Source of the DNA: Eremomyces bilateralis CBS 781.70
Taxonomy: Eukaryota
Length of the DNA stretch: 64,000 nucleotides
Strand: one strand, 5' to 3'
Assembly (NCBI GenBank): GCA_010015585.1
Contig: ML975172.1
Position numbers and translations under genes: made by a program. Shown piece by piece: positions 1 to 64,000 of the stretch. The notes beneath the pieces were generated by a model. The model had not been told where the DNA came from. It searched no databases and worked only from the letters and a program-made list of their open reading frames with translations. The stretch's first letter is position 1. Every line of letters starts with the position of its first letter.

Positions 1-370
1 TTCTCTAGGGAGGCTTCCTCGTCACTGCCATCATTAAGAAGATGATAATCAACTCTCTCGGAGCGAAGACGGCGCTTCCCAAGAGACATGGATAAGTCAT
101 CCATATTAAGAAAGAAGTTGCAACATATTGATATGCTTTGTATCTCTTAGAGCTCAAATCCTCTAGTTGGAGCATGTTGGGTAAACAAAAGTCGCGACTG
201 CTGGGCATTCATTCATTGGCTCGGCTTTTGCCGAATAAGTCTTGGCATTATTTACGAATATTCGCGAATAATACGAATAAAACGTCTCGAAATTTAGTCG
301 AATACGAATAATCGTTCCCAGGGAAAAGTCGAATACGAATAGCCAAAATCCTTATTCGTGTCCAGCCCTA
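1..370 (-). mobile_element. 5' end of a hAT-family DNA transposon (terminus, GAATA subterminal repeats, start of putative transposase), continuing out of the window
   Basis: Minus-strand terminus TAGGGCTGGACACGAATA at 370; clustered CGAATA repeats 230-360; minus frame from about 104 reads MDDLSMSLGKRRLRSERVDYHLLNDGSDEE, resembling the RRDYVALTNGLD N-terminus of the hAT remnant at 31.7 kb. Confidence 0.6.
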
Positions 371-919
371 ATGGTCATGAATCCCATGATGTGCTCACTT
401 GAAATAATGAAGTTCGTCGTCCCGCTAGCCGCAGTGGTGCTCCCGGCAATGACGGTGTCACCCTGAATCCCACCAGTGAAGTCGCTCGTCTGCTGCATGC
501 TTTGACTCGGATGACCCAGATGCGAGGCAGGCGAGATGTTTCTTGTAGAGATCTATTTGTACTCAAAGTAGCAACTAAGGAGTGACCGGACGCCCGCGTT
601 ATGGCGCCTTGCCGTTTTATCAGTCCAGTCTTCGGAACTCATCAAAGTTGAGGCTCTGTGGAATATTTTCGGGCCGATACCAGTCGATAGCGCTCTCCAA
701 TCGAGTTTAATTATGTGGTCCATGCATGCAGCATGAAGCCGCAGTCCGCACTGCCGCAGCCTGTTGGTCAGCCTGGTCTGGAGACCACTGGGCACTGGCC
801 CCGGCCCGCGTGCTTTGTGGCCGGAGGCCGGGGTTGACTCCGCCGAACATAGCCTCCGATGGAGCGTATATTGGCGTCTTGTCCTCTACCTTCTTTCCAA
901 CCCAGAAATTTACGAAGTT

Positions 920-1200
920 ACAAGCTGTTGAAGGGCAAAGGAGGTGCCCAGACTGTCCTTACCGAACCCTCAACAGATGAGCTATTCTCAACGGTTGGAG
1001 ATTATGGCCCTCAAACGTTATCCGTGAATGTTGATGACATTATCGAGTAAGCGATCTAGCATGTCTCAATATTTCCGCGAACCAGCAAAACCAGCATCGT
1101 TCTCGTCCACGGTTTAACCAGCAATCGCGAATCGACTTGGACCAACAGGACCGCCAAGGCGTTCTGGCCAAAGGATCTACTCGCGAAAGATCTCTACTCG
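920..1200 (+). pseudogene. SesB-like (DUF676-type) alpha/beta hydrolase N-terminal fragment
   Basis: Removing intron 1047-1094 (GTAAGC..CAG) gives YGPQTLSVNVDDIID-IVLVHGLTSNRESTWTNRTAKAFWPKDLLAKDL, the typical VHGL..TW..FWPxDLL start; truncated afterwards. Confidence 0.7.
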
Positions 1201-1453
1201 CGGCTGTAAAGATGCTGGAATCTTACCGGTGGGATAATCGGTTACCAGCTTGTATGTACTACATACCAGAGTAGCCAATGTCGGGGCGATGGAGAGATAA
1301 TACGTAGCGTTGCATGAAGAGTTCAGCCTTCCGGTTAGTGGACCGATTCTCTATTATGCCTTTGCCCCACGTGCTCTTGAATCCCAAAGGTTCTGTTCTC
1401 CGTGTTCTATTCTACGCGTCTTTTGCAGAAGACCACTATGCTACGAGACGAGC

Positions 1454-1843
1454 ATGCGGCTCCTTCATACCAGAAATTTCACATTTGTGGAGCGCACTGA
1501 GGCTAAAATTCCGTAATATGTCATTCTATCTCAACCTGGGAAGCGGAGGAGGTTGCTCACGAAGATGTCAAGGCTGGGGTAGCCATTCAGCGGAAAGGCT
1601 TTGTGAAGTTGAGAGGCGCCTGCGATCAGGCGATAAGAGATGGGTACGACTGGATCTAGATTGATACGTGCTACATCGATAAATCTAGCTCGGCAGAGCT
1701 TCAAGAAGCGATCAATTCCATGTTCACATGGTATCGAGACTCGTATATGCTACGTGTATCTTGTAAATGCATCCATCCGCAGACTCGACATGGAACTATA
1801 ATACCCGCTTGGGCGTATGCTTCGGACAGCGGTTAACGCGAGG
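1454..1843 (+). pseudogene. HET-domain (heterokaryon incompatibility) gene remnant
   Basis: MRLLHTRNF..KIP*YVILS(fs)TWEAEEV...DGYDWI*IDTCYIDKSSSAELQEAINSMFTWYRDS..CYVYL; stops (TGG->TAG) and frameshifts. Confidence 0.85.
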
Positions 1844-2629
1844 AGTCTGTAATCACATTTAGTGCTTCGGTGGTGGCGACGTGGATGGCGTTTTTATATT
1901 CAAGTCAAAATCTGACAGCAATCGTTTGCATGGGCCTGTTGACATGCCTATTGAGATAGTGCCAATCTCTCTCAAATTGGACTGATGGGAAATCCTGGAG
2001 CGAGGAGTTAGAGTACCAATTTTCAGTCGACGTGGAGGGATGGACTTTTCAAGGTTCCTTGAGGATTCGGAAGGGGCAATAATCACTCCGGCTGCCGCAC
2101 TCTCTCTATTGTTATTTCTGTGTACCTATAAGCATTGGTCTTTGGATACCGAACTCATACTTCTCGTCCATATCGAATCCAAGGTTGGAGTTGTTGAGTT
2201 TTTTTCGATGACTCAGGTTCGCAGGGCTGACGACCCCGATACAAGAGAGCATTTGTACCAGAACCTTGCAGACCGTTATCGCCCTCAACATACGACGGAA
2301 AGAGGCGATGGTGTTGAAATTACAGCAAACATTAGGCCAGCGAAACACTGAGGGCATTCGGTGGGCATGAGTTGGGTGGGCATGAGTTTGATGGGTTACG
2401 TGTACTTAATCCGAATTGAGGCAAGGGAATCAGGAGGGGGAAAGCGAGATGAGACCAACTATGCCAATGCGGAATTCTGGACTGGTGCGCCATGTTATGA
2501 AAATATAGAGGATGCTATTGCCAATGACCTGAGCAAGAGTCGGGTCCTAGGGCCCGAGTTTGGCTACTAACTTAGTTAGAAAGGATGTTATTATTGACCT
2601 AGCAATTCATGGGACCATCCGCAGACACA

Positions 2630-4341
2630 CTACGCAGTCCAATCTCTCCACGCCGTCCGCTGTCCTAACATCCCCCTCCGAGTACATTTCCCACTAATCA
2701 AAAATGCCGCCGTATCATGCGGTCCGACCTCGACGCTATAGTCACCGAAATGGCAACCAAGGTCGTTCCCAGTCCACACATCAGTTAGCTTGTAGCTCGC
2801 GTCCTTCTCCAACCTAGGCACCTCGCTCCAGACAGCGGACCGCTTGGCCGCGCTCTCTCCCCAATTCGACATGAGGACCAAAATCCCGTCATTGGACTCT
2901 CCGGACCAATACTCCGCCGGCCACGTCGCATTGAACGTGTGATCCGGGTTCGTCCCCCACTTGTACGGGGTCGCCGGCTTCCCGATGACTGGGTCCTGAT
3001 TGAACGCAAGGAGGTATTTGTTCTTCAAGATCTCGACATTCCCCGAGGAGATCTTCTTGAGGTCGGTGCCGATGAGCAGGGGCGACTTCATCGCGGCCCA
3101 CAGTGCGAAATGCGAGCGCGTCTCCGCGGGCGTGAGGTCGCCATTGCCGACCTCCAACATATCTGCGTCCGAGTGGCCCCAGAAATCGGTGGTGTCGAGG
3201 TTGAAGGAGCAGAGGTTCAGGAGCTCGATAATGCGGCTCCATTTTGCTACAAGCCCAGGCCCTTAGTAAGTATTAGTGTGCCCATTTGTTATGTACAAGC
3301 GGGGAGCCCACACCCAAAGGTGAAGAAGAGAAAACACAAAGGAAGATTGAAGTTGCTTACACGTGATGTCACCAGTGGCTCGCCAACTCATGGAGGTCTC
3401 GTTGCCCCATTTTTGCACGCCCGCTGTTCCCCATTGGCAGAGGCTGTACAGGATGGTGCGGTCGGTGGCTTCGAGGGCATCGCGCATGCGACGGTAACGT
3501 TCGGCAGATTTGGATTTGCTCCAATCATAGCCAGCAGGGCATTCGTTTTGGAGGGTTGGACCTGTGATTGGATTTAGGGGCCGTGACAACGAAGATGGTA
3601 GCCCAACTGGAGGGTACAGTATGGGAACACACGAAAAAGAAACGGGTACTTACAGGTACCATTCGGGTATGGCCCATGTGGGGGAGTGGTTGAATCTGGT
3701 ATGCAAAAGTTGCACTCATCCGCCCAGTCTCCCGGCACGTTACAGTTGTCATACTTCAAGTCTGGATCCCGGTTAACTTCGAAAATCAATTGCACGAGAC
3801 GTTGGGTCTGACTCACAATCAATTTCCCACTCTGCGAATGTATCGGCGTCGACTTTTTCGTAATTCAGGCTCGCTGGGTAGCCTGCACATGTATGGGTAC
3901 CAGCACTACTGTAGATACCAATCTTCAGACCCATGTCATGAATCTTTTTGGCAGTCCCAGCAATGCCCTCTGGGAAGCGTTCCGGGTCAGGGATCATTCG
4001 ATCGGTATTGTTGTCACGGTGGGACTTGATGGACCAACAATCGTCAATATTGACATAATTGTAACCAGCCTCCTAAGGGATTATTAGCCACTGTCTCCGA
4101 AATAGGGTGTATTTATAGCATAAATACGAGGCTGCATAAGGATGTGGGGCGAAGATACCTTCAAACCCAGGTTGACGAGCTGTTCTGCTGCGTCCAGGAA
4201 CTTCTTCTCGTTGATGTCGCAGAAGAAAGCATTCCATGAATTCCAACCAAGAGCTGGCAGACGTCCAGTCTCACCATCTTTGGCTACGAGTCCGGTTGCT
4301 GCTGGAAATGTGCTGAGCAGAGGCACTATTAGGGGCCACAT
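2630..4341 (-). CDS. Secreted alpha-galactosidase, GH27 (multi-exon)
   Basis: Signal peptide; [52 protein letters not shown] motifs across exons. Confidence 0.93.
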
Positions 4342-7027
4342 TTAGCGTTGAAACTCTCGAACGTCTCGATTTGCTAGTATCCTCGAATACGGGCCGAGTG
4401 ATGCAGAGTTGAAGCACTAAAATTTGGGGGCCGAGAAGTATCCAAATGAAAGCCAAGCGAGAATCGGAATCAGGCAACTCGACGTATTTAAAGAAAATGG
4501 GGGCATCCCTCCAGCCAGCATGTGGTAATTCCAAATGGACCATCGTCAACCGAATAGCGGATGGTGACCGAAACAGTGAAGCAAACGAATCTGCTGACCA
4601 TGATCGGGCATTGGCGGACCTACGAAATTAACCAATGAAGGTCACTTACTTTGGTCTAAACCATCTTGTCCGGCCAAGCTCCTAGCCAAGTGTGGTCCGT
4701 CATCGGTTGGTTCCGCTGTGCATATACCGCTGGTGACAAGAAGGAAGGTGATTACCGCGCGAGCTGCCAGTGCGGTGAAGTTTGTTTGTTTTTGAGCCAT
4801 GTGAGCCATACTGCAACCCCCTTCCGGACTTGCCAGGTTCTTAATGCAGATGAATAAGAGTGATATTTGACAATGCTTGGATGCCGAGCACGTTCTGCCC
4901 CGAACGACAATCGGAATGCAGTATAGAGGGTACTAACTTGGTGTACTTATTTGTACCTAGTGAGATCAGGATATTTCAAGGAATACGGATACCTGCATCT
5001 GATGTCGTATGAGTCGATGTTTCCGTCCGAAGCCTCAAAGGTAGTCGTACTTGCAAGATTAACTTGAATAGGTAGACAGCACCGACTACCAACTTATAAT
5101 AAATCCGAAGACGGGTGACAATCTTAATGCGAACAGAGGATAAATCCGAGTTAAAATGGAGATTTCAAGCTTCCGTTCTGGCAAACCAGAGAGTAAGTCA
5201 ACTAGCTCCGATCCAATGAAACAATGCAGCCACATCGGCACGATCACAGCATGAGAAATGCACAGCCAAGGATTGATCGGACTAAATGCTACACAATGAG
5301 AGCTGCGTAGAAGAATAGCGCAAGATGAAAGACCACGGGATTACCCAAACGGATGGCCGAGAGGGAAGGTGAAGAGGTAGCGTTAGGATTGGGACTTGGT
5401 ATGTCTGACCCGACAGCGAACTAAGTAATAAAGAAAAAAGATGGCCGAAAGATCAACTGCCAGATGACTAGGTCGATAATGACTGATTTACCGTGACATG
5501 CAACGGACTCTTGAACTGGGGAGTAAAGTTGGAATGGTGAAGTGGTTCAAATAGAGTGTTGCGGGAGGCTGGGGAAGTATTGTCAATTTGTCGTGTGTGA
5601 AGAATGCGGGGAGATGTTTTGGCTCTGCCCCACAGTCTTGGCACTGGATACACTGGCGCACCGTTAGATAAATCCAGCCACCATCACGATCCTTGTTCTG
5701 GAGTTAAATGTCGGACATCACGCGGTTGTAAAAGGAAGTTGGATCGTTGATCATTCGCCAGCCGGGTGGTTATGGTTGTTGTAGGACCGATTTTGGTTGG
5801 AAGTGGTGTTTCTCTCGCATCTTTAGTAGATATCGAGTCGCAGTTACAACTTTTCGCACTTTCTCACATGGCTGTAGAAGAAACTTCCTCGTGCTTGGGC
5901 AGGCCAAACAATAGAAACCTCCGTGGATAGTCTCAGTTGAAGGCAAGAAGCCTGCTGGGCCCTCGAAAGTTGTGCCACAACTGAGAAACAACCACTGGAA
6001 TGGATACAGTATCCGAGATCAACAGCCGCGTTGCCAATCCGTGGATAAAAGCGCCGTTCGTGTTCTACGACGTTCAGATGGCCCTGATCATCGCATTCGC
6101 ATCGTCTCATGCAGATGTCGTAATACCAGTTAGTCGCCACCACAATAGCACAAACATTTGCTAGCTCGACTGTATCGTACACACAATTTTGGGATTAAAT
6201 GTCGCTGGCAACCATCCAATAGGATAGAATTTTGACTTTTTGAGGACTCAGTCCTAACAGGCCACGGCGCCGCGGGCGTTTGATCCACACGCCCTCATCG
6301 TGCGACACGAGCGACGCAGATCCGTTCGAGAACTAGCTGCTAGATGCGCCCGGAGCAGATAGCTCGTGATGCCGAACGAGGACAGTGGGACATCTTCTAA
6401 CGTCTAAAGAATATCATCATCAGACCGGACCGCGGGACTGTGGCCAAACTGGAGTCTGCGCAAAGCAAACGGGTTGGATATGGGCACCTTCGGATGTCTT
6501 CCAGCGGAGAGAATAGGGTAGATACTGCTCTGATGGATGTTTAAATAGGTGATGACTCATAAGAAAATAACATGGACAAGTAGGTAGAGTAATGAAAAGA
6601 ATTTTCAGTCGTATAGCTCGTTTGACACCAGAGCAAATGACCGGATTCAAACGACACGTCGGAGATAATTGATATTGATTGTCTTTCCCGGGGGTTTCTG
6701 CACACCGAATTCTGGTAGATACACATAGACATACCTTAGCTGTGCACCAAGAAAAGGCCAATGAACATTCCCAAACTCTGCAACGGAGGTTTCCAGATGG
6801 GCAACGATACTGAGAAAGATCAGTAAGGGTTGGACCCTGAATCGGATAGAACTCCTGAAAAGGATTAGCGTTTCCGGAATCCATAACTCCGAATCGTCCC
6901 ATTGGATGGACTCCGCGGGTTCCTGGACCAAACCAGAGAAAATTTAAGAGCAGTCCCTTGTCCTCCAACATCGAAATGTTGCGAACTGAACCGACATCGA
7001 AAACCAACATCGTCGTCTGCTGCCACC

Positions 7028-7966
7028 ATGACGGGACAAAATTACTACGGCTCTTCCGCGCCGCCCGCCCCCAAACACCCATATTACCCTCCCGACATCA
7101 CCCTCAGGGGTTATATCCCGAACAGCTATGATGTCCCGACCCTGCTCCAACTGTTCTCACTAGCATGCGGGAGCGTGTTGTTGACCGCCATTGTGCTTGC
7201 GAAATGCAGCATTAAGTCTCTGCGAACGGGACAGTTGGCGGCGATAATGTGGTTCACGCTATGTACGTTTGAAAAGGCGAGGGGAAGATCTAGGAGTGGG
7301 AGCGGAAACTGACGGAATTATAGGCGGGTGTATACATCTATTCTTCGAGGGATATTTCGCGTATAACTTCAGGCGCATGCCCGCGATGATGGACCTTTTT
7401 GGACAATTGTGGAAGGAGTACGCACAGTCAGACTCCCGGTACTTGACGTCGGATCCGTTCGTGCTGTGCATGGAGAGCATCACTGCTGTATGTCGCTCCG
7501 AATCCCCCTAACATCCGCACCGGCTTTCTGTATCGGATGCTGACTTCCTGCTCTCTAGGCCTTCTGGGGTCCCCTCTCATTTCTTCTCACCTACTACATC
7601 GCGACCGATCACCCCCTGCGACATCCCTTCCAAATTATCGTTTCCCTCGGCCAACTATACGGGGATGTGCTGTACTACAGCACCTCCATGTTCGACCATT
7701 ACATGAAGGGCCTGATGTACTCCCGTCCGGAGCCGTATTACTTTTACGGATATTACGTCATGATGAATGCCCCGTGGATCGTGATTCCTCTTTGTACGTT
7801 CGACACCAACATGTGAGACATGCAACAATGCTGACCGGTTCTAGACCTCATCTACCAAAGCATGGGTGTATCTTATAAGGCGTTCGGGGCGCTGAAGAAC
7901 ACCGAGACCGTGACGATCAAGATCCAGGCGAATAGGAAGGCCGTCGAGTCGAAGAAGGAGCTTTAG
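7028..7966 (+). CDS. Emopamil-binding protein family (sterol delta8-delta7 isomerase-like), 4 exons
   Basis: HPYYP, IHLFFEGYF, GQLWKEYAQSDSRYLTSDPFVLCMESITA, QIIVSLGQLYGDVLYY motifs; introns near 7262, 7487, 7793. Confidence 0.9.
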
Positions 7967-9342
7967 TCACAACGGCACAGTTATACCAACTTTCAGGCCA
8001 TATTTGAAACGCACCTTGTAACATAATTATTTGAGTGAGACTGACCAACCAGCGTCGAGTACACTGTATACCTATCTAATGCCAAATGATTCCATACCAT
8101 CCGCTGCTCCAGCCTTGCATAACTTTTGCGCAGCATGCTTCAAGCCCTCTCACTGCCCAACTTGGCTTATTGTCCCTTCTAATCAGCACTACTATGGTAG
8201 GAAGTCAGGCCACCCGCAGCAAGGCATCCATCACGCACACACCGGCCGTAGTGGTCGTCTGTGGTCCCCTTTGCTGCTCGCACGGCCAGTTCTGTTTTCG
8301 AATCCCTAATCTTCCCCGGATTCTTGAGGGAAGTCCGCTAGCAGGGGTTTGGTCAGGATTCCGGGGATCTCCCCGGACAAATCCCCACGGCTTCCCGGAT
8401 GTCATCGGGATTCGAATATTCGATCATATTCTCAAGACTCAATCATATGGGAATTCCTGTTGGGTATCGGTAGATAAACACGTCCCCTTTGCTGCTTGGA
8501 CTTTGGAGTGCCTTAGACGCGTCAGAAAATGCTACGAACGAGTATTTCTAAAGCGCTTAAGGGACCAAATTTCGGCGTCCTACAGCCTATCGTTTAAGCA
8601 CCTCCTTGGCCGGATTTATGCCCCGGAATTAGGGCCCTGAACTACCCATGAGCTGGGCCTAGTATTATTGCATATTTCCAGGACATTTTCCTCTTATCTT
8701 TCGTACTTAAGGTAAGCCATTGGAACCCCTTAAACAGGCAGTTCGATACCCTAAACAGTAAACACAGATGGTAAGGTGCCTAAAAGTTGCAACACTGCAC
8801 GTCATGTGTTTGGGGAGCAGGGAGGACGTTGATTTGGCGATACACACTCCTCATCGCCAACCTTCTCTGTGGAGCTGCTCCACTCCGCGCAGTACGAACT
8901 AATAAGTAATAATGCATCATAGTTCCACGGGAGTGTTTATTCCGATACCATCAGAGGTACCGCTCATCGGCTCGAAAGAGATACCAAGGCTGACAAATAG
9001 TCCCCTGAAATAGTGCTTACGTGCGAGCTCGTATCTGGGGGGCCGAAAAATCAGCATGGATCTTACGATACGCGACCTGTGAACGGATTCGCCGTTCGCT
9101 TCTGGAATTCTGGTGACGTATATAAACCCCAGCGGAGGACTCCGTGATTATTTATTATTATTTGATCTATTTAACGCCTGGTTCGGTCCCTATTACGTGA
9201 TTATTAAATGAGGGTAGTCAGCAGCATATTTCGTCAGCATATTATCGAACCTAAAGCGTGGAGAGACCCAAACCGTGTAATTCTATCATCCGTCCATTAT
9301 TCAAACATCCACTCAAGAATCTCACCGAACGATCACGACAAA

Positions 9343-10170
9343 ATGGATCTCGCACAAATGAAAAAGATATTCAACATGATGGCGGAGGATTATGAAGAAC
9401 AATCCATGTCCACAACCCGCAATATCTTCAAGAAATCCATCCAATACCTCCCACCCATTACCTCCTCTAGCGTCATCCACGACAATGCCTGCGGTCCCGG
9501 AATCGTGGCGGAGGAAGTCATGCGCGAATTCCTGGCTGCCCATCCAGGGGAATCACCGCCAATCATCCACGCCACGGACTTCAGCGACCGCATGGTGGAA
9601 ATGACCGCGAAGAAGGCGCAAGACAACGGGTGGACAAACATCAAGGCCGCCGAGATGGATGCGCAGAACCTTGAGGGACTGGAGGACAACCTCTTAACGC
9701 ACTCCATCACGAACTTCCTCATCCCCGCGCTGCCGAATCAGATCAAGGGATTGAAGGAGATCCATCGTACACTCAAGCCAGGAGGAACGGCGTACGTGAA
9801 CTTCTGGACGTCGACGCAGATGATCTTCACGGTGTCGAGGACCATTCAGCGGGCGATCCGGCCAGACTTGCCGTTATGGCAGGAGGGGATCAACCCGTGG
9901 TTGGAGAAGGGCAAAATGGTGGAGGCGTTGAAGGAGGCGGGGTTTACGGGGGAAATAAAAGAGTACTTCGTCGAGACCGACTGCCCGACGAATGATTTGG
10001 AGGAGCTGGTGGACATGTTTAAGTGGAAGTTCTTTGAGGCGATGAAGGTCGGGTGGACGGAGGAGGATAGGAAACGGTGGGAGCCGGAATCGAGGACGGC
10101 GTTGGCCGAGATGTTGAGGACGCAGGGGAAAGGGCCCTTCAACGCTTGGGTAACAGTCGCGACGAAGTGA
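9343..10170 (+). CDS. Class I SAM-dependent methyltransferase
   Basis: IHDNACGPG motif I, ATDFSDRMV, MDAQNL, EIHRTLKPGG; start at the internal ATG preferred. Confidence 0.88.
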   Translation: MDLAQMKKIFNMMAEDYEEQSMSTTRNIFKKSIQYLPPITSSSVIHDNACGPGIVAEEVMREFLAAHPGESPPIIHATDFSDRMVEMTAKKAQDNGWTNIKAAEMDAQNLEGLEDNLLTHSITNFLIPALPNQIKGLKEIHRTLKPGGTAYVNFWTSTQMIFTVSRTIQRAIRPDLPLWQEGINPWLEKGKMVEALKEAGFTGEIKEYFVETDCPTNDLEELVDMFKWKFFEAMKVGWTEEDRKRWEPESRTALAEMLRTQGKGPFNAWVTVATK

Positions 10171-10309
10171 GCCTGGGAATAGGATTTGGTTGTGAGCCTC
10201 TGTGGCACGGCTAGATGCGAGTGCTGACTGAAGAGGTTTGAAATTCGTTGTTACAATTACCATTCGTATACCTCATCCGCGGAACGGCTCCGTAGTCCGA
10301 TTTCAACTC

Positions 10310-12721
10310 TTCATTCGTGCTGATGCTTGGTGGTCAATCCTCAGTCCGGGATCCCCAACCGCTCTCTTTCGGTCCCAGTGTCAACTCCAGCACATTCCTC
10401 CCATGAAGAATGAGTGGCCAATCCAGTTCTTCGTATACGGACACCCTTCAGAGTCGCTTTCTGGATGTAGATATTCTTGTAAGTCGGGTCGAAGTTGATG
10501 TTCCTGACCGCCGATACATTTCTCGTAATCGGATTCGTAATCGCAACTTCTCGAAAGAACGGAGGAATGATTAGATAGACATCTTGTCCTGCGTTGGGAA
10601 ATAGTCCGATCATTGTTAGGACCACAAAACTGCCGATGGCGGTTGTGGACCCTCCCCATGGAAGTTCACTAGGCTCCAGAGAAAAGGCACGAGGGATGTA
10701 GTGGTGTGCCCGCTTCGATGAAAGGGCTGGACGCCCTGCATAATGGTACTGGAAGACTGAGAGAAACGACGCTGCGCTGTCCATAGTCATGAGTTTGGAG
10801 TCATGAGCGTAGCCGAGGCGACGGACGAATTGCTTGGGACCACCTAGCAAGGCGATGAGAGCCGCTTGGTCATGAGGAACGTAGCTGGTCGCTGATAACC
10901 ACCTCTTGTCCTGATGGTGACGGCGTTGGCGAAAACCTTACAATGAATATTTCCAGAGACGGTCAGGATCCGTATAGCACCAGGTCCCATTGCGGTATCT
11001 GGGCTGGAAGAACCCCAGAAACCCAGTAGTAGACAGGTGGGTGGTCGACGTCTGGTTAGGTTCGAACAAGTTTATCCAGTACGTGCTCCTTTGGAGATAC
11101 CGCTCGTAGTCTTCAAGGTGCCCCCTTTCTCTCGCAAACTGTGCGATAATGAAGTCCCTGTAGCTATATGCGAGTGTTTTGGATATGCCTCGCGAGGAAC
11201 CAAGCAATATATTGTGTTCGGAATCCTCAGCAGGTATGTAGCCGAGCCTTTTCCGGTTGCCGAGTCCACCTCTTCCCCGACAACCCCGGTGGATTCATTC
11301 TTTCTCAGCATCTTTGACAATCGCAGCGTATCCAGTCTTGAAGTCAATCCCGTTGCGAGGTTCCTTTAGGAAGCCGTCAACTAAAACAATGTCGGCACCA
11401 TATCCGCTGTGCGTGCAGCCCAAAGAAAGACTCATATGACAATCAGGCAGCCAGCCTTCTTCGCTGTACATATCTAGCACGCTCTGGATAATTCCAGCTG
11501 TTTCCTCGGGATCGAGAATCGTCAACAGAGAAAGATGAGTCGAATAGGAAACCGATAAGCAGAATGAATCGAAATAAGGTTTGGGATCCGGACTGGCTAC
11601 CGCTAAGGTCGTAACTTCGCTGTACTTCTGCGGGTTCACAAAGGCACTGTAGATTCCAAGCCAGAAAATCCTTAGTAACGATCCATCGACTCCCTTGTCG
11701 TCTACATAGATCGTATCCAGCTTCATCGTCCAAGTATCCATCGCAGCACCGTGCGCAACATCAAAGTTGAATTCTGGAATCTCCGTCTCGGCATCCTCGC
11801 ATGCTTTCGCTTGGCTGAGGAAGCTTAATCCCATTCTCACTGAGATCGGCTCATGCCTTGGACTCTCAAAATGTACCCAACCACCACCGGGGGGAGCCGC
11901 GCCATTTGAGTCTTGAAGTATGGTCAGATTACGGGCCCTGGGAGTAGTGACTGAGCCGAAATAAGTTCCAAAACCTCGGATCCGGACTAGATCAGGGGGG
12001 CGGAAGTCTGCACAGAAATAGACGGTATATTTGCGAGCTCCGAGACGGGATATGAACTCTCCTAGGCCAGTTAACCGTGGTAAATTTTGGTTTGATACCG
12101 ATATCATGGAATTGCCTTGACAGGAACCAGATAGGTCGCTCAAATCCAGCTGGATCACCAGATGATTGGGTCCGCCATGATCAGATACTGTAGGGAACAT
12201 GAAACAGAAGAGAGCCGCATGTGCAGTAGCCGTCATATCGACGCGAATCCCGGATGCAAGGGTCACGGAAAAATATCCAGGAATAGCTTGGATTGTGTCT
12301 GGATAGTAATTCACACGGCGATGATGCTTCGAAAAATCGCATTTCTCGATATCGCCGGCTATACATCCATCGAAAGGAAAGAGAGGAAAGTTCGCCATGG
12401 ACATCGGAGGTCCGACACCCGCACCATGGAATGCCGAGAAACCGGTGATGCAGTTATCGTTTGCTCCGTCCATGTCAGCCACAGCCTTAACCATTCCGAA
12501 TGGCAGAGTCGCGCCAGCGAAGACATTTCCTATAGCAGTTGAGCTAAGAAAGAAATATAACCGAATTTTCCCGTACCTTGTTCCAGGCTCACAGCCAGCG
12601 GCTCAAGATAAACGAGGCCGTCGGTTGCAAAAGTAGGTGGACCGACAACTGCAATAATAACCAATCCAGCCAGAACGAAAGAGGCGAAAATCGGAATATT
12701 ATAAGCAAGCTCTCTGCTCAT
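10310..12721 (-). pseudogene. GH92 alpha-1,2-mannosidase, degenerate/pseudogene
   Basis: GNVFAGATLPFGMVKAVAD, GWLPDCHMSLSLG, GRGGL, YVPHD, YHYAGRP motifs; in-frame TGA at about 11295, frameshifts near 10440 and 10395; conserved GNDDSG replaced by WGGSTT. Confidence 0.8.
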
Positions 12722-13715
12722 TTTGCTAGCATAATTAGAAGCAGAGATTTAGGGATGGAATGAAAGACTTTGACTACAGATCTTTGATCCGCACGCATTG
12801 GTGTACAAGCGGAAACCGCGTCCTGGATTCCCAACCCATACTATATGGTGACATCTCTGGACGGAACGACATAACATGAACTGGAAAGCGAAGAACCGAA
12901 AGACGAATACTTGGAGCATGAAATTGGAGATAATTTTAAGTTCAAAAGGCAGTATATTTCATCTTCTGTCCAAAAAGTCCAGCCCCGGGTCGACATATTA
13001 AGCAAAGATTAAAAGTTCAGTCGCACAGATCGACATGGTGTGGGCAGAGGGGATTGCCTTGCTTCTTGCCAACCGATATTAGTCTGGGACTGCGCATCCA
13101 ATAAAGCAAATCTGAATAGCTCAACGGTCCAGATGAATGAATTTGACATTCTTGCGCTGCGCTGCTATCAATGCATATGGATAGTTATGGATATCGCGAT
13201 TAGGGAGTGCTACGATGAAATGTCCGTCCGAAGATGTGGCGCGATCATGAGGCGGTTAAATTTTCTAGCCATAATTTCAGCAAATATCGCATATTACCAG
13301 GTTTTGAAAACCAATGGTATCAGCATTCCAATCCAAATGCGAGATGTAGAGATCGAGGAACTGGATTGGAATCCCGAAAGTCAATATCTGGATGTGGTCA
13401 CGTGATATAGTTGGCCTGAGGTCAAATCACAGCACTGCGCTGCAAATCAGGCATCCAGCAACCTCACATAGATCCCAGCCCAGCACGACAACATCCACGC
13501 ACTGACTATCTGATGTCTTACAGTATCCATGAACCATTCATACTGCTTCACTTTTATCCTTCCATCATTGCTGCCAGAGACTTCGAAATATACTGGCCCA
13601 TGACTCCAGCCACAGAGGTGTTCACTGAGAAACCACACCATTTTGCGCTTCTTTCATCCTCCCTCCTCTCTCACGCAGCGGGGGTGTTGGTCATTCCGCA
13701 AACACCCTCCGCACA

Positions 13716-16700
13716 ATGTCGGCCGGCGCTGTGGTTGCGCGACCATCGCAAACCCTCCGACAGCGTCGTGAGTCTCAGCGCGCAAGTGTAGCACGATCAT
13801 CGGGTCGAGGCGGAACTGCAGAAGCGCCAGATCAGCTCCCAATTCGAGATCCCGAGCCTCTAGGTATACCGCGCACACATGACACCAGCACGTATACGAT
13901 GGAGATGCTAACCATCATAGTCAAAACCGCCGATCACATTCTACGCAAGTTCAAAGGAAGCCGGCCTTCCCTCATCGTCCATCTACACCCGACGAACTGG
14001 CGATTCGATCAACAAGATGGCAACTTCGGATACAACTCACCTATGAATATCTTCCTCAAACATTTACGAGACGGAACTGTTCCTCATGACATGCTTGAAG
14101 AGCTTTTTGCTGCCGATGTTCCCTTCTATGATGGATGCCTCATTGTCGAGGTTCATGATAACAAGTCCAACGCGAGCAAATCGCAGAACGGGAATACGAA
14201 CTTGGTCGGCGGCAGTACCATGGTTCCATTTTCTATCCACAACTGGAACGAGCATATCACTCCCTCTCCTCATGTCCCTTACCCGAAACGTCCAGTCAAT
14301 ACCACCGCAAAAGATGCCAATAGACCGCCCACGGCCAAAGGCGCCTCGAAGGATGCGGAGGACAAAGAAAACATGCCCGCTCCTGGACAACCTGCCTCAG
14401 CTGCGCAAAAGTCGCCTGCCAAAGGACGAATCTTTACTACCGTCCTCTTCCCTACACAAGTGACATGCCATGAAGAGGTCGGTATTCTGTCTCGAACACC
14501 ACATAGCGAAGCAAAGGGTGGTAAGAAACAACCAGGCGGCAAAGATGGTACGACCGCAGGCATGCACCCTCCTACGCCATTGGCTTCGATCCCCCCTACG
14601 CCTATATCCAATAGAGGTCCAAACGCGAAGAGACAGAAGATGTACCTGGAAGGCGATGAAATTCATGAGTTCGAGGCAGAACTCCTCCGAAATACCGAAG
14701 TTAGCCTCCTTCTCGAACCTGCCAAGGATTTCCGTGAAGCTCAAGCGATGATTGAATCGATGTCACATCCTCGACATTCGTATCCTCTTCCTGAGCGGAA
14801 AGCGCGGAAGCGGACAGAGAGGGAGATGGCTGCGGACGAAGCAAATGCCGCAGAACAGGAACGATTTATGCTTCTGGGTGACGAACGACTTAATCGATCG
14901 GTTGCAGATGGTAGCGCCGCTGAAGGCCAAGTTGGCGGCGCGTCGTTCGAGCCCTCGTTTAACCGCTTCAAGAGATTGGAGAGCATCAAGATGGAACACC
15001 AGCGCAAGCAACAGCAAAAGAAGGAAGAGGAAGCCCGTGAGGCAGCCGCCCGGCATCAAGTAAATGAAGAGAAATCTAAGAAAGACCGCGAGGATCAAGC
15101 ACGGATCCATCAGCAGAACATTGCGGCGAAGCGAGCGGAAACCCAGCACCTCTTGCTTCAGCAACAACAGCAACAACATTTGGCTCAGCAACAGCAACAG
15201 CAGCACCTCCAAGCACAGAACGCATTGATACAAAAAGCCCAGGCTCAGTCATCTCAAGCCCAGCAAATGTCCCCTCGCCTGGGAGCGATGACATCTATGG
15301 GAATGGCGAACTCTCCAGTCATTGGAGGAGTAAACATGACATCTCATGGCCTCGCCAGTCATCCGATGGCCGCCACCTCTTCCGCTCAAGGGGCAGGAAG
15401 CCCTCCTCGTCCACCTTCTGCCGTTTCCCATCATCCGAATGCCCAGCCAATGGCTAGACAAGTTAGCCAGGCCCGAAGCCAAGCTGGAGCCTCTTCACAT
15501 GCAACACCGCAGATGGTCCATAGCACACCGAATATGAACCAGGCGATCCCCGCCAGGAACATGACTCCTCAACCTCGCACTAGCATGTCACAGGGGTCTC
15601 CCGTCAACATCCAAGGGACTCCAATGATGAACCGTGCCGCCACTCCGCAAATGGGGGGCCAAACTCATCCTAGCGTGCAGCCATCCCTTCGTGAGCAGCA
15701 GCTACAGAATGTGCAGCAGCAAATGCGTCAGCAGCATTTGCAAGGCATGGGCGGACAGCAAAGCATGGGCGGACAGCAAATGTCTGCTGAACAGGTTCGA
15801 GCAATGGCAATGGCTCGTGCACAACAATTGGCCGCTCAAGCTGCCGCGCAGCAGCAGGCACAACAGGCCCAAATAAGCCAAGGTCAATCCCCAATGCACG
15901 CCATGTCCCCGACCCATCCACACGCCCAAATGGGAACACCTCAACCAGGACAACCCCAAGGTGCAAATATGAATACGCTGGCATACCAGCAGGCGTTGCG
16001 GCAACAAGTTCAGGAACAATTGCGCACTCAGCAGCAGAGGGTGCAACAGGAGCAACAGATGGGCAGCAATCCGCAAACACCGCAACAGGCAACGCAGCAA
16101 GTGCCAGGGATGAACGTTCCCCAAGAAGGGCAACAAGGAGACCCGCAGAAGACGTTTATGTTCCAAAGAATCCGCAAAGCTGCAGCCGACAAATATCTCC
16201 AGCTGGCTCAACAGCACCACGGAAACGTCCCTCCGCCTATTCTGCGACAGCTGGTCTCCGCGTTCCAGACCGAACTGCTCAAGCTGGGTGCATCGCAACA
16301 GATGGCTCAGAATGCCATGGGAATCCTGCAGAGCGCCGTCCGTCAAGTACAGCATCAGCATCAACAACAGCAGCTGCAAAACCGCCAAGGCCAAAACGCA
16401 GCGAACGTGCCAAACATGCAAAACATGGGCGGGAACGGGATGCCCATGAACATGAACCCTGGAAACATGAGCAACGCGCCGGGCAACATGAACATGGGCA
16501 ATATCCCCAGCAACCCGCCGATGAACAATATGGCCATGAACCCCATGCAGATGCAACAACTCCAGAACATGCCGCAGGAAGCGCGGGAGGCATACATGCG
16601 CCAAATCCAACAAACCCGGCAGCAGCAGATGCTGCGGATGCAGCAAGCCCGCGCGCAGAGCCAGGGCGGGATGAATATGGGGATGAGTCAAGCCGCTGGA

Positions 16701-16811
16701 CAGAATATGATGGCCATGGGCAATATGCCTAACATGGGAATGCAGGGGATGCAGAACATGGGAAACATGAACAATATGGGAAATATGCACATGGGACGGG
16801 GGATGCAGTAG
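13716..16811 (+). CDS. SPT20: SAGA complex subunit Spt20 with long Q/M/N-rich C-terminus
   Basis: PSLIVHLHPTNWRFDQQDGNFGYNSPM, VPFYDGCLIVEVHD, PFSIHNWNEHITPSP Spt20 motifs; probable intron 13864-13920. Confidence 0.88.
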   Translation: MSAGAVVARPSQTLRQRRESQRASVARSSGRGGTAEAPDQLPIRDPEPLGIPRTHDTSTYTMEMLTIIVKTADHILRKFKGSRPSLIVHLHPTNWRFDQQDGNFGYNSPMNIFLKHLRDGTVPHDMLEELFAADVPFYDGCLIVEVHDNKSNASKSQNGNTNLVGGSTMVPFSIHNWNEHITPSPHVPYPKRPVNTTAKDANRPPTAKGASKDAEDKENMPAPGQPASAAQKSPAKGRIFTTVLFPTQVTCHEEVGILSRTPHSEAKGGKKQPGGKDGTTAGMHPPTPLASIPPTPISNRGPNAKRQKMYLEGDEIHEFEAELLRNTEVSLLLEPAKDFREAQAMIESMSHPRHSYPLPERKARKRTEREMAADEANAAEQERFMLLGDERLNRSVADGSAAEGQVGGASFEPSFNRFKRLESIKMEHQRKQQQKKEEEAREAAARHQVNEEKSKKDREDQARIHQQNIAAKRAETQHLLLQQQQQQHLAQQQQQQHLQAQNALIQKAQAQSSQAQQMSPRLGAMTSMGMANSPVIGGVNMTSHGLASHPMAATSSAQGAGSPPRPPSAVSHHPNAQPMARQVSQARSQAGASSHATPQMVHSTPNMNQAIPARNMTPQPRTSMSQGSPVNIQGTPMMNRAATPQMGGQTHPSVQPSLREQQLQNVQQQMRQQHLQGMGGQQSMGGQQMSAEQVRAMAMARAQQLAAQAAAQQQAQQAQISQGQSPMHAMSPTHPHAQMGTPQPGQPQGANMNTLAYQQALRQQVQEQLRTQQQRVQQEQQMGSNPQTPQQATQQVPGMNVPQEGQQGDPQKTFMFQRIRKAAADKYLQLAQQHHGNVPPPILRQLVSAFQTELLKLGASQQMAQNAMGILQSAVRQVQHQHQQQQLQNRQGQNAANVPNMQNMGGNGMPMNMNPGNMSNAPGNMNMGNIPSNPPMNNMAMNPMQMQQLQNMPQEAREAYMRQIQQTRQQQMLRMQQARAQSQGGMNMGMSQAAGQNMMAMGNMPNMGMQGMQNMGNMNNMGNMHMGRGMQ

Positions 16812-18097
16812 GGATGATTTAGGGATCGGCGTCGTACTGGGTCGGAGGATCGGATTCATTCGAGTTTATTAGGTGCACTAAGCATGGTGTTAGGGAGCTT
16901 AATTTTGCTTTTCAAGCTACAGGCTTGCTTTAATTCTTCAATTATCATGTAGGAGTTGTAGTTTGACGGTCGGCTAGCACCAGATCTCTTCCTGCTGCTG
17001 GGGGTTTTCTTAGATACCCAACGGCCTGCATCTTATCGATTTGATGGAACGTAGTAATCGAGATTGTGATTGTTTCCTGGAGAGGATTAGTATATAACAT
17101 GTTAAACGACTCCTCAAAAATATTCTTATCCAGTTCGCAAGAGGACTTGTATACAACATATTGAACGACTCAAATGTAAATTTACGCTTTCAGTTTCGCA
17201 TATAACTCCAACTGCATGTGACTAGGGTTCTTATCACTAAAACTCCCACCCTATATTACATCCTTGATTCCGTTCATTCACTTTCATAATAAAGGTCTGC
17301 TGATACCCAGGGTAGGGCGGCTACTAGCAAGAGAAATAATATCGTTCATCCCGGCTCCTTCCCCCGGAAAACCCGAATATATCACGGCGTAAGTATCGTT
17401 AGTCTGAATATATATATATTCTTGAATGATACAAGCAGATATCGGGTGTTATTCAGCAACAAGAGCGATCGCTCCTGGGACAGGTGGTATACATCTCAAA
17501 GATTGGCACTGTGAAGACACATTTTCTTGTTGACATCCCAGAATAAAAGCCATGCTCCAGTGGCAGACCGAAGGAGTCTTGAATGCGGTCAATGTGCCTG
17601 CAGCTGCAAAATGGCTCTGCAGAGGGGAATAGAGGTGATAATTCCTACACTAGATGTCGCAGAGCCAAATTAGTCCCTAAGAAAGCCAAAGCTAGAAAAG
17701 AAATTGAGAGGTAATTAGGCATGAAGAGTGTACGTAGACAGAACCAAGAGCCTTAAAATGGTACCGTACAACAGGAAAAGGCAGTTACGCACAATGTTCT
17801 CCTCCAATTGGTTCTAGCGTCAGTGGTTCAATGTTGATTGTGACCTTGGTCTTGTCTACCATCCTCAAGTGATCTGAAGGCGCACAGTTGTGAAGCATCA
17901 CTTCAATTCTGCGGAGTCCTCACTCATGGCATTTTCCATATAATACAAATCGACCTCTCTCACTGAACCCACTGAAAATCCCCACTGATCTCATTGCGCA
18001 CAGAGTTATGCACATTCGGAAGCATGAAATATCTGTCCAGTGAGTACTAGGATTGCATATCTGGGATATTGCAGCTAACCAAGTCCCGCAGCATAAA

Positions 18098-18601
18098 ATG
18101 AATCCAAAGCGAATTGTAAGGCACGCAATAACAACGACGGCTACGTCACTAACAATTATGAAGGAGGAGATGAAGGAATGGTCAGACCTCCTGATTCGAT
18201 ACAAGAAGCACCTCAAGGATACCGACAGGAAGGGCAAAGGGATCTATGATGCACAACAATCATTGGCACATTCCATGTATCGAGTTCGACACCAGGCTCT
18301 TCTTGAGCAAGACCGTGCTCAGCCCTCGAACCCGAACAACGAAGTCGAACGACTCGGAGCAAAGCTGGACAACTTACAAGCAAACTATATGCAGCTTATA
18401 CAATCGCTGAAGTATGAGAGAGACCAATGGGCATGGTGGAGGCAATTGATCGCTTATGTTGAGCACGAAATGGGGGTCCTGGAGCTGCAAGAAAGAAGTT
18501 TGACACAAAAGCGGTTCGTCGGTGCGCCTGGAAAGAAGCTCTACATCTGTGTCAAGTCCGAGAGGGATGGTTCTTCATCCTCGGCGCCACCGGAGAGCTG
18601 A
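18098..18601 (+). CDS. Hypothetical coiled-coil protein (possibly with an upstream exon)
   Basis: Open frame of about 167 aa with helical composition; branch/acceptor GCTAAC..CGCAG just upstream. Confidence 0.35.
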   Translation: MNPKRIVRHAITTTATSLTIMKEEMKEWSDLLIRYKKHLKDTDRKGKGIYDAQQSLAHSMYRVRHQALLEQDRAQPSNPNNEVERLGAKLDNLQANYMQLIQSLKYERDQWAWWRQLIAYVEHEMGVLELQERSLTQKRFVGAPGKKLYICVKSERDGSSSSAPPES

Positions 18602-19689
18602 ACCAGTTAGGGGCAAAGAGTGGTCCTCAAGTTGCAGGAACTCGTCACCACTCAGACCGTGATCGGGCCTGCTACGAAGGCTTTTGTTTCTCGAGGGACC
18701 TGTATGGAGTTATGTTAGTGATACTGCTTTACAACAGTAATGTCAGCGTAGCACTCTAAATTGGTAGCTCAGCGGAGCAGTCCGGTAGCTCGTTTCTCGT
18801 GTTTCCGTCCTGACAGTCAAAGAACTCACTCCGGTCGTCCTTGAGACGATGACATTCTATTAGCATCAATTCATATATATCGGTTCGAATGGATTTTTTC
18901 TTTCTTCGTTGGTAAGCATAAAGTTTCCTGAAAAACCTACCAGGGGTCTACGATTCTGGAGCTACACCTAAAAGGTTGGCTGGCTGCAGCAGAGGAGACC
19001 AGACGCTGAGGACGGAGACCGTGACGTCGACGACATTAAAATCTGAATTATGTACAGTCTGTCTAGCTCGTCTAAATCTTCCATCAATGAGCAATCCCCA
19101 TTGCCCTCTCAGTATCCCATTGCAGTGTGGTGGCATTTTGAGGGCGGAACCCAGGTGATGCCAGCGATCTTGGAAGACCCGAGCGGTCTCTACACCCGAC
19201 ACCTCAGCATGATAATAGTATCCTACGATTTTGTCTTTGGCGTACGGTTATTTCTCCTCCTAACCGTATATGTGGCCGGCTTCAACTCTTAAACCTAATA
19301 CACTTGTGTTTCCAGTCTGGAAACCCTCAGTGATTCGGATCAACCCTATGTCTGTCGATCGCCAGCTCCGCACTGGGTCCGACTACTTCTCCATTCGGCA
19401 TGGTGAGAACAACAACGGTCTGTATCGGGCGTTGTATATTGCTAGGGGCATGCCGCCCGAGATACAGCCAAAGGTATACCAGAGCTTGATTGCCACCCAA
19501 GGATAGATTTGCTGAAACAAAGCGACTGCATCTCGATCGTAGCTGATATCGGGACACAAGTGCAGTGAATAGAGTGGACGGGAGGTATAGGCAATGTAGA
19601 ATCTTCGTGGCCACCGTAGTACGGGAAGAGCTGAGAGGTTGCTGGCTAGAGTTGAAGCATTTAAGAAGATTTAAAGGAGGCACCGGTCC

Positions 19690-19866
19690 TATTCCCATCT
19701 TCGTATAGTCTTGTATACCGTGCTTTCAGCGTCGTTGAGCTTCTCTGCCACCTCCCGCTTGATTTTTCCACTGGATATGCCCTCTAAAAGCGCAGCTCTT
19801 TGAATTTCAATTAATTCGACATTTATTCGTCGATTACCACTAATTTCAGCTCCGGATGATCTCAAT
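19690..19866 (-). mobile_element. Degenerate Tc1/mariner transposase 5' fragment
   Basis: Translates RSSGAEISGNRRINVELIEIQRAALLEGISSGKIKREVAEKLNDAESTVYKTIRRWE, colinear with the N-terminus of the Tc1 ORF at 37729. Confidence 0.8.
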
Positions 19867-20357
19867 TTGATGATTCGTAGGGCAATATCCTAGCTAGCAA
19901 ATCGTACGAGAAGTTTCGAGAAGTACTGGCAAGTAGGATACAGGTATCACCTTTGGATTTGCTACTGGCTTTGATCGTGAGATTCAAGTGGGTAACTACG
20001 TCGCAATGGGATCCCAAGGGAAGGGATATTTGAGAGAAGTGATCCATTTTTGTTTAAAATACATAATTGGATGGACTGAAGCACTCCTGGAAGGATCAGA
20101 GAATCCGATGCTCAGCCGGGGGTCACTGTTCTTCAGTCCGTCGCCGATATTCCCACTGACACTTCGCGCTGCAACATGTTCCAGCCCTTAATCCACAATC
20201 TTGGTGCTCTTTTAATCCTTCTGGCTGTGATCAACTGATCTCCACCTGGAAGTTATCCTATCGTACGGCCCAATCGCAAAGAAACTCTCTCTTATCCACC
20301 CTGTGCTGGAAATATCTCCCGGAAGCGCATGGTGGTTGCCAGAATTCCTCCTCGACT

Positions 20358-21809
20358 CTACTTCGCCGGGGGATTGACGCTCAGGTGACGCATCTCCGCC
20401 CCCTTCCGGGTCTCTTGGCTCCACATGATCGCGTCGATGACCTCCTTCTCCGTCGCAAACATGAGCATCCTGTTGATGAAGATCTGGGCTTCCTGCTCCC
20501 TCAGCATGTTCTGAGCCTTCACTGCGCGAATTCCTTCGTTCCACCACGGCTGGCTGGCGATGTCGGGCTGCATCCAGTAAAGGGATTCGGCATATGTTGG
20601 GACGTGCGGGAATGGGCCAACGGTGCTGAGGACTGGGGTGGGAGGAGCAGAAGGGTCGTCAAGGGGGTTCGAATGCAGAGGCGCGGAATGCATAGGCGCG
20701 GAATTCATCGGCTCGTGGGCCGTTGCGGACGGCAGTGGAATGCCGGGTTGTTGGGTCGCGCTGGTAAGCGGTGCGGAGTTCAAACCACTTTCAATGGTGC
20801 CAGTGGCGGAATTGTGGTTGGCCGCCGTGCCGTTGGGATTGACTCCATTCCCAGTCATTGTCCAATTCGACATGAGCATTCCAGCACCATGCGCAGCGGT
20901 TCCACCTCCAGTGTTAGCCGAGTAGTGAGGAGTGTTCAGAAACACTGGCGGCTGGGATGGGTCATTGAAGGGCAATGGAGCAGACACTGGACCAGGGTGC
21001 GCATCTGCCTCACCCCGCATGATTGCGTCTAGGTCGATCGGGGTGAAGGGCTTCTTTTGCGCTTCTGTAGCTCTAGTATTTGGAGTGTTGATAGAGAGGG
21101 AAGCAAATCCATTGCCAACATCGACGATCTCGGAGGTTCTGTCATTCGGCACAGCGATCTTACTCGGGTGTATGTACCGGTTCCCATCAGTTCCGCGTGG
21201 CAGGAATGGGTACATGCCCTCAAGCCTAAGAAGGCGGGAGACCACGGTGGCCATCTCCAGCGTATACTTGTTCTGGACTTTCTTGACCTCGCCATGGAAC
21301 CGCTTTAGTTCACTAAGTCGGTAGCTGCTACGTGCTGCCGCCTCCTTGTAAGACTCCGCAGTCCAAGGGTTGTACTTAGGATCGTGGAGGAGATTATTGA
21401 TGGCATTATGGACCATACCAGCAAGCTAGATTATGTTAGTCTAAGATTCTATGATGAAAGGAATTATAAAGGATGCAAGGATGATTGATAGGACTGATGG
21501 ACGATGTGGAGCAATGTTATTGCATGATGCACGGTCCCCTCTTAGCCCAGAACAAACAAAGGTTGCCCACTCCAAATGGAACCAAATGATCACAAGTGCC
21601 AATCAGTGCAGTGATTAGATAACTTGACTTACGGCTTTCACGTCAAGCGACGCTGGATCCATGGCGGGGGGGTATTGCGACAGCGGTGAAGGTCGACCTG
21701 GGTAGACTTGGGGGACTGCAGCTAGTGTCTGTTAGATTTGGTGGTGTTTAAAGTGGCAAGAAGAAAGTAACTTACGAGTCTGAGTCTCGGGGTTTGTGGG
21801 GTCGACCAT
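20358..21809 (-). CDS. Hypothetical protein, multi-exon, P/S/T/A-rich
   Basis: 352-aa last exon; upstream small exons with GTAAGT/GTAAGTC donors near 21775 and 21632; ATG at 21809. Confidence 0.55.
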
Positions 21810-22268
21810 CTTGCTACGGTGTTGCGGTGATACCCATGCACAGGTCACGCGATAGGAGTGATGAGATTAGATGGAATGGTTTTTGTGTCGGGATGTTGAA
21901 GATAAAGAGTGAATCGTGAGAATGGAGAAAATGTGACTTTTAAATGCAGCCCTGAGAATCCGCGTGGCCCGCCATCTCGTTGTCGTTGTTGGCCATGACG
22001 CGAGTGCAGCATTTTGGTCGAAACTCACCATTTTGATAGAAACTCAGCCAGAACTCAACCAATATTGATTAATATTTTCTAATTTTTATGGGATAGCTAT
22101 ATCATTATGTCTGATTATAGTTATTCTAGCTTAATCGGTTTCTTTCCAGTGTTCGTGATTGATTGTGATGTTAGCAGAGAGCGTAATGTTGCACCGCCAC
22201 CCCCGGCCATTCAGCTGACGATGGAACATACCCTCAGCTTCCTCGTCCCATATCAATGCAAGTGCTCT

Positions 22269-22600
22269 TTACCTATGTGTAACTGCATCTAACCCACCAC
22301 AAAATGCCTCTTCCCGGTCCCTGAACTTCTGCTGCTCATTCGTCAACTCGCTCTCCTCCTTGCGAGTTTTCTCCTTTGGGAGCTTTTCCAACTTGGCTTT
22401 GAGGATTTCCCTTTTTCGCCAGATCTTGACCTGGCCTTCCGACGCCTCTGCCAATCTCTTGCGAGTTGAATCCAGCTTCAATAACAATGTGGCTCGGGTT
22501 GTTGGATATGTGGTCTCCATGGAGCAGGTCCCAGATCCGAGGGAGGTCACCTTGATCAGATCCAGTAGCGGATGAGTCTCGTGCCACTAGTAAACATTGA
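22269..22600 (-). CDS. Possible small hypothetical coiled-coil exon
   Basis: K/E-rich 93-aa frame; no recognisable family. Confidence 0.2.
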
Positions 22601-23609
22601 AAGATATAGTGCAGAATGAGGCCTTTCGAATACAACCTCTACCTTGGCAACACCATTCTGAATATCCCCTGATCATAGAACAGTTAGTCACAGTGATATA
22701 CGGACTGTCTCCTATATACCACGACTTACCCATCCCCCATACAATCCTGATTGGTTCTCTGCTGGCCAAACATTTTGCAGGATTGCTCTCGGATTCTATC
22801 ACAAATCTGGGGATTGGATTGTGAAGAACAATTTCTAGACCAGAGGTGTCGATCACCATGAGAGAGATTCCGTGCGGATGTCTGCAGCCAGTCAAAACGA
22901 TCGAATACGGGTATATACATCATGAAACTTTTATTTAGGTCTATGAGAGGTGGGAAATTTACTAGTTAGTGAAGTTCAGTAAAACCGGAATTCCCACTTT
23001 CGATAGGTTAGCTTGTTGCCCCCGAGCAAATTTCTAGTTCTGTGCTTTGAATGCTGTTGCAGTTTCATTATATAGCAGGACCGACTTGTGCTATTTCTGG
23101 ACATTGTAGGGCCATCCGAGAAGAATTCATTGCTCGATCTCACCCAGTCAACACTGCAGATGCGCTAAGAAAACATCTCGAATTGAGAGTGGGAAGGATG
23201 TCGGTACGGAACGCGGGCGCTAACATGTGCATCAGTAAATGTTAGTATTCAAAAGCCTATGAAATGCCGCTATATATTCATGTTGCGATAGGAAAGATTT
23301 CCAAGTTACCGGTGTTGTGGAGTTGGAAAAGGGAACCTGAACTTGGTCCACCGCGTTGGTGGTTTGGAGGTCGTCATAATAAGAATCCCCGCGATAATGG
23401 CAAGGCTGAGTGTGGCTGAGACGGGGTGATTCATGACACATTCAGAACCTCACTTCGGCATGCCAAGCCTGTTTCACGACTCGGAACATCAAACTCTAGA
23501 CAACAGCGTACTCTCTCCGATCTGGACTCTATCTCTCAAGACGTGCTAACCAGTCACCAATTCCTCTCACGAAACCATCTCCGAAGCCCGTCTAACGCGA
23601 CACATTACA

Positions 23610-24335
23610 ATGGACTCCCCCGACTCCCAAACAGTACCACCTCCCTGCCACATCTTCCTCCTCCCATACGAAATCCGCGAGAGAATCTACAAATACGCCC
23701 TCAGTACTCCGAACACCGTGACATGGCCGACAAAGCTCAAAGCCTCCAGCGTCCCCGGCGTGTCCCTCCTACAAACATGCCGCACCATCAATGACGAAGC
23801 CTCCCCGATCATCTACGCCCACAACGCCTTCTCCTTCCCTAGCCCCTCCGACGCGAACATGTTTAGCTGGACACACTACCCATGGAATCGAACAACTCCT
23901 CTGGCGCGTAAAATCACCCACCTCGACCTGGTCATCAATGACCGAGACGTGCGACTCTGGACCGGGTATCTAGGCAGCTCCTTATCTGAGCGCAGTCTCA
24001 TGCACGACTACCCCGCCCTCAAGACCCTCCGCATCAAACTCCGGTCGTCCTTCTTCGCCATGCTCGTGGATCTCGACGTCGGTGATCGGTTCCGGCGCTG
24101 GACGAACGACCCGCGGTTGCGGGAGCTGTGCATGAGCCTGGAGAACAAGACGAAGGCGGAAGTGCAGATTCGGTGCTTGGCGCGGATGCGGCGGGAGGAG
24201 ATCGAGCTGCTGGTGCAGACATTCAAGAAGGATTTGTTCTTGGATAGGAATGGGAAGGCGAAGACATGGGCGGTGGATATTTATGGGATATCGGTGGTGA
24301 TGGAGATCGCGGAATTGATGCTATCGACGGGGTAA
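23610..24335 (+). CDS. Fungal F-box-like domain protein
   Basis: IFLLPYEIRERIYKYAL followed by LLQTCRTINDEASPIIYAHNAFSF. Confidence 0.75.
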   Translation: MDSPDSQTVPPPCHIFLLPYEIRERIYKYALSTPNTVTWPTKLKASSVPGVSLLQTCRTINDEASPIIYAHNAFSFPSPSDANMFSWTHYPWNRTTPLARKITHLDLVINDRDVRLWTGYLGSSLSERSLMHDYPALKTLRIKLRSSFFAMLVDLDVGDRFRRWTNDPRLRELCMSLENKTKAEVQIRCLARMRREEIELLVQTFKKDLFLDRNGKAKTWAVDIYGISVVMEIAELMLSTG

Positions 24336-24811
24336 GGAGACGGCGTGGGATGTCGAAATGAAGTAATGACTGTGATGAAGGCGTTGAGGCCTGGCGCTGC
24401 TGGCACGCCGTAGGTGGCACAGAAAGCTACTAATAACAGATCCTTTTGGTGGACACGACAAGTTTCCTGGCTGACGTATTCTTGTTCGACAGCACGGACT
24501 GAGCTGTGTAAGGCCTGTCCTTGGTGGAGAGGCCTACTCTCCTTTGCTTGGTCTTCAAGCTCTGCCTTGATCGGACCTCGGACATATTCGGCGGATCTTA
24601 TTATGTAGAGCGTAGAGAGATGTAGACGACGGCGAGCAGTGACCTGCTCGCCCCTACTAGTGCAAAATGAAGACCTAATGATTGATGACCACCAAAAGGA
24701 GTAACAAGACAAAGAGCAAATTCATGAATATGCGCTTGAATTTGAGGTTTGTAAACAGGATATACATATCTATCCCTCCAAGCTCCCACCCCACTTTACC
24801 TTGATTGGATC

Positions 24812-26941
24812 CTACCAACCCCGGCGAAACTCCTCCGGCAGACTCATCAACGCCTCCCTTGCCTCCTCAGCCGGGTGAGGGTCCGCCAACGTCTTCCTAG
24901 ACGTCGACTTGGGGTTCAGCTTCGGCTTCTTCATCGACGGTGATAGCGGCCCGGTGTCCGAGAAATACCCGAAATTGACAAGGTCGGGCGGCGGGACAGC
25001 GTCGTTTGAGCCGAGGGAGTCATTTAACGAGGTCAGCGCCGTGGCGATCTCGGTGTCACTGAGGGAGCCGTGGTAGGGATCGGGGACTTGCTGCTGATCG
25101 ACGGAATAGAAGCCTTGGGAGGGGTTGGGGACTTGAGGATGATCGACGGCTCGAGAGAGTTTATTGGGTTTTTGGAATTGAGGTTGCTCGTCAGTACGGT
25201 ATCGCGGGCGGCCGCGAGGAGAATCACACGAGGTGCGACGTCGAGATCGCTTGAGCGTTTCACGCTCCTCGTCCGACCCCGCATCTTTCTGTTTCCGCTT
25301 GCGCCGCTCGTATCTTGATCGACTCGTCGCTTGCTTGCGTTCCATCCTCGCCCACAAGTACTTATCCTCGTCTCCTAGATGGACTAACTCATTTGAGCCC
25401 TCGAGTCCACGGCTCTTTTTCGTCCTATACATGCTCCTGGACTGCGAGTTGACCTTCGCATTCACAAGCGCATACGTCAGAGTCTTCACATGCGGCTTCC
25501 GGGTGCCCGCTTCGTATTCCCCGTGTTTGGGATAATCAGGATAAATCCCCACCAGAGTCCCGTCTTTACACGACTGAATAAAATTCGCCGCCTTGATCCG
25601 TACGTTCTCGGGTAGCGCCGCCGCGAACCGACCGCCCGGCTCCTTCGGTAGGAATTCTCGTCCGTCGGCCTTGACATCTAGGTGCCTGCAGATCTCCGGG
25701 AAGTCGAGGAATTGCTCCATGCAGTAGAGGTGGACGAACCCGGCGCAGAGGAACGGGTCGCCATCTATTTTCTGGCTGTACCACCGTTCGTCGAACGCCA
25801 CTTTCACCCGACCCTGCCAGATGACGCCCCTCGATAGCCGCTTCCTGCTAGATCCTATCTGCCGATCGGGGCATTCTGCGAAGCGGCATTGCGAGCTGTG
25901 TGAGGAGGGGTACCTTTTGGCCGAGTCAGAGGGTTGCAGTTGGATCCACAGGGTAAGATGCGAGTCTGGCGCGATGGGATGATCGAGGAGGAACTCCCGG
26001 AGCTGGTCACGACGATAGCACGCTTTTTGCAGTCCACCCCAGTTGTCGTAGTCGAACGTGTACCGGGTGCCCAGCCAGAGCTTAAGAGAATTCCTGGGAT
26101 ATCCGTAATGCAGTAAGCTGTCATACTGGTTGGACTGGGCGGCGCGGGCGTTCTCGCGTGACTTGCTGCTGACTCGGATCCATGGCTTATTGGGATCGCT
26201 TTTAGGTCGTTCCCTTCCGTAGGATTTCTTGTGAACGATTTCACTAGCATCGGTTAGTTCTTCTACTGGCGATATGGCACGGGAGTCGGGGTAGTAGTCG
26301 GAGAGGCCCGAGTCGTCGTCGGAATAGTTATGGGGAGCGGGGATTGAGAGCTTTGGTGGCTCTTGACGGGGGTTGATCAAGAAAAAAGACGGATCGGGAC
26401 GGAAATTGAGGGGGTAGAGGGAGGTAGTCGTTATTGTCTGCGACGGCTGTTCGGGGTAGGGAAAGTCTCCTTCGAAATCGCTGAAGTCCAGACTGTTGTC
26501 TACGTCAAACGCATCGATAGTACCCAAGCCCTCCCCACCAAGCAGTTGATCGATATCTTCAACATTGATTTCAGGCACCTTGAGCTGCTGCCTCGACCCA
26601 TTGTTGGCCAGTTCAGGCTGCTGCTCGGCGTCTGCTTCTAGCGATTGGTTTTCTGCTGAGTTCTGCTGAGCTGCACTAGGACGCGACAACTGCGTTACGA
26701 ATTCAAGCTCTTTGATGAACCTGTCATCTGGAGCAAGTTCCGGAAGGGTTTCTAGGGGAGAATCGTTTAAAGACGCAAAGGTATTTTCGTCAAATACGTG
26801 GTTAGCGTAATCCGTTACTCCCGCTTGCAAATTTCTCAACTCCATGAGTCCATCTCGACCAGATAGATCGTCCGCGACAACATTTGGATCGCCTCCGTTT
26901 GACTCAGGAGGATCCTCGAATAAGTCGTTGTAGTCTGACAT
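24812..26941 (-). CDS. Hypothetical fungal protein (709 aa; acidic disordered N-terminus, Cys/His-containing central domain, basic NLS-like tract)
   Basis: Long single ORF with coding-like composition; CRFAECP and GFVHLYCMEQF segments. Confidence 0.75.
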   Translation of the reverse strand: MSDYNDLFEDPPESNGGDPNVVADDLSGRDGLMELRNLQAGVTDYANHVFDENTFASLNDSPLETLPELAPDDRFIKELEFVTQLSRPSAAQQNSAENQSLEADAEQQPELANNGSRQQLKVPEINVEDIDQLLGGEGLGTIDAFDVDNSLDFSDFEGDFPYPEQPSQTITTTSLYPLNFRPDPSFFLINPRQEPPKLSIPAPHNYSDDDSGLSDYYPDSRAISPVEELTDASEIVHKKSYGRERPKSDPNKPWIRVSSKSRENARAAQSNQYDSLLHYGYPRNSLKLWLGTRYTFDYDNWGGLQKACYRRDQLREFLLDHPIAPDSHLTLWIQLQPSDSAKRYPSSHSSQCRFAECPDRQIGSSRKRLSRGVIWQGRVKVAFDERWYSQKIDGDPFLCAGFVHLYCMEQFLDFPEICRHLDVKADGREFLPKEPGGRFAAALPENVRIKAANFIQSCKDGTLVGIYPDYPKHGEYEAGTRKPHVKTLTYALVNAKVNSQSRSMYRTKKSRGLEGSNELVHLGDEDKYLWARMERKQATSRSRYERRKRKQKDAGSDEERETLKRSRRRTSCDSPRGRPRYRTDEQPQFQKPNKLSRAVDHPQVPNPSQGFYSVDQQQVPDPYHGSLSDTEIATALTSLNDSLGSNDAVPPPDLVNFGYFSDTGPLSPSMKKPKLNPKSTSRKTLADPHPAEEAREALMSLPEEFRRGW

Positions 26942-27408
26942 TAGCCCATGGACAAAAAAGGAAACCTAGAACGTTCTTGTGATGCGGTCATGCAGTTGAA
27001 TTGCCGCTATTTGATGCCCGGGATCGAATGGCGAAAGCAAGTTTCATACGGAATATATTGTGATGACCCATAGTGCCAATGTAGATATCAAGTGGCTCGA
27101 AGCTTGGGGGAGAAGTGATCCTTTGATTCTGGCCGCTTTCGGCTCGAAGGGTGTGAAAGGGGCTCCACCTACGCTTCATCAAAGGCTTTATGAAATCGGC
27201 AGTTGAAGAAAATCCAAGCAATGACAAAGCCAAATGACGTCTAAGAACACCGTTCCTTTGTCCTGTTACCAGATGCGGTGCTAGTCCAGATCGACCTCGT
27301 CGACAAACAAAGACCATTGGCTGACCATGTACCATAGGCAGGAACCAGCTCTTCTCTTTCATGCATTTTGTATGGAGAATATCCGAAGTAATAATAACTA
27401 CCCCTAAG

Positions 27409-27480
27409 TTAGTTATAAACAGTAGTATGGCTTAGCCGATACTCAGGAGGAAGCCAAAGGATCCGCTCTGTATAGACAGG
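27409..27480 (-). pseudogene. C-terminal fragment of an NWD-type NLR
   Basis: YTERILWLPPEYRLSHTTVYN; nucleotide similarity to 30394-30455 ([21 protein letters not shown]). Confidence 0.7.
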
Positions 27481-28012
27481 TTTTTGACCGAAGCGAAGAC
27501 AAGATCGCTGACAAGCAAGGCAACGAGCTAATAAAAGGCGCTGGAGAAACTGCTCTTCAGCTGAGGGGATACTGCCGGGGGGTAATAAATCATCATGCAC
27601 GGCTTGGCGCTGTCGCTCCGGCGAAGCCGCCTTGCTCATCGATACAGGATAAGTCTATTGTCGCAGGCCTAAGGCATGAGCTCTAGGAGCTTCATGCTAC
27701 AAACTGCATTAATAATCTTGCCATGACTCTCGTATATCTGTAGGGCCGGGGGACCAGGCATTCAGCTAGAACACACAACTTACACAACTTACACAATACA
27801 ACAACTTTGCTGCTGGAACAACAGCACCTAACTCCCAACCATTTTAGCACATCACGTGCGACATCTATAAACTGGATCGAGAATGAGAATGACAGTCCAC
27901 TGCTGCTGAACATTCCAGGCTTTTTCGACGCATCGAAACGTGACGTTTATTGATATTAGCGCTGACCCTCACTCCTCTGGTAAGGCCCGGTGTTGTCTCC
28001 ACTCCGAAGCCC

Positions 28013-30516
28013 ATGGCAAGCAACACTCCAGACATCAGTAGCGTGTCCACCAACAGCCATTCGCAGGCCGCAGTGGGTACCTTCCACACACCGGTGTATT
28101 TTGGGTATAACAAAAGCGAGTAGAAATAGCTATTCGCTATACGAAGAGGCTAATCGGCCGTCTAGATCTGAATGATGTGCTCAACCCTCTGCCTGCCGCT
28201 ACAGACGCGCCTTTCAACGCCAGCGACAACACGACCCGAGCTGCCTTCCCGATACCCGCGTAGACCTCCTGCAAGGGATATACAACTGGGCTGATGGCCG
28301 AGACGAGCGCTGCATCTTCTGGTTGAACGGTTTAGCCGGCACGGGAAAGTCGACGATTGCGCGCACTGTAGCGCGCACATATGACCAGAAGCGTCTCGGA
28401 GCTAGCTTCTTCTTCTCGCGCGGCGGTGCAGATGTTGGCCATGCAGGCAAATTCATCCCGAGCATTACGTTGCAGCTGGCGAGCAGTATCCCCTCCCTCG
28501 ACCAACATATATACGATGCTCTCACAGAGCGCCGCGACATTATGAGCCAGTCTCTCCGCGACCAGTGGCAGCAGCTCGTTATTCGTCCGCTATTAAAGTT
28601 GGGCAGAGTCAGTTGCCAATCCTCGTACGTTCTGGTTGTTGATGCACTCGATGAGTGTGATAATGACAACAACATCCAAATTATCATACATCTCTTGGCT
28701 GAAGCTCGATTGTTAAAGACGATTCCATTACGAGTCTTCTAACGAGCCGACCTGTGATTCCAATTCGATATGGATTCGGCCAAATACCCGATGTCGAACA
28801 TATGGATTTTGTACTTCACAATATATCATCATCGATTGTCGATCATGATATCCGTACTTTCTTGCGGCACGAGCTTGAACTCATTGCGGCTAGACATCAC
28901 CTCGGCGCTGGTTGGCCTGGGGACCATATCGTCGAGCAACTCGTCCATAGTGCACATGAGCTATTCATTTGGGCTGCAACCGCATGTCGCTTTAACCATG
29001 AAGGCAGAAGCTTTGCTGCGGATCGCCTGTCCATAATCCTCAAGGCTAACTCCGTAGTTGACTCTGTGGACGGATTTTCTTCAGACGACTGCGACAGATG
29101 ACAAGAATGACGATCCTGCAGTGGCGCCGGAGCGTCACCTCGATAAACTCTACGTTACAGTTCTCCGGAATTCTGTCTATAAGTACAAAAAGCCAGAGAG
29201 AAATAAATGGCGTAAGCGACTGGGGACAGCGGTGGTAACGATTGCTGTACTATCTTCTCCTCTGTCCACGCAGTCACTGAGAAAATACTCGATACCACGC
29301 AAGATCAAATAAACCAAACACTAGACGATCTTCATGCGATTCTAAATATTCCAAACGATCAATCTCAACCGCTTTATTTACATCATCCTTCATTTCGGGA
29401 CTTCCTCCTTAATAGAAAAAGATATGAGCATCTACACTTTGAGATAAACGAGAAGCAAGCACATCAAACCCTTGCTACACAGTGCATTCAACTCATGTCT
29501 AGAGTTTTCAAGCAAAATATGTGTAGTATAGGGCGGCCAGGGCCGCTTGTGGCCATATGTGATACAGGCCGGCCCGGTACGCTTGTGGCTGGCATTGAAA
29601 CCCGTCATGTGGAGCAACACCTCCCTCCAGAGGTTCAGTATGCATGTATCTAAGTTACTGGATCCAGCACCTTCAAAAGAGCAACGTTCAGCTCGACGAC
29701 AACGACCAAGGGCACCGGTTCCTACAGGAGCATCTCCTTCATTGGCTAGAGACCCTTGGATGGATGAAGAAGGTTTCCGAAGGAATTCACGCCATCGTTT
29801 CTCTGGAGTCTACGACAGCGGTAAGCCAGAGTTCCAGACTAAACAGAACGTAAGTACTTAGCTAACCTCCAGCATAGTTGTATAGATGTCCCCAGCTACC
29901 TAGATTTGTTTATGACATGAAGCGATTTATCCTGTATAGCCGGTCCGCGATTGAGCAAGCACCGCTCCAAACGTATTGTAGTACGCTTGTGTTTGCTCCG
30001 GAGGGGAGTATGGTGAAGAGGCAATTCAGAGACTGCGCATGTCGATGGTTGCGAAGATTGCCAAAGATGAATCATGATTGGAATGCGTTGCTGCAGACGC
30101 TCGAGGGCCATTCAGGGTTAGTCTACGCCGTGGCCTTCGCGCCAGACGGCAAGACGCTAGTGTCGGCATCGTACGACAGGACGGTCAAGCTGTGGGATGC
30201 CGGGTCGGGCGTGCTGCAGCAGACGCTCGATATTGGAAACACCATCTACGCTCTCACTTTCTTCGATGACAGTACCTCTCTCCGGGCGGTTCTTGGATCC
30301 TTGCCCATTTTATCACCTCTCTCTAGTGGTATAGGTGTGACCAGTCTACAATATCCATCTTCTATTTTTATCAATGACCTTTGGATAAGTAGCCATACAG
30401 AGCGGGTCATTTGGCTTCCTCCCGAGTATCGGCCACGCTTTATTGCTGTTTATGAGTGCATTGTTGCATTCGGATATACATCTGGAAGAGTTATGACCAT
30501 GAAACTTACTTTGTGA
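28013..30516 (+). pseudogene. NACHT-WD40 NLR (HET-E/NWD-like) pseudogene with short N-terminal extension
   Basis: CLPDTRVDLL, FWLNGLAGTGKST Walker A, VLVVDALDEC Walker [30 protein letters not shown], one WD40 repeat, WLPPEYRP; several stops/frameshifts (e.g. 28740, about 29100, 29310). Confidence 0.9.
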
Positions 30517-30709
30517 TATTTCCCTAAGCATTCTTTAACCTCCTCCCCGCCCACATCCGTTACAGATGGCGTCTTTTATATACAACGTGAATAGCACGAG
30601 TGGCGACAGCCGATGGGTAATGTTTGAATACACGCCAAACGACCAACAGAACCGCATTAGTGGCTTGAGACCGAGGCCATTATTGGCATCCTCATATTCT
30701 TTTAGTAGC

Positions 30710-32451
30710 TAGGTGTGTAGAACGTCATATAGGGGTGCCGTTATTGCCAGCGTTGTCGCCCGTAATGGTCAGAACTTTCGGAGCCATACCTTGTTCGTGA
30801 TTTATGGTAAGAAGGCAATCGGACAAGTTTTGGCCAGAGTGAGGCCCCTGGATTTCCGCAGTCCAAGTCTTCTCGCTTTTCGAAGTCTAGGGTGATCCAA
30901 TGGCCGATCACACCTAAGATCGGCAATTAATTCTCGGAGGCCCAAACATTGAGCGATACGGATAGCGCAATAGAGTTGCAACTTTGTGTCAGGCCTTGCT
31001 TGAGCGCAATCCTGCTTTGGAGAACTCATCCCTGATTCAATTATAGAGAGTATCTGCGCTCTTAACGAGAAGCTTGACATTGGCAGCTTTAAAGTCTGTT
31101 TGAAATGAAGGATGCTCCACCACCGTGAATGACTGCCGTGTCTGGATCACCCACTGAATCAATGCTTGCTCAATGCTTAGACTTGCCTTAAGAAGGCGGA
31201 CGAATCGATCGAGGGAGGTCATCGACGTTAACGACTCGCTCGGCGAGTCGCGTTTTACCCTATGGCGGGTACGGAGGTGGGTAATAAGGCTTGAGGTCGA
31301 TCCATGGCGAGCAGAATCGGTCGAGGACCAACTACAGCGTTTGCACACAAATACTCGATCATTCTTAGGAGGCTGGCCCCATTTAGTTTCGAGCACGTTA
31401 ATCCAAAAGTTCTCTAAAGCCCAGCTAGTTTGTGCCTTTGCTTTTCTGATCTGGCGTCTGGCCAGAGTGGTTAACTCAGTGACGGTCGGCGGTTCAGAGC
31501 TTAGAGGCTGAGGCTACGAAGAGCAGTGAACTTGTGATATTGACTCAAATGATGTCAAGCTATCAGACTTGAGAGACTCGTATGATCTAGGAGACCCTTG
31601 AGGCTCGGACTCGAGGTCATCAGGAATCTCTAGAGAAAGATCTAGGGGAGTGACATCCAATCCGTTGGTTAATGCCACATAATCGCGGCGAAGGGCTGTT
31701 CGTGGACTTCGGGAGAAGGCGATACCAGATTAAGCCATGCTGCGTAAGAAATCAGGATTACTCTCGTTGCTACGATCCTAGACTTCATAGATGTTAAGTA
31801 AATCGATATTGTGTTGTTTATTGAATAGAATTGAACGGCAACACATGTAGGATCGTTAACGCGATAGACGTGCCATAACTATCCAGGATTCGCGGCTTGA
31901 AGTACCATACACAAACCACCATTCTCCATCACCGAAAGTCGAATACATGATTTGACGCGCCATTAACGTGTCAACTCATGTAACTTATTCCCAGTGCAAA
32001 TTTAATAGTTATTTAATAGGTTTTGGAGATTTTAGGCGGCGTTCACGTTTGAGAGGTTGTTTGCGCGGAAACTTGAATAAAAATGATATTAGGAATGAGA
32101 GGCATTCTTTGAATCTCTCTATACTCTACCTGTAATAGAATAGGGCCCCGTACCTAGACATACGGGATATATGGAATCCAAATTCATGGCTATTCGCAGC
32201 ACGGCTCAAAGCAGCGCAAAAAACACCTGCGTGTATTCTGGCATAGGAGCTGGACTGAAATCTGTCTATTGACAAGCAAGACGATAGCATATAACTATAG
32301 TTATGGGAAGAGGAAATGGGTCGGCCCGGAACAACAAATCCCCGGAGAGATAGTTATGTGAATAATAACTATGAATAACTAACTACGAATACGAATAACT
32401 AACTATGAATACGGGCCATATTCGTATTCATTTATTCCTTTCGGAGCTCTA
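30710..32451 (-). mobile_element. hAT transposon 5' half (terminus plus RIP-damaged BED-finger/RNase H transposase N-terminal part)
   Basis: Terminus TAGAGCTCCGAAAGGAATA at 32451 with GAATA repeats; CKRCSW..LITHLRTRH BED finger; SLNVWASEN*LPILGVIGHWIT and TITGDNAGNN catalytic-region motifs. Confidence 0.85.
31855..32343. repeat. About 480-bp dispersed repeat, copy 1
   Basis: Highly similar direct copy at 52192-52671 (GTTAACGCGA...GGAACAACAAATCCCC). Confidence 0.95.
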
Positions 32452-32799
32452 CCAATATATTCCATGACAGAGACGCAGACGGCAAACTGCTCGCCGATGA
32501 TACACATACTGATACCTCGTTCGAGCTATGTTATATTACCTGGCAGGACATCGATAACCTCTCTAAAATTGTTGCCATGTGGACCAGGTGTAAGGGGGAA
32601 GACATTCTGCCTCTTATTACTATCTGAGTTGCGGAGAGGCGCCAATAAGAGATAGAAACCCATAATCATACGGCAACTACATGTTCTGAAATAAGCCGAA
32701 CCCGTCAAGAAAGGCGAGCAGGGGAATAGAGATGATGGTAGAGCTTTTGCTAAACTTGTCAACGAGATACTGGCGACTATATCCCGCTATCTCCAACTG

Positions 32800-33304
32800 A
32801 GCAAAATGTTTGCAAACTTGCGAAAAGCATTTCCAAAATGCTACCAATCTGGATCATGTAAGTGGGTAATTTGTCTTTTCAGTCCGACGTTGACGCTAGT
32901 TCTAGCATCAAATGGTGCATTTAGAGCGATTGATTGAATTCTACGGTTGCTACTAAACATTCAGTACCTAGCCCGGCATGATAATCCACCTAGAATCCGG
33001 CCCATGCGAGTCCAAAATCGATATATACAATTTGAACGAGACTGCCGCTACGTGGTTTCAGTGGAAGGCTTATGTTGACGAAGAGTATCAGGATGTGCTA
33101 CTTCATCATCGTGAGGTACAATCTGAGTACAGCGAAGAGGTCTACCCGTTCTGGTGCCCTGAATGCGATACAGGTTTTACAAAGCTATCAGGTCTATTTC
33201 AGTACGTGTGTAGCAAAGCATGCAATCAAGATTTGTACGAAGACAAGATGGGCAAATTGATCAGATGGCTAGAAAAGGAGCATAGTGCTAGTGGGCGTGA
33301 GTGA
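32800..33304 (+). pseudogene. C2H2 zinc-finger protein remnant
   Basis: TCEKHFQNATNLDH|intron|HQMVH..YGCY*TFST*PGMIIHLESGPC, FWCPECDTGFTKLSGLFQ; premature stops. Confidence 0.7.
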
Positions 33305-33959
33305 GCACAAAGCAACACGCCGGCTATAGCTGCACGATATATGCCTCCTCATCCTCCCAGCCAGGAACGTGGAGCTTCTGGGCCATACTTAAAAATGCCG
33401 AACAGACAGTACGTGCTGTCTTCTGGCTCGGTAGTTTTGCGGAGTTTGGACTATGTCAATACATCAGATACGCTGAATTTCTCCCAAGAAAAGCCCTGTA
33501 GAGCCTCTATATGAATGCCTGTAATATCGTAGATTAGCTGTCCGAGAGGTTCTTTATTGCCGAGTCGGTGACTGCCTGTACCCACGGGTCCCTTAAGCCG
33601 GAAAGCTTCAATAGGTCCTTAGCTTCGACATCGCTAATTACCATTAGTTGCCAAACTTGGATGAAGACAGGCTATACCCTTCTCTGTGACTGCGAGTTCA
33701 CCGAATGTCCTCCGAAACATGGTCAGACGAAGAACGTCAGTTCCAATATGACATTCATGTAAGGAGAGCAGTAGATCCCCTTGTGTTCTGGCCAGACGCT
33801 CACGGGACAGAACGAGAATGCTTCAGACGGTTTCCGGGTAGGAATGACATACACACAAAAGAAATGCAACGATTTCTGCTATTGCCGATCGGTCTTATAA
33901 GCCACTGTTCCTGGGGCTGTTGATTACTTCTCTTAGAGAGTTGCAAATGCCCTCTCACA

Positions 33960-35239
33960 TTAAGCAATCAATTTCGTATCCTCTTTTCCAAACTCAAATC
34001 GATCTTTGCTCCGAAAAACATTCCCAAACAGAAGATCCTGAACCCACCGCGGCCAGTTGCGAAGCCCAGTCTTACCTTCCTCGCTTTTTGGAACAACAAG
34101 CCTCCCACTTCGACCTTTGAGGACCTGCTCAACGACCACATCACCCACATTACTTGGAGGATCTGGATGGATACCGTATTTGTTCAATGTCTTTTCCGCA
34201 CCCTTAATGATGGCAGTCGCATGCCAGGAAGGATGAACAGATGTGGTGCAAATGCCTTCACCACCAGCGTAGCGCGAGAGGCACTCGTTCCGTATACCTG
34301 AATGATATCAGCAATGCAATGACCAAAGTCCTTTCAAACGCAAGTGGCCTACCTTCCGATACATATAGCGCTGCAACCTTTGAGCAGCAGTAATCGAGCA
34401 ATCCAGGAGCCGCTACAAAGGAGGCCATGGAAGCAATAGTCACGATATGACCCTTTCTTTTCTTAAGCATGCCTGGCAAGAATTCGCGGATAAGAACGAA
34501 GTGCGAGATCAGGTTTACTTTGAACAGCCTCTCGCACTCGGAATTACTTGTCTACGATGCTTTCAGTCTCATCGTTAGCTTCCACTACCAGGACAGGTGC
34601 AGCCTACCTCGAGCACAGTCTTGCCAATGCCTATGCCAGCATTATTGACTAGAACGGTCGCTTCTCCATGCGTTTCGCGAATCTCTTTGCACCGCGATTC
34701 AACTATTGGCGTATCGGTGATGTCGCATTTGTAAAAGTGAACATCAGGCACTGACAATTCCATTAGCATGATCCCACTGTTACAATTGCGGAGCCCTGCA
34801 GACTGAACTCACATGAGGCAAGCTCGAGTGGGAAATCTTGTATGTCGAGCACCACAACTCTAGCCAGCTTCGAGAAGGCCTTGACCATCTCATATCCAAA
34901 ACCTGAGCTTCCACCCGTGATGATCACTAGCTCTTCCTTGTTCGGTCCGAACTTGAATGCGGCACCAGGCCTTCTTCCAAGGCTCCAGTTGTTCCAAGCT
35001 AAGCTGTTCAGAACTCGATTGACCCGCTTCAGCACATTGACACCTGTCAAGATCTTCAGTACCGTGATAAAAGCAGCTAATCTTGCTGCCCCATTCTTTG
35101 CGAAGACATTGTTCTGGAAAGGCGCTAAAAGGCGTGCGCGAACATTGTCCGGACCTCGAGTAAGCGCGTATAGAAGCGCGCCTGTCAGGAGAGGCTCTTC
35201 AGCCGCGGTTTTGATGCCAGTGATGACTTTGGAGGCCAT
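33960..35239 (-). CDS. Short-chain dehydrogenase/reductase (multi-exon)
   Basis: ITGGSSGFG, LVNNAGIG, IASMASF, YCCSK catalytic YxxxK. Confidence 0.9.
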
Positions 35240-35419
35240 TTTGTGATGGACTTCGTGGAGAGAATGCGGCCACAATTGTGACAGAACATGGTGCCCAAAG
35301 ATCAGTGGTTCTCATCGGATGCAGCATGATATTCAGAGAGGAACTCTGGCCGAGGTGGACGCCGTGAACACGAACCCCGCAGATCCCCGCAAAGGCCTTG
35401 ATCTCGCTCACCTAGCGGG

Positions 35420-35560
35420 GAAGTGGCATAATATAGACGGATATTATTTTCAAAGTAATACTCTAGAATTTCGAGCGTTTCGTGCGTTCCAAAACCGTCG
35501 TAAATCAAAAAGCATGGCTTTTGATGCGCCCGGCTTTTCACTTTTGGTGATGGTTTGTGC
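35420..35560 (-). mobile_element. Fot1/pogo DDE transposase fragment
   Basis: QKPCFLIYDGFGTHETLEILEYYFENNIRL resembles the second-Asp region of pogo DDE_1 transposases. Confidence 0.7.
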
Positions 35561-35909
35561 ATAGACTGGGTAGCATTTTTTGTCCACAGAGAGCCCAGGC
35601 ATCGACAGTCGGGGAGAATAATCTGTCGGGGGGGAGAAATCTCGCTACCCGGAATAACTTTGGGGTTCGGCGGTCGCACCAATCGTCAAATAGTCGGCAT
35701 AAAGTGAACCTTCCCTTTGGCACCGCAAATCGAATCGTGGTGTCTTTCTGTTTTTTTCCAACTTAAACTTAGAGTACAGTACACGGACTCGCGCTGACTA
35801 ACTGCACTGCCCCGTATACAACACGGTGTATTGAAAGTGATCCCCATGATCAGGATACACCCACTTTGCACTCGCGAATTCTTTCCTACCATCTTCATCT
35901 TTGAATGGT

Positions 35910-36135
35910 GTGTAACCGAGCCGCCATGGCTCTCAAGTGTCTGGATGCATTCGCAGGTATTAGCACGCCAGACCCGGACTATGTTATCACGCGCGGCCAA
36001 GGTGATAAGGACAGAGTTATGCGAGAAGGCCATAGAGGTAACCAAGTCGCCATAGCCGTTATGTGTCTGGACGCAGTCGCCCGTGTCAGCACACCAGACC
36101 TGGACTGTCTTATTATATGAGGCTGAGGCAATAAA
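35910..36135 (-). pseudogene. HET-E-type WD40 repeat remnant (about 2 repeats)
   Basis: KTVQVWCADTGDCVQTHNGYGDLVTSMAFSHNSVLITLAARDNIVRVWRANTCECIQTLESHGGSVT. Confidence 0.75.
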
Positions 36136-36159
36136 GGTAGAGTTTCATCAAATTGCCTA

Positions 36160-36740
36160 TCACGGTCCGTCCGATTCTGCTCTAGCCAAGGCTGCCATAA
36201 GAGGAGAAGGGTCAATGTACACTTCTGCCTTTTTCATCTTGCCCGCGTCATCGCCGGACGGGAGAATGTGAAAGACACCAAACGCCGGCACGACGATTTC
36301 TTCTTTCTCTGGATCGTTCTTCGCGCGGTATGTGATTGTGCACGCCTGGTAAATCTTATCTCCAACGAGGTCTACATCTTTACAGTCAGGTCCAGGACCA
36401 TGAGAACGCCCCGCAAACTGGGAGGGAGTACGCACCAAAGTAAGAGACCACATGGTGCATTAGCTCAAGTTTCTCGAATATCGGGCCAAAGAAGCCTTTG
36501 AGATTGTTGAGGCCTTGGACTGGTGGTACGTTCGCATACTGGAGGATGCTATCCTCGGCATACACCTCGGGGAGACGCGCGGGGTCTAGCGAGTCGCTCA
36601 CTTCGTGGAACTAGACAATACCGTATCAGTATGATCGTAGTTGCGGCTGCGAGCTAACTGCGCTGTAATGTATCGAGAGCCAAGCTTACTTTTCTGAGCC
36701 ACTGGCGTGCTTCATCTGCGTTGGCTGGGACGATTGCCAT
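36160..36740 (-). CDS. SnoaL-like/NTF2-fold small protein, 3 exons
   Basis: DSLDP..YAEDSILQYANVPPVQG..FF..LELMHH, ITYRAKNDP, AEVYIDPSPL; introns about 36613-36689 and 36375-36435. Confidence 0.75.
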
Positions 36741-37639
36741 GTAAAGCTTCAAAGATACCGACGAATCTCTTCCACACAATTGAGTGATATGTTGATCGCC
36801 AACAAATACTACTTTGCCGATTGACTTAACTAGTTATATAAACATCGGACAGCCATCCAGGACCTTGTGGACGGACCACCGAAGGCAGGGGATTTATAAG
36901 CCCGGGACGCGGTTCAGCCCGGTCCTAGCTGTCCTCGGTCCTGGCCCTAGGTCCTGCAGGAAGTGGCTTAGAAATCCTCAATAGCACCATTCTATGGGTG
37001 TTTGGCCACCCTTGCCGAGCATTAGAACGAACTTATGATCCACAAAAGGTAAATTGACACTAAGCCAGCCAATAATATGTTACGAAGATATGAGCAGCAC
37101 CTGCTCCATGCAGGCTCTCGTGTCGTACCTTGCCTGTGAAGCCATGGAATCAAGTTCTAAACCCCACTTTGACGATGAAATCAGGGCGGCAGTAACTCTG
37201 CGTGTCCTTTTGCGTATGTTGAATGGCATGCGTCCGCAAGTTTCACCCACTTTCGAAAACATCGATTAAGGACAGCGAGAGCGTCAAATATGAGAGCTCC
37301 CGTCAGCTCGAGACGGGACGTGTTGACTACGGCATCCTCATGTCGTCATCAGGCCAGCCCTATTTCGTTCATTGTGCTCAGCCGATTCGCTGCACGCGAT
37401 ATTTGAAACCAGGTATAATTATGGAGACTAGCTTCCAAAATAGGTAGCGAGCTTTTTCCTTAAACGGGTGATTGGGGGGAGAGAGAGAGATTCATACGCC
37501 CGTCAGGCCGCTCTGCGAGGCCCATGCGGCCATGCCCCATGGGGAACAGGGGAACAAACTACCTAGGCTGACTAATTACATGCGTTGGTGCCTTGTGGCC
37601 TTATGGCCCCATTTTCTATCTACGTACTAATTAACTTCT

Positions 37640-38935
37640 AACTACGCCATAAGTCTGTTCAGAGTCTACGCACAACAAAATTCAGGCCTGACACCACCAT
37701 ATCTTCCACCATCAATATCTCCACGAAAATGAGGTCGTTTGGTACAGAAATTAGTGGCAATCGACGGCAAAATGCTGAATTATCCGAGAATCAAAGAGCT
37801 GGGATTTTAGAGGCTGTTTCCGGGGGGAAAACTAAGGCCGCGGTGGCAGAGGAGTTTCAGGTCGCAGAACGGACGGTGTACAAGACCTTGCAACGCTGGG
37901 AAGAGCACCACATCACTCAATCTAAACCCCGCCAAGGGGCCCCCCTAAAATTATCGCGTCGCGACGAACGATATCTTGTACAGTACGCACGCCGGTTCCC
38001 CACGGTTGAGTACAGCGAGCTCGTTCAAAGCGTCCGCCATATGCGAGTCTCAAAGACAACGATATACCGGACTCTTAAGAAACACCACCTTACAAAGTGG
38101 CGAGCACGGAAAAGGCCTCATCTGTAGCCCGGGCACGCAAAAAACCGGCTTCAATTTGCCCGCGAGTATCAACATTTCGACTTCTCTGGGTCCACTCAAC
38201 CGACGAGTGCTCCTATGAGAAGGGGGCGGGCGGTAAGCGCGTCTGGGTATGGCGCTTTTATCACGAGGCATACGATCCACGTATGATCGAGCCAAAGACT
38301 TCTGGTAAGGCGATTTCGCGGATGATCTGGGGCTCAATCTCGCGTGAGGGGAGGTCAGATCTGGTGATCATGGACCGCGACGAAGACTCCCCCAGGCAAG
38401 GATATTCCGCGAAATCCTATATCGCTACATGGAGGAGGGACTCCTCCCTACGTACGATCCCGGGGATGTTATGATACAGGATAACGCAAGGGTTCATACT
38501 GCGAAACTCACGCAGGAATGGCTGGAGACTCACGGTATTTGGGTGCTCGATTGGCCAGCTAATTCTCCGGACCTGAACCCCATCGAACACATGTGGCACT
38601 TACTTAAAAGCAAAGTCCTAGAGCTCCACCCTGAATTGAAACAGATGGGCTCATCAGAGGAGGTACGGGAGGCGATGAATGCCGCGTTGAAAGAGGCGTG
38701 GTGGGCAGTGCCTCAGGAAACGATTACCAAGCTAATTGACTCAATTCCGCGGCGGTTACGGGCGGTAATTAAAGCAAAAGGATGGCATACCAAACACTAG
38801 GCTATTCCTAATTAGACAATCTGAAAAAAGTATACTGATCGCTTTCTCTACGCTTTTGAGCGTTTCTCGCAAAGGGGTGGTGATGGGAAAAAATCACGTG
38901 GTTGACGACCCTGAACAGACTTATGGCGTGTTATT
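37640..38935 (+). mobile_element. Tc1/mariner DNA transposon, full length, disrupted transposase (37729-38800)
   Basis: Inverted repeat ACGCCATAAGTCTGTTCAG at 37644 and 38911-38929; HTH N-terminus, TDEC, QDNARVH, WPANSPDLNPIE (DD34E); TAG at 38125 and frameshifts. Confidence 0.92.
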
Positions 38936-38967
38936 GTAGTTAACTAGTTAACTTAACTAACTAACTA

Positions 38968-40813
38968 ACGTAATCCACCAGCGAGTCGCCCAAACCACCG
39001 AGTCGCCCACTTCATCTCCGTAACAGCGATCATCACGATTTTTTCGCAATGTCTCAACAACAGAGCCCTCAATTACCTTCAAATGAAGCTAGAATGAACC
39101 TAGCCATCCAGACTATCGAACAAGACCAAGTTCAATCAATTCGAGAAGCTGCAAAAGCTTACAACGTCCCGTGGAGTACCTTACGTGACCGCCGCAACGG
39201 AATGACTGCACGAAGCGATTGTGTCCCGAATTCGAAAAAGCTCTCAAATATGGAAGAAAGGGTGATTATCGACTACTGCCTCGATGTCGACGCGCGCGGA
39301 TTTCAGCTCAATTACGATATGTTGCGAGATATAGCCAACAAGCTACTCAGCGATCGCGGTCAGGCTCACGTTGGTATCAATTGGCCGTCAAGATTCGTAC
39401 AACGCGTTCCAGAGCTCAAAACACGTGTTAATCGAAAGTACGACTATAAAAGAGCCCTGAACGAAGATCCAGAGATTATTGGCGCGTGGTTTCGCCTCGT
39501 ACGCAACGTGAAGGCAAAATACGGTATCCTGGATGAAGATACATACAACTTTGATGAAGTTGGCTTTCAAATGGGCGTAATCGGGACGCGCATGGTCATC
39601 ACGGGTACCGAACGACGTCAGACTCCAAAAACCTTGCAGCCAGGCAATACAGAATGGGTGACATCGATCATTGCTGCCAGCGCGCAAGGTTGGATTGTCC
39701 CACCCTTCATCATCTTCAAAAGCGCTCGACATTACAATACCTGGTACGAGGCGATTGCGGATAGGCCTGATTGGGTTCTATCAGTTAGCGAGAAGGGCTG
39801 GACGTCCCTTGAGCATGGATTTGAGTGGTTAAAGCATTTTAATCGCTTCACAGAAGACCGTACGACTGGCGCCTATCGGCTTCTGATTATGGATGGCCAT
39901 AACAGCCATGACACTATCCAATTCCAGGATTTCTGCAAGGACCAGAAGATTATTACTCTCTGCATGCCTTCGCATTCATCTCATTTGCTACAACCCCTCG
40001 ACGTTGGCTGTTTTGGGCCATTAAAGCGCGCGTATAGCAAGGAGATTGAGGACTTTATCCGGTGCCGCATCAACCACATCACGAAAGAGGACTTTTTACC
40101 TGCTTTCAAGACCGCCTTCGAAAAAGCAATTGCTACGGAGAATATCCAGGGCGCCTTCAAAGGCGCAGGATTAGTGCCTTTCGATCCAGAAGCTGTTATT
40201 TCAAAGCTTGATGTCCGATTACAGACCCCGACGCCATTACCAGAGATCACTCAATGGGAGTCGCAAACACCACGCAACGTCGCTGAAATAAGGTCCCAAA
40301 CAGAGTACATACGACAGCGCCTTCAAAGAGATCAAAATACCTCCCCAACACCGCTTTTAGAAAGCTTTTCAAGCCTTGAAAAGGGTGTTCAAATGGTCGC
40401 GCACGGAGCTTCAATCATGGAGGTCGAGATAGGAAAGCTTCGGAAGGCAAACGAGACGCTATCAAAGCGCAAACAACGCAAAAAAAAGGTGCTTAAGGGC
40501 GCTAATACGCGCTCAATTACTGATGGGCTTGAATTAGCTGTACAACGTCGGGATCAAGATATAATCAGTGAAAATGGTACTTCTAATGACGTTCCCGCAA
40601 GGCGCCAGCGACGTTGCGGACGCTGTCGCGAGCCAGGACATCGCGTTGAGACCTGTACAATGCCTCAATTAGCTATACCAGAAAACGTAGATCCTAGCCT
40701 ACTTCCTAATTAATAAATTGCTTCAGTAGTTGTTGAGATATTCAGGTTACGGTAGTGGGCCACGGTTGAGGTGGGCGACTCGGTGGTTTGGGCGACTCGC
40801 TGGTGGATTACGT
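38968..40813 (+). mobile_element. Fot1/pogo-like DNA transposon, apparently intact
   Basis: Perfect 43-bp TIRs (ACGTAATCCACCAGCGAGTCGCCCAAACCACCGAGTCGCCCAC), TA on both sides, uninterrupted transposase. Confidence 0.97.
39049..40713 (+). CDS. Fot1/pogo transposase (HTH_psq, CENP-B HTH, DDE_1, C-terminal CCHC)
   Basis: YNFDEVGF, LIMDGHNSH, SHLLQPLDVGCF, RCGRCREPGHRVETC. Confidence 0.96.
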   Translation: MSQQQSPQLPSNEARMNLAIQTIEQDQVQSIREAAKAYNVPWSTLRDRRNGMTARSDCVPNSKKLSNMEERVIIDYCLDVDARGFQLNYDMLRDIANKLLSDRGQAHVGINWPSRFVQRVPELKTRVNRKYDYKRALNEDPEIIGAWFRLVRNVKAKYGILDEDTYNFDEVGFQMGVIGTRMVITGTERRQTPKTLQPGNTEWVTSIIAASAQGWIVPPFIIFKSARHYNTWYEAIADRPDWVLSVSEKGWTSLEHGFEWLKHFNRFTEDRTTGAYRLLIMDGHNSHDTIQFQDFCKDQKIITLCMPSHSSHLLQPLDVGCFGPLKRAYSKEIEDFIRCRINHITKEDFLPAFKTAFEKAIATENIQGAFKGAGLVPFDPEAVISKLDVRLQTPTPLPEITQWESQTPRNVAEIRSQTEYIRQRLQRDQNTSPTPLLESFSSLEKGVQMVAHGASIMEVEIGKLRKANETLSKRKQRKKKVLKGANTRSITDGLELAVQRRDQDIISENGTSNDVPARRQRRCGRCREPGHRVETCTMPQLAIPENVDPSLLPN

Positions 40814-40863
40814 TAGTTAACTAAGTTAACTTAACTATCGATAACTAACTAACTATCCAACCT

Positions 40864-41350
40864 TTAACTCCCTTTGCCAAACGTGACCCCACTAATTATT
40901 CCCGAGTTGTGACCTAACTGCCATCCTGAACTATTGCTGCCTGAGAAGACCATCGTACAATGTGAATCATGTTTGTCGCGTGGCTCTTGCCCTGGCAAGC
41001 TAGATCGCAATTGCGAGCACACAACCTCAGAAGTGACCTGGCCAGCCTTGAGTAGGCGTGGTTGCTCTTCGACTTCCTGAATTGCTAGCGCACGCTGAGC
41101 GCCGCCATCTTTTTCATCCTCTGGCTCTTCCTGGAAATGCTCTCCCCGCTTCTGGACCTTGTCTTATTGCTTTCTTGTGGCCTCAATATGCTCCTGAATG
41201 GCCTTCTCTAGAGTTTGTACTTGCTCTATAAGCTTCTTGTGGTCGGTGTCGGCACCACATTGTGATCGGAGCCGAACAATGCTTCTGGAATATTAGTTTG
41301 TGTGTCCCAAATAAAATAGAAGAGCAGGCACACAGTTGGGTGCTTTCTAT
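40864..41350 (-). pseudogene. Small helical protein with C-terminal PP/RHIM-like amyloid signalling motif (damaged)
   Basis: Intron 41285-41333; frame ..KLIEQVQTLEKAIQEHIEATRKQ*DKVQ...TMVFSGSNSSGWQLGHNSGIISGVTFGKGS*; one CAA->TAA-type stop; possible ATG->ATA start. Confidence 0.65.
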
Positions 41351-41569
41351 GCGAGGGTAAAATGGAGGGGAAGTGACGCAAGACCTTTGGAGCAAATAAC
41401 AGTCTCAGGTTGTGTAGTGCGGACAGGGGAGAACAGAAGACAACGATTCGAAGAACGCGAAGAGTAGGAGGGCGGCACCATTTGAAATGAACTTCGTGGA
41501 ATCCCAAAGATCTAGAAGTCCAGGCACAATGTCACTTAGCGGTTGTGTAAGCAGTACCATACTACAAAG

Positions 41570-43450
41570 ATACTACACGAAAACGGAGCATCTGATAGCA
41601 GAGCACAGGAATATAAACTACAAAACAGAAACCAGACAGAGTTCCAGACATACTACATAAGAAAATAGGAAACAGAAACCGGACCACAAACGCCAGGCCC
41701 ATAGACCACAGAAAACAACCACATAGACCCACAGACCACAGGAAACGAAACACAGACCCAGAGAGGACAGAAAACGAAATGGCGCGAAGGGATGAGGAGA
41801 GAGGGGAGAGAGGAGGAGAGAGGGGAGAGAGGAGGGGGGGAGGAAAAAGGAGAAGAGAAAAGAAAGGAGAGAGGGGAAAGGAGAGGGGACAAGGGGGAGA
41901 AGAACGGGGGCTAACCGCCGGACCCAGAGTCGCGGGAGCGAGGAGGGGGTGCCGTAAGGGCAAACGACATTGTCGCTAGTGTATCTTTTTGAAGCGGTGT
42001 GGGTCCTTTCTGCCTAGAGCTAATATCAAACAGCTCTTTAAAACACTCCATATCTACATCCTCAAACGGCTCTGCAAGGCACATTGAATACCAAGCTTTA
42101 TGAAGCTTGATTTCGCTGCTTCGGAGCCAGTCTTTCTCTCCACGCTCTGCCTGAAAAATCCCCCACACGAACGAGCCCAGGGATATATACATGGCTATTT
42201 ACGTTAGTTTACAAACGAAACACAGTTTTAAATGGACATAATAACAGAATATAGTTTCGAATAACCAAATGCGGATTTAAATAGACAAATAGAAGGATAA
42301 AGTTAGAGGGAATACATATCTAGATGGATAAAATGCAGATTCAAATGGACAGCTAGATAAAACATAGGCAAAAGATAGATAAAACACGGATAACTAACTA
42401 TATAAAATATTTAACTTACACTTGCAATAAAGTTTCCCCAACTCAGAGGACCTGTCTACATCTAGATATCCCTTCATATAATACCACATATTAAGAAAGT
42501 CTTCCGAAGAGAACTTCTCGCCGAGATGGATGGCAACACCAGTGACATCAAGTCAAGATAAAGACTTGATTTAGGAGCACGTTCTGCTCGAGCCGGTCCT
42601 ACATATGTAGTGGTTAAATACTTAAACATTGAATTCTGGATTTGGACATATAGATCTGGAGTGAGATATGGAGATCTAGAGTTGGATCTATGCTTCTGGA
42701 ACTTGACTTCTGGATATGGAGTTTTGGAGATTTGAACTTGATTTGAACTTGATTTGAACATTAAAATGGACTTTGAAAATGGACTTGAAAATGGAATCTA
42801 GACTTAGGGACTTAGAATTTTGAACTTACTCTCATTTTCTCGAAGGTATATAGATATTGAACGATTTGACTTGATCTTTAAAGACCTGTTTGGCCCGGCG
42901 CTAGAGGGCAGAATCCGCAGTCATGTCGGCCGGAAAATCCTGGCCGTACACCTTCCGGATCGACGAAGGGTGGGCATCGGCGTTCTGGTTGAGGAACTAA
43001 CTCCACCGAGTTTCGCGCCCAAATTGCTTTGATAGTGACAGGAAATCAAGCTCGGACTGGGACACTTGTCCGTTCTTGGTCTGCTTACTGCGCTTCTTCG
43101 GCGCAGAGAGCTCTTCGCGGCGCTTTCGCTTGCGTGCCTATACCACCAAACGAGTCAATTACTACAATTTATATGGATTTACTAGGGAATTATAGTAAAT
43201 GATTCATAGGGATATAAAAACAAGTAAACTTACGCGTGGAGAAAGGGAATCTTCCTGAAGAGAAGCAGTCCCATCTTCAAAATCGAGAGGAGCCTATACC
43301 ACCGAAACCGAGTTCTGCTGCCCCATAGACATTCTCTATAGCTTAATGGCAAGGAGATCTTTCTATGATAATTATAGATAAAATTATAGAAATCTCTAAA
43401 CTGCGTTTGATGATGGCGGCACAGATGGTGAAATGGGCCTACAGATAAAA
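41570..43450 (-). other. Unidentified RIP-like degraded element or gene with low-complexity tracts
   Basis: A/C-rich repeats 41600-41780, polypurine tract 41790-41910, AT-rich 42200-42480, GGACTT(T)GAAAAT repeats at about 42770; interrupted minus-strand coding frames with a GTAAGT donor at about 43232. Confidence 0.4.
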
Positions 43451-44364
43451 TGACACACAGCTCAGAGTTCTGGCTTTCATAGAAGACCTCATTCAGTGGT
43501 TATGTAGCGTTTAATGGTAGATCAACGAGTTTGCACTAGTGACCAGCATAGGAGGGTTATTGATGTATTTAGCGCGGAGCCCAATTGAGCACCCTGACTT
43601 GAAGCTCACTCGGGATATACTATACCGACCAGGTCACGTAACTAATGAAGCCGTTTGGGCTGCATATATAAACTGCGGAGTGTCCTAGTGCTTTACTAGT
43701 AGGTGGGATCCTGAATTGCCTTGTCCTGAAGATAATGCAATTCGGGGTGCGTCGTCTAACTATAGTAAGTTATGGGAGATGCTTCGAAAGACGAAGATTG
43801 ACAAGCAATAATGATTAATTAAAGCGACAGAAAGGTCAAGGTGACTAAGCTAAAATCACGTGACTCGGAGCTCGGAGTTCGGTCCATTCAAAATTCCGAA
43901 CCAGCGATGTGGCGTAATTATGCCTAATTTCGCCTAAGGCATCATATACCGGGATCGCCACAATTTCAGTGATTACTCAATCAAAACGAACCTCCTCAAG
44001 TCGTCAACGACCACGCAATTCCTCCACCTTCGACGCAGCCCTGGCTTGATATCGCAGCGATGAGTCGACGCGTGGCATTTAGCCGCCTTCCGTAAACAGT
44101 CTCGATAGTAGCTTCTAGCTACTTCGCGCTTCACATAGAGCGCGACCGGCCAATAGAATAGATGATTACGTTGGTTTATCCACTGATCAATCTTGAGAGG
44201 CGAGATTGCGTATGCTTCTCTGCCTGTCCTGGAAGCGTGTATAAAACGAGGTTTGGTATTGTATTTTCGAGTCTCAATAAAGCAATTCGATCAATCTCAC
44301 ATTCACGTACACCATCACCCAAATCTATTTCACAGTTTTTTGACCATCTCTTTATCGATCCAAC

Positions 44365-45243
44365 ATGCCGTCCATCAGATATATCAACCAATCCGCTCCA
44401 TTCTGGGACTTCGTCGCCGGCCTCGAAGACCAGGGAACCAACCATCCTTTCTTCGCCGCCCATACTTCTGAAGGCGGCCACCCAGGGTGGACAGGTCCCC
44501 CTCACCACGGCTGGCGTCTCTGGCAGCAACGTCAGGAGCAAGCAGCCCAACCTGGACCTTCAAATACTGAGAAAGACACCGCACGAGAGAGTGATGGCGA
44601 GACCTTAGCTCCCGAGGGCGACTCGTCCGCTGCGAAGGAAAAGTCGTCGGAGACCACTCCGGAAGGCGCCCAGAACCCTGAACATCCCCGATGCGGTCGA
44701 CGAGGAGGATGGGGCCGTAATGGATGGGGTGGCCGGCGTGGTGGTCGTCATGGTTGGGGCCGTGGAGGTCCATGGGGTGGCCCAGGTGCCTTCAGTGTCG
44801 GCGCCGGACCTTTCGGTCTTGGACAATTTGCGGAGATATTCAACTCACAACTGTTTGGAGGCGAACAAGGCGAGAAGAGTCAGGATGACTTCACTCCCGA
44901 CGCCGATGTCTTCGATACCGAAACGGAATACGTCATCCATGTGTCGCTGCCCGGTGCGAATCGAAATGATATCGGAGTGAACTGGGATGCGGACAAGAGC
45001 GAGTTGAGCATCGCCGGTGTCGTTCACCGCCCGGGTGATGAAGAGTTCTTGAAGACTCTAGCGTTGAATGAGCGGAAGGTCGGGCCGTTTGAGAGGAAGA
45101 TTCGCTTGGGAACTCGTGCCAATCCGGCTCAGGTTGATGTCGATGGGATCACGGCCAAGTTGGAGGATGGTATCCTGCGCATTGAAGTTCCGAAGAAGGA
45201 CAAGGACGACTTTGTTCGTGTGCAGAAGGTTGATATTGAATAG
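44365..45243 (+). CDS. Small heat-shock protein (Hsp20/alpha-crystallin)
   Basis: FTPDADVFDT..YVIHVSLPG..ERKVGPFERKIRLG..ITAKLEDGILRIEVPK; TATAAAA at about 44240. Confidence 0.92.
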   Translation: MPSIRYINQSAPFWDFVAGLEDQGTNHPFFAAHTSEGGHPGWTGPPHHGWRLWQQRQEQAAQPGPSNTEKDTARESDGETLAPEGDSSAAKEKSSETTPEGAQNPEHPRCGRRGGWGRNGWGGRRGGRHGWGRGGPWGGPGAFSVGAGPFGLGQFAEIFNSQLFGGEQGEKSQDDFTPDADVFDTETEYVIHVSLPGANRNDIGVNWDADKSELSIAGVVHRPGDEEFLKTLALNERKVGPFERKIRLGTRANPAQVDVDGITAKLEDGILRIEVPKKDKDDFVRVQKVDIE

Positions 45244-45747
45244 TTGTTGTGGCTGGAGTGTTAGTGTGAACCGTACATGTCTTTCCTTCAATTAGCAATA
45301 CCATAGCATCTGCAACGAAACAATCATGAATCCACGCACTGTATTGATATGAGACAATGTGATGTTCGTAAGAACATTCCAGCAAGAGAGCCAACAGGAA
45401 CATAGGCACGATGCGATTGGTCCAACTTGTTTTCAATCTGGTAGCACGGCTCCCGGTTGGCTGCAGGCGATTCACTGTTTCATCATCAGCACACCACATC
45501 TTTCATATGTTGTCATTCCCGAATCTAGGATTCATGCACATGGCGAAGCTGTCAACACGTCACTGGCTAGCCCGAAACGGGGCCGTATGAAGCTAGGATA
45601 CTACGGACAGTGGCCTGAGCTGGCCTAGCATCTATCTAAATCTATGTATATTTCCATGCCTTCGACATGCCAAACATTAATGTTCGAATCCCAGATATAA
45701 AGAAACACATGTGTACTTACTCACTCATCCTGCCTATCGCACGCAAG

Positions 45748-46782
45748 TTATGCCATGGGATCCAGCTGGATGCGCGAACCACCACCTCCCTTGAGTAACC
45801 GACCAATTTCTGAAGGATGTATCAAGTTCATAACAACCACTGCCGCCGCAATGAGCAACGAATCGAAGACGTAGAGGTACACCTCCTTCGACAACAGATA
45901 CCCGTTAAACCCCTGCAAATACTCGATCACACGGAAGATCGATCGAACGAAGATGAGGAGGCTCGTGGCGTACAGGGCGCCCATGTGCTTCTGCCATGGC
46001 ATAACGTGGGCGAGCTGAGTGGGGACTTTCCGCAGTCGGAAATGGAAGAGAGCGCCGGCGATGACGAAGAGCCCAAAGAAGATGATCTGGATGAACAAGC
46101 CGCCGACGATGATATTGCTGCCGGCGTCCACGCTCTTTTGTGTGTCAGCTACGGCGAGGAGCCCGCCTCTGCGATGAATTAGTCTCAGAATGCATTTATT
46201 TAGGTACAGCCTATGGAAGGCGGAGAAGCGGAAATTGCGGTAGTTCTCACCCGGCGCCTTGCATGCAAAAAGACAGGACATCTCCCGTCACGAAGATTTT
46301 CGTCATCCACGTCCGACGAACGAACAGGTGGGATTCTCCATCAACCATCAGGACAATCCGCCCGAGTTCCATATAGATCGAAGCCGCCAGGAAAGCCGGC
46401 GCCACGAGGACGAACAGGGTTTGGATCAGATACGGCCCAAGAGTCCACTCCCCATTTTCCTGCGTCGCCGAGACAGTGCGTCCAACGTAACCAACTGCTT
46501 CCACTAGAAAAATGTTAGGTATTGGTTCTCTTTGGGGAATCGCTTCTCTTAGGGATAAGAGGGTCGCGAAATGACAATGGACATACTGAGAACGCCCAGG
46601 ACGAACGGAACGAAGAACCATGTTCGCGTTCGGATCATCTGGAAGGAATGCCATGCTGTCAGGACGAAGAATACTACGGTAAAGATGATCGCGGCGGCGA
46701 GATTCGGTTCATAGTGGTAGTATTCGAAGTCCACTAGACTTGTATCATGACCTTCACGTCGCGCAAATATATTTGAGGTCAT
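45748..46782 (-). CDS. RTA1-like lipid-translocating exporter family membrane protein, 3 exons
   Basis: YYHYEPNLAAA, LVAPAFLAASIYMELGRI, TKIFVTGDVLSFCMQGAG, VRSIFRVIEYLQG, EVYLYVFDS. Confidence 0.92.
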
Positions 46783-47667
46783 CCTTTATCGTCCCTCACA
46801 CGACTCCGCAGGGGTGGAGAGATTCAAACGAAGGATTGGAGAGCGTGTTCTGGCTCGGCTCAGAAGGAGTGCATAATAGCGAATGTCGATCTATATAAAT
46901 CCCAAATCCCAAACAGCAAAATTGCATCCTTAGATGCGAGCTACTAATGACTACGTCGATCCTTAAAAGTTCTAGGCCGTATTTTTCCCCTTTGCCCTAT
47001 TTCGCAATTCTTGCGAGGCTCTTGCCCGCTAGCGCAGAGATAACCCCTTTTATAGGGCGCTCTAGGGATCGGACTAGGAATCCATCCAATCAGAACACGC
47101 TCTTTACTACAACATTCAGCTATACGATGCTGTTTTGATGTCCACCTAAGCTGGGGTGGTTCCTTCGGCATGGGTCTCCATCTCCGATTCGGGAATCGAT
47201 CCGAAATCGTTGCTCCCTGAGGGGTTCCCACGTGCGTGAAAGTCGACGACGTCCAACCGCATTTTTCTCATGTTGACGAACCTTTGCAATATTCCATGTG
47301 CAGGAGTTCAAATGTGAAAAGGAGTTCGCGATATGTTTGGGGAATACGATCCCCAGAGGAACTGGTGTCTTCATCCTATTCCCCAGCCACTGTCGCCTCC
47401 GCAACATCTGGACTGGATCCATGGATGATGGATGGTTCTTGCAAGAACCAGACTATTGTTGAATATGGCTACGCTCTACGACCGGTATTCCCTCAATGCC
47501 ATAGTGACCAAAGAATGTCCTCGTATACCAAATGCAGGTCGCGTCTGGGCAACCGATCGCATAGAATTGGCCATTATCGGCATTGCTACGAAGCTCGTCA
47601 TGAACCATGACGTTCCCCGAGCCTTCGCATTCTCGTCACGGAAGTATCATACATCCCCCAGAACTCC

Positions 47668-48879
47668 TTACTTACTTGTGTCGAGAACATAACGTCCCGC
47701 GATCTTTCCTGCCTTCATCATATCAAAAACATTTCCTAGCTCCGACAGACCGACAACTTTAAACGGTGCCTTGATCTGCCCCCGGCGGAAGAACTCAATC
47801 GCTTCCGCCGAATCGATCCGGTTGCCGACATAGGATCCGCGGATGCTAACCATGCGGACCACCGTCTGGAAGACAGGTGCCTTGAGATATGCGTTTGCGG
47901 GAAGACCGATGCAGACGACAATGCCTCTCGGGCGAACGTACTATTCAAGTCAGCGTCTGCTCGTCTCGATCACCAGTTGTTGACCCCAGCATCCCTAAAC
48001 ATACCTCCGTTGCCTGTTGGAATGGCTTCTCATTCACCGCCACCAACAGCACCGCATGCGGCCCCATCCCATCCTCCGTGCACGCCTGCACATCTTTCAC
48101 GATATCCTTGCTCGTCGCGAAATCCACAAACGACGCGCTGCCCAGCTGCTCAATGCACATCTTCCGCTTCTCCTCCCCTGTATCGATCGCGATACACCGC
48201 AACCCCATCGCCTTCGCGTACTGCTGCGCCAGCGACCCCAGGCCGCCACCCGCGCCGACGATCGCGACCGTTTGTCCGGGGCGCGCGCCGGACTCTTTGA
48301 GGCCTTTGTAGACGGTGATGCCGGCGCAGAGCACGGGGGCGATGGCGTCGAGGGGCACTTCTTTGGGGATGCGGGACACGTGCGCTGCTTTGCCGATGCA
48401 GTATTGCTGGAAGGTGCCGTCAACCGTGTAGCCGGATAAGGTCGCCTTTTGGCAGAGCGGCTCGTCGGCGGCTTGACAGAACGAGCATTGGAGACAGGTG
48501 CCGTTGATCCACTGCGGAGGTGTGTGTGTAAGCCTGCGGCCATTTCACGAGGGGTGTTGGAGACAATAAGTGGCGGGGTGGAAGAGCGTACCTTAACGCC
48601 GACGTGCTCGCCGAGCGGAATGTCCTCGACCAGCTCGCCCTTCGCGACGACTATGCCCGCGCCTTCGTGGCCGCCAACGAGCGGCATCTTGCGGTCCAGC
48701 GGCCAGTCGCCCATCATGGCATGGTAGTCCGTATGGCAGACGCCCGAGTACTTGATGTTCACGAGGACCTCATCCGGACCAGGTTTCGGGGTATCGACTT
48801 GCTTGTAAGTGACCGGACCGCCGGTCTTCTCTGTGACTTGAGCCCATTGCTTCGCTGGGACTTCGTATGTCGGGGCCAT
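47668..48879 (-). CDS. adh1: Zinc-dependent alcohol dehydrogenase I, 3 exons
   Basis: [47 protein letters not shown]. Confidence 0.93.
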
Positions 48880-49529
48880 TTTGGTGGGTGGGTAGAGAAT
48901 GGACGGCAGTTAGGACGAGACTGGGAATGTAAGGAGGAACTTCTGGATAGTAGTGATGTGATGGAAGTAACGGTTTAAACGAAAAGCAAACCTGACGACG
49001 TAATGGACCCTGATATATGTTTACATTTGGAAATGGATGTAGCCATTGCATGGAACGTGAACCCATGGTTTTACAAATCATATTTCCAGTTGTCCGGAAG
49101 GCAATACGCGTCAAAAATACCCAATGTAGGCCATCTACACCGTTTGAGAATGTAACATTCAACGCGCCTGACAGCAAAATACAGTTGATCTTCTGAAGCT
49201 CAATGCGGGGAGGTGGGCTGAGATTGTATCATGCCGTGCGTAGATGAAGCCAACAACCAATGACACCAAATTCTGACCTTGAGCGATCAAGGGTTCTTCC
49301 CCACACATTTCCTCGATCTGTTGATCGTTTGATCATGGAATTCGAATACGGGTCGATTTCGGCATGTTTAGCATCCGCTTGACCGCGTCCCTCACCCCAT
49401 CATGCGCTCGCCCGTGATGCTCGGAATATTGCCCCTGCGGAATCACGCGGTGACTCAAGCTAAAGTCGGCAATATGCTACTAGGTATGTACAAGATTCTT
49501 ATCGATTCATCTAGGCCTCAACGTCGAGG

Positions 49530-51044
49530 CTATAGCTCCTTCTTTAGGAAATGCTCCGGCGCATGGCTCGTCTCATAGTCTACATGGACGTACGCCCGCT
49601 CAACATCCGGCAGGCTCTCCAGCTTGGTCTGCAGTTCTTCCGCCACATCATGCGTGCTTCGTAACGAGTCATCTGCATCCATGACAATGTCAACCTCGAC
49701 AATGAGGCGTGGTCCGGAATGGTAGGCTCGGACGGTGTCGATTGCCGAAATGTGTTCCGAGTGGGTCATAGCTGGGTAGAAGTCAGGACGGTAGTTCTCG
49801 TGAACCGTTGATGGCAACTTACAGATATAGGTGATCAACTGCAGCGTATGCGTGTCGGCAGAGACTCCAATGAGCAATTGGAACTCCGAATATGCTGTTC
49901 TCGCCCATAGGAATATGATGAGTGTCGATAGGACGATGGCGCCCATCGCATCAATCCACCACTTCAACTTGCTTCCCAGGACCGCGGTCATCAATCCAAA
50001 CCCATTGATCAGCAAATCGTTCCTATGGTCCTCCCACAGGATCCGCACCTGGCTATATATATTCCTCAGCGCGTAGCAATAGAAGAATAGCGCCAACTTG
50101 GTGAAGAACGCAATCGCGACAGCCAGCACCGACGGTAGATGAAAATCCTTTGTGTCCGTCTCCGACCCTCCAATCAGGTCTCGACAGCTCATGACAATTA
50201 CGACCAGCGACACTGCGATCATGACGAAGCAGAAGATGATATTCCCCGCCGTCTCAATCCTCGCCTTCCCGCTCGGGAACTTCCTCGAATCCACCCGTCC
50301 CACCGCCCGGTTGCACAGGATCAACATCACGTTGCTCAGCGGATCGAACAGCGAATCCACCATCGTCGTGAAGATCGACAGCAATCCGGACGAGACCGCC
50401 CCGTACATCTGCAGGCCCGCCAGCAACACGTTCGCCACGAACGACCCCTGCACCGCGATCTGATACTTCAGATGCGAGCTCCCCTGCTCCGCCTTCGCCG
50501 CCGCCCGGTGCTCGTCCACGGGCTTTAGCAGCCGCTCGATGTTCGCATTTTGCGACTCGTAGAACTCCTCGACTGCGCGGCCGCGGCGCCACGAGGAGAT
50601 GTCGGTGCTATTGGCGAGGGGGTTGGGGGTGCAGGTCGACCGGGAGGTCGAGGTAGTTGTGCGTTTGCGGGACGAGTTCGCTTTGATCAGGTCAATTTCC
50701 GAGGCGGTCTTGAGCCGGGCGGCAAGTTGAAAGGGATCATTCTCCTCCGTGTATTGAGCGGGGCTTTGGCGTTCGACATCGCCTTCGTGGGCGGAGGAAT
50801 GGAGCCGGGCTACGGGGTCGTTTTCCTCGTTTGGGGTGCTTGCTTCGTAGGCGGTGGTGGTGGCTTTGTAGGGTTCATGGCTGTACGGGAAATGTGTGGG
50901 TGTTGGCGCGTCCGCCGGAGTCGGCGGTCCTACATGTCGATGCAGGCTTTCAGGACGAGGACTAGATTGCCTGGAGGGGTTAGGGTCGAGGTGAAATGGA
51001 TGCGGTCGGAGGGAGATCGAGTGTCGGATCTCTTCGGAACCCAT
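49530..51044 (-). CDS. Cation diffusion facilitator (Mn-CDF/MTP-like) metal transporter
   Basis: DSLFDPLSN, WEDHRND, DTVRAYHSG, ESLPDVERAYVHVDYE; intron 49772-49822. Confidence 0.93.
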   Translation of the reverse strand: MGSEEIRHSISLRPHPFHLDPNPSRQSSPRPESLHRHVGPPTPADAPTPTHFPYSHEPYKATTTAYEASTPNEENDPVARLHSSAHEGDVERQSPAQYTEENDPFQLAARLKTASEIDLIKANSSRKRTTTSTSRSTCTPNPLANSTDISSWRRGRAVEEFYESQNANIERLLKPVDEHRAAAKAEQGSSHLKYQIAVQGSFVANVLLAGLQMYGAVSSGLLSIFTTMVDSLFDPLSNVMLILCNRAVGRVDSRKFPSGKARIETAGNIIFCFVMIAVSLVVIVMSCRDLIGGSETDTKDFHLPSVLAVAIAFFTKLALFFYCYALRNIYSQVRILWEDHRNDLLINGFGLMTAVLGSKLKWWIDAMGAIVLSTLIIFLWARTAYSEFQLLIGVSADTHTLQLITYICKLPSTVHENYRPDFYPAMTHSEHISAIDTVRAYHSGPRLIVEVDIVMDADDSLRSTHDVAEELQTKLESLPDVERAYVHVDYETSHAPEHFLKKEL

Positions 51045-51459
51045 TCTGGTATCTTGGTCCTCCTGAGACGGGACATTGAAGAATCACGAAAGACGAAATA
51101 CGAACATGACGCGCGGAAAGTTTGGGGGTTTAACGGTTTAGAGACAAGGAAGGAACGGAGTAAAGCTTGCTTGTCTAGTGAAAGCCAGGCCGGAGTCGGT
51201 CCTTCTGCCGTGCTTTGCACCCCCACTGGGCCCCACCATAGTCACCTAGCACAGCCACTAGCACAGCCACCAACCTTTTTCCCGGGTCATCAAACATCGA
51301 ACCTGCTCTGGCACTAAGTTGCAGTTCAACCCTCTTGAGTGAGTGAGTCTTGACAGTTGACACAGATGTCCCTCTTCCCTTGCATTTGATGTTGTTTCCC
51401 CCTGTCAAGGCTCCCTCCATTCTGCACTTTCCACTTCAAGCGCCGCCACACGTTGAGGG

Positions 51460-52671
51460 TAGAGGTCCGAAACGAATACGAATAATATGAATAATATGAA
51501 TAATATGAATAATATGAATAATATGAATAATTTGTGAATATGAATAAAGTCTTGGCGAATAATGTGAACATGAATATGCCTTATATTCATATTCGCGATA
51601 TTCATGAATATTCATATTATTCATGAATACTTCGCATAGATATAGGCAAATGAAGTTGTAACATCTAAAGCCTCATTACCATAACATGTCAAGAAGTGCT
51701 TGGGATTGTCAACAATATAATAATCAAGGCGTAGATACACTGTCGATGTTCATTTGATCAAAAGCCTAATAGTCTGAATACATTAGATATAACTAAGAAA
51801 GTCGCCAAAAAAAGAAACGAAAAGGAAAAAGAAAAAGAAAGTAGATATCGTAGTATCAATACTCTGAGTTTATCACCTTCTCCATAGTTCTCTATGCATT
51901 CCTAACGGCCATGAAGGAGTCCTGAAATAGACTACTACCAATTAAGAAGGAATTCGTTATCAGTGTCCCTTCAGGAGTACAAGCCATCTCATCGTCTCTG
52001 CATTCATAGAGTGTCTCCTAAGACCCAACACGTCTCGTGCACCACTAAAAGAACGTTCCACGCCCACCTCAATAGAGGGAACGGAGAGACAGTCGCGTGC
52101 CGCTTGAGCCATGCAAGAAAAGTCAGGCGCATTTGCTTTCTACCATTTCAATACCCAGTCAGGGTCACCGTCCGCAAACGAGGGATGCGGGTGTTAACGC
52201 GACAGACGTGTCATAACTATCCAGGATTCGCGGCTTGAAGTACATAAACCTCCATTCTCTATTACCGATAGTCGAATACATGATTTGACACGTCATTAAC
52301 ATGTCAACTCATGTAACTTATTCCCAGTGCAAATTTAATAGTTATTTAATAGGTTTTGGAGGTTTTAGGCGGTGTTGACGTTTGAGAGGTTGTTTGCGCG
52401 GAAACTTGAATAAAAATGATATTGGGAATGAGAGGCAATCTTTGAATCTCTTTATACCTGCAATAGAATAGGGCCCCGTACCTAGACATACGGGATATAT
52501 GGAATCCAAATTCATGGCTATTCGCAGCACGGCTCAAAGTAGCGCAAAAAACACCTGCGTGGGTTCTGGCATAGGAGCTGGACTGAAATCTGTCTATTGA
52601 CAAGCAAGACGGTAGCATAATTATAACTATATGGGAAGAGGAAATGGGTCGGCCTGGAACAACAAATCCCC
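51460..52671 (-). mobile_element. hAT deletion derivative: 3' terminus, subterminal repeats, dimerisation-domain coding remnant and the 480-bp segment
   Basis: Terminus TAGAGGTCCGAAACGAATA at 51460, (GAATAATAT)n; minus frame 51960-52190 KW*KANAPDFSCMAQAARDCLSVPSIEVGVERSFSGARDVLGLRRHSMNAETMRWL. Confidence 0.85.
52192..52671. repeat. About 480-bp dispersed repeat, copy 2
   Basis: Direct copy of 31855-32343. Confidence 0.95.
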
Positions 52672-52879
52672 CATCTAATTTAATAGGATCTCAATCCAGG
52701 TCTGTTGGTGCTTGCTTGGTTTCATAGCGAGGTAATATATTTCGCGGGACGGATGGCGTCTTCATATATTCCCAGGTAAAGCGGTGGTGTGCTTCGCTAT
52801 TCCTGCTTCTTTGTGATTTCCTTCCTAACTGTCAGTATCGTCAACATCAATGGCTTCGTGAAACTGGTCGGCCACCAAC

Positions 52880-53671
52880 ATGGCAGTGCCGCTGGTGTTC
52901 CTGGCCATCTTTGTTGCGATCGCCGCAGCCTAGGATCCGAATATCTTGAGGACAATAGGATTTCCGACATGCTCCGTAAGAAACCCGCCACCTGGTATTG
53001 GGCGTGGACATTTGCCTTACCTAGGTAGCGTGTATAAAGGTATCAACACATCTTCCCACAAGGGGATCTTCTTGAGGAAATGATGCGCTAAATGCGCAAC
53101 AGCGAATCAATTTTGGCGCATTATGTGAAGCCAGTGACATGAAATGCCAATGCATCATTGGATTTGGTCAGGTGTTTAATAACATGTGGGATTGCCTGAA
53201 CAAGACCCAGGCATGCAATACCACTGAGCTCAATGGTATGTCAATCACATTACAAAGTTGTCAAATAGAGCTAATCAAACCCTTTCAGCCTTCGATTCAA
53301 CAGTGCACAGCTACTGCGAGAAGATACCCTTCCCCTCAGCTATTCCCTCCTTTCCAAATATCACGGCCTCAAACGCAACAGAGGACCCCTCCCCGGGTAC
53401 AACAGAAAGCATCTCCAAACTAGCCTGGTTTGGTATTGGAGTCGTGATCGGCCTGGTCGGAACGGGTGCGGTCTTAGGCCCATTGTTCTGGTGGCAGTCA
53501 CGGCGGTGGAGAGGGGGATTCCAGTATATCGAGAAGCTCAGAAGCGCAAAGTTGAGTCATGGATGTTATCAGTATCCACGGGTGGAGCTGCCCCAGTTGC
53601 CAGGGCATGGGGTTCCTGGCGAGGCCAGTGGACGTGTGCTGAAAGGCATTGGAAGCGGAGAAAATACCTAG
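52880..53671 (+). pseudogene. CFEM-domain single-pass membrane protein with premature stop
   Basis: Signal MAVPLVFLAIFVAIAAA then TAG (52931); spliced FPTCS-VACIK-..LCEASDMKCQC..WDC..AC..YC gives 8 Cys; S/T linker; TM LAWFGIGVVIGLVGTGAVLGPLFWW. Confidence 0.7.
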
Positions 53672-54268
53672 CCGGGTATTCATAAGGCATGGAAGATGTT
53701 TGCGAGGTTGGGAATCGATGACCTATTTTCTCTCTTTGGAGTCCATGGTGATGGTGTGTCTGATACCCCTCTTCTAGATGGGGGGTATTAAGGTGTTCGT
53801 TGGATTCAGGTGCAGATGAACCACTTGGTCTTCACGAAGGGATGGACCTTGCCAAACCAAATCCTAGATGTATCCCAGAAAATGAATTTCCATCTATTCA
53901 GATGGAAAACATTGAATATTATCTATATCGAATTTCATTCATGAATGAAAAAGATTATCGGGGAGGACTCCGGAGTAACATTTATTGATACCCCTGAAGT
54001 CCCAGGCTCCAAGCTGTGGAGAGGAATGTGGATCCGTCCCAACCCCCGCCCAATGCACGATATATGAATCGCAATCACAATACGAAGTAATGTGAACCAA
54101 CTCCTTTGACATACGGTTTACAACAACATACTTCCTCTTCCTAACTCCCTCAGCGGGGAATAGACCAAGCGTCCCATAACTCTACCATTCAAATCTCCCA
54201 ACCCATCCGAGGACGCCCTATCCGCCGGATGCCTTCCCAAACATAGCTGTCAGCGCCCTACGCCCGCA

Positions 54269-55993
54269 ATGGTGGTCCATGTTCCTCGAGTCGCGGCCGC
54301 GCTCAATCCCTTCCGACAGCGTTTCCAACGGGATGCGCAGTATCAACAAGTGCCAGATGACGAAGATGGAGAGGTGGGAAGGGCGGGATATCTGTATTCT
54401 CCGCCGCGACCGCGAGGACGCGCACAACCCCCTCCGTTCACCAATCGACAGTCGAAGTTGAACGCAATTATCGTTCTGTTTGGGTTTGCGATTGTCACTC
54501 TGGTGATCGCGTTGTTCAGGTAAGTCCTCTGGCTGTGTTGTTTGCAAAGACCTGGACGAACTGTCTAGGCGGTGGTCGAATACTCAAGCGAAGAATTCCG
54601 TAGGTCCAAAGCCTTCTCAAGTAGAGACTCTTCCTTCTGCGACACAGTTGAAAATGGATACCAATGCCATCCTGCGAAATCCCATTTCTGGGGCCAATAC
54701 TCCCCTTACCACTCCCTCAACGACTCATACACTCAAAGATCAACCGCCCACCTTTGGGAACAATGCGCCATTTCGTCTGCCCATGTCCTCTCCCGTCATG
54801 GTGCAAGATACCCAACCCTCGGGAAATCTCTCATATATGCACAACTTGTAGCGCGACTACAGTCTCAAATACCCCAGACGGCGATGATCGGCAAATGGGG
54901 CTTCCTGCGCACATACAACTACACCTTATCCATCCATTCCGATCTATTGAGCGAGTTCGGACAGCGCCAGATGTACAACAGTGGACTCCGCTTCCATGAC
55001 CTGTATGGCTCACTATTCAGCCCTGATGAACTGAACCTGTTCGTCCGAGCCGGCGACCAGAACCGCGTCGTCGAGTCCGCGCTCAACTTCACCCAGGCCT
55101 TCTGGTCAGCCGCAACGCCGAAAGCGCCCCATTCCAGCGCGACCGATGAACCGATTCCAATCCTTCGTATTCCCGAGAAGCCACGCGAGAACAATACCCT
55201 GCACCACTCGTTATGCGCGCCGATTGAGACGGGGGAATATAGCGACCTCGGGAGCCATGCACAGGAGGAATGGCTGGCGCACTTCGGGCTACCGATTTCG
55301 ACTCGGTTGAACGAGGAGCTTCCTGGCGCGTCGTTGACCGCGAATGATGTCGTCAGCATGATGGAGCTCTGTGCCTTTGAGACGGTCACCCGCCAGCCGC
55401 CGCAGGGAGAGCTGGCGGGGTTCTGCCACGGCTTTACGGTCGCGGAGTTTGCGGAATTGGATTACTATCATAGTCTAGGGAAGTACTACGGATATGGGAG
55501 TGGGAATCCGGTGGGGGCGGCGCAGGGTGTTGGTTGGGTGCGCGAGTTGATTGCGCGGTTGACGGAGCAGCCGGTCAAGCATGCCGGAAGCATCAATACG
55601 ACGCTCGACTCCGATCCAGCGACATTCCCCCGCGGAGGGAAGTGGAAGCTCTATGCCGACTTCAGTCATGACAACGACATGTCTGGTCACCTCGCGGCTC
55701 TGCGTCTATACAAGACGCGGCTGCGCAATAATACGAGGCAGCATCCGTATGATTCGGACGGGTACTCGGCATCTTGGACGGTCCCGTTCGCGGGGAGGAT
55801 ATACGTGGAGAAGTGGAGGTGTGGGGAGGAAGATCGGATCAGAGTATTGGTCAACGAGAGGGCCATGAATTTACCATGGTGCCGAGGCAAATCTCAAGCA
55901 GATGGTGAAGACATGACTTGTGCAATTCAGGATTTCGTGGATGGGCTGATGGAGATGGGAGATTGGGGATGGGACGAAAAGTGTTTCCCTTGA
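54269..55993 (+). CDS. 3-phytase/histidine acid phosphatase with N-terminal membrane anchor
   Basis: CDTVENGYQC, WGQYSPY, RHGARYP, DFSHDN; intron from 54520 (acceptor probably 54624). Confidence 0.92.
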
Positions 55994-56378
55994 TATTTGG
56001 GCAGGTTTTGGATATTGCGGCTTCAAGCGTCTGAATTGTAGATATACCCTCTATCGGTATCATTTAGGAGTCAAAAGGTCTATTTTGAGTTTCCAGATCT
56101 TTGTTTGGTGTTGGACACTTGCGTATGTCGCTATCCATCCTCGTCCAGATATCAATGTGATGACTCGTGGAAACTGGATTGGCCAAGCAAACAGTCCGGA
56201 TATATGACTCGGGTATGACCGAACACGATGAGTGGTGATTTCCCAGCAGAATCCACATCTTGAAATACAAACCACTCGTCTATATAACATTTGCGCTACC
56301 ATGTTCACGATTTATAGAATGCGGTGACGACATTTGCTACTTTGACGTTTAAATTGGTTGTCACGGCGTATACCAAGA

Positions 56379-57753
56379 ATGGATGACCCTGAAGAGCAAC
56401 GTGTGTTTCTAGCGGCCATCAACTCTTTCTAGTATGTCTCCCCAATGCATTCGAAATCCCGGTCGATTTAAACAGTCGATTTTATATTTTCCTTTGCTAG
56501 AGTATCATCGCATAGTCCACCAGCTAACCCTAACGCAGTTCGTACCGACGTGCCGCTCATCTCAATGTCACCCATACGCGAAGGCAATGCTTCTATAACC
56601 TACCAGAAAGCCATTGGAGCCTCCTCGCGCGGGAGCCATTCAACTTACAGAAAGTTTTCAATGATGTAGACGATGCAATCGACTCGAATGCAGACATCGC
56701 AGAGGCGATTGCAAATGCCGGGTTTCAGTCGTTCGGTCTTGAGCCACCGGAGAAGCTAGATTCAGCGGGTATGTCGAAATATCTCGAGCAACGCGTTTAT
56801 ACTGGCCTCCGGACTCTGACGGTAACCTAGCAAATGTATCACCAAGTGACTTAGACAAGGCTCGAAGTACGATACGGCAACTGTATAGAGATTGGTCTGC
56901 TGAGGGCGAAGCTGAACGCCTCGCATCATATGTCCCTGTGTTTGCCGCGTTGCGAACGCATTTTCCATTTCCTGAAACTGAACTCCACGGGATAAACATC
57001 CTCGTCCCTGGCGCTGGACTTGGGCGGCTTGTCTTAGAACTTGCAAAGGCTGGATACACAGTGGAAGGGAATGAGATCAGCTATCACCAACTTCTCGCCA
57101 GCTCCTTCATGCTGAATCACACTCAGAGGGCTAGGCAGTTTGAGCTATATCCGTGGGCTCTCACATTCAGCAATCATCTCTCTCGCTCCAACCAGATGGA
57201 GAAGATTATGGTCCCGGACGTGCATCCAGGGACATTCTTGGACGAGGCGAGCCAAGGGCTTCCTATTCATGCCGGCGAAAGGATGTCCATGGCAGCTGCC
57301 GATTTCTGTGAGGTGTACAAACAGCCTACCGCATCAGCGACATTCGACGCAGTCGTCACGGTCTTCTTTATCGATACTGCGCCGAATCTAATCCACTACA
57401 TCCAAGCCGTGCACAATTGTTTGAAGGATGGCGGTTTGTGGGTCAATCTAGGACCTTTATTGTTCCATTTTGATGGGAATGCTGCTTCGAGGGGGGACAC
57501 CGAGGATATGGAGACATCACAGAATGACGATGGGGGACGGTTCAAGGGGATAGGAGAACCCGGCTCGGTGGAGCTGACGAACGAAGAAGTTCTCGACCTC
57601 GTCGAGAGGCTCGGGTTCAAAGTGGTGGAGAGTAAGGAGACGGGGTTAGAAACGGGATATATTCAAGATCCACGGGCGATGCTGAATTATAGTTACAGAC
57701 CATCGTTCTGGGTTGCGAAGAAGTGTGGGCCTATGCCAGCAAATTTATCGTGA
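56379..57753 (+). CDS. N2227-like (carnosine N-methyltransferase family) SAM methyltransferase
   Basis: DKARSTIRQLYRDWSAEG, LVPGAGLGRL, EGNEISYHQL, TVFFIDTAPN, WVNLGPLL; introns about 56413-56538 and 56769-56830. Confidence 0.9.
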
Positions 57754-58095
57754 GAATAAATTCCACTTGGAAAATGAATCTCATTGATCCTAACAAACAC
57801 TTGAGTCGGTTACACGACTTGATATGCGCTTTGTTTGTGGCATACGGTTCCTTAAGAAAAGGGACCTTAGCCAATAGATCTGGCGGTGAGGGCTACCCGA
57901 AACAAACCTCGAGTCCAACTTCCTCATTGTTCCCCCCGCTCGATACGGTAGGCAAGATAGGCCTACCTAAGTGCATGAAATTGAGTTCTCTGTTTGTATT
58001 TTGATTCTTTTCTCAAAATAATTCACGCTGCCATCTTCCTGAGATACCTCTGCTATTGTTGCGCTGCAGCGAATTGTTCATTTATAGTTACTTCC

Positions 58096-60284
58096 ATGGC
58101 GTCGAAGAAGAGCGTGTCGTGGCGCTTGCCACCAGACTCTCCAGGCTCGACTCGACTCAATCTTCCGAAGCATCGGAGGGCGCCCCGTACTATTCCCTGG
58201 ATTATATGTTTCTCTGCCTTTTTTATTCTTTTCTTCTTTTGCCAAACGCGGTATGGAGTCGAGTTATGGAGGGGTCAATGGAATCCGCCGATCGCACAGC
58301 CTCCGTTCAGCTGGACGGACCTCTACCCGTCGAAGTCAATAGAGTGGCGGAGCTGCTTTGATAGGTTTCAATGCACCCGGTTGGATGTTCCACTTGATTG
58401 GGAAGATGAATTGGATAGGCGGAGGGCAGCCATCGCCATGATTAGGCTGCCTGCGAAGGTCCCCCCTGGACATCCTAGTTATGGAGGAGCTGTCCTTATC
58501 AATCCAGGTATGATCGTGTATATGATTGCCTTGTTATAATAGAGCTCACATAACGTAGGCGGGCCTGGTGGCTCAGGAGTCAATACGTTGCTTTCGATAG
58601 GACAAGAAATCCAGACCATTGTCTCTTCTCCAGACAACCCTCCAGAGCCATATGCACGATATGCGGATGGCGTAGAAGACCGGCCTCTTTACTTTGACAT
58701 CATAGGCTTTGATCCAAGAGGGGTGAACAATACTGTTCCAACGGCCTCTTGTTTCCCGGACGACCTGAGTCGCCATAACTGGAACCTCCAAAGTGAATCC
58801 CAGGGTGTCGCCTTGGACAATTCCTCTTTTGAGATAGTTTGGGCTCGTACACAAGCTCTCGCGTCTAGCTGCTCCAAGACGATCTCCGGTATGGAGCGTG
58901 GTATTGAGGAGGTAGGAAAGTTCATGAACACCAGAGTGGTCGTCCATGATATGATCCAGATGGCCGAGAAGCTGGGCGAGTGGCGCGAAAGGACTGCAAG
59001 GGGAAACCTCAACCGATGGAAATCGCTAGGAGATCACCATCAACGAGCAGTTTTGAAACAGCAAGCCTACCAAAAAGGCGCAGAGAAAGTGCTCTACTGG
59101 GGTTTCTCCTACGGCTCGGTGTTAGGAATGACTTTGGCCACAATGTACCCTTCGCGCCTTGGTCGTATTGTCGTGGACGGAGTCTGCGATGCCGATGACT
59201 ACTACCGTGGTGGATGGATGTCGAACTTACAGGACACTAACTTTGTTCTCGATTCATTTTTCCGACTCTGTAATGCCGCTGGCAAGAGCTGCGTGATACA
59301 TGATGAATCTGACCCCTTGGCTGCTCAGCGAATTTTCAGCGACGTGACGGACTTCCTGAAACTCACACCCCTTCCTGTACCAGGTGATGGGGCCTTTGCT
59401 CCAGATGTGATCACCCTTTCAGATCTCCTCGAAGTCGTCAAAGATGGCCTCTACAACCCTCAATTTTTCCCCGTCGTCGCTGAGGTCATTGCAGCGCTGC
59501 ATGCCCGGGACGGCAGAAAGCTGGCCGCGCGCAAGCAAGGCAATCGGCCCACGTCGACGGCTTTTTGTCGCGGCACGGACTGCCAGAAAAAAGGACCGTG
59601 GTCTGAAGATTGCCACGATCCAAGCTTTGCGGTGTGGCAAGGTACGTATCTCTCAATTTCGCCATCACGACTACCCAGCACTTCTACTGACGTGATACAG
59701 AGGAGACGTCCGCTGCGATACTGTGCTCGGATGCTCCTGACAAGTTGAGCGAGGGGCAAGAGTTTCATAGGGAGAAGTGGCACCAGTTACTGCAGCAAAG
59801 CGAAGTCCTGGGACCGGCTTGGTCGTCGATCACGCAACATTGCGCGGCCTGGAATGTCCGTCCGAAGGATCCTTCGCCGGCTAGGTGGGCAAACGGTACT
59901 GATGAGAATGGGAATATCATAGGCATTGGAGCGAAGAAGACGAGCACGCCGCTATTGTTCATCGGGAACTCGAGAGATCCCGTGACGCCGCTCCGCAATG
60001 CTGTTAAGATGTCAACACGCTTCCCCGGTAGTGCTGTTCTGCAACAGGAAGGCGAGGGACATTGCTCGTTGGCAGAGATGAGTCTCTGTACCGCGGAGAT
60101 TGTCAGGAACTATTTCCGGAAAGGAGCAGTGCCACCCCATGGAACGGTCTGCAACATTGATGGGAATGTTTTCCACAGGGACGCTGTGCGAGAAACCGAA
60201 CAGATAGGAAGGGAACATCGTGAACTACGTACGGCGCTCAGACGGTTAAGTAAGCTGCCACGGAAGTCGTGGCTGGGAATCTAG
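58096..60284 (+). CDS. TAP-like tripeptidyl peptidase / alpha-beta hydrolase (S33 family), 3 exons
   Basis: NPG|GPGGSG, GFDPRGV, YWGFSYGS nucleophile, DPVTP, GHCS. Confidence 0.88.
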
Positions 60285-60378
60285 CCTCATCATTCGTTTG
60301 GTGTGATCAGAAATGAGAGTTCTAACTATTGATTTGTCCAACTATAGTCTGTCGTCAGATAGAAAGCACAATTGATAT

Positions 60379-63300
60379 TCAATTGCTGGGGGCCAGTCCC
60401 TTTCCATTCTCTTCAGTTACCTGTACACCCAGTTTGTCAAAATCGACATCATTCGCCCAATCTTCAAAGGCTTGCTCATCGCTAGACGCATGCTCATCGA
60501 ATGCTGGATCATTGGTCTCATCTATCGGATTCAATACGCGCCCCGGTTCCTCGATCATTTCGTATTCATCGAATCCATCTTCTTCCTCGTCGTCCTGTTC
60601 GTCTTCCGCCGTGCTTGTGAACTGCGCATGCATGCGCCTCTGAGTAGGCTCGGTCCATGCCGTGAAGAAAGGGTGGTTGGCAGAGAGCGGGCTTCGTTGG
60701 CAGACATAGCCCATTGGAGAATCTGAAAAGTCTTTCCCGCGTCGGCGCATAGAAATCCAATCTTTCATGAATGCAAACGAGTTTCTTGGACCAAGTACGG
60801 GGGAAGTAGGCCAATTGAGCACCGATATAGTGTGTTGCTGTTTTGCATCGGTATTATCACTGGTAGCCCCATCGATCGCTGTAGAATCAGTATCAGAAGC
60901 CGCTGAAGAAGCCGCCGAAGAAGCCGCCGAAGTACACAGAGACATCTCCACGTCGTTAGCGGGGATTGAATCGACATGAACGGCCTCCATAGCCATATTT
61001 GAAGAGCTCCCCTGGACACAATTACTGGACTCGTCGCTACGCATCTCGACATCTGTGGCGCCTTGCTCGTTGTTCGTTTGCTCGTTAGAGATTCCGAGGA
61101 AGAAGGCAAGATACTCGTATTCCTCATAGCTGAAGTAAAGACGGCCTGCAAACGCCCCGATCTCGACGGTGAGCCATGGTGGAGCCCGCCAAAACTTAGG
61201 GAGCGGTGGGAAGGACCAATATTGGAGGTTGTTGAAGCATAGCATGCGTCGGGATATGGGAGCGGCATATGTGATGAGGTGTATTCGGCTGTCCCACTTG
61301 CTAAGCAGCCCGAGAACCGCTTCCGCCTCTTCAGGCGTGATGATGAGAGCGTGGCAAGACTCTACGCTCAAAAGCAGCCAGTTCACAGATCTGAGGAAAT
61401 TATCGTTGGCGGTCCCCCTAGGGGATCGTACAGTTCGGGTGAATTCTGCCGAGACGAACAACCTGGCTTCACCGCAGTACTTGATCTTATGCTTCTTGCC
61501 TGTGGCAGTTTGCTCGAGGACTTTGAAAGCAGAGACGATGTCCGAACTGGTCGTTGGAAGGGTACCAGTTTCAATGAACGAATTGATTGCCCGGCTGAGA
61601 CCAGCAAAGATAATTGGCTGGAAGTAGATCGGCTTTTGCACCTGTCGGACCTTCTCGACCTCCTGTTGCACCTCTCTTTCTTGCTCCACCTCCTGGAGCG
61701 CAAAGGCATTTACAGCTTCGCCTGTGTCCTGGAACCTTTTGCGACAGCGGTCGAGTTCGCCGATGATATTCCGTATCTCTCCTGGGCTAGAGTTGATCAT
61801 CAACCTTCTCCGAGCTCGAGGTTCGTACATCTCGGCAAGGCTCTGCTCCTCTCTTTGTCGAAGGATCTGAACAAAGTTCTCACGGTCTCCTTCAATCTCC
61901 AAAACCCTGGGATGATCAAGCACAGCTTGTTTCCGCCGACAGTAGTCCATTCCCTGAGAAATGAATAACGGCTGCATTTGCTCGATCCCGACACACGTGT
62001 TCTCAAGTAGCCATGACACAACATCGAACGACGTGATTTCTCCTTTCAATGCCGCTCCGCGATGATCTCGAATGCTCTGATTCACCTCCGGTGGCAAAAA
62101 GAACGTGACGCTTTGGGTAGTGCCAAGAAGGCGAAGTCGCATGGCAGCTGCTTGTTGTTAGCCGATTCGCGAGATCTGTAAGGAATTTGAGGTTACTTAG
62201 TGTTGACAAACCTTGGACAAGTTGATCTTTTGTTTGAGACAACCCTAGTGTTAGAGCGCCCCGTGCATTGACTGGGAGCTTCAAGTCTGTTCCACGGGCA
62301 TGGGACTGATCAATATAAACAAGACATCCAGCAAGATTATCCGCGAAAGACGAAGCCAGGAGTGGGACGAGTGTCCCCCCCTTAGAGTAGATCATAGGCT
62401 TGCTATTTTTGTCGAAAAACAGGGCAGCAGTAGCACTGTGACCTTCGGAACCGTGTAACTTACTGTCCACACCTAGCCATTCCTTGACTAGTGTCAGATT
62501 GTCCATCTCAAGGACTTGAGCACCAGCATCGATAAGGATCATTATCCCTTTCTCGCAGAGCATCCGCAGTAAACCGTTCTCACCAATGTGCTTTCCCTGG
62601 AGGTCCACAGCTAGGACACAGTCCCTATTTCTCGGCTTCAGAAGATATATGAGAACTTCGGCATTGACACTAGACAGCTTTGGTAGGTCTTGCTGCTTTA
62701 TGTTGAACGGAAGTAAGAACCGATTGTCGTTAGTACCGCTGAACCCTGTGGTGAGGGCCAGAGCTCCTCTAGCCTGACCTTTACCACCCGTAGTCTGCAT
62801 AGGAGGGGCTGCCGAGGAAGACTGTGCTAAAGGAATATCCCATGATGAACTCTGCAGCTTATGTGGGAAAACCTTGGCATGCTTTGGAAAGGCCAAGTTA
62901 TTAAGAAAATAGTCAATGACAGGCACCTCAAGCCGCAGGCAACTCCATAATTCCTTGAGCTGAATCTCGTCATCGAGATTGATGGCCATCCAATCCTTCA
63001 GCGAGTCGGGTACAGCCCCCTGGGCATGTATCCATCTCTCGTAGTGGCTGGCAGGATCATCGGTCTGCATCAGGTGCTGAAGGGCCCCACGGAGCTGCTG
63101 AGGGGTAAGTCCACCGTAATAGAAGGATAGCGATGTCAGCAAGAGCGATACATCTGGCTGACCGAATTCGGCTTGTTCACTAGGGACACCTTTTGCATGA
63201 AACGGCACGCTTATGGGCTCTCGATCCGGATGTAGTCCGTATTGTACGTTCCATCTCTTTTTTAGCGTAAGGATCAGAATCCGGTGCACAAATAACCCCC

Positions 63301-64000
63301 GCAGAAGGTAGATCACGTCTCGGATGGTCGGTATTTCACAAAACCCGTTACGAATCGCTTCAACATCAACAGGAGTGACCTTCTCCTCTGAAATGAATCT
63401 CCGAATCTGCTCTCCATGTTCTTGAAGGACCTCTCCTTGAGGGAGAATGCTACTTCTGCCGGAGCAAATGTCATCAACCAGTCTGTTGACCAACGCAATC
63501 TCTGCATCCCGCCTCATGAAGTATACCATTGGGAAACCGCCGTTGGGTCGTTCAACGACCTCGATGGAGGTTGGAAACTGCTGGTGGATGCTCCAAAAGT
63601 GCACCTTCGCTAGGCTCAACACTTTCTCCACAGTTCCCCAGCGATGAGAATGACCAGGAAGCACCTTCTGAGAACCGGAGGGGTAAATCAACTGCGTTTG
63701 GACGGCTAGAATACTGTCGCTTTCGTCTAGAATATCGCGACACCGTCTCTCGAGCCAATTTTGAACGTTCTATCGAGCGTTAGTCATCAAACAGCTGGCG
63801 ATTCAATCCAATGGGGTACCGTACTATCATTGGAGTAGCCTGCTCTACCTTCCCGTCAAGAAGCATCTGGAGACCGCTCAACTTGAAGGAGAGACCATGT
63901 TCCGGGTTTTGGATCAAAATGCCACCCGAGCGCCTCACAGCCTGATGTAGATCGTGATATGCCCTAATGTTCTGCACGGTGGCACGTGTCCTTCGAGAAA
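60379..64000 (-). CDS. Large DUF3638/DUF3645-family fungal protein, 3' part (runs out of the window)
   Basis: LKKRWNVQYG, VPFHAKGVPSEQAEFGQPDV..LSFYYGGL (DUF3645), TGFSGTND, LIDAGAQ, YIDQSHARGTDL, MRLRLLG, EQEREV. Confidence 0.85.

Follow-up and report, generated by a model that had tools for sequence, protein, structure and literature searches.

At positions 28013-30516 on the plus strand of the window, that is, the 64,000-nucleotide stretch of Eremomyces bilateralis CBS 781.70 contig ML975172.1 analysed here, lies what is very probably an NWD2-type NACHT-WD40 NLR pseudogene that is transcribed and correctly spliced and whose first exon encodes an r0 motif of the HRAM2 subfamily. This copy of the gene is no longer able to work as a receptor, given that it combines five indel frame switches, a WD40 domain reduced to one unit, proline at position 3 of the motif, a first-intron donor changed from GT to GC (albeit still used), and a message that encodes only 66 residues.

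Gene structure and splicing

The coding sequence starts at 28013, the first in-frame ATG after a stop, and its product, MASNTPDISSVSTNSHSQAAVGTFHTPVYFGYNK, begins at the same methionine as the homologous NLRs, in agreement with the start proposed in the first-pass annotation of this DNA. No Pfam domain lies ahead of NACHT, which likewise upholds the view that the N-terminus lacks an enzymatic, HET, or HeLo domain. The GC-AG intron predicted to follow (GCGAGT at 28116, GCTAAT at 28149-28154, TAG at 28163-28165; Table 1) is removed exactly as anticipated in a contig of run X3, which is probably RNA: this 834-nt contig joins 28115 to 28166 with 0 mismatches, leaving out the 50 nt with their GC..AG ends, and the join is flanked by at least 216 letters on either side. 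X3 comes from another study than the DNA runs X1 and X2, and its label, "RNA?", is a guess, but its two intron-shaped joints, 28115>28166 (GC..AG) and 29819/20>29877 (GT..AG), argue for RNA; both joints are absent from X1 and X2, and the contigs of these runs read continuously through the first intron. The second intron takes out three in-frame stops. Upstream of 28013, the same X3 contig includes a leader of at least 113 nt (back to 27900), with 62 letters beyond, so that the term "micro-exon," by which this exon had been described, fits its 103 coding nt only loosely.

In homologous loci, the intron site is common to 6/6, but the donor there is GT (A followed by GTGAGT or GTGAGC at the equivalent site), as opposed to GC in the window copy. 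The motif exon with its phase-1 intron is a conserved module that heads many Dothideomycete NLRs, and it also heads one or more NLRs from another NACHT clade. In the spliced frame, exon 2 reads (N)LNDVLNPLPAATDAPFN, and the complete spliced ORF has 66 codons, retaining the r0 motif and the linker. The earlier expectation that exon 2 is joined in frame and precedes NACHT was right about the splice join and wrong about the continuation: the frame ends at a TAG, and NACHT lies in another frame because of a deletion of ~4 nt at about 28220.

Table 1. Features of the pseudogene locus, in coordinates of the window
Feature	Position	Strand	Details and evidence
First coding exon	28013..28115	+	34 codons plus 1 base; sequence and RNA-type contig covering 27900-28115
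HRAM positions 1-21 (residues 4-24)	28022-28084	+	N T P D I S S V S T N S H S Q A A V G T F
Phase-1 intron, 50 nt	28116..28165	+	GC donor GCGAGT, GCTAAT branch-like site, TAG acceptor; X3 contig join
Exon 2 start, spliced frame	28166..28263	+	(N)LNDVLNPLPAATDAPFNASDNTTRAAFPIPA, then TAG at 28261-28263
Frame switch 1	28213..28227	+	~4 nt missing between APFN and QRQHDPSCLP; tblastn, paralog contigs, homologs
NACHT/NPHP3_N domain, in a frame other than that of the exon 2 start	28221..28739	+	PF24883 6.3e-27, PF05729 3.5e-07
P-loop GLAGTGKST	28329-28355	+	within NACHT; Walker B VLVVDALDECD also present
Frame switch 2	28737..28740	+	1-nt deletion at 28738/9; RVF* where RV[LF]LTSRP expected
Middle of NOD module (winged helix, PF25521)	28736..29650	+	frames alternate; translations, Pfam, tblastn
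Frame switch 3	29059-29124	+	tblastn and translations
Frame switch 4	29282-29303	+	tblastn and translations
Frame switch 5	29620-29650	+	EVQYAC / YWIQHLQ; tblastn and translations
Second intron, 57 nt, in frame	29821..29877	+	GTAAGC..GCTAAC..TAG; X3 contig skips 57 nt, GT..AG
C-terminal part: one WD40 unit (~30088-30198) and tail	29878..30516	+	PF00400 8.1e-14, one stretch
Stop codon	30514-30516	+	end of C-terminal part

The N-terminal motif and its partner effector

In a profile search against 1.84 billion representatives, the motif opens an NLR, or a fragment of one, in 11 of the 14 matches with E<=1e-3, and the homologs share the start methionine, so that the motif passes the conservation check to which it had been put. 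A word-indexed search at E<=10 yielded 20 matches, namely, 13 NACHT proteins and 7 N-terminal fragments; in the window copy, a single motif begins at residue 4, with NACHT downstream, and the 13 NACHT-bearing matches share this layout. Eremomyces bilateralis itself supplies 7 of these 20 matches, one of which, P0141, is the annotated model of the 28013-30516 locus. Judging from these sequence comparisons, the motif is conserved well beyond chance. When the motif profile was run against the six-frame ORFs of the 64-kb window, the exon scored 78.5 bits and the next best hit 7.9, with no second copy of the motif.

By definition, an HRAM carries G at position 19, and its positions 5, 8, 10, 16, and 18 are hydrophobic, T being tolerated at 10 (Daskalov, Dyrka & Saupe 2015, Sci Rep 5:12494; hereafter Daskalov et al. 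2015). The window peptide has G22 at HRAM position 19, along with I5, V8, T10, A16, and V18, and G is found at position 19 in 49/50 r1 and 49/50 r2 strings of the effectors described below and in 19/20 r0 strings of motif-bearing NLRs, the r0 counts referring to 20 pattern-picked strings from which a 21st, a second partial match in P0017, was excluded. At position 15, where R/K is a preference and r0 motifs carry fewer charges (Daskalov et al. 2015), the window has Q, and S/I/V or F/I/V occupy this place in the effector repeats. The HRAM2 subfamily is marked by Q at position 3, and Q at 16 or 18 marks HRAM5 and HRAM4 (Daskalov et al. 2015); neither of the latter positions is Q in the window motif (A16, V18) or in the effectors (A/V/S and A/T/V). 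Position 3 is Q in all 50 r1, all 50 r2, and all 20 r0 strings (the excluded second copy in P0017 has E), whereas the window copy has P3 (ACT CCA GAC). As far as these strings go, Q3 is a feature of the motif family that was lost in the window copy.

The window peptide also scores 11.3 bits against a profile built from effector r2 repeats only, a value reached by none of 5000 shuffles (best shuffle, 8.6); against the r1 profile, it scores -1.0 bits, which 1903 of the 5000 shuffles reach. In a profile-profile comparison with hhalign, the r0 profile matches the effector profile with E 3e-05, r0 being aligned to r2. The proposal that this is a HET-s-related motif of the NWD2 type, present as an r0 copy, is thus sustained by both the 21-residue HRAM pattern and the matches to effector-repeat-only profiles. 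The window r0 resembles r2 rather than r1, unlike the published tendency of HRAM2 r0 motifs to resemble r1 (Daskalov et al. 2015).

An HRAM effector is a HeLo or HeLo-like protein of less than ~310 residues with two motif copies in the last 80, separated by a loop of 6-18 residues. Motif-only searches, both against the 1.84 billion representatives and word-indexed, returned no effector, and one was reached only through the DNA adjoining a metagenome NLR homolog. A metagenome scan for homologous loci, with 6 closer sequences as queries, included a locus, L005, in which a divergent neighbour gene lies beside a motif-bearing NLR; its product matches PF17111 (6.1e-23) and SesA (1.6e-08), and its C-terminus matches the NLR-motif profile twice, with 14.4 and 10.1 bits. 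In L002, L003, and L006, the upstream gene resembles, by eye, a housekeeping S-adenosylmethionine synthetase. With the C-terminus of the L005 effector as the query, 54 proteins were recovered, mostly PF17111 proteins of ~300 residues, and in 50 of the 54, r1, a loop of 7-8 residues, and r2 are seen. Among them is P0155 of Eremomyces bilateralis (300 residues; r1 235-255, r2 264-284), the effector with the same motif in two C-terminal copies for which a search of this genome had been suggested. The L005 neighbour and P0155 are both HeLo-like, ~300 residues long, and end in two motif copies. The AF2 monomer model of P0155 predicts a strand-turn-strand arrangement for each repeat (strands 238-244, 249-255, 267-273, and 278-284), with pLDDT of 62-80 over the repeats by 10-residue block; a Foldseek search with this model found nothing in PDB at E<=0.001, the listed matches being generic helical bundles.

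No effector homolog was found within the 64-kb window, and P0155 and P0141 are on contigs of different length (318,057 vs 357,934), for which reason the P0155 gene is probably located elsewhere in the genome than the pseudogene. The NLR and effector genes are adjacent in L005, and such adjacency is common but not universal, with 98 cases among 155 (Daskalov et al. 2015). In Eremomyces bilateralis, at least seven NLRs carry the motif against one detected effector, P0155; one genome can thus carry at least seven receptors with this motif that appear to share a single detected effector.

This HeLo-like effector family, together with the r0 motifs of neighbouring NLRs, is present in the accessible part of the Daskalov et al. 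2015 supplement, where the rows that contain QDISDV include two each for A. fumigatus and Cadophora, all from this effector family. These rows bear no printed subfamily label, and the HRAM2 label follows from the criteria in the text of that paper and from its Table 1, which lists two HRAM2 each, and nothing else, for A. fumigatus and Cadophora; by these published criteria, we infer that the effector family is HRAM2, and we place the window r0 with it despite its P3. The motif was already described in 2015 and is not new. The suggestion that it may be a new variant is therefore overturned by that supplement, and the record for this candidate "new" amyloid N-terminus is corrected to an HRAM subfamily published in 2015. 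The 34-residue peptide has no Pfam match at E<=10, including PF11558 HET-s_218-289, NACHT_sigma, and Ses_B, and neither the strings ISGVSAN, VAGTVHG, and AAVGTF nor Eremomyces occur in the searchable supplements of Wojciechowski et al. 2022, both of which would fit a new amyloid signalling family distinct from HRAM, PP, sigma, and PUASM. Such a family is nevertheless decidedly improbable: the HRAM data set, as far as the supplement was consulted, includes the cognate effector family along with r0 motifs like this one, the window motif agrees with the HRAM definition at every pattern position, and the Pfam miss is to be expected because only 38 of the 155 HRAM proteins match the Pfam HET-s model (Daskalov et al. 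2015).

By analogy with HET-S/NWD2 and HELLF/FNT1, we propose a templating mechanism for HRAM2. In intact relatives, the WD40 domain would sense a ligand, whereupon the NLR would oligomerise and the clustered N-terminal r0 motifs might adopt a beta-solenoid-like amyloid fold. This fold could then template the two-repeat (r1/r2) C-terminal domain of the ~300-residue HeLo-like protein, the N-terminal domain of which would attack the membrane and cause cell death.

There is a slim chance that the remnant itself has been kept within this pathway, the 66-residue, r0-only peptide serving as a seed free of regulation or else as a cap that prevents templating of the HeLo-like effector. The leader, the start codon, the motif exon, and both introns remain in use at the transcript level, the 66-codon ORF retains r0 and the linker, and an effector with matching r1/r2, P0155, exists in the same species; yet frame switches 2-5 and the proline in the conserved position 3 look like neutral decay, stops as premature as this generally leave a message open to decay, and translation of the peptide is conjectural. 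The more specific scenario, in which the locus survives as a micro-gene whose r0 peptide, with proline at the ladder position and no restraining NOD, caps or slows P0155 templating, we regard as a long shot. Were the r0-only transcript translated, it would offer a natural test of a free receptor-side amyloid motif, and were the micro-gene scenario true, it would act as an internal damper on a cell-death switch of the amyloid type, the detected effector of which at least seven NLR paralogs appear to share.

Decay of the receptor gene

The reading that we favour, a pseudogene, is anchored in the comparison with intact homologs. Against fungal NACHT-WD40 proteins, the NACHT region reaches 82% identity, and tblastn with intact homologs reveals five frame changes across which the query coordinates are contiguous or overlapping. 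At the first, frame 1 ends and frame 3 begins at 28221; paralog contigs that fit from 28220 onward have ...TTCAATACATA immediately before that point, and homologs read APFNAYQRQHDP at this site. At the second, the base missing from the window, an A, is present behind 28738 in a paralog contig of X1. Of the WD40 array, Pfam detects a single stretch, and every WD repeat of P0006, a homolog of 1157 residues, aligns to that same unit. At 28013-30516, no single open frame spans NACHT, the winged helix, and a WD40 array of several blades, and the working NLR that the first-pass annotation implied has to be given up in view of the five frame switches and the WD40 domain collapsed to one unit.

The public annotation treats the locus as a working NLR, P0141, of 302 residues, in which a different intron (~28106-28204) links the motif exon to NACHT and a second stretch is skipped, and the P0141 protein indeed matches the window in three pieces (28013-28105, ~28200-28649, and 28703-29098). 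This alternative is extremely unlikely: the model omits the Walker B stretch and, with its 302 residues, reaches neither the winged helix nor WD40, and the RNA-type contigs use the 28116-28165 intron and are unspliced over 28166-28721 and 28692-29819, although rare isoforms could be missed. The public annotation models a dead gene as a 302-residue protein through invented introns.

All five switch sites are matched, with 0 mismatches and 0 gaps, by contigs of X1, X2, and X3 (an X3 contig over 28692-29819 and X1/X2 contigs over 28691/2-30103 among them), that is, by three runs from two studies, X3 being possibly of the same strain, so that the switches could be strain-specific rather than species-fixed. 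Although indel errors are common in some assemblies, the idea that errors of assembly or sequencing produced the frame switches in a truly intact gene can be practically dismissed because DNA and RNA contigs are identical to the window at every switch, neighbouring genes keep long intact frames (1060, 717, 579, 517, and 474 codons), and the reduction of WD40 to one unit is not an effect of indel errors.

Relation to known amyloid signalling systems

Several other short N-terminal motifs, PP, sigma, PUASM, and the unassigned NLR34, are likewise borne by NACHT or NACHT-WD40 proteins, according to the accessible material of Wojciechowski et al. 2022. The G-x-Q-x-G pattern of PP and the FxGxGxQxxGxGxF pattern of PUASM, as given there, are absent from the window motif. 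NLR34, at residues 5-32 of Fusarium NACHT proteins, has a similar layout; it was considered as an identity for the motif and judged unlikely, its members in the material consulted coming from Fusarium and Tuber and none of the named matches coming from either (8 of the 20 matches have no source name).

The closest relatives are the HRAM2 pairs, which, in the portions of Daskalov et al. 2015 consulted, have the same 21-residue pattern as the window motif, likewise borne once, as r0, at the extreme N-terminus of a NACHT-WD40 NLR. Published examples in these portions come from Aspergillus fumigatus, Cadophora, Aaosphaeria arxii, Aulographum hederae, and Cladonia grayi; Eremomyces bilateralis is not in the QDISDV-containing rows of the supplement. 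The effector C-termini are alike, with TGQKIKGVKATN..S.LAGFI, an 8-residue loop, and IDQDISDVTADN.S.A.AGVI, and the published r0 motifs, for example, RQQDISGVSAQNHSQVFAGHA, are similar to that of the window. Unlike these pairs, the window copy has P for Q at position 3, lacks an adjoining effector, and is a pseudogene.

NWD2/HET-S of Podospora anserina (HRAM1) shares the NACHT-WD40 layout, with one motif copy and no other N-terminal domain, and HET-S-type pairs include an effector with two C-terminal copies and a proposed templating, as for HRAM2. This system belongs to another subfamily, with N at position 3, and its effector is a HeLo protein, not a HeLo-like one. Furthermore, HET-S/NWD2 has been experimentally tested, whereas the HRAM2 family is known here from sequence and predicted structure; the literature searched under the term HRAM2, as far as it was accessible, contained no amyloid experiment on this subfamily, and in the accessible parts of the HELLF/FNT1 work, HRAM-2 was only homology-modelled. 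The HRAM5 sub-motifs QxFG and QG(QI), as described in those parts, are absent from the window motif. FNT1/HELLF of Podospora anserina (HRAM5) nevertheless combines, in the same source, a HeLo-like effector, a two-repeat prion domain, and an adjoining r0 NLR, and the prion behaviour and solenoid fold have been experimentally shown (FNT1/HELLF study).

The motif exon and its splicing

The start and the splice proposed in the first-pass annotation hold up. In the window sequence, no in-frame ATG lies between the preceding stop and 28013; the ATG there opens MASNTPDISSVSTNSHSQAAVGTFHTPVYFGYNK, and after the splice the frame continues, as had been read, with (N)LNDVLNPLPAATDAPFN. We compared the window over 27900-30600 with contigs assembled from three public sequencing runs, of which X1 and X2 are listed as DNA-type and come from one sample, and X3, from another sample and study, was guessed to be RNA. 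An X3 contig of 834 nt spans 27900-28115 and 28166-28721 with 0 mismatches and omits exactly the 50 nt of the GC..AG intron; another, of 1195 nt, spans 28692-29819 and then omits a second stretch, with GT..AG ends. Both intron sites are uninterrupted in the X1 and X2 contigs, and because the two intron-shaped joints occur only in X3, we take this run, whose label alone would be insufficient, to be cDNA.

In all six homologous loci fetched from metagenome contigs, the intron lies at the same phase-1 position, but the donor is A|GTGAG[TC], with GT rather than GC, so the GC donor of the window copy is a T-to-C change. The first intron, with its changed donor, is still in use. The gene models P0004, P0035, P0039 and P0078 either begin within the intron or continue across it out of frame, which reveals the same exon-intron layout in their genomes. 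At one metagenomic locus (L001, 358-390), the conserved intron is down to 27 nt, in frame, and read through in the protein model P0138 (…GASESERLADGSPDLNNVL…); it seems to be on the way to becoming coding sequence.

Coordinates of the locus features and of its surroundings in the window
Feature	Position	Strand	Detail
First intron	28116-28165	+	50 nt, GC..AG
GC donor GCGAGT	28116	+	window sequence
Branch-like GCTAAT	28149-28154	+	window sequence
Acceptor TAG	28163-28165	+	window sequence
Second intron	29821-29877	+	57 nt, GT..AG, in frame; takes out three stop codons
TAG closing the spliced ORF	28261-28263		66 codons
tblastn stretch	up to 28221		frame 1
tblastn stretch	28221-28739		frame 3
tblastn stretch	28736-29059		frame 2
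tblastn stretch	29124-29303		frame 3
tblastn stretch	29282-29650		frame 2
tblastn stretch	29620-30513		frame 1
WD40 unit	30084-30265		single
Public model P0141	28013-28105, about 28200-28649, 28703-29098		302 residues
Upstream neighbour	24812-26965	-	intact 717-codon open frame; no Pfam match at E<=0.1
Orphan WD40 fragment	35689-36144	-	152-codon open frame; WD40 9.8e-10; no NACHT alongside
Transposon remains	37642-40713	+	adjoin the decayed region
HTH_Tnp_Tc3_2	37642-38127	+	split Tc1/mariner-like piece
DDE_3	38348-38800	+	split Tc1/mariner-like piece
DDE_1 and HTH_psq	38974-40713	+	579-codon open frame

Decay of the receptor gene

Neither the exon of 34 residues nor the linker has a Pfam match; the pieces downstream contain NPHP3_N/NACHT (6.3e-27 and 3.5e-07), then a winged helix of the TANC1 type (3.5e-07) and a single WD40 stretch (8.1e-14), a pattern that marks an NLR of the NACHT-WD40 kind and agrees with the earlier claim that a large N-terminal domain is absent. 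The working NLR that this reading implied, with the spliced frame leading into the NACHT, is not present, however: the spliced ORF closes short of the NACHT, a single WD40 unit is left, and tblastn with the intact homologs P0006, P0009, P0014 and P0036 reveals five frame changes along the locus, while the protein coordinates remain contiguous or overlapping. At the first switch, where homologs have APFNAYQRQHDP and paralog contigs fitting from 28220 on have ...TTCAATACATA directly before it, ~4 nt are missing from the window; at the second, a paralog contig has an extra A behind 28738. In P0006, a homolog of 1157 residues, every WD repeat maps to the one window unit. Assembly error as the source of the switches is ruled out: contigs of X1, X2 and X3 (the last may represent the very strain that was assembled) cover every switch with 0 gaps, and other window genes have open frames of 1060, 717, 579, 517 and 474 codons, so the lesions are real. 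The receptor function of the window copy is lost.

The public model of the locus, P0141 (hypothetical protein, Eremomyces bilateralis CBS 781.70), sidesteps two of the frame switches through introns absent from the RNA-type contigs and lacks the Walker B stretch; its open frame is forced, and the model is an artefact.

Over the single WD40 unit, the summed contig word depth is ~12,000-34,000, against ~60-240 alongside, in all three runs, and many near-identical variant contigs are present, which together imply very many near-identical WD40 units in the genome, as expected of NWD-type repeats kept alike by exchange. Farther along, the orphan WD40 fragment sits in a 7-kb stretch (30.5-37.6 kb) free of other Pfam domains, followed by the transposon remains.

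The partner effector and the spread of the motif

Neither motif search, against 1.84 billion representatives or word-indexed, returned an effector, and the window contains none. One was found via genomic context at L005, a homologous metagenomic locus, where the divergently oriented neighbour of the motif-NLR (ATG 4203, stop about 3224, one intron) encodes PF17111 (6.1e-23) and SesA (1.6e-08) domains and, near the C-terminus, two matches to the NLR-motif profile, QKIKGVKATNYSSVLAGFINTS and QDISDVIADNWSVAVTGV. With its last 105 residues as query, 54 proteins were recovered among 185 candidates, mostly PF17111 proteins of ~300 residues from many Pezizomycotina, including P0155 of E. bilateralis; 50 of the 54 carry two motif copies, r1 and r2, separated by a loop of 7-8 residues. 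In the AF2 model of P0155 (41 sequences, mean pLDDT 69.7), the N-terminal part is helical, and r1 (238-244 and 249-255) and r2 (267-273 and 278-284) each form a strand-turn-strand. Locus tags suggest that effector g13442 and NLR g13444 of Alternaria tenuissima are adjacent, and the Pyrenophora effector and NLR each lie on a contig of 8688 nt.

We took the best 120 of the 7500 NACHT homologs (E<=1e-10; 8000 candidates scored). In 95 of these the N-terminus is shorter than 150 residues, and 25 have long domains, HET and PNP_UDP among them; the motif profile matches six at E<=1e-3. Against the 1.84 billion representatives, a five-copy profile matched 14 proteins at E<=1e-3, of which 11 are NLRs or NLR fragments that begin with the motif and the others are three unrelated repeat proteins. 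The word-indexed search with a 15-sequence profile gave 20 at E<=10 (13 with NACHT, seven N-terminal fragments), the named sources being Pyrenophora tritici-repentis, Alternaria alternata, A. tenuissima and E. bilateralis (seven entries). In P0139 (JGI source), the same N-terminal motif, r0, heads a different NACHT clade (…ILEWITPIDY…GIPGAGKT…), which argues that the motif exon has been shuffled between NLR types. P0017, named Eremomyces bilateralis, has a partial r0 duplication at its N-terminus (MSGNTELVSGVSTNTQIIRGVSTNNRSQAAVGTF…), with two overlapping motif matches. In the model P0125 (JGI source), a HET-domain start (…YAILSHTWG…EVTF…) continues in frame into r0; either the gene model is mis-predicted or the remnant of a HET domain precedes an r0-NLR.

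By analogy with HET-S/NWD2, a ligand would drive NLR oligomerisation in this family, the clustered r0 is predicted to fold into an amyloid nucleus, and this nucleus could template r1/r2 of the effector, which would then activate its HeLo-like killing domain. Of this scheme, the data show the motif common to NLR and effector, the r0/r1/r2 layout, neighbouring genes at one locus (L005) and, by source names, the presence of both partners in one species.

Relationship to known HET-s-related motifs

Daskalov, Dyrka and Saupe (2015, PMC4518210) describe the HET-s-related amyloid motif (HRAM) as 21 residues with G at 19, hydrophobic residues at 5, 8, 10, 16 and 18 (T permitted at 10) and R/K preferred at 15; the subfamilies are told apart by N (HRAM1), Q (HRAM2) or H (HRAM3) at position 3 and by Q at 18 (HRAM4) or 16 (HRAM5). 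The window motif (N1 T2 P3 D4 I5 S6 S7 V8 S9 T10 N11 S12 H13 S14 Q15 A16 A17 V18 G19 T20 F21) fits the core pattern, in line with the HET-s-related kind originally assigned. Its P at position 3 contrasts with Q in 20/20 pattern-picked r0 strings of motif-bearing NLRs and in every r1 and r2; the exception is E in a 21st r0 string, from the partial second copy of P0017.

The idea of a new variant does not survive: the supplement of PMC4518210 already includes the effector family (in A. fumigatus, motif 1 TGQKIKGVKATNHSSSLAGFI, loop NTSGDELT, motif 2 IDQDISDVTADNWSVAAAGVI) and r0 of adjoining NLRs, such as RQQDISGVSAQNHSQVFAGHA and GHQSISGISTTNGAQTVTGIV. Its rows with QDISDV number two per species, for A. 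fumigatus and Cadophora, all of this effector family, and Table 1 there gives HRAM2 twice for each of the two and no other class; because these counts agree, the family is most likely HRAM2, although the supplement prints no class per row. The locus represents a known family in decayed form. In the accounts consulted, Loquet and Saupe (2017) illustrate HRAM2 with a pair from Penicillium roqueforti, the HELLF preprint presents HRAM5 as experimentally validated and HRAM-2 as solely homology-modelled, and Wojciechowski et al. (2022) list PP, HRAM, sigma, PUASM and unassigned motifs.

Against profiles built exclusively from effector repeats, the window peptide scored 11.3 bits with r2 (reached by 0/5000 shuffles, best 8.6), 9.4 bits with r1 and r2 combined (4/5000) and -1.0 bits with r1 (1903/5000), and hhalign of the r0 and effector alignments pairs r0 residues 5-25 with r2 (E 3e-05, probability 73%). 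The window r0 resembles r2, not r1, whereas the HRAM2 trend, as presented in PMC4518210, is the opposite.

Follow-up and report, generated by a model that had tools for sequence, protein, structure and literature searches.

A probable 5'-truncated relic of a HELLP-type amyloid cell-death effector gene beside mobile DNA in a fungal genome

The window (by which we mean the whole 64-kb stretch of DNA that was analysed, with positions counted from its first letter) holds on its minus strand a stop-to-stop frame of 99 aa at 40864-41163, with TMVFSGSNSSGWQLGHNSGIISGVTFGKGS at its C-terminal end. Upstream of an in-frame TAA the same minus-strand frame reads ...IVRLRSQCGADTDHKKLIEQVQTLEKAIQEHIEATRKQ (longer stretch: SIVRLRSQCGADTDHKKLIEQVQTLEKAIQEHIEATRKQ). 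The minus-strand frame with a terminal motif that an original prediction had placed here is indeed real, as seen in the 99-aa frame itself and in the read-through past the TAA. Taken as a whole, the last exon, which terminates in ...FSGSNSSGWQLGHNSGIISGVTFGKGS, aligns to about positions 147-258 of a family profile that we built from 8 full-length relatives, and shares 51-76% identity with the closest relatives. The features of the locus and its surroundings are collected in Table 1.

Table 1. Features at and around the relic, in window coordinates
Feature	Position	Strand	Remarks
Relic last exon	40864-41284	-	stop codon 40864-40866; helical-region tail (HeLo-like), acidic linker, PP motif
PP-type amyloid signalling motif MVFSGSNSSGWQLGHNSGIISGVTFGK	40873-40953	-	core G-W-Q-L-G-H-N
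In-frame TAA	41164-41166	-	conserved Gln column
49-nt intron GTGTGC...CTAAT...CAG	41285-41333	-	splicing +14.6 bits
Upstream-exon remnant ...LLQRSCVTSPPFYPRIESTQL	41334-41404	-	TGA 41405-41407 bounds upstream side; homology fading
Multi-copy repeat, no family match	41398-41680	.	starts at end of gene homology
pogo/Fot1-type transposon, 1.9 kb	38937-40849	+	intact 579-aa transposase frame 38974-40713
Tc1/mariner-type transposon	37626-38948	+	adjoins pogo; HTH_Tnp_Tc3_2, DDE_3
NACHT-WD40 NLR pseudogene	28013-30516	+	several frame changes; context, not partner

The gene remnant has two exons, as had been predicted, and the intron between them is backed by the gain in profile score on splicing. 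Unspliced, the profile match runs from 41283 to 40954 (profile positions 147-256) and scores 99.7 bits; when 41333-41285, with its GTGTGC donor, CTAAT branch site and CAG acceptor, is excised, ...RIESTQL is fused to SIVRLRSQ, the family pattern STQL-x-I/V-x-LRS ('avtSTQL-iiqLRSe') is restored and the score rises to 114.3 bits. We prefer the spliced model because its profile score is higher than that of the read-through alignments, and a one-frame tblastn read-through of the intron (NCVPALLFYLGHTN followed by a stop and YS) was discarded for the same reason. The profile alignment begins at RIESTQL, and its envelope extends about 16 residues further upstream. This bears directly on the proposal that an ATA at 41350 is a decayed start codon. 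Since family homology continues through the ATA, with RIESTQL aligned to the family's 'avtSTQL', we conclude that it is no decayed start; the family proteins reach about 140 residues further upstream.

How good is the terminal motif? PF17046 (Ses_B) is the only Pfam family reported for the 99-aa frame, at 19.4 bits (E 1e-3) against a curated cut-off of 23.2, and the last 33 aa by themselves score 22.5 bits in the Pfam scan, also below the cut-off. Passages of PMC9815663 write the PP core as NxGxQxGxN. The right half of the relic core (G-H-N) matches this form, whereas the left flank reads N-S-S-G-W-Q and so has its N one residue out of register; the pattern NxG-phi-Q-phi-GxN claimed in the original prediction fits on the right, but is not borne out on the left flank or by the Pfam cut-off. 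A profile built from the PP tails of the relatives, a scan that had been proposed as a check, finds the motif at E 6.6e-10 as its only match in the six-frame window, the runner-up standing at E 1.8. A search for the bare G-phi-Q-phi-G pattern gives 4 sites in the six frames of the window, and PP context is found at the relic site only. The closest relative, P0004 (76% identity over 72 aa), carries the motif N-N-T-G-W-Q-L-G-H-N with a PF17046 score of 32.8 bits, and its tail is identical to that of the relic at 22 of 25 positions, as read from the alignment by eye. To judge from these sequence comparisons, the PP motif of the relic is more than a chance resemblance.

With the relic frame, carrying an X at the stop, as query, phmmer was run exhaustively against 1.84 billion representatives and returned 39 relatives at E<=1e-3, of which 19 lie at E<=1e-10 and the best at 2.7e-24. 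A word-index search added 8 further relatives, 3 of them with a precomputed PF17046 match. Among the 249 candidates of a 'longer' word-index search with the relic, not one reached E<=1e-3. Full-length relatives are 255-305 aa long and carry the HeLo-like domain PF17111, which is named 'PigL_N' in the Pfam copy used here and is given as Helo_like_N / HeLo-like in passages of PMC9815663. Among the 47 relatives scanned, PF17111 stands above its cut-off in 8 (P0011, P0013, P0014, P0017, P0021, P0025, P0026 and P0039) and PF17046 in 6 (P0004, P0008, P0014, P0041, P0042 and P0043), with PF17046 below the cut-off in 4 more. P0014 (282 aa) has both above cut-off, PF17111 at residues 1-218 and PF17046 at residues 251-277. 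As for the second of these names, passages of bioRxiv 10.1101/2020.01.06.895854 speak of 'Ses_B (PF17046, aka PP-motif)', and one sentence in the introduction of the same source ties PF17046 to the sigma motif instead. A Pfam scan of the relic read-through product gave no direct match to PF17111. Since, moreover, its own PF17046 score is below the cut-off, membership of the relic in the family rests on its homology to the relatives. The search for homologues with the stop repaired, another of the proposed checks, thus came out positively, and the assignment to the PP/HELLP-type family stands on the strength of the best match and of the double architecture of P0014.

Many of the database relatives are short, 72-190 aa, and these dominate the match lists. 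Several of them (P0045, P0006, P0044 and P0010) start just past the intron position or enter intron-like sequence before I(V/I)QLRSE, and most of the short relatives come from contigs of 0.6-6 kb. They look like calls of last-exon open reading frames rather than natural short forms.

We placed the relic in a tree of 41 rows, built from the helical region that they share, P0004 and P0037 being left out for their short overlap; the tree is drawn with a midpoint and is unrooted. The relic falls in a PP-tailed clade of 12 rows with support 98/89, which together with 1 degenerate member forms a supported group of 13 (97/81). Its end branch measures 0.76 against a median of 0.35, a length that fits relaxed constraint. 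The rows with other tails mostly end in a double repeat, ...NVITSD.SKALVG...VTT...SAAAVGVF..., a label given by pattern to 20 of the 41 rows and for which Pfam names no family. Over relatives P0002-P0048, one HeLo-like scaffold bears either a PP tail or a double-repeat tail. On this unrooted tree the two tail types look as if one family had exchanged its class of amyloid motif a single time.

How much of the gene remains? The window copy covers only profile positions 141-258, and positions 1-140 find no match in any frame of the 64 kb, either with hmmsearch --max or with tblastn using 11 relatives. The relic thus lacks about 140 N-terminal residues, the hydrophobic N-terminus among them, and no ATG stands where its homologous stretch begins. 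The profile alignment did not lengthen when the frame was carried upstream to 41572, 41704 or 42004, and a likeness seen by eye around the upstream TGA, where some relatives have R, was too weak to count. For orientation we used an AlphaFold model of P0014, made from a 36-row alignment (pLDDT 77.1, pTM 0.71), which has 8 helices (13-29, 32-57, 63-76, 78-102, 110-116, 119-152, 158-203 and 208-245) followed by a disordered tail. Mapped on this model, the relic spans the final part of helix 119-152, both long helices after it (158-203 and 208-245) and the disordered tail; of the helical region it keeps the last third. The predicted stretch of about 110 aa of helical sequence was therefore a fair description, but by this mapping the stretch forms the rear portion of a larger domain. 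A Foldseek search of the P0014 model against the PDB gave nothing at E<=1e-3, and in a wide VIA-align run the top match had Z 11.3, to designed helical bundles, in a range that is unspecific for helical proteins. Because the fold searches returned only generic helical bundles, we base the HeLo-like assignment on Pfam.

The in-frame TAA falls in a column which, after the prior removal of 5 unrelated or multi-domain matches, has residues from 40 relatives, namely Q in 25, H in 6, K in 3, R in 2 and P, L, E and S in 1 each, besides 2 gaps. Since the column is mostly Q, CAA>TAA is the simplest change. The claim that a single CAA to TAA change knocked out the gene is accordingly right about the likeliest origin of this stop, but there are more lesions: the loss of the N-terminal 140 or so residues and the TGA, a further stop immediately ahead of the first residues that can still be recognised. 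Contigs from what is probably the source sample (X1 record 4, covering 40795-41464, and X2 record 10) show both the TAA and the unspliced intron, without differing letters. The TAA is also found with no differing letters in a second sample, in record 20 of X3 (41020-41464, depth 5). X3 is guessed to be RNA, and its sole contig over 41020-41464 is unspliced; at a depth as low as 5, expression cannot be inferred from it. Dinucleotide indices show no signature of RIP (TpA/ApT 0.76, (CpA+TpG)/(ApC+GpT) 1.51), and we therefore attribute the stop to a plain point change.

The relic is hemmed in by mobile DNA on both sides. On its downstream side the pogo element starts 11-30 nt beyond the relic stop codon. 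This element has inverted repeats at 38937-39014 and 40767-40847 (90% identical, rising to 98% in a 53-nt core), a TA at each end, and a transposase with the Pfam domains DDE_1 (4.1e-28), HTH_psq and HTH_Tnp_Tc5. Its insertion did not shorten the protein, because the C-termini of the relatives lie within 0-3 residues of the end of the window copy. In DNA contig sets, words from the pogo terminal repeats occur at about 175x the unique depth, from which the family or miniature derivatives of it would be abundant and possibly active. The adjoining mariner element has its transposase split over at least 2 frames (37642-38127 and 38348-38800) and inverted ends at 37626-37666 and 38907-38948 that are 86% identical. 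Elsewhere in the window, 19685-19868 is 72% similar to the mariner stretch 37726-37909 in opposite orientation and is probably an older mariner relic. A by-eye guess that 35302-35685 on the minus strand is a transposase relic found no Pfam support.

On the upstream side, contig depth in the DNA runs rises to about 5x that of the unique flank between about 41400 and 41530, breaks between contigs fall at 41426-41527, and 41502-41680 is covered by divergent paralogous contigs; it is from the depth jump, the breaks and the paralogous contigs that we take a multi-copy repeat to begin where gene homology stops. The relic fragment itself lies at single-copy depth (229, vs 218-229 in the unique flank). 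The repeat matches no Pfam family and no tRNA, and in Rfam only a sub-threshold NEAT1_2 at E 0.23. Its depth in X3 is about 200-370x that of the unique flank, vs about 5x in the DNA runs, and thus other copies of the repeat may sit in a highly expressed transcript. Further upstream, none of the 13 open reading frames of at least 55 aa in 41405-44290 has a Pfam family. A CT-rich low-complexity tract at 41760-41960 carries no coding signal, nor does an AT-rich region with short dispersed direct repeats at 42200-42850 (39.5% GC over 42001-43000).

The window has a fungal character, with short introns and genes that include a phytase-type histidine phosphatase, GH92, RTA1 and NACHT-WD40. The NACHT-WD40 gene has its domains in different frames, NPHP3_N/NACHT at 28176-28742, a winged helix at 29216-29653 and WD40 at 29878-30516, and one frame change falls within a conserved ...DAPFNA/QRQHDPSCLP... 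stretch; as read from these frames, it is evidently a pseudogene. An isolated WD40-repeat fragment of HET-E/NWD type at 35686-36144 on the minus strand, with no NACHT domain near it, is another NLR remnant. Could the NACHT-WD40 gene have been the partner of the effector? Its N-terminus reads MASNTPDISSVSTNSHSQAAVGTFHTPVYFG and includes a short motif of about 30 aa, ISSVSTNSHSQAAVGTFH, which has no Pfam family and scores -0.2 bits with the PP profile, and hence is not PP. Intact NLR relatives (P0057, P0062, P0063 and P0065) begin with a motif like it. A profile of the double-repeat tail has one match in the six frames, which is this N-terminus (28034-28087, E 0.046), and it scores P0065 at 2.9e-5. 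The match between the NLR motif and the double-repeat tails of the effector family is marginal but pointed. Since the two motif classes differ, the NLR relic and the effector relic do not appear to be a cognate pair. The proposed search for an NLR with an N-terminal PP motif came back empty within the 64 kb, where the relic tail is the sole PP-like motif in six frames. Among the 120 closest NACHT relatives listed, 3 start with a PP-type motif: P0134 and P0138 (E about 1e-7) and the weaker P0060 (PP profile E 0.013, Pfam Ses_B just 15.2 bits). Beyond the window, the genome could still contain the lost 5' part, an intact paralogue or a PP-bearing NLR.

Taken together, these results lead us to regard the locus, with considerable confidence, as a pseudogene in which only the 3' part of a HELLP-type cell-death effector gene survives, truncated at its 5' end and interrupted by stops. 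The relic is an ordinary member of a known effector family, and no new kind of adaptor. By the mechanism described in the literature, the N-terminal HeLo-like helical domain (PF17111) of intact relatives would be kept inactive until the matching motif of an activated NLR templates amyloid formation by the C-terminal PP motif (PF17046); membrane attack by the HeLo-like domain would follow. Of this machinery the relic retains the last helical stretch, the acidic linker and the PP tail, with the killing domain and the start codon gone; no killer protein can come from it in its present state. Its setting in mobile DNA, with the pogo element and then the mariner behind its stop codon and the multi-copy repeat at the end of gene homology, suggests that a repeat-mediated insertion or deletion may have taken away the 5' part.

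The original prediction had favoured a different picture, namely a naturally short PP-motif adaptor or decoy of about 145 aa, devoid of the HeLo-like killing domain and lately inactivated by the single CAA>TAA change. The good preservation of the tail and linker of the relic, and the many database relatives of only 72-190 aa, are what one would expect in this case. However, those short relatives begin at or after the conserved intron position, some with intron-like sequence, just as callers of open reading frames yield on fungal DNA, and homology passes upstream through the proposed ATA start. With full-length relatives of 255-305 aa, transposon and repeat flanks, no ATG, an additional upstream TGA to make two stops, and a branch about twice the median length, we consider a short adaptor very unlikely.

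Alternatively, the gene might be intact, with its N-terminal exons far upstream or outside the window and the TAA either varying between strains or resulting from faulty assembly. Of the two samples with the TAA, one may be that from which the assembly was made; the stop is also present in the second-sample contig. Moreover, profile positions 1-140 cannot be traced in 64 kb, and the relatives seem to have one short intron here and no long ones; we therefore hold an intact gene with distant exons to be extremely unlikely. Being wedged between a multi-copy repeat and a pogo element, the fragment could also have been captured and moved by one of the neighbouring transposons instead of having decayed in place. 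Against this, it lies at single-copy depth, and the inverted repeats of the pogo element close at 40847-40849, outside the fragment, which leaves us with strong doubts about such a capture. A decayed effector gene accounts best for the locus in our judgement.

We can nevertheless imagine a more active role for such a remnant. A frame of 29 codons from an ATG at 40953-40951 on the minus strand encodes the PP motif alone. If a flanking promoter transcribes it, the peptide could be a free amyloid seed, or could alternatively compete with a PP-bearing NLR/effector pair elsewhere in the genome. Moreover, the PP-tailed effector relic and an NLR relic with an older double-repeat motif could record a switch of amyloid-motif class in one effector family. 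That the remnant is active in this way, with a related history of class switching at the locus, is extremely improbable.

More generally, the locus, read as a pseudogene, shows that a PP-motif (RHIM-like) amyloid cell-death effector was formerly present in this fungus, and that regions rich in transposons and NLRs are places where such genes decay, as is expected for fast-turnover immune-type loci. The locus matters little on its own, and should be annotated as a pseudogene. The comparison set gathered around it, in which one scaffold bears two tail types and NACHT-WD40 N-termini occur with either, may be mildly useful for studies of amyloid-motif exchange.

The closest known system is that of HELLP and CgHELLP in Podospora anserina and Chaetomium globosum, with the NLR PNT1. 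According to passages of PMC7885112 and PMC5485727, the PP tail of HELLP is a prion-forming segment that the N-terminus of PNT1, the adjacent NLR, converts; HELLP then relocates to the membrane and cell death follows. The relatives of the relic have the same PF17111 plus PF17046 architecture, and its tail has the G-phi-Q-phi-G-x-N core, a likeness judged by architecture and motif. Unlike HELLP, the relic lacks the N-terminal two thirds, which are HeLo-like, it is broken by premature stops, and no PP-bearing NLR adjoins it. HeLo-like proteins with HRAM motifs, in pairs of the HELLF/FNT1 type, use the same helical scaffold, and the 20 of 41 tree rows with double-repeat tails are 'HRAM-like' by pattern reading; the N-terminal motif of the window NLR pseudogene resembles that tail, whereas the relic itself sits in the PP-tailed clade. 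The pseudo-palindromic PP motif, of roughly 20 aa, is presented as related to RHIM in parts of PMC5485727 and PMC9815663, and the GxQxG segment of mammalian RHIM (RIP1/RIP3) is common to PP according to passages of PMC5485727 and PMC7885112. For the 33-aa tail, Pfam listed Ses_B alone at E<=10 and no RHIM family, in a search in which HMMER filters drop most weak matches.
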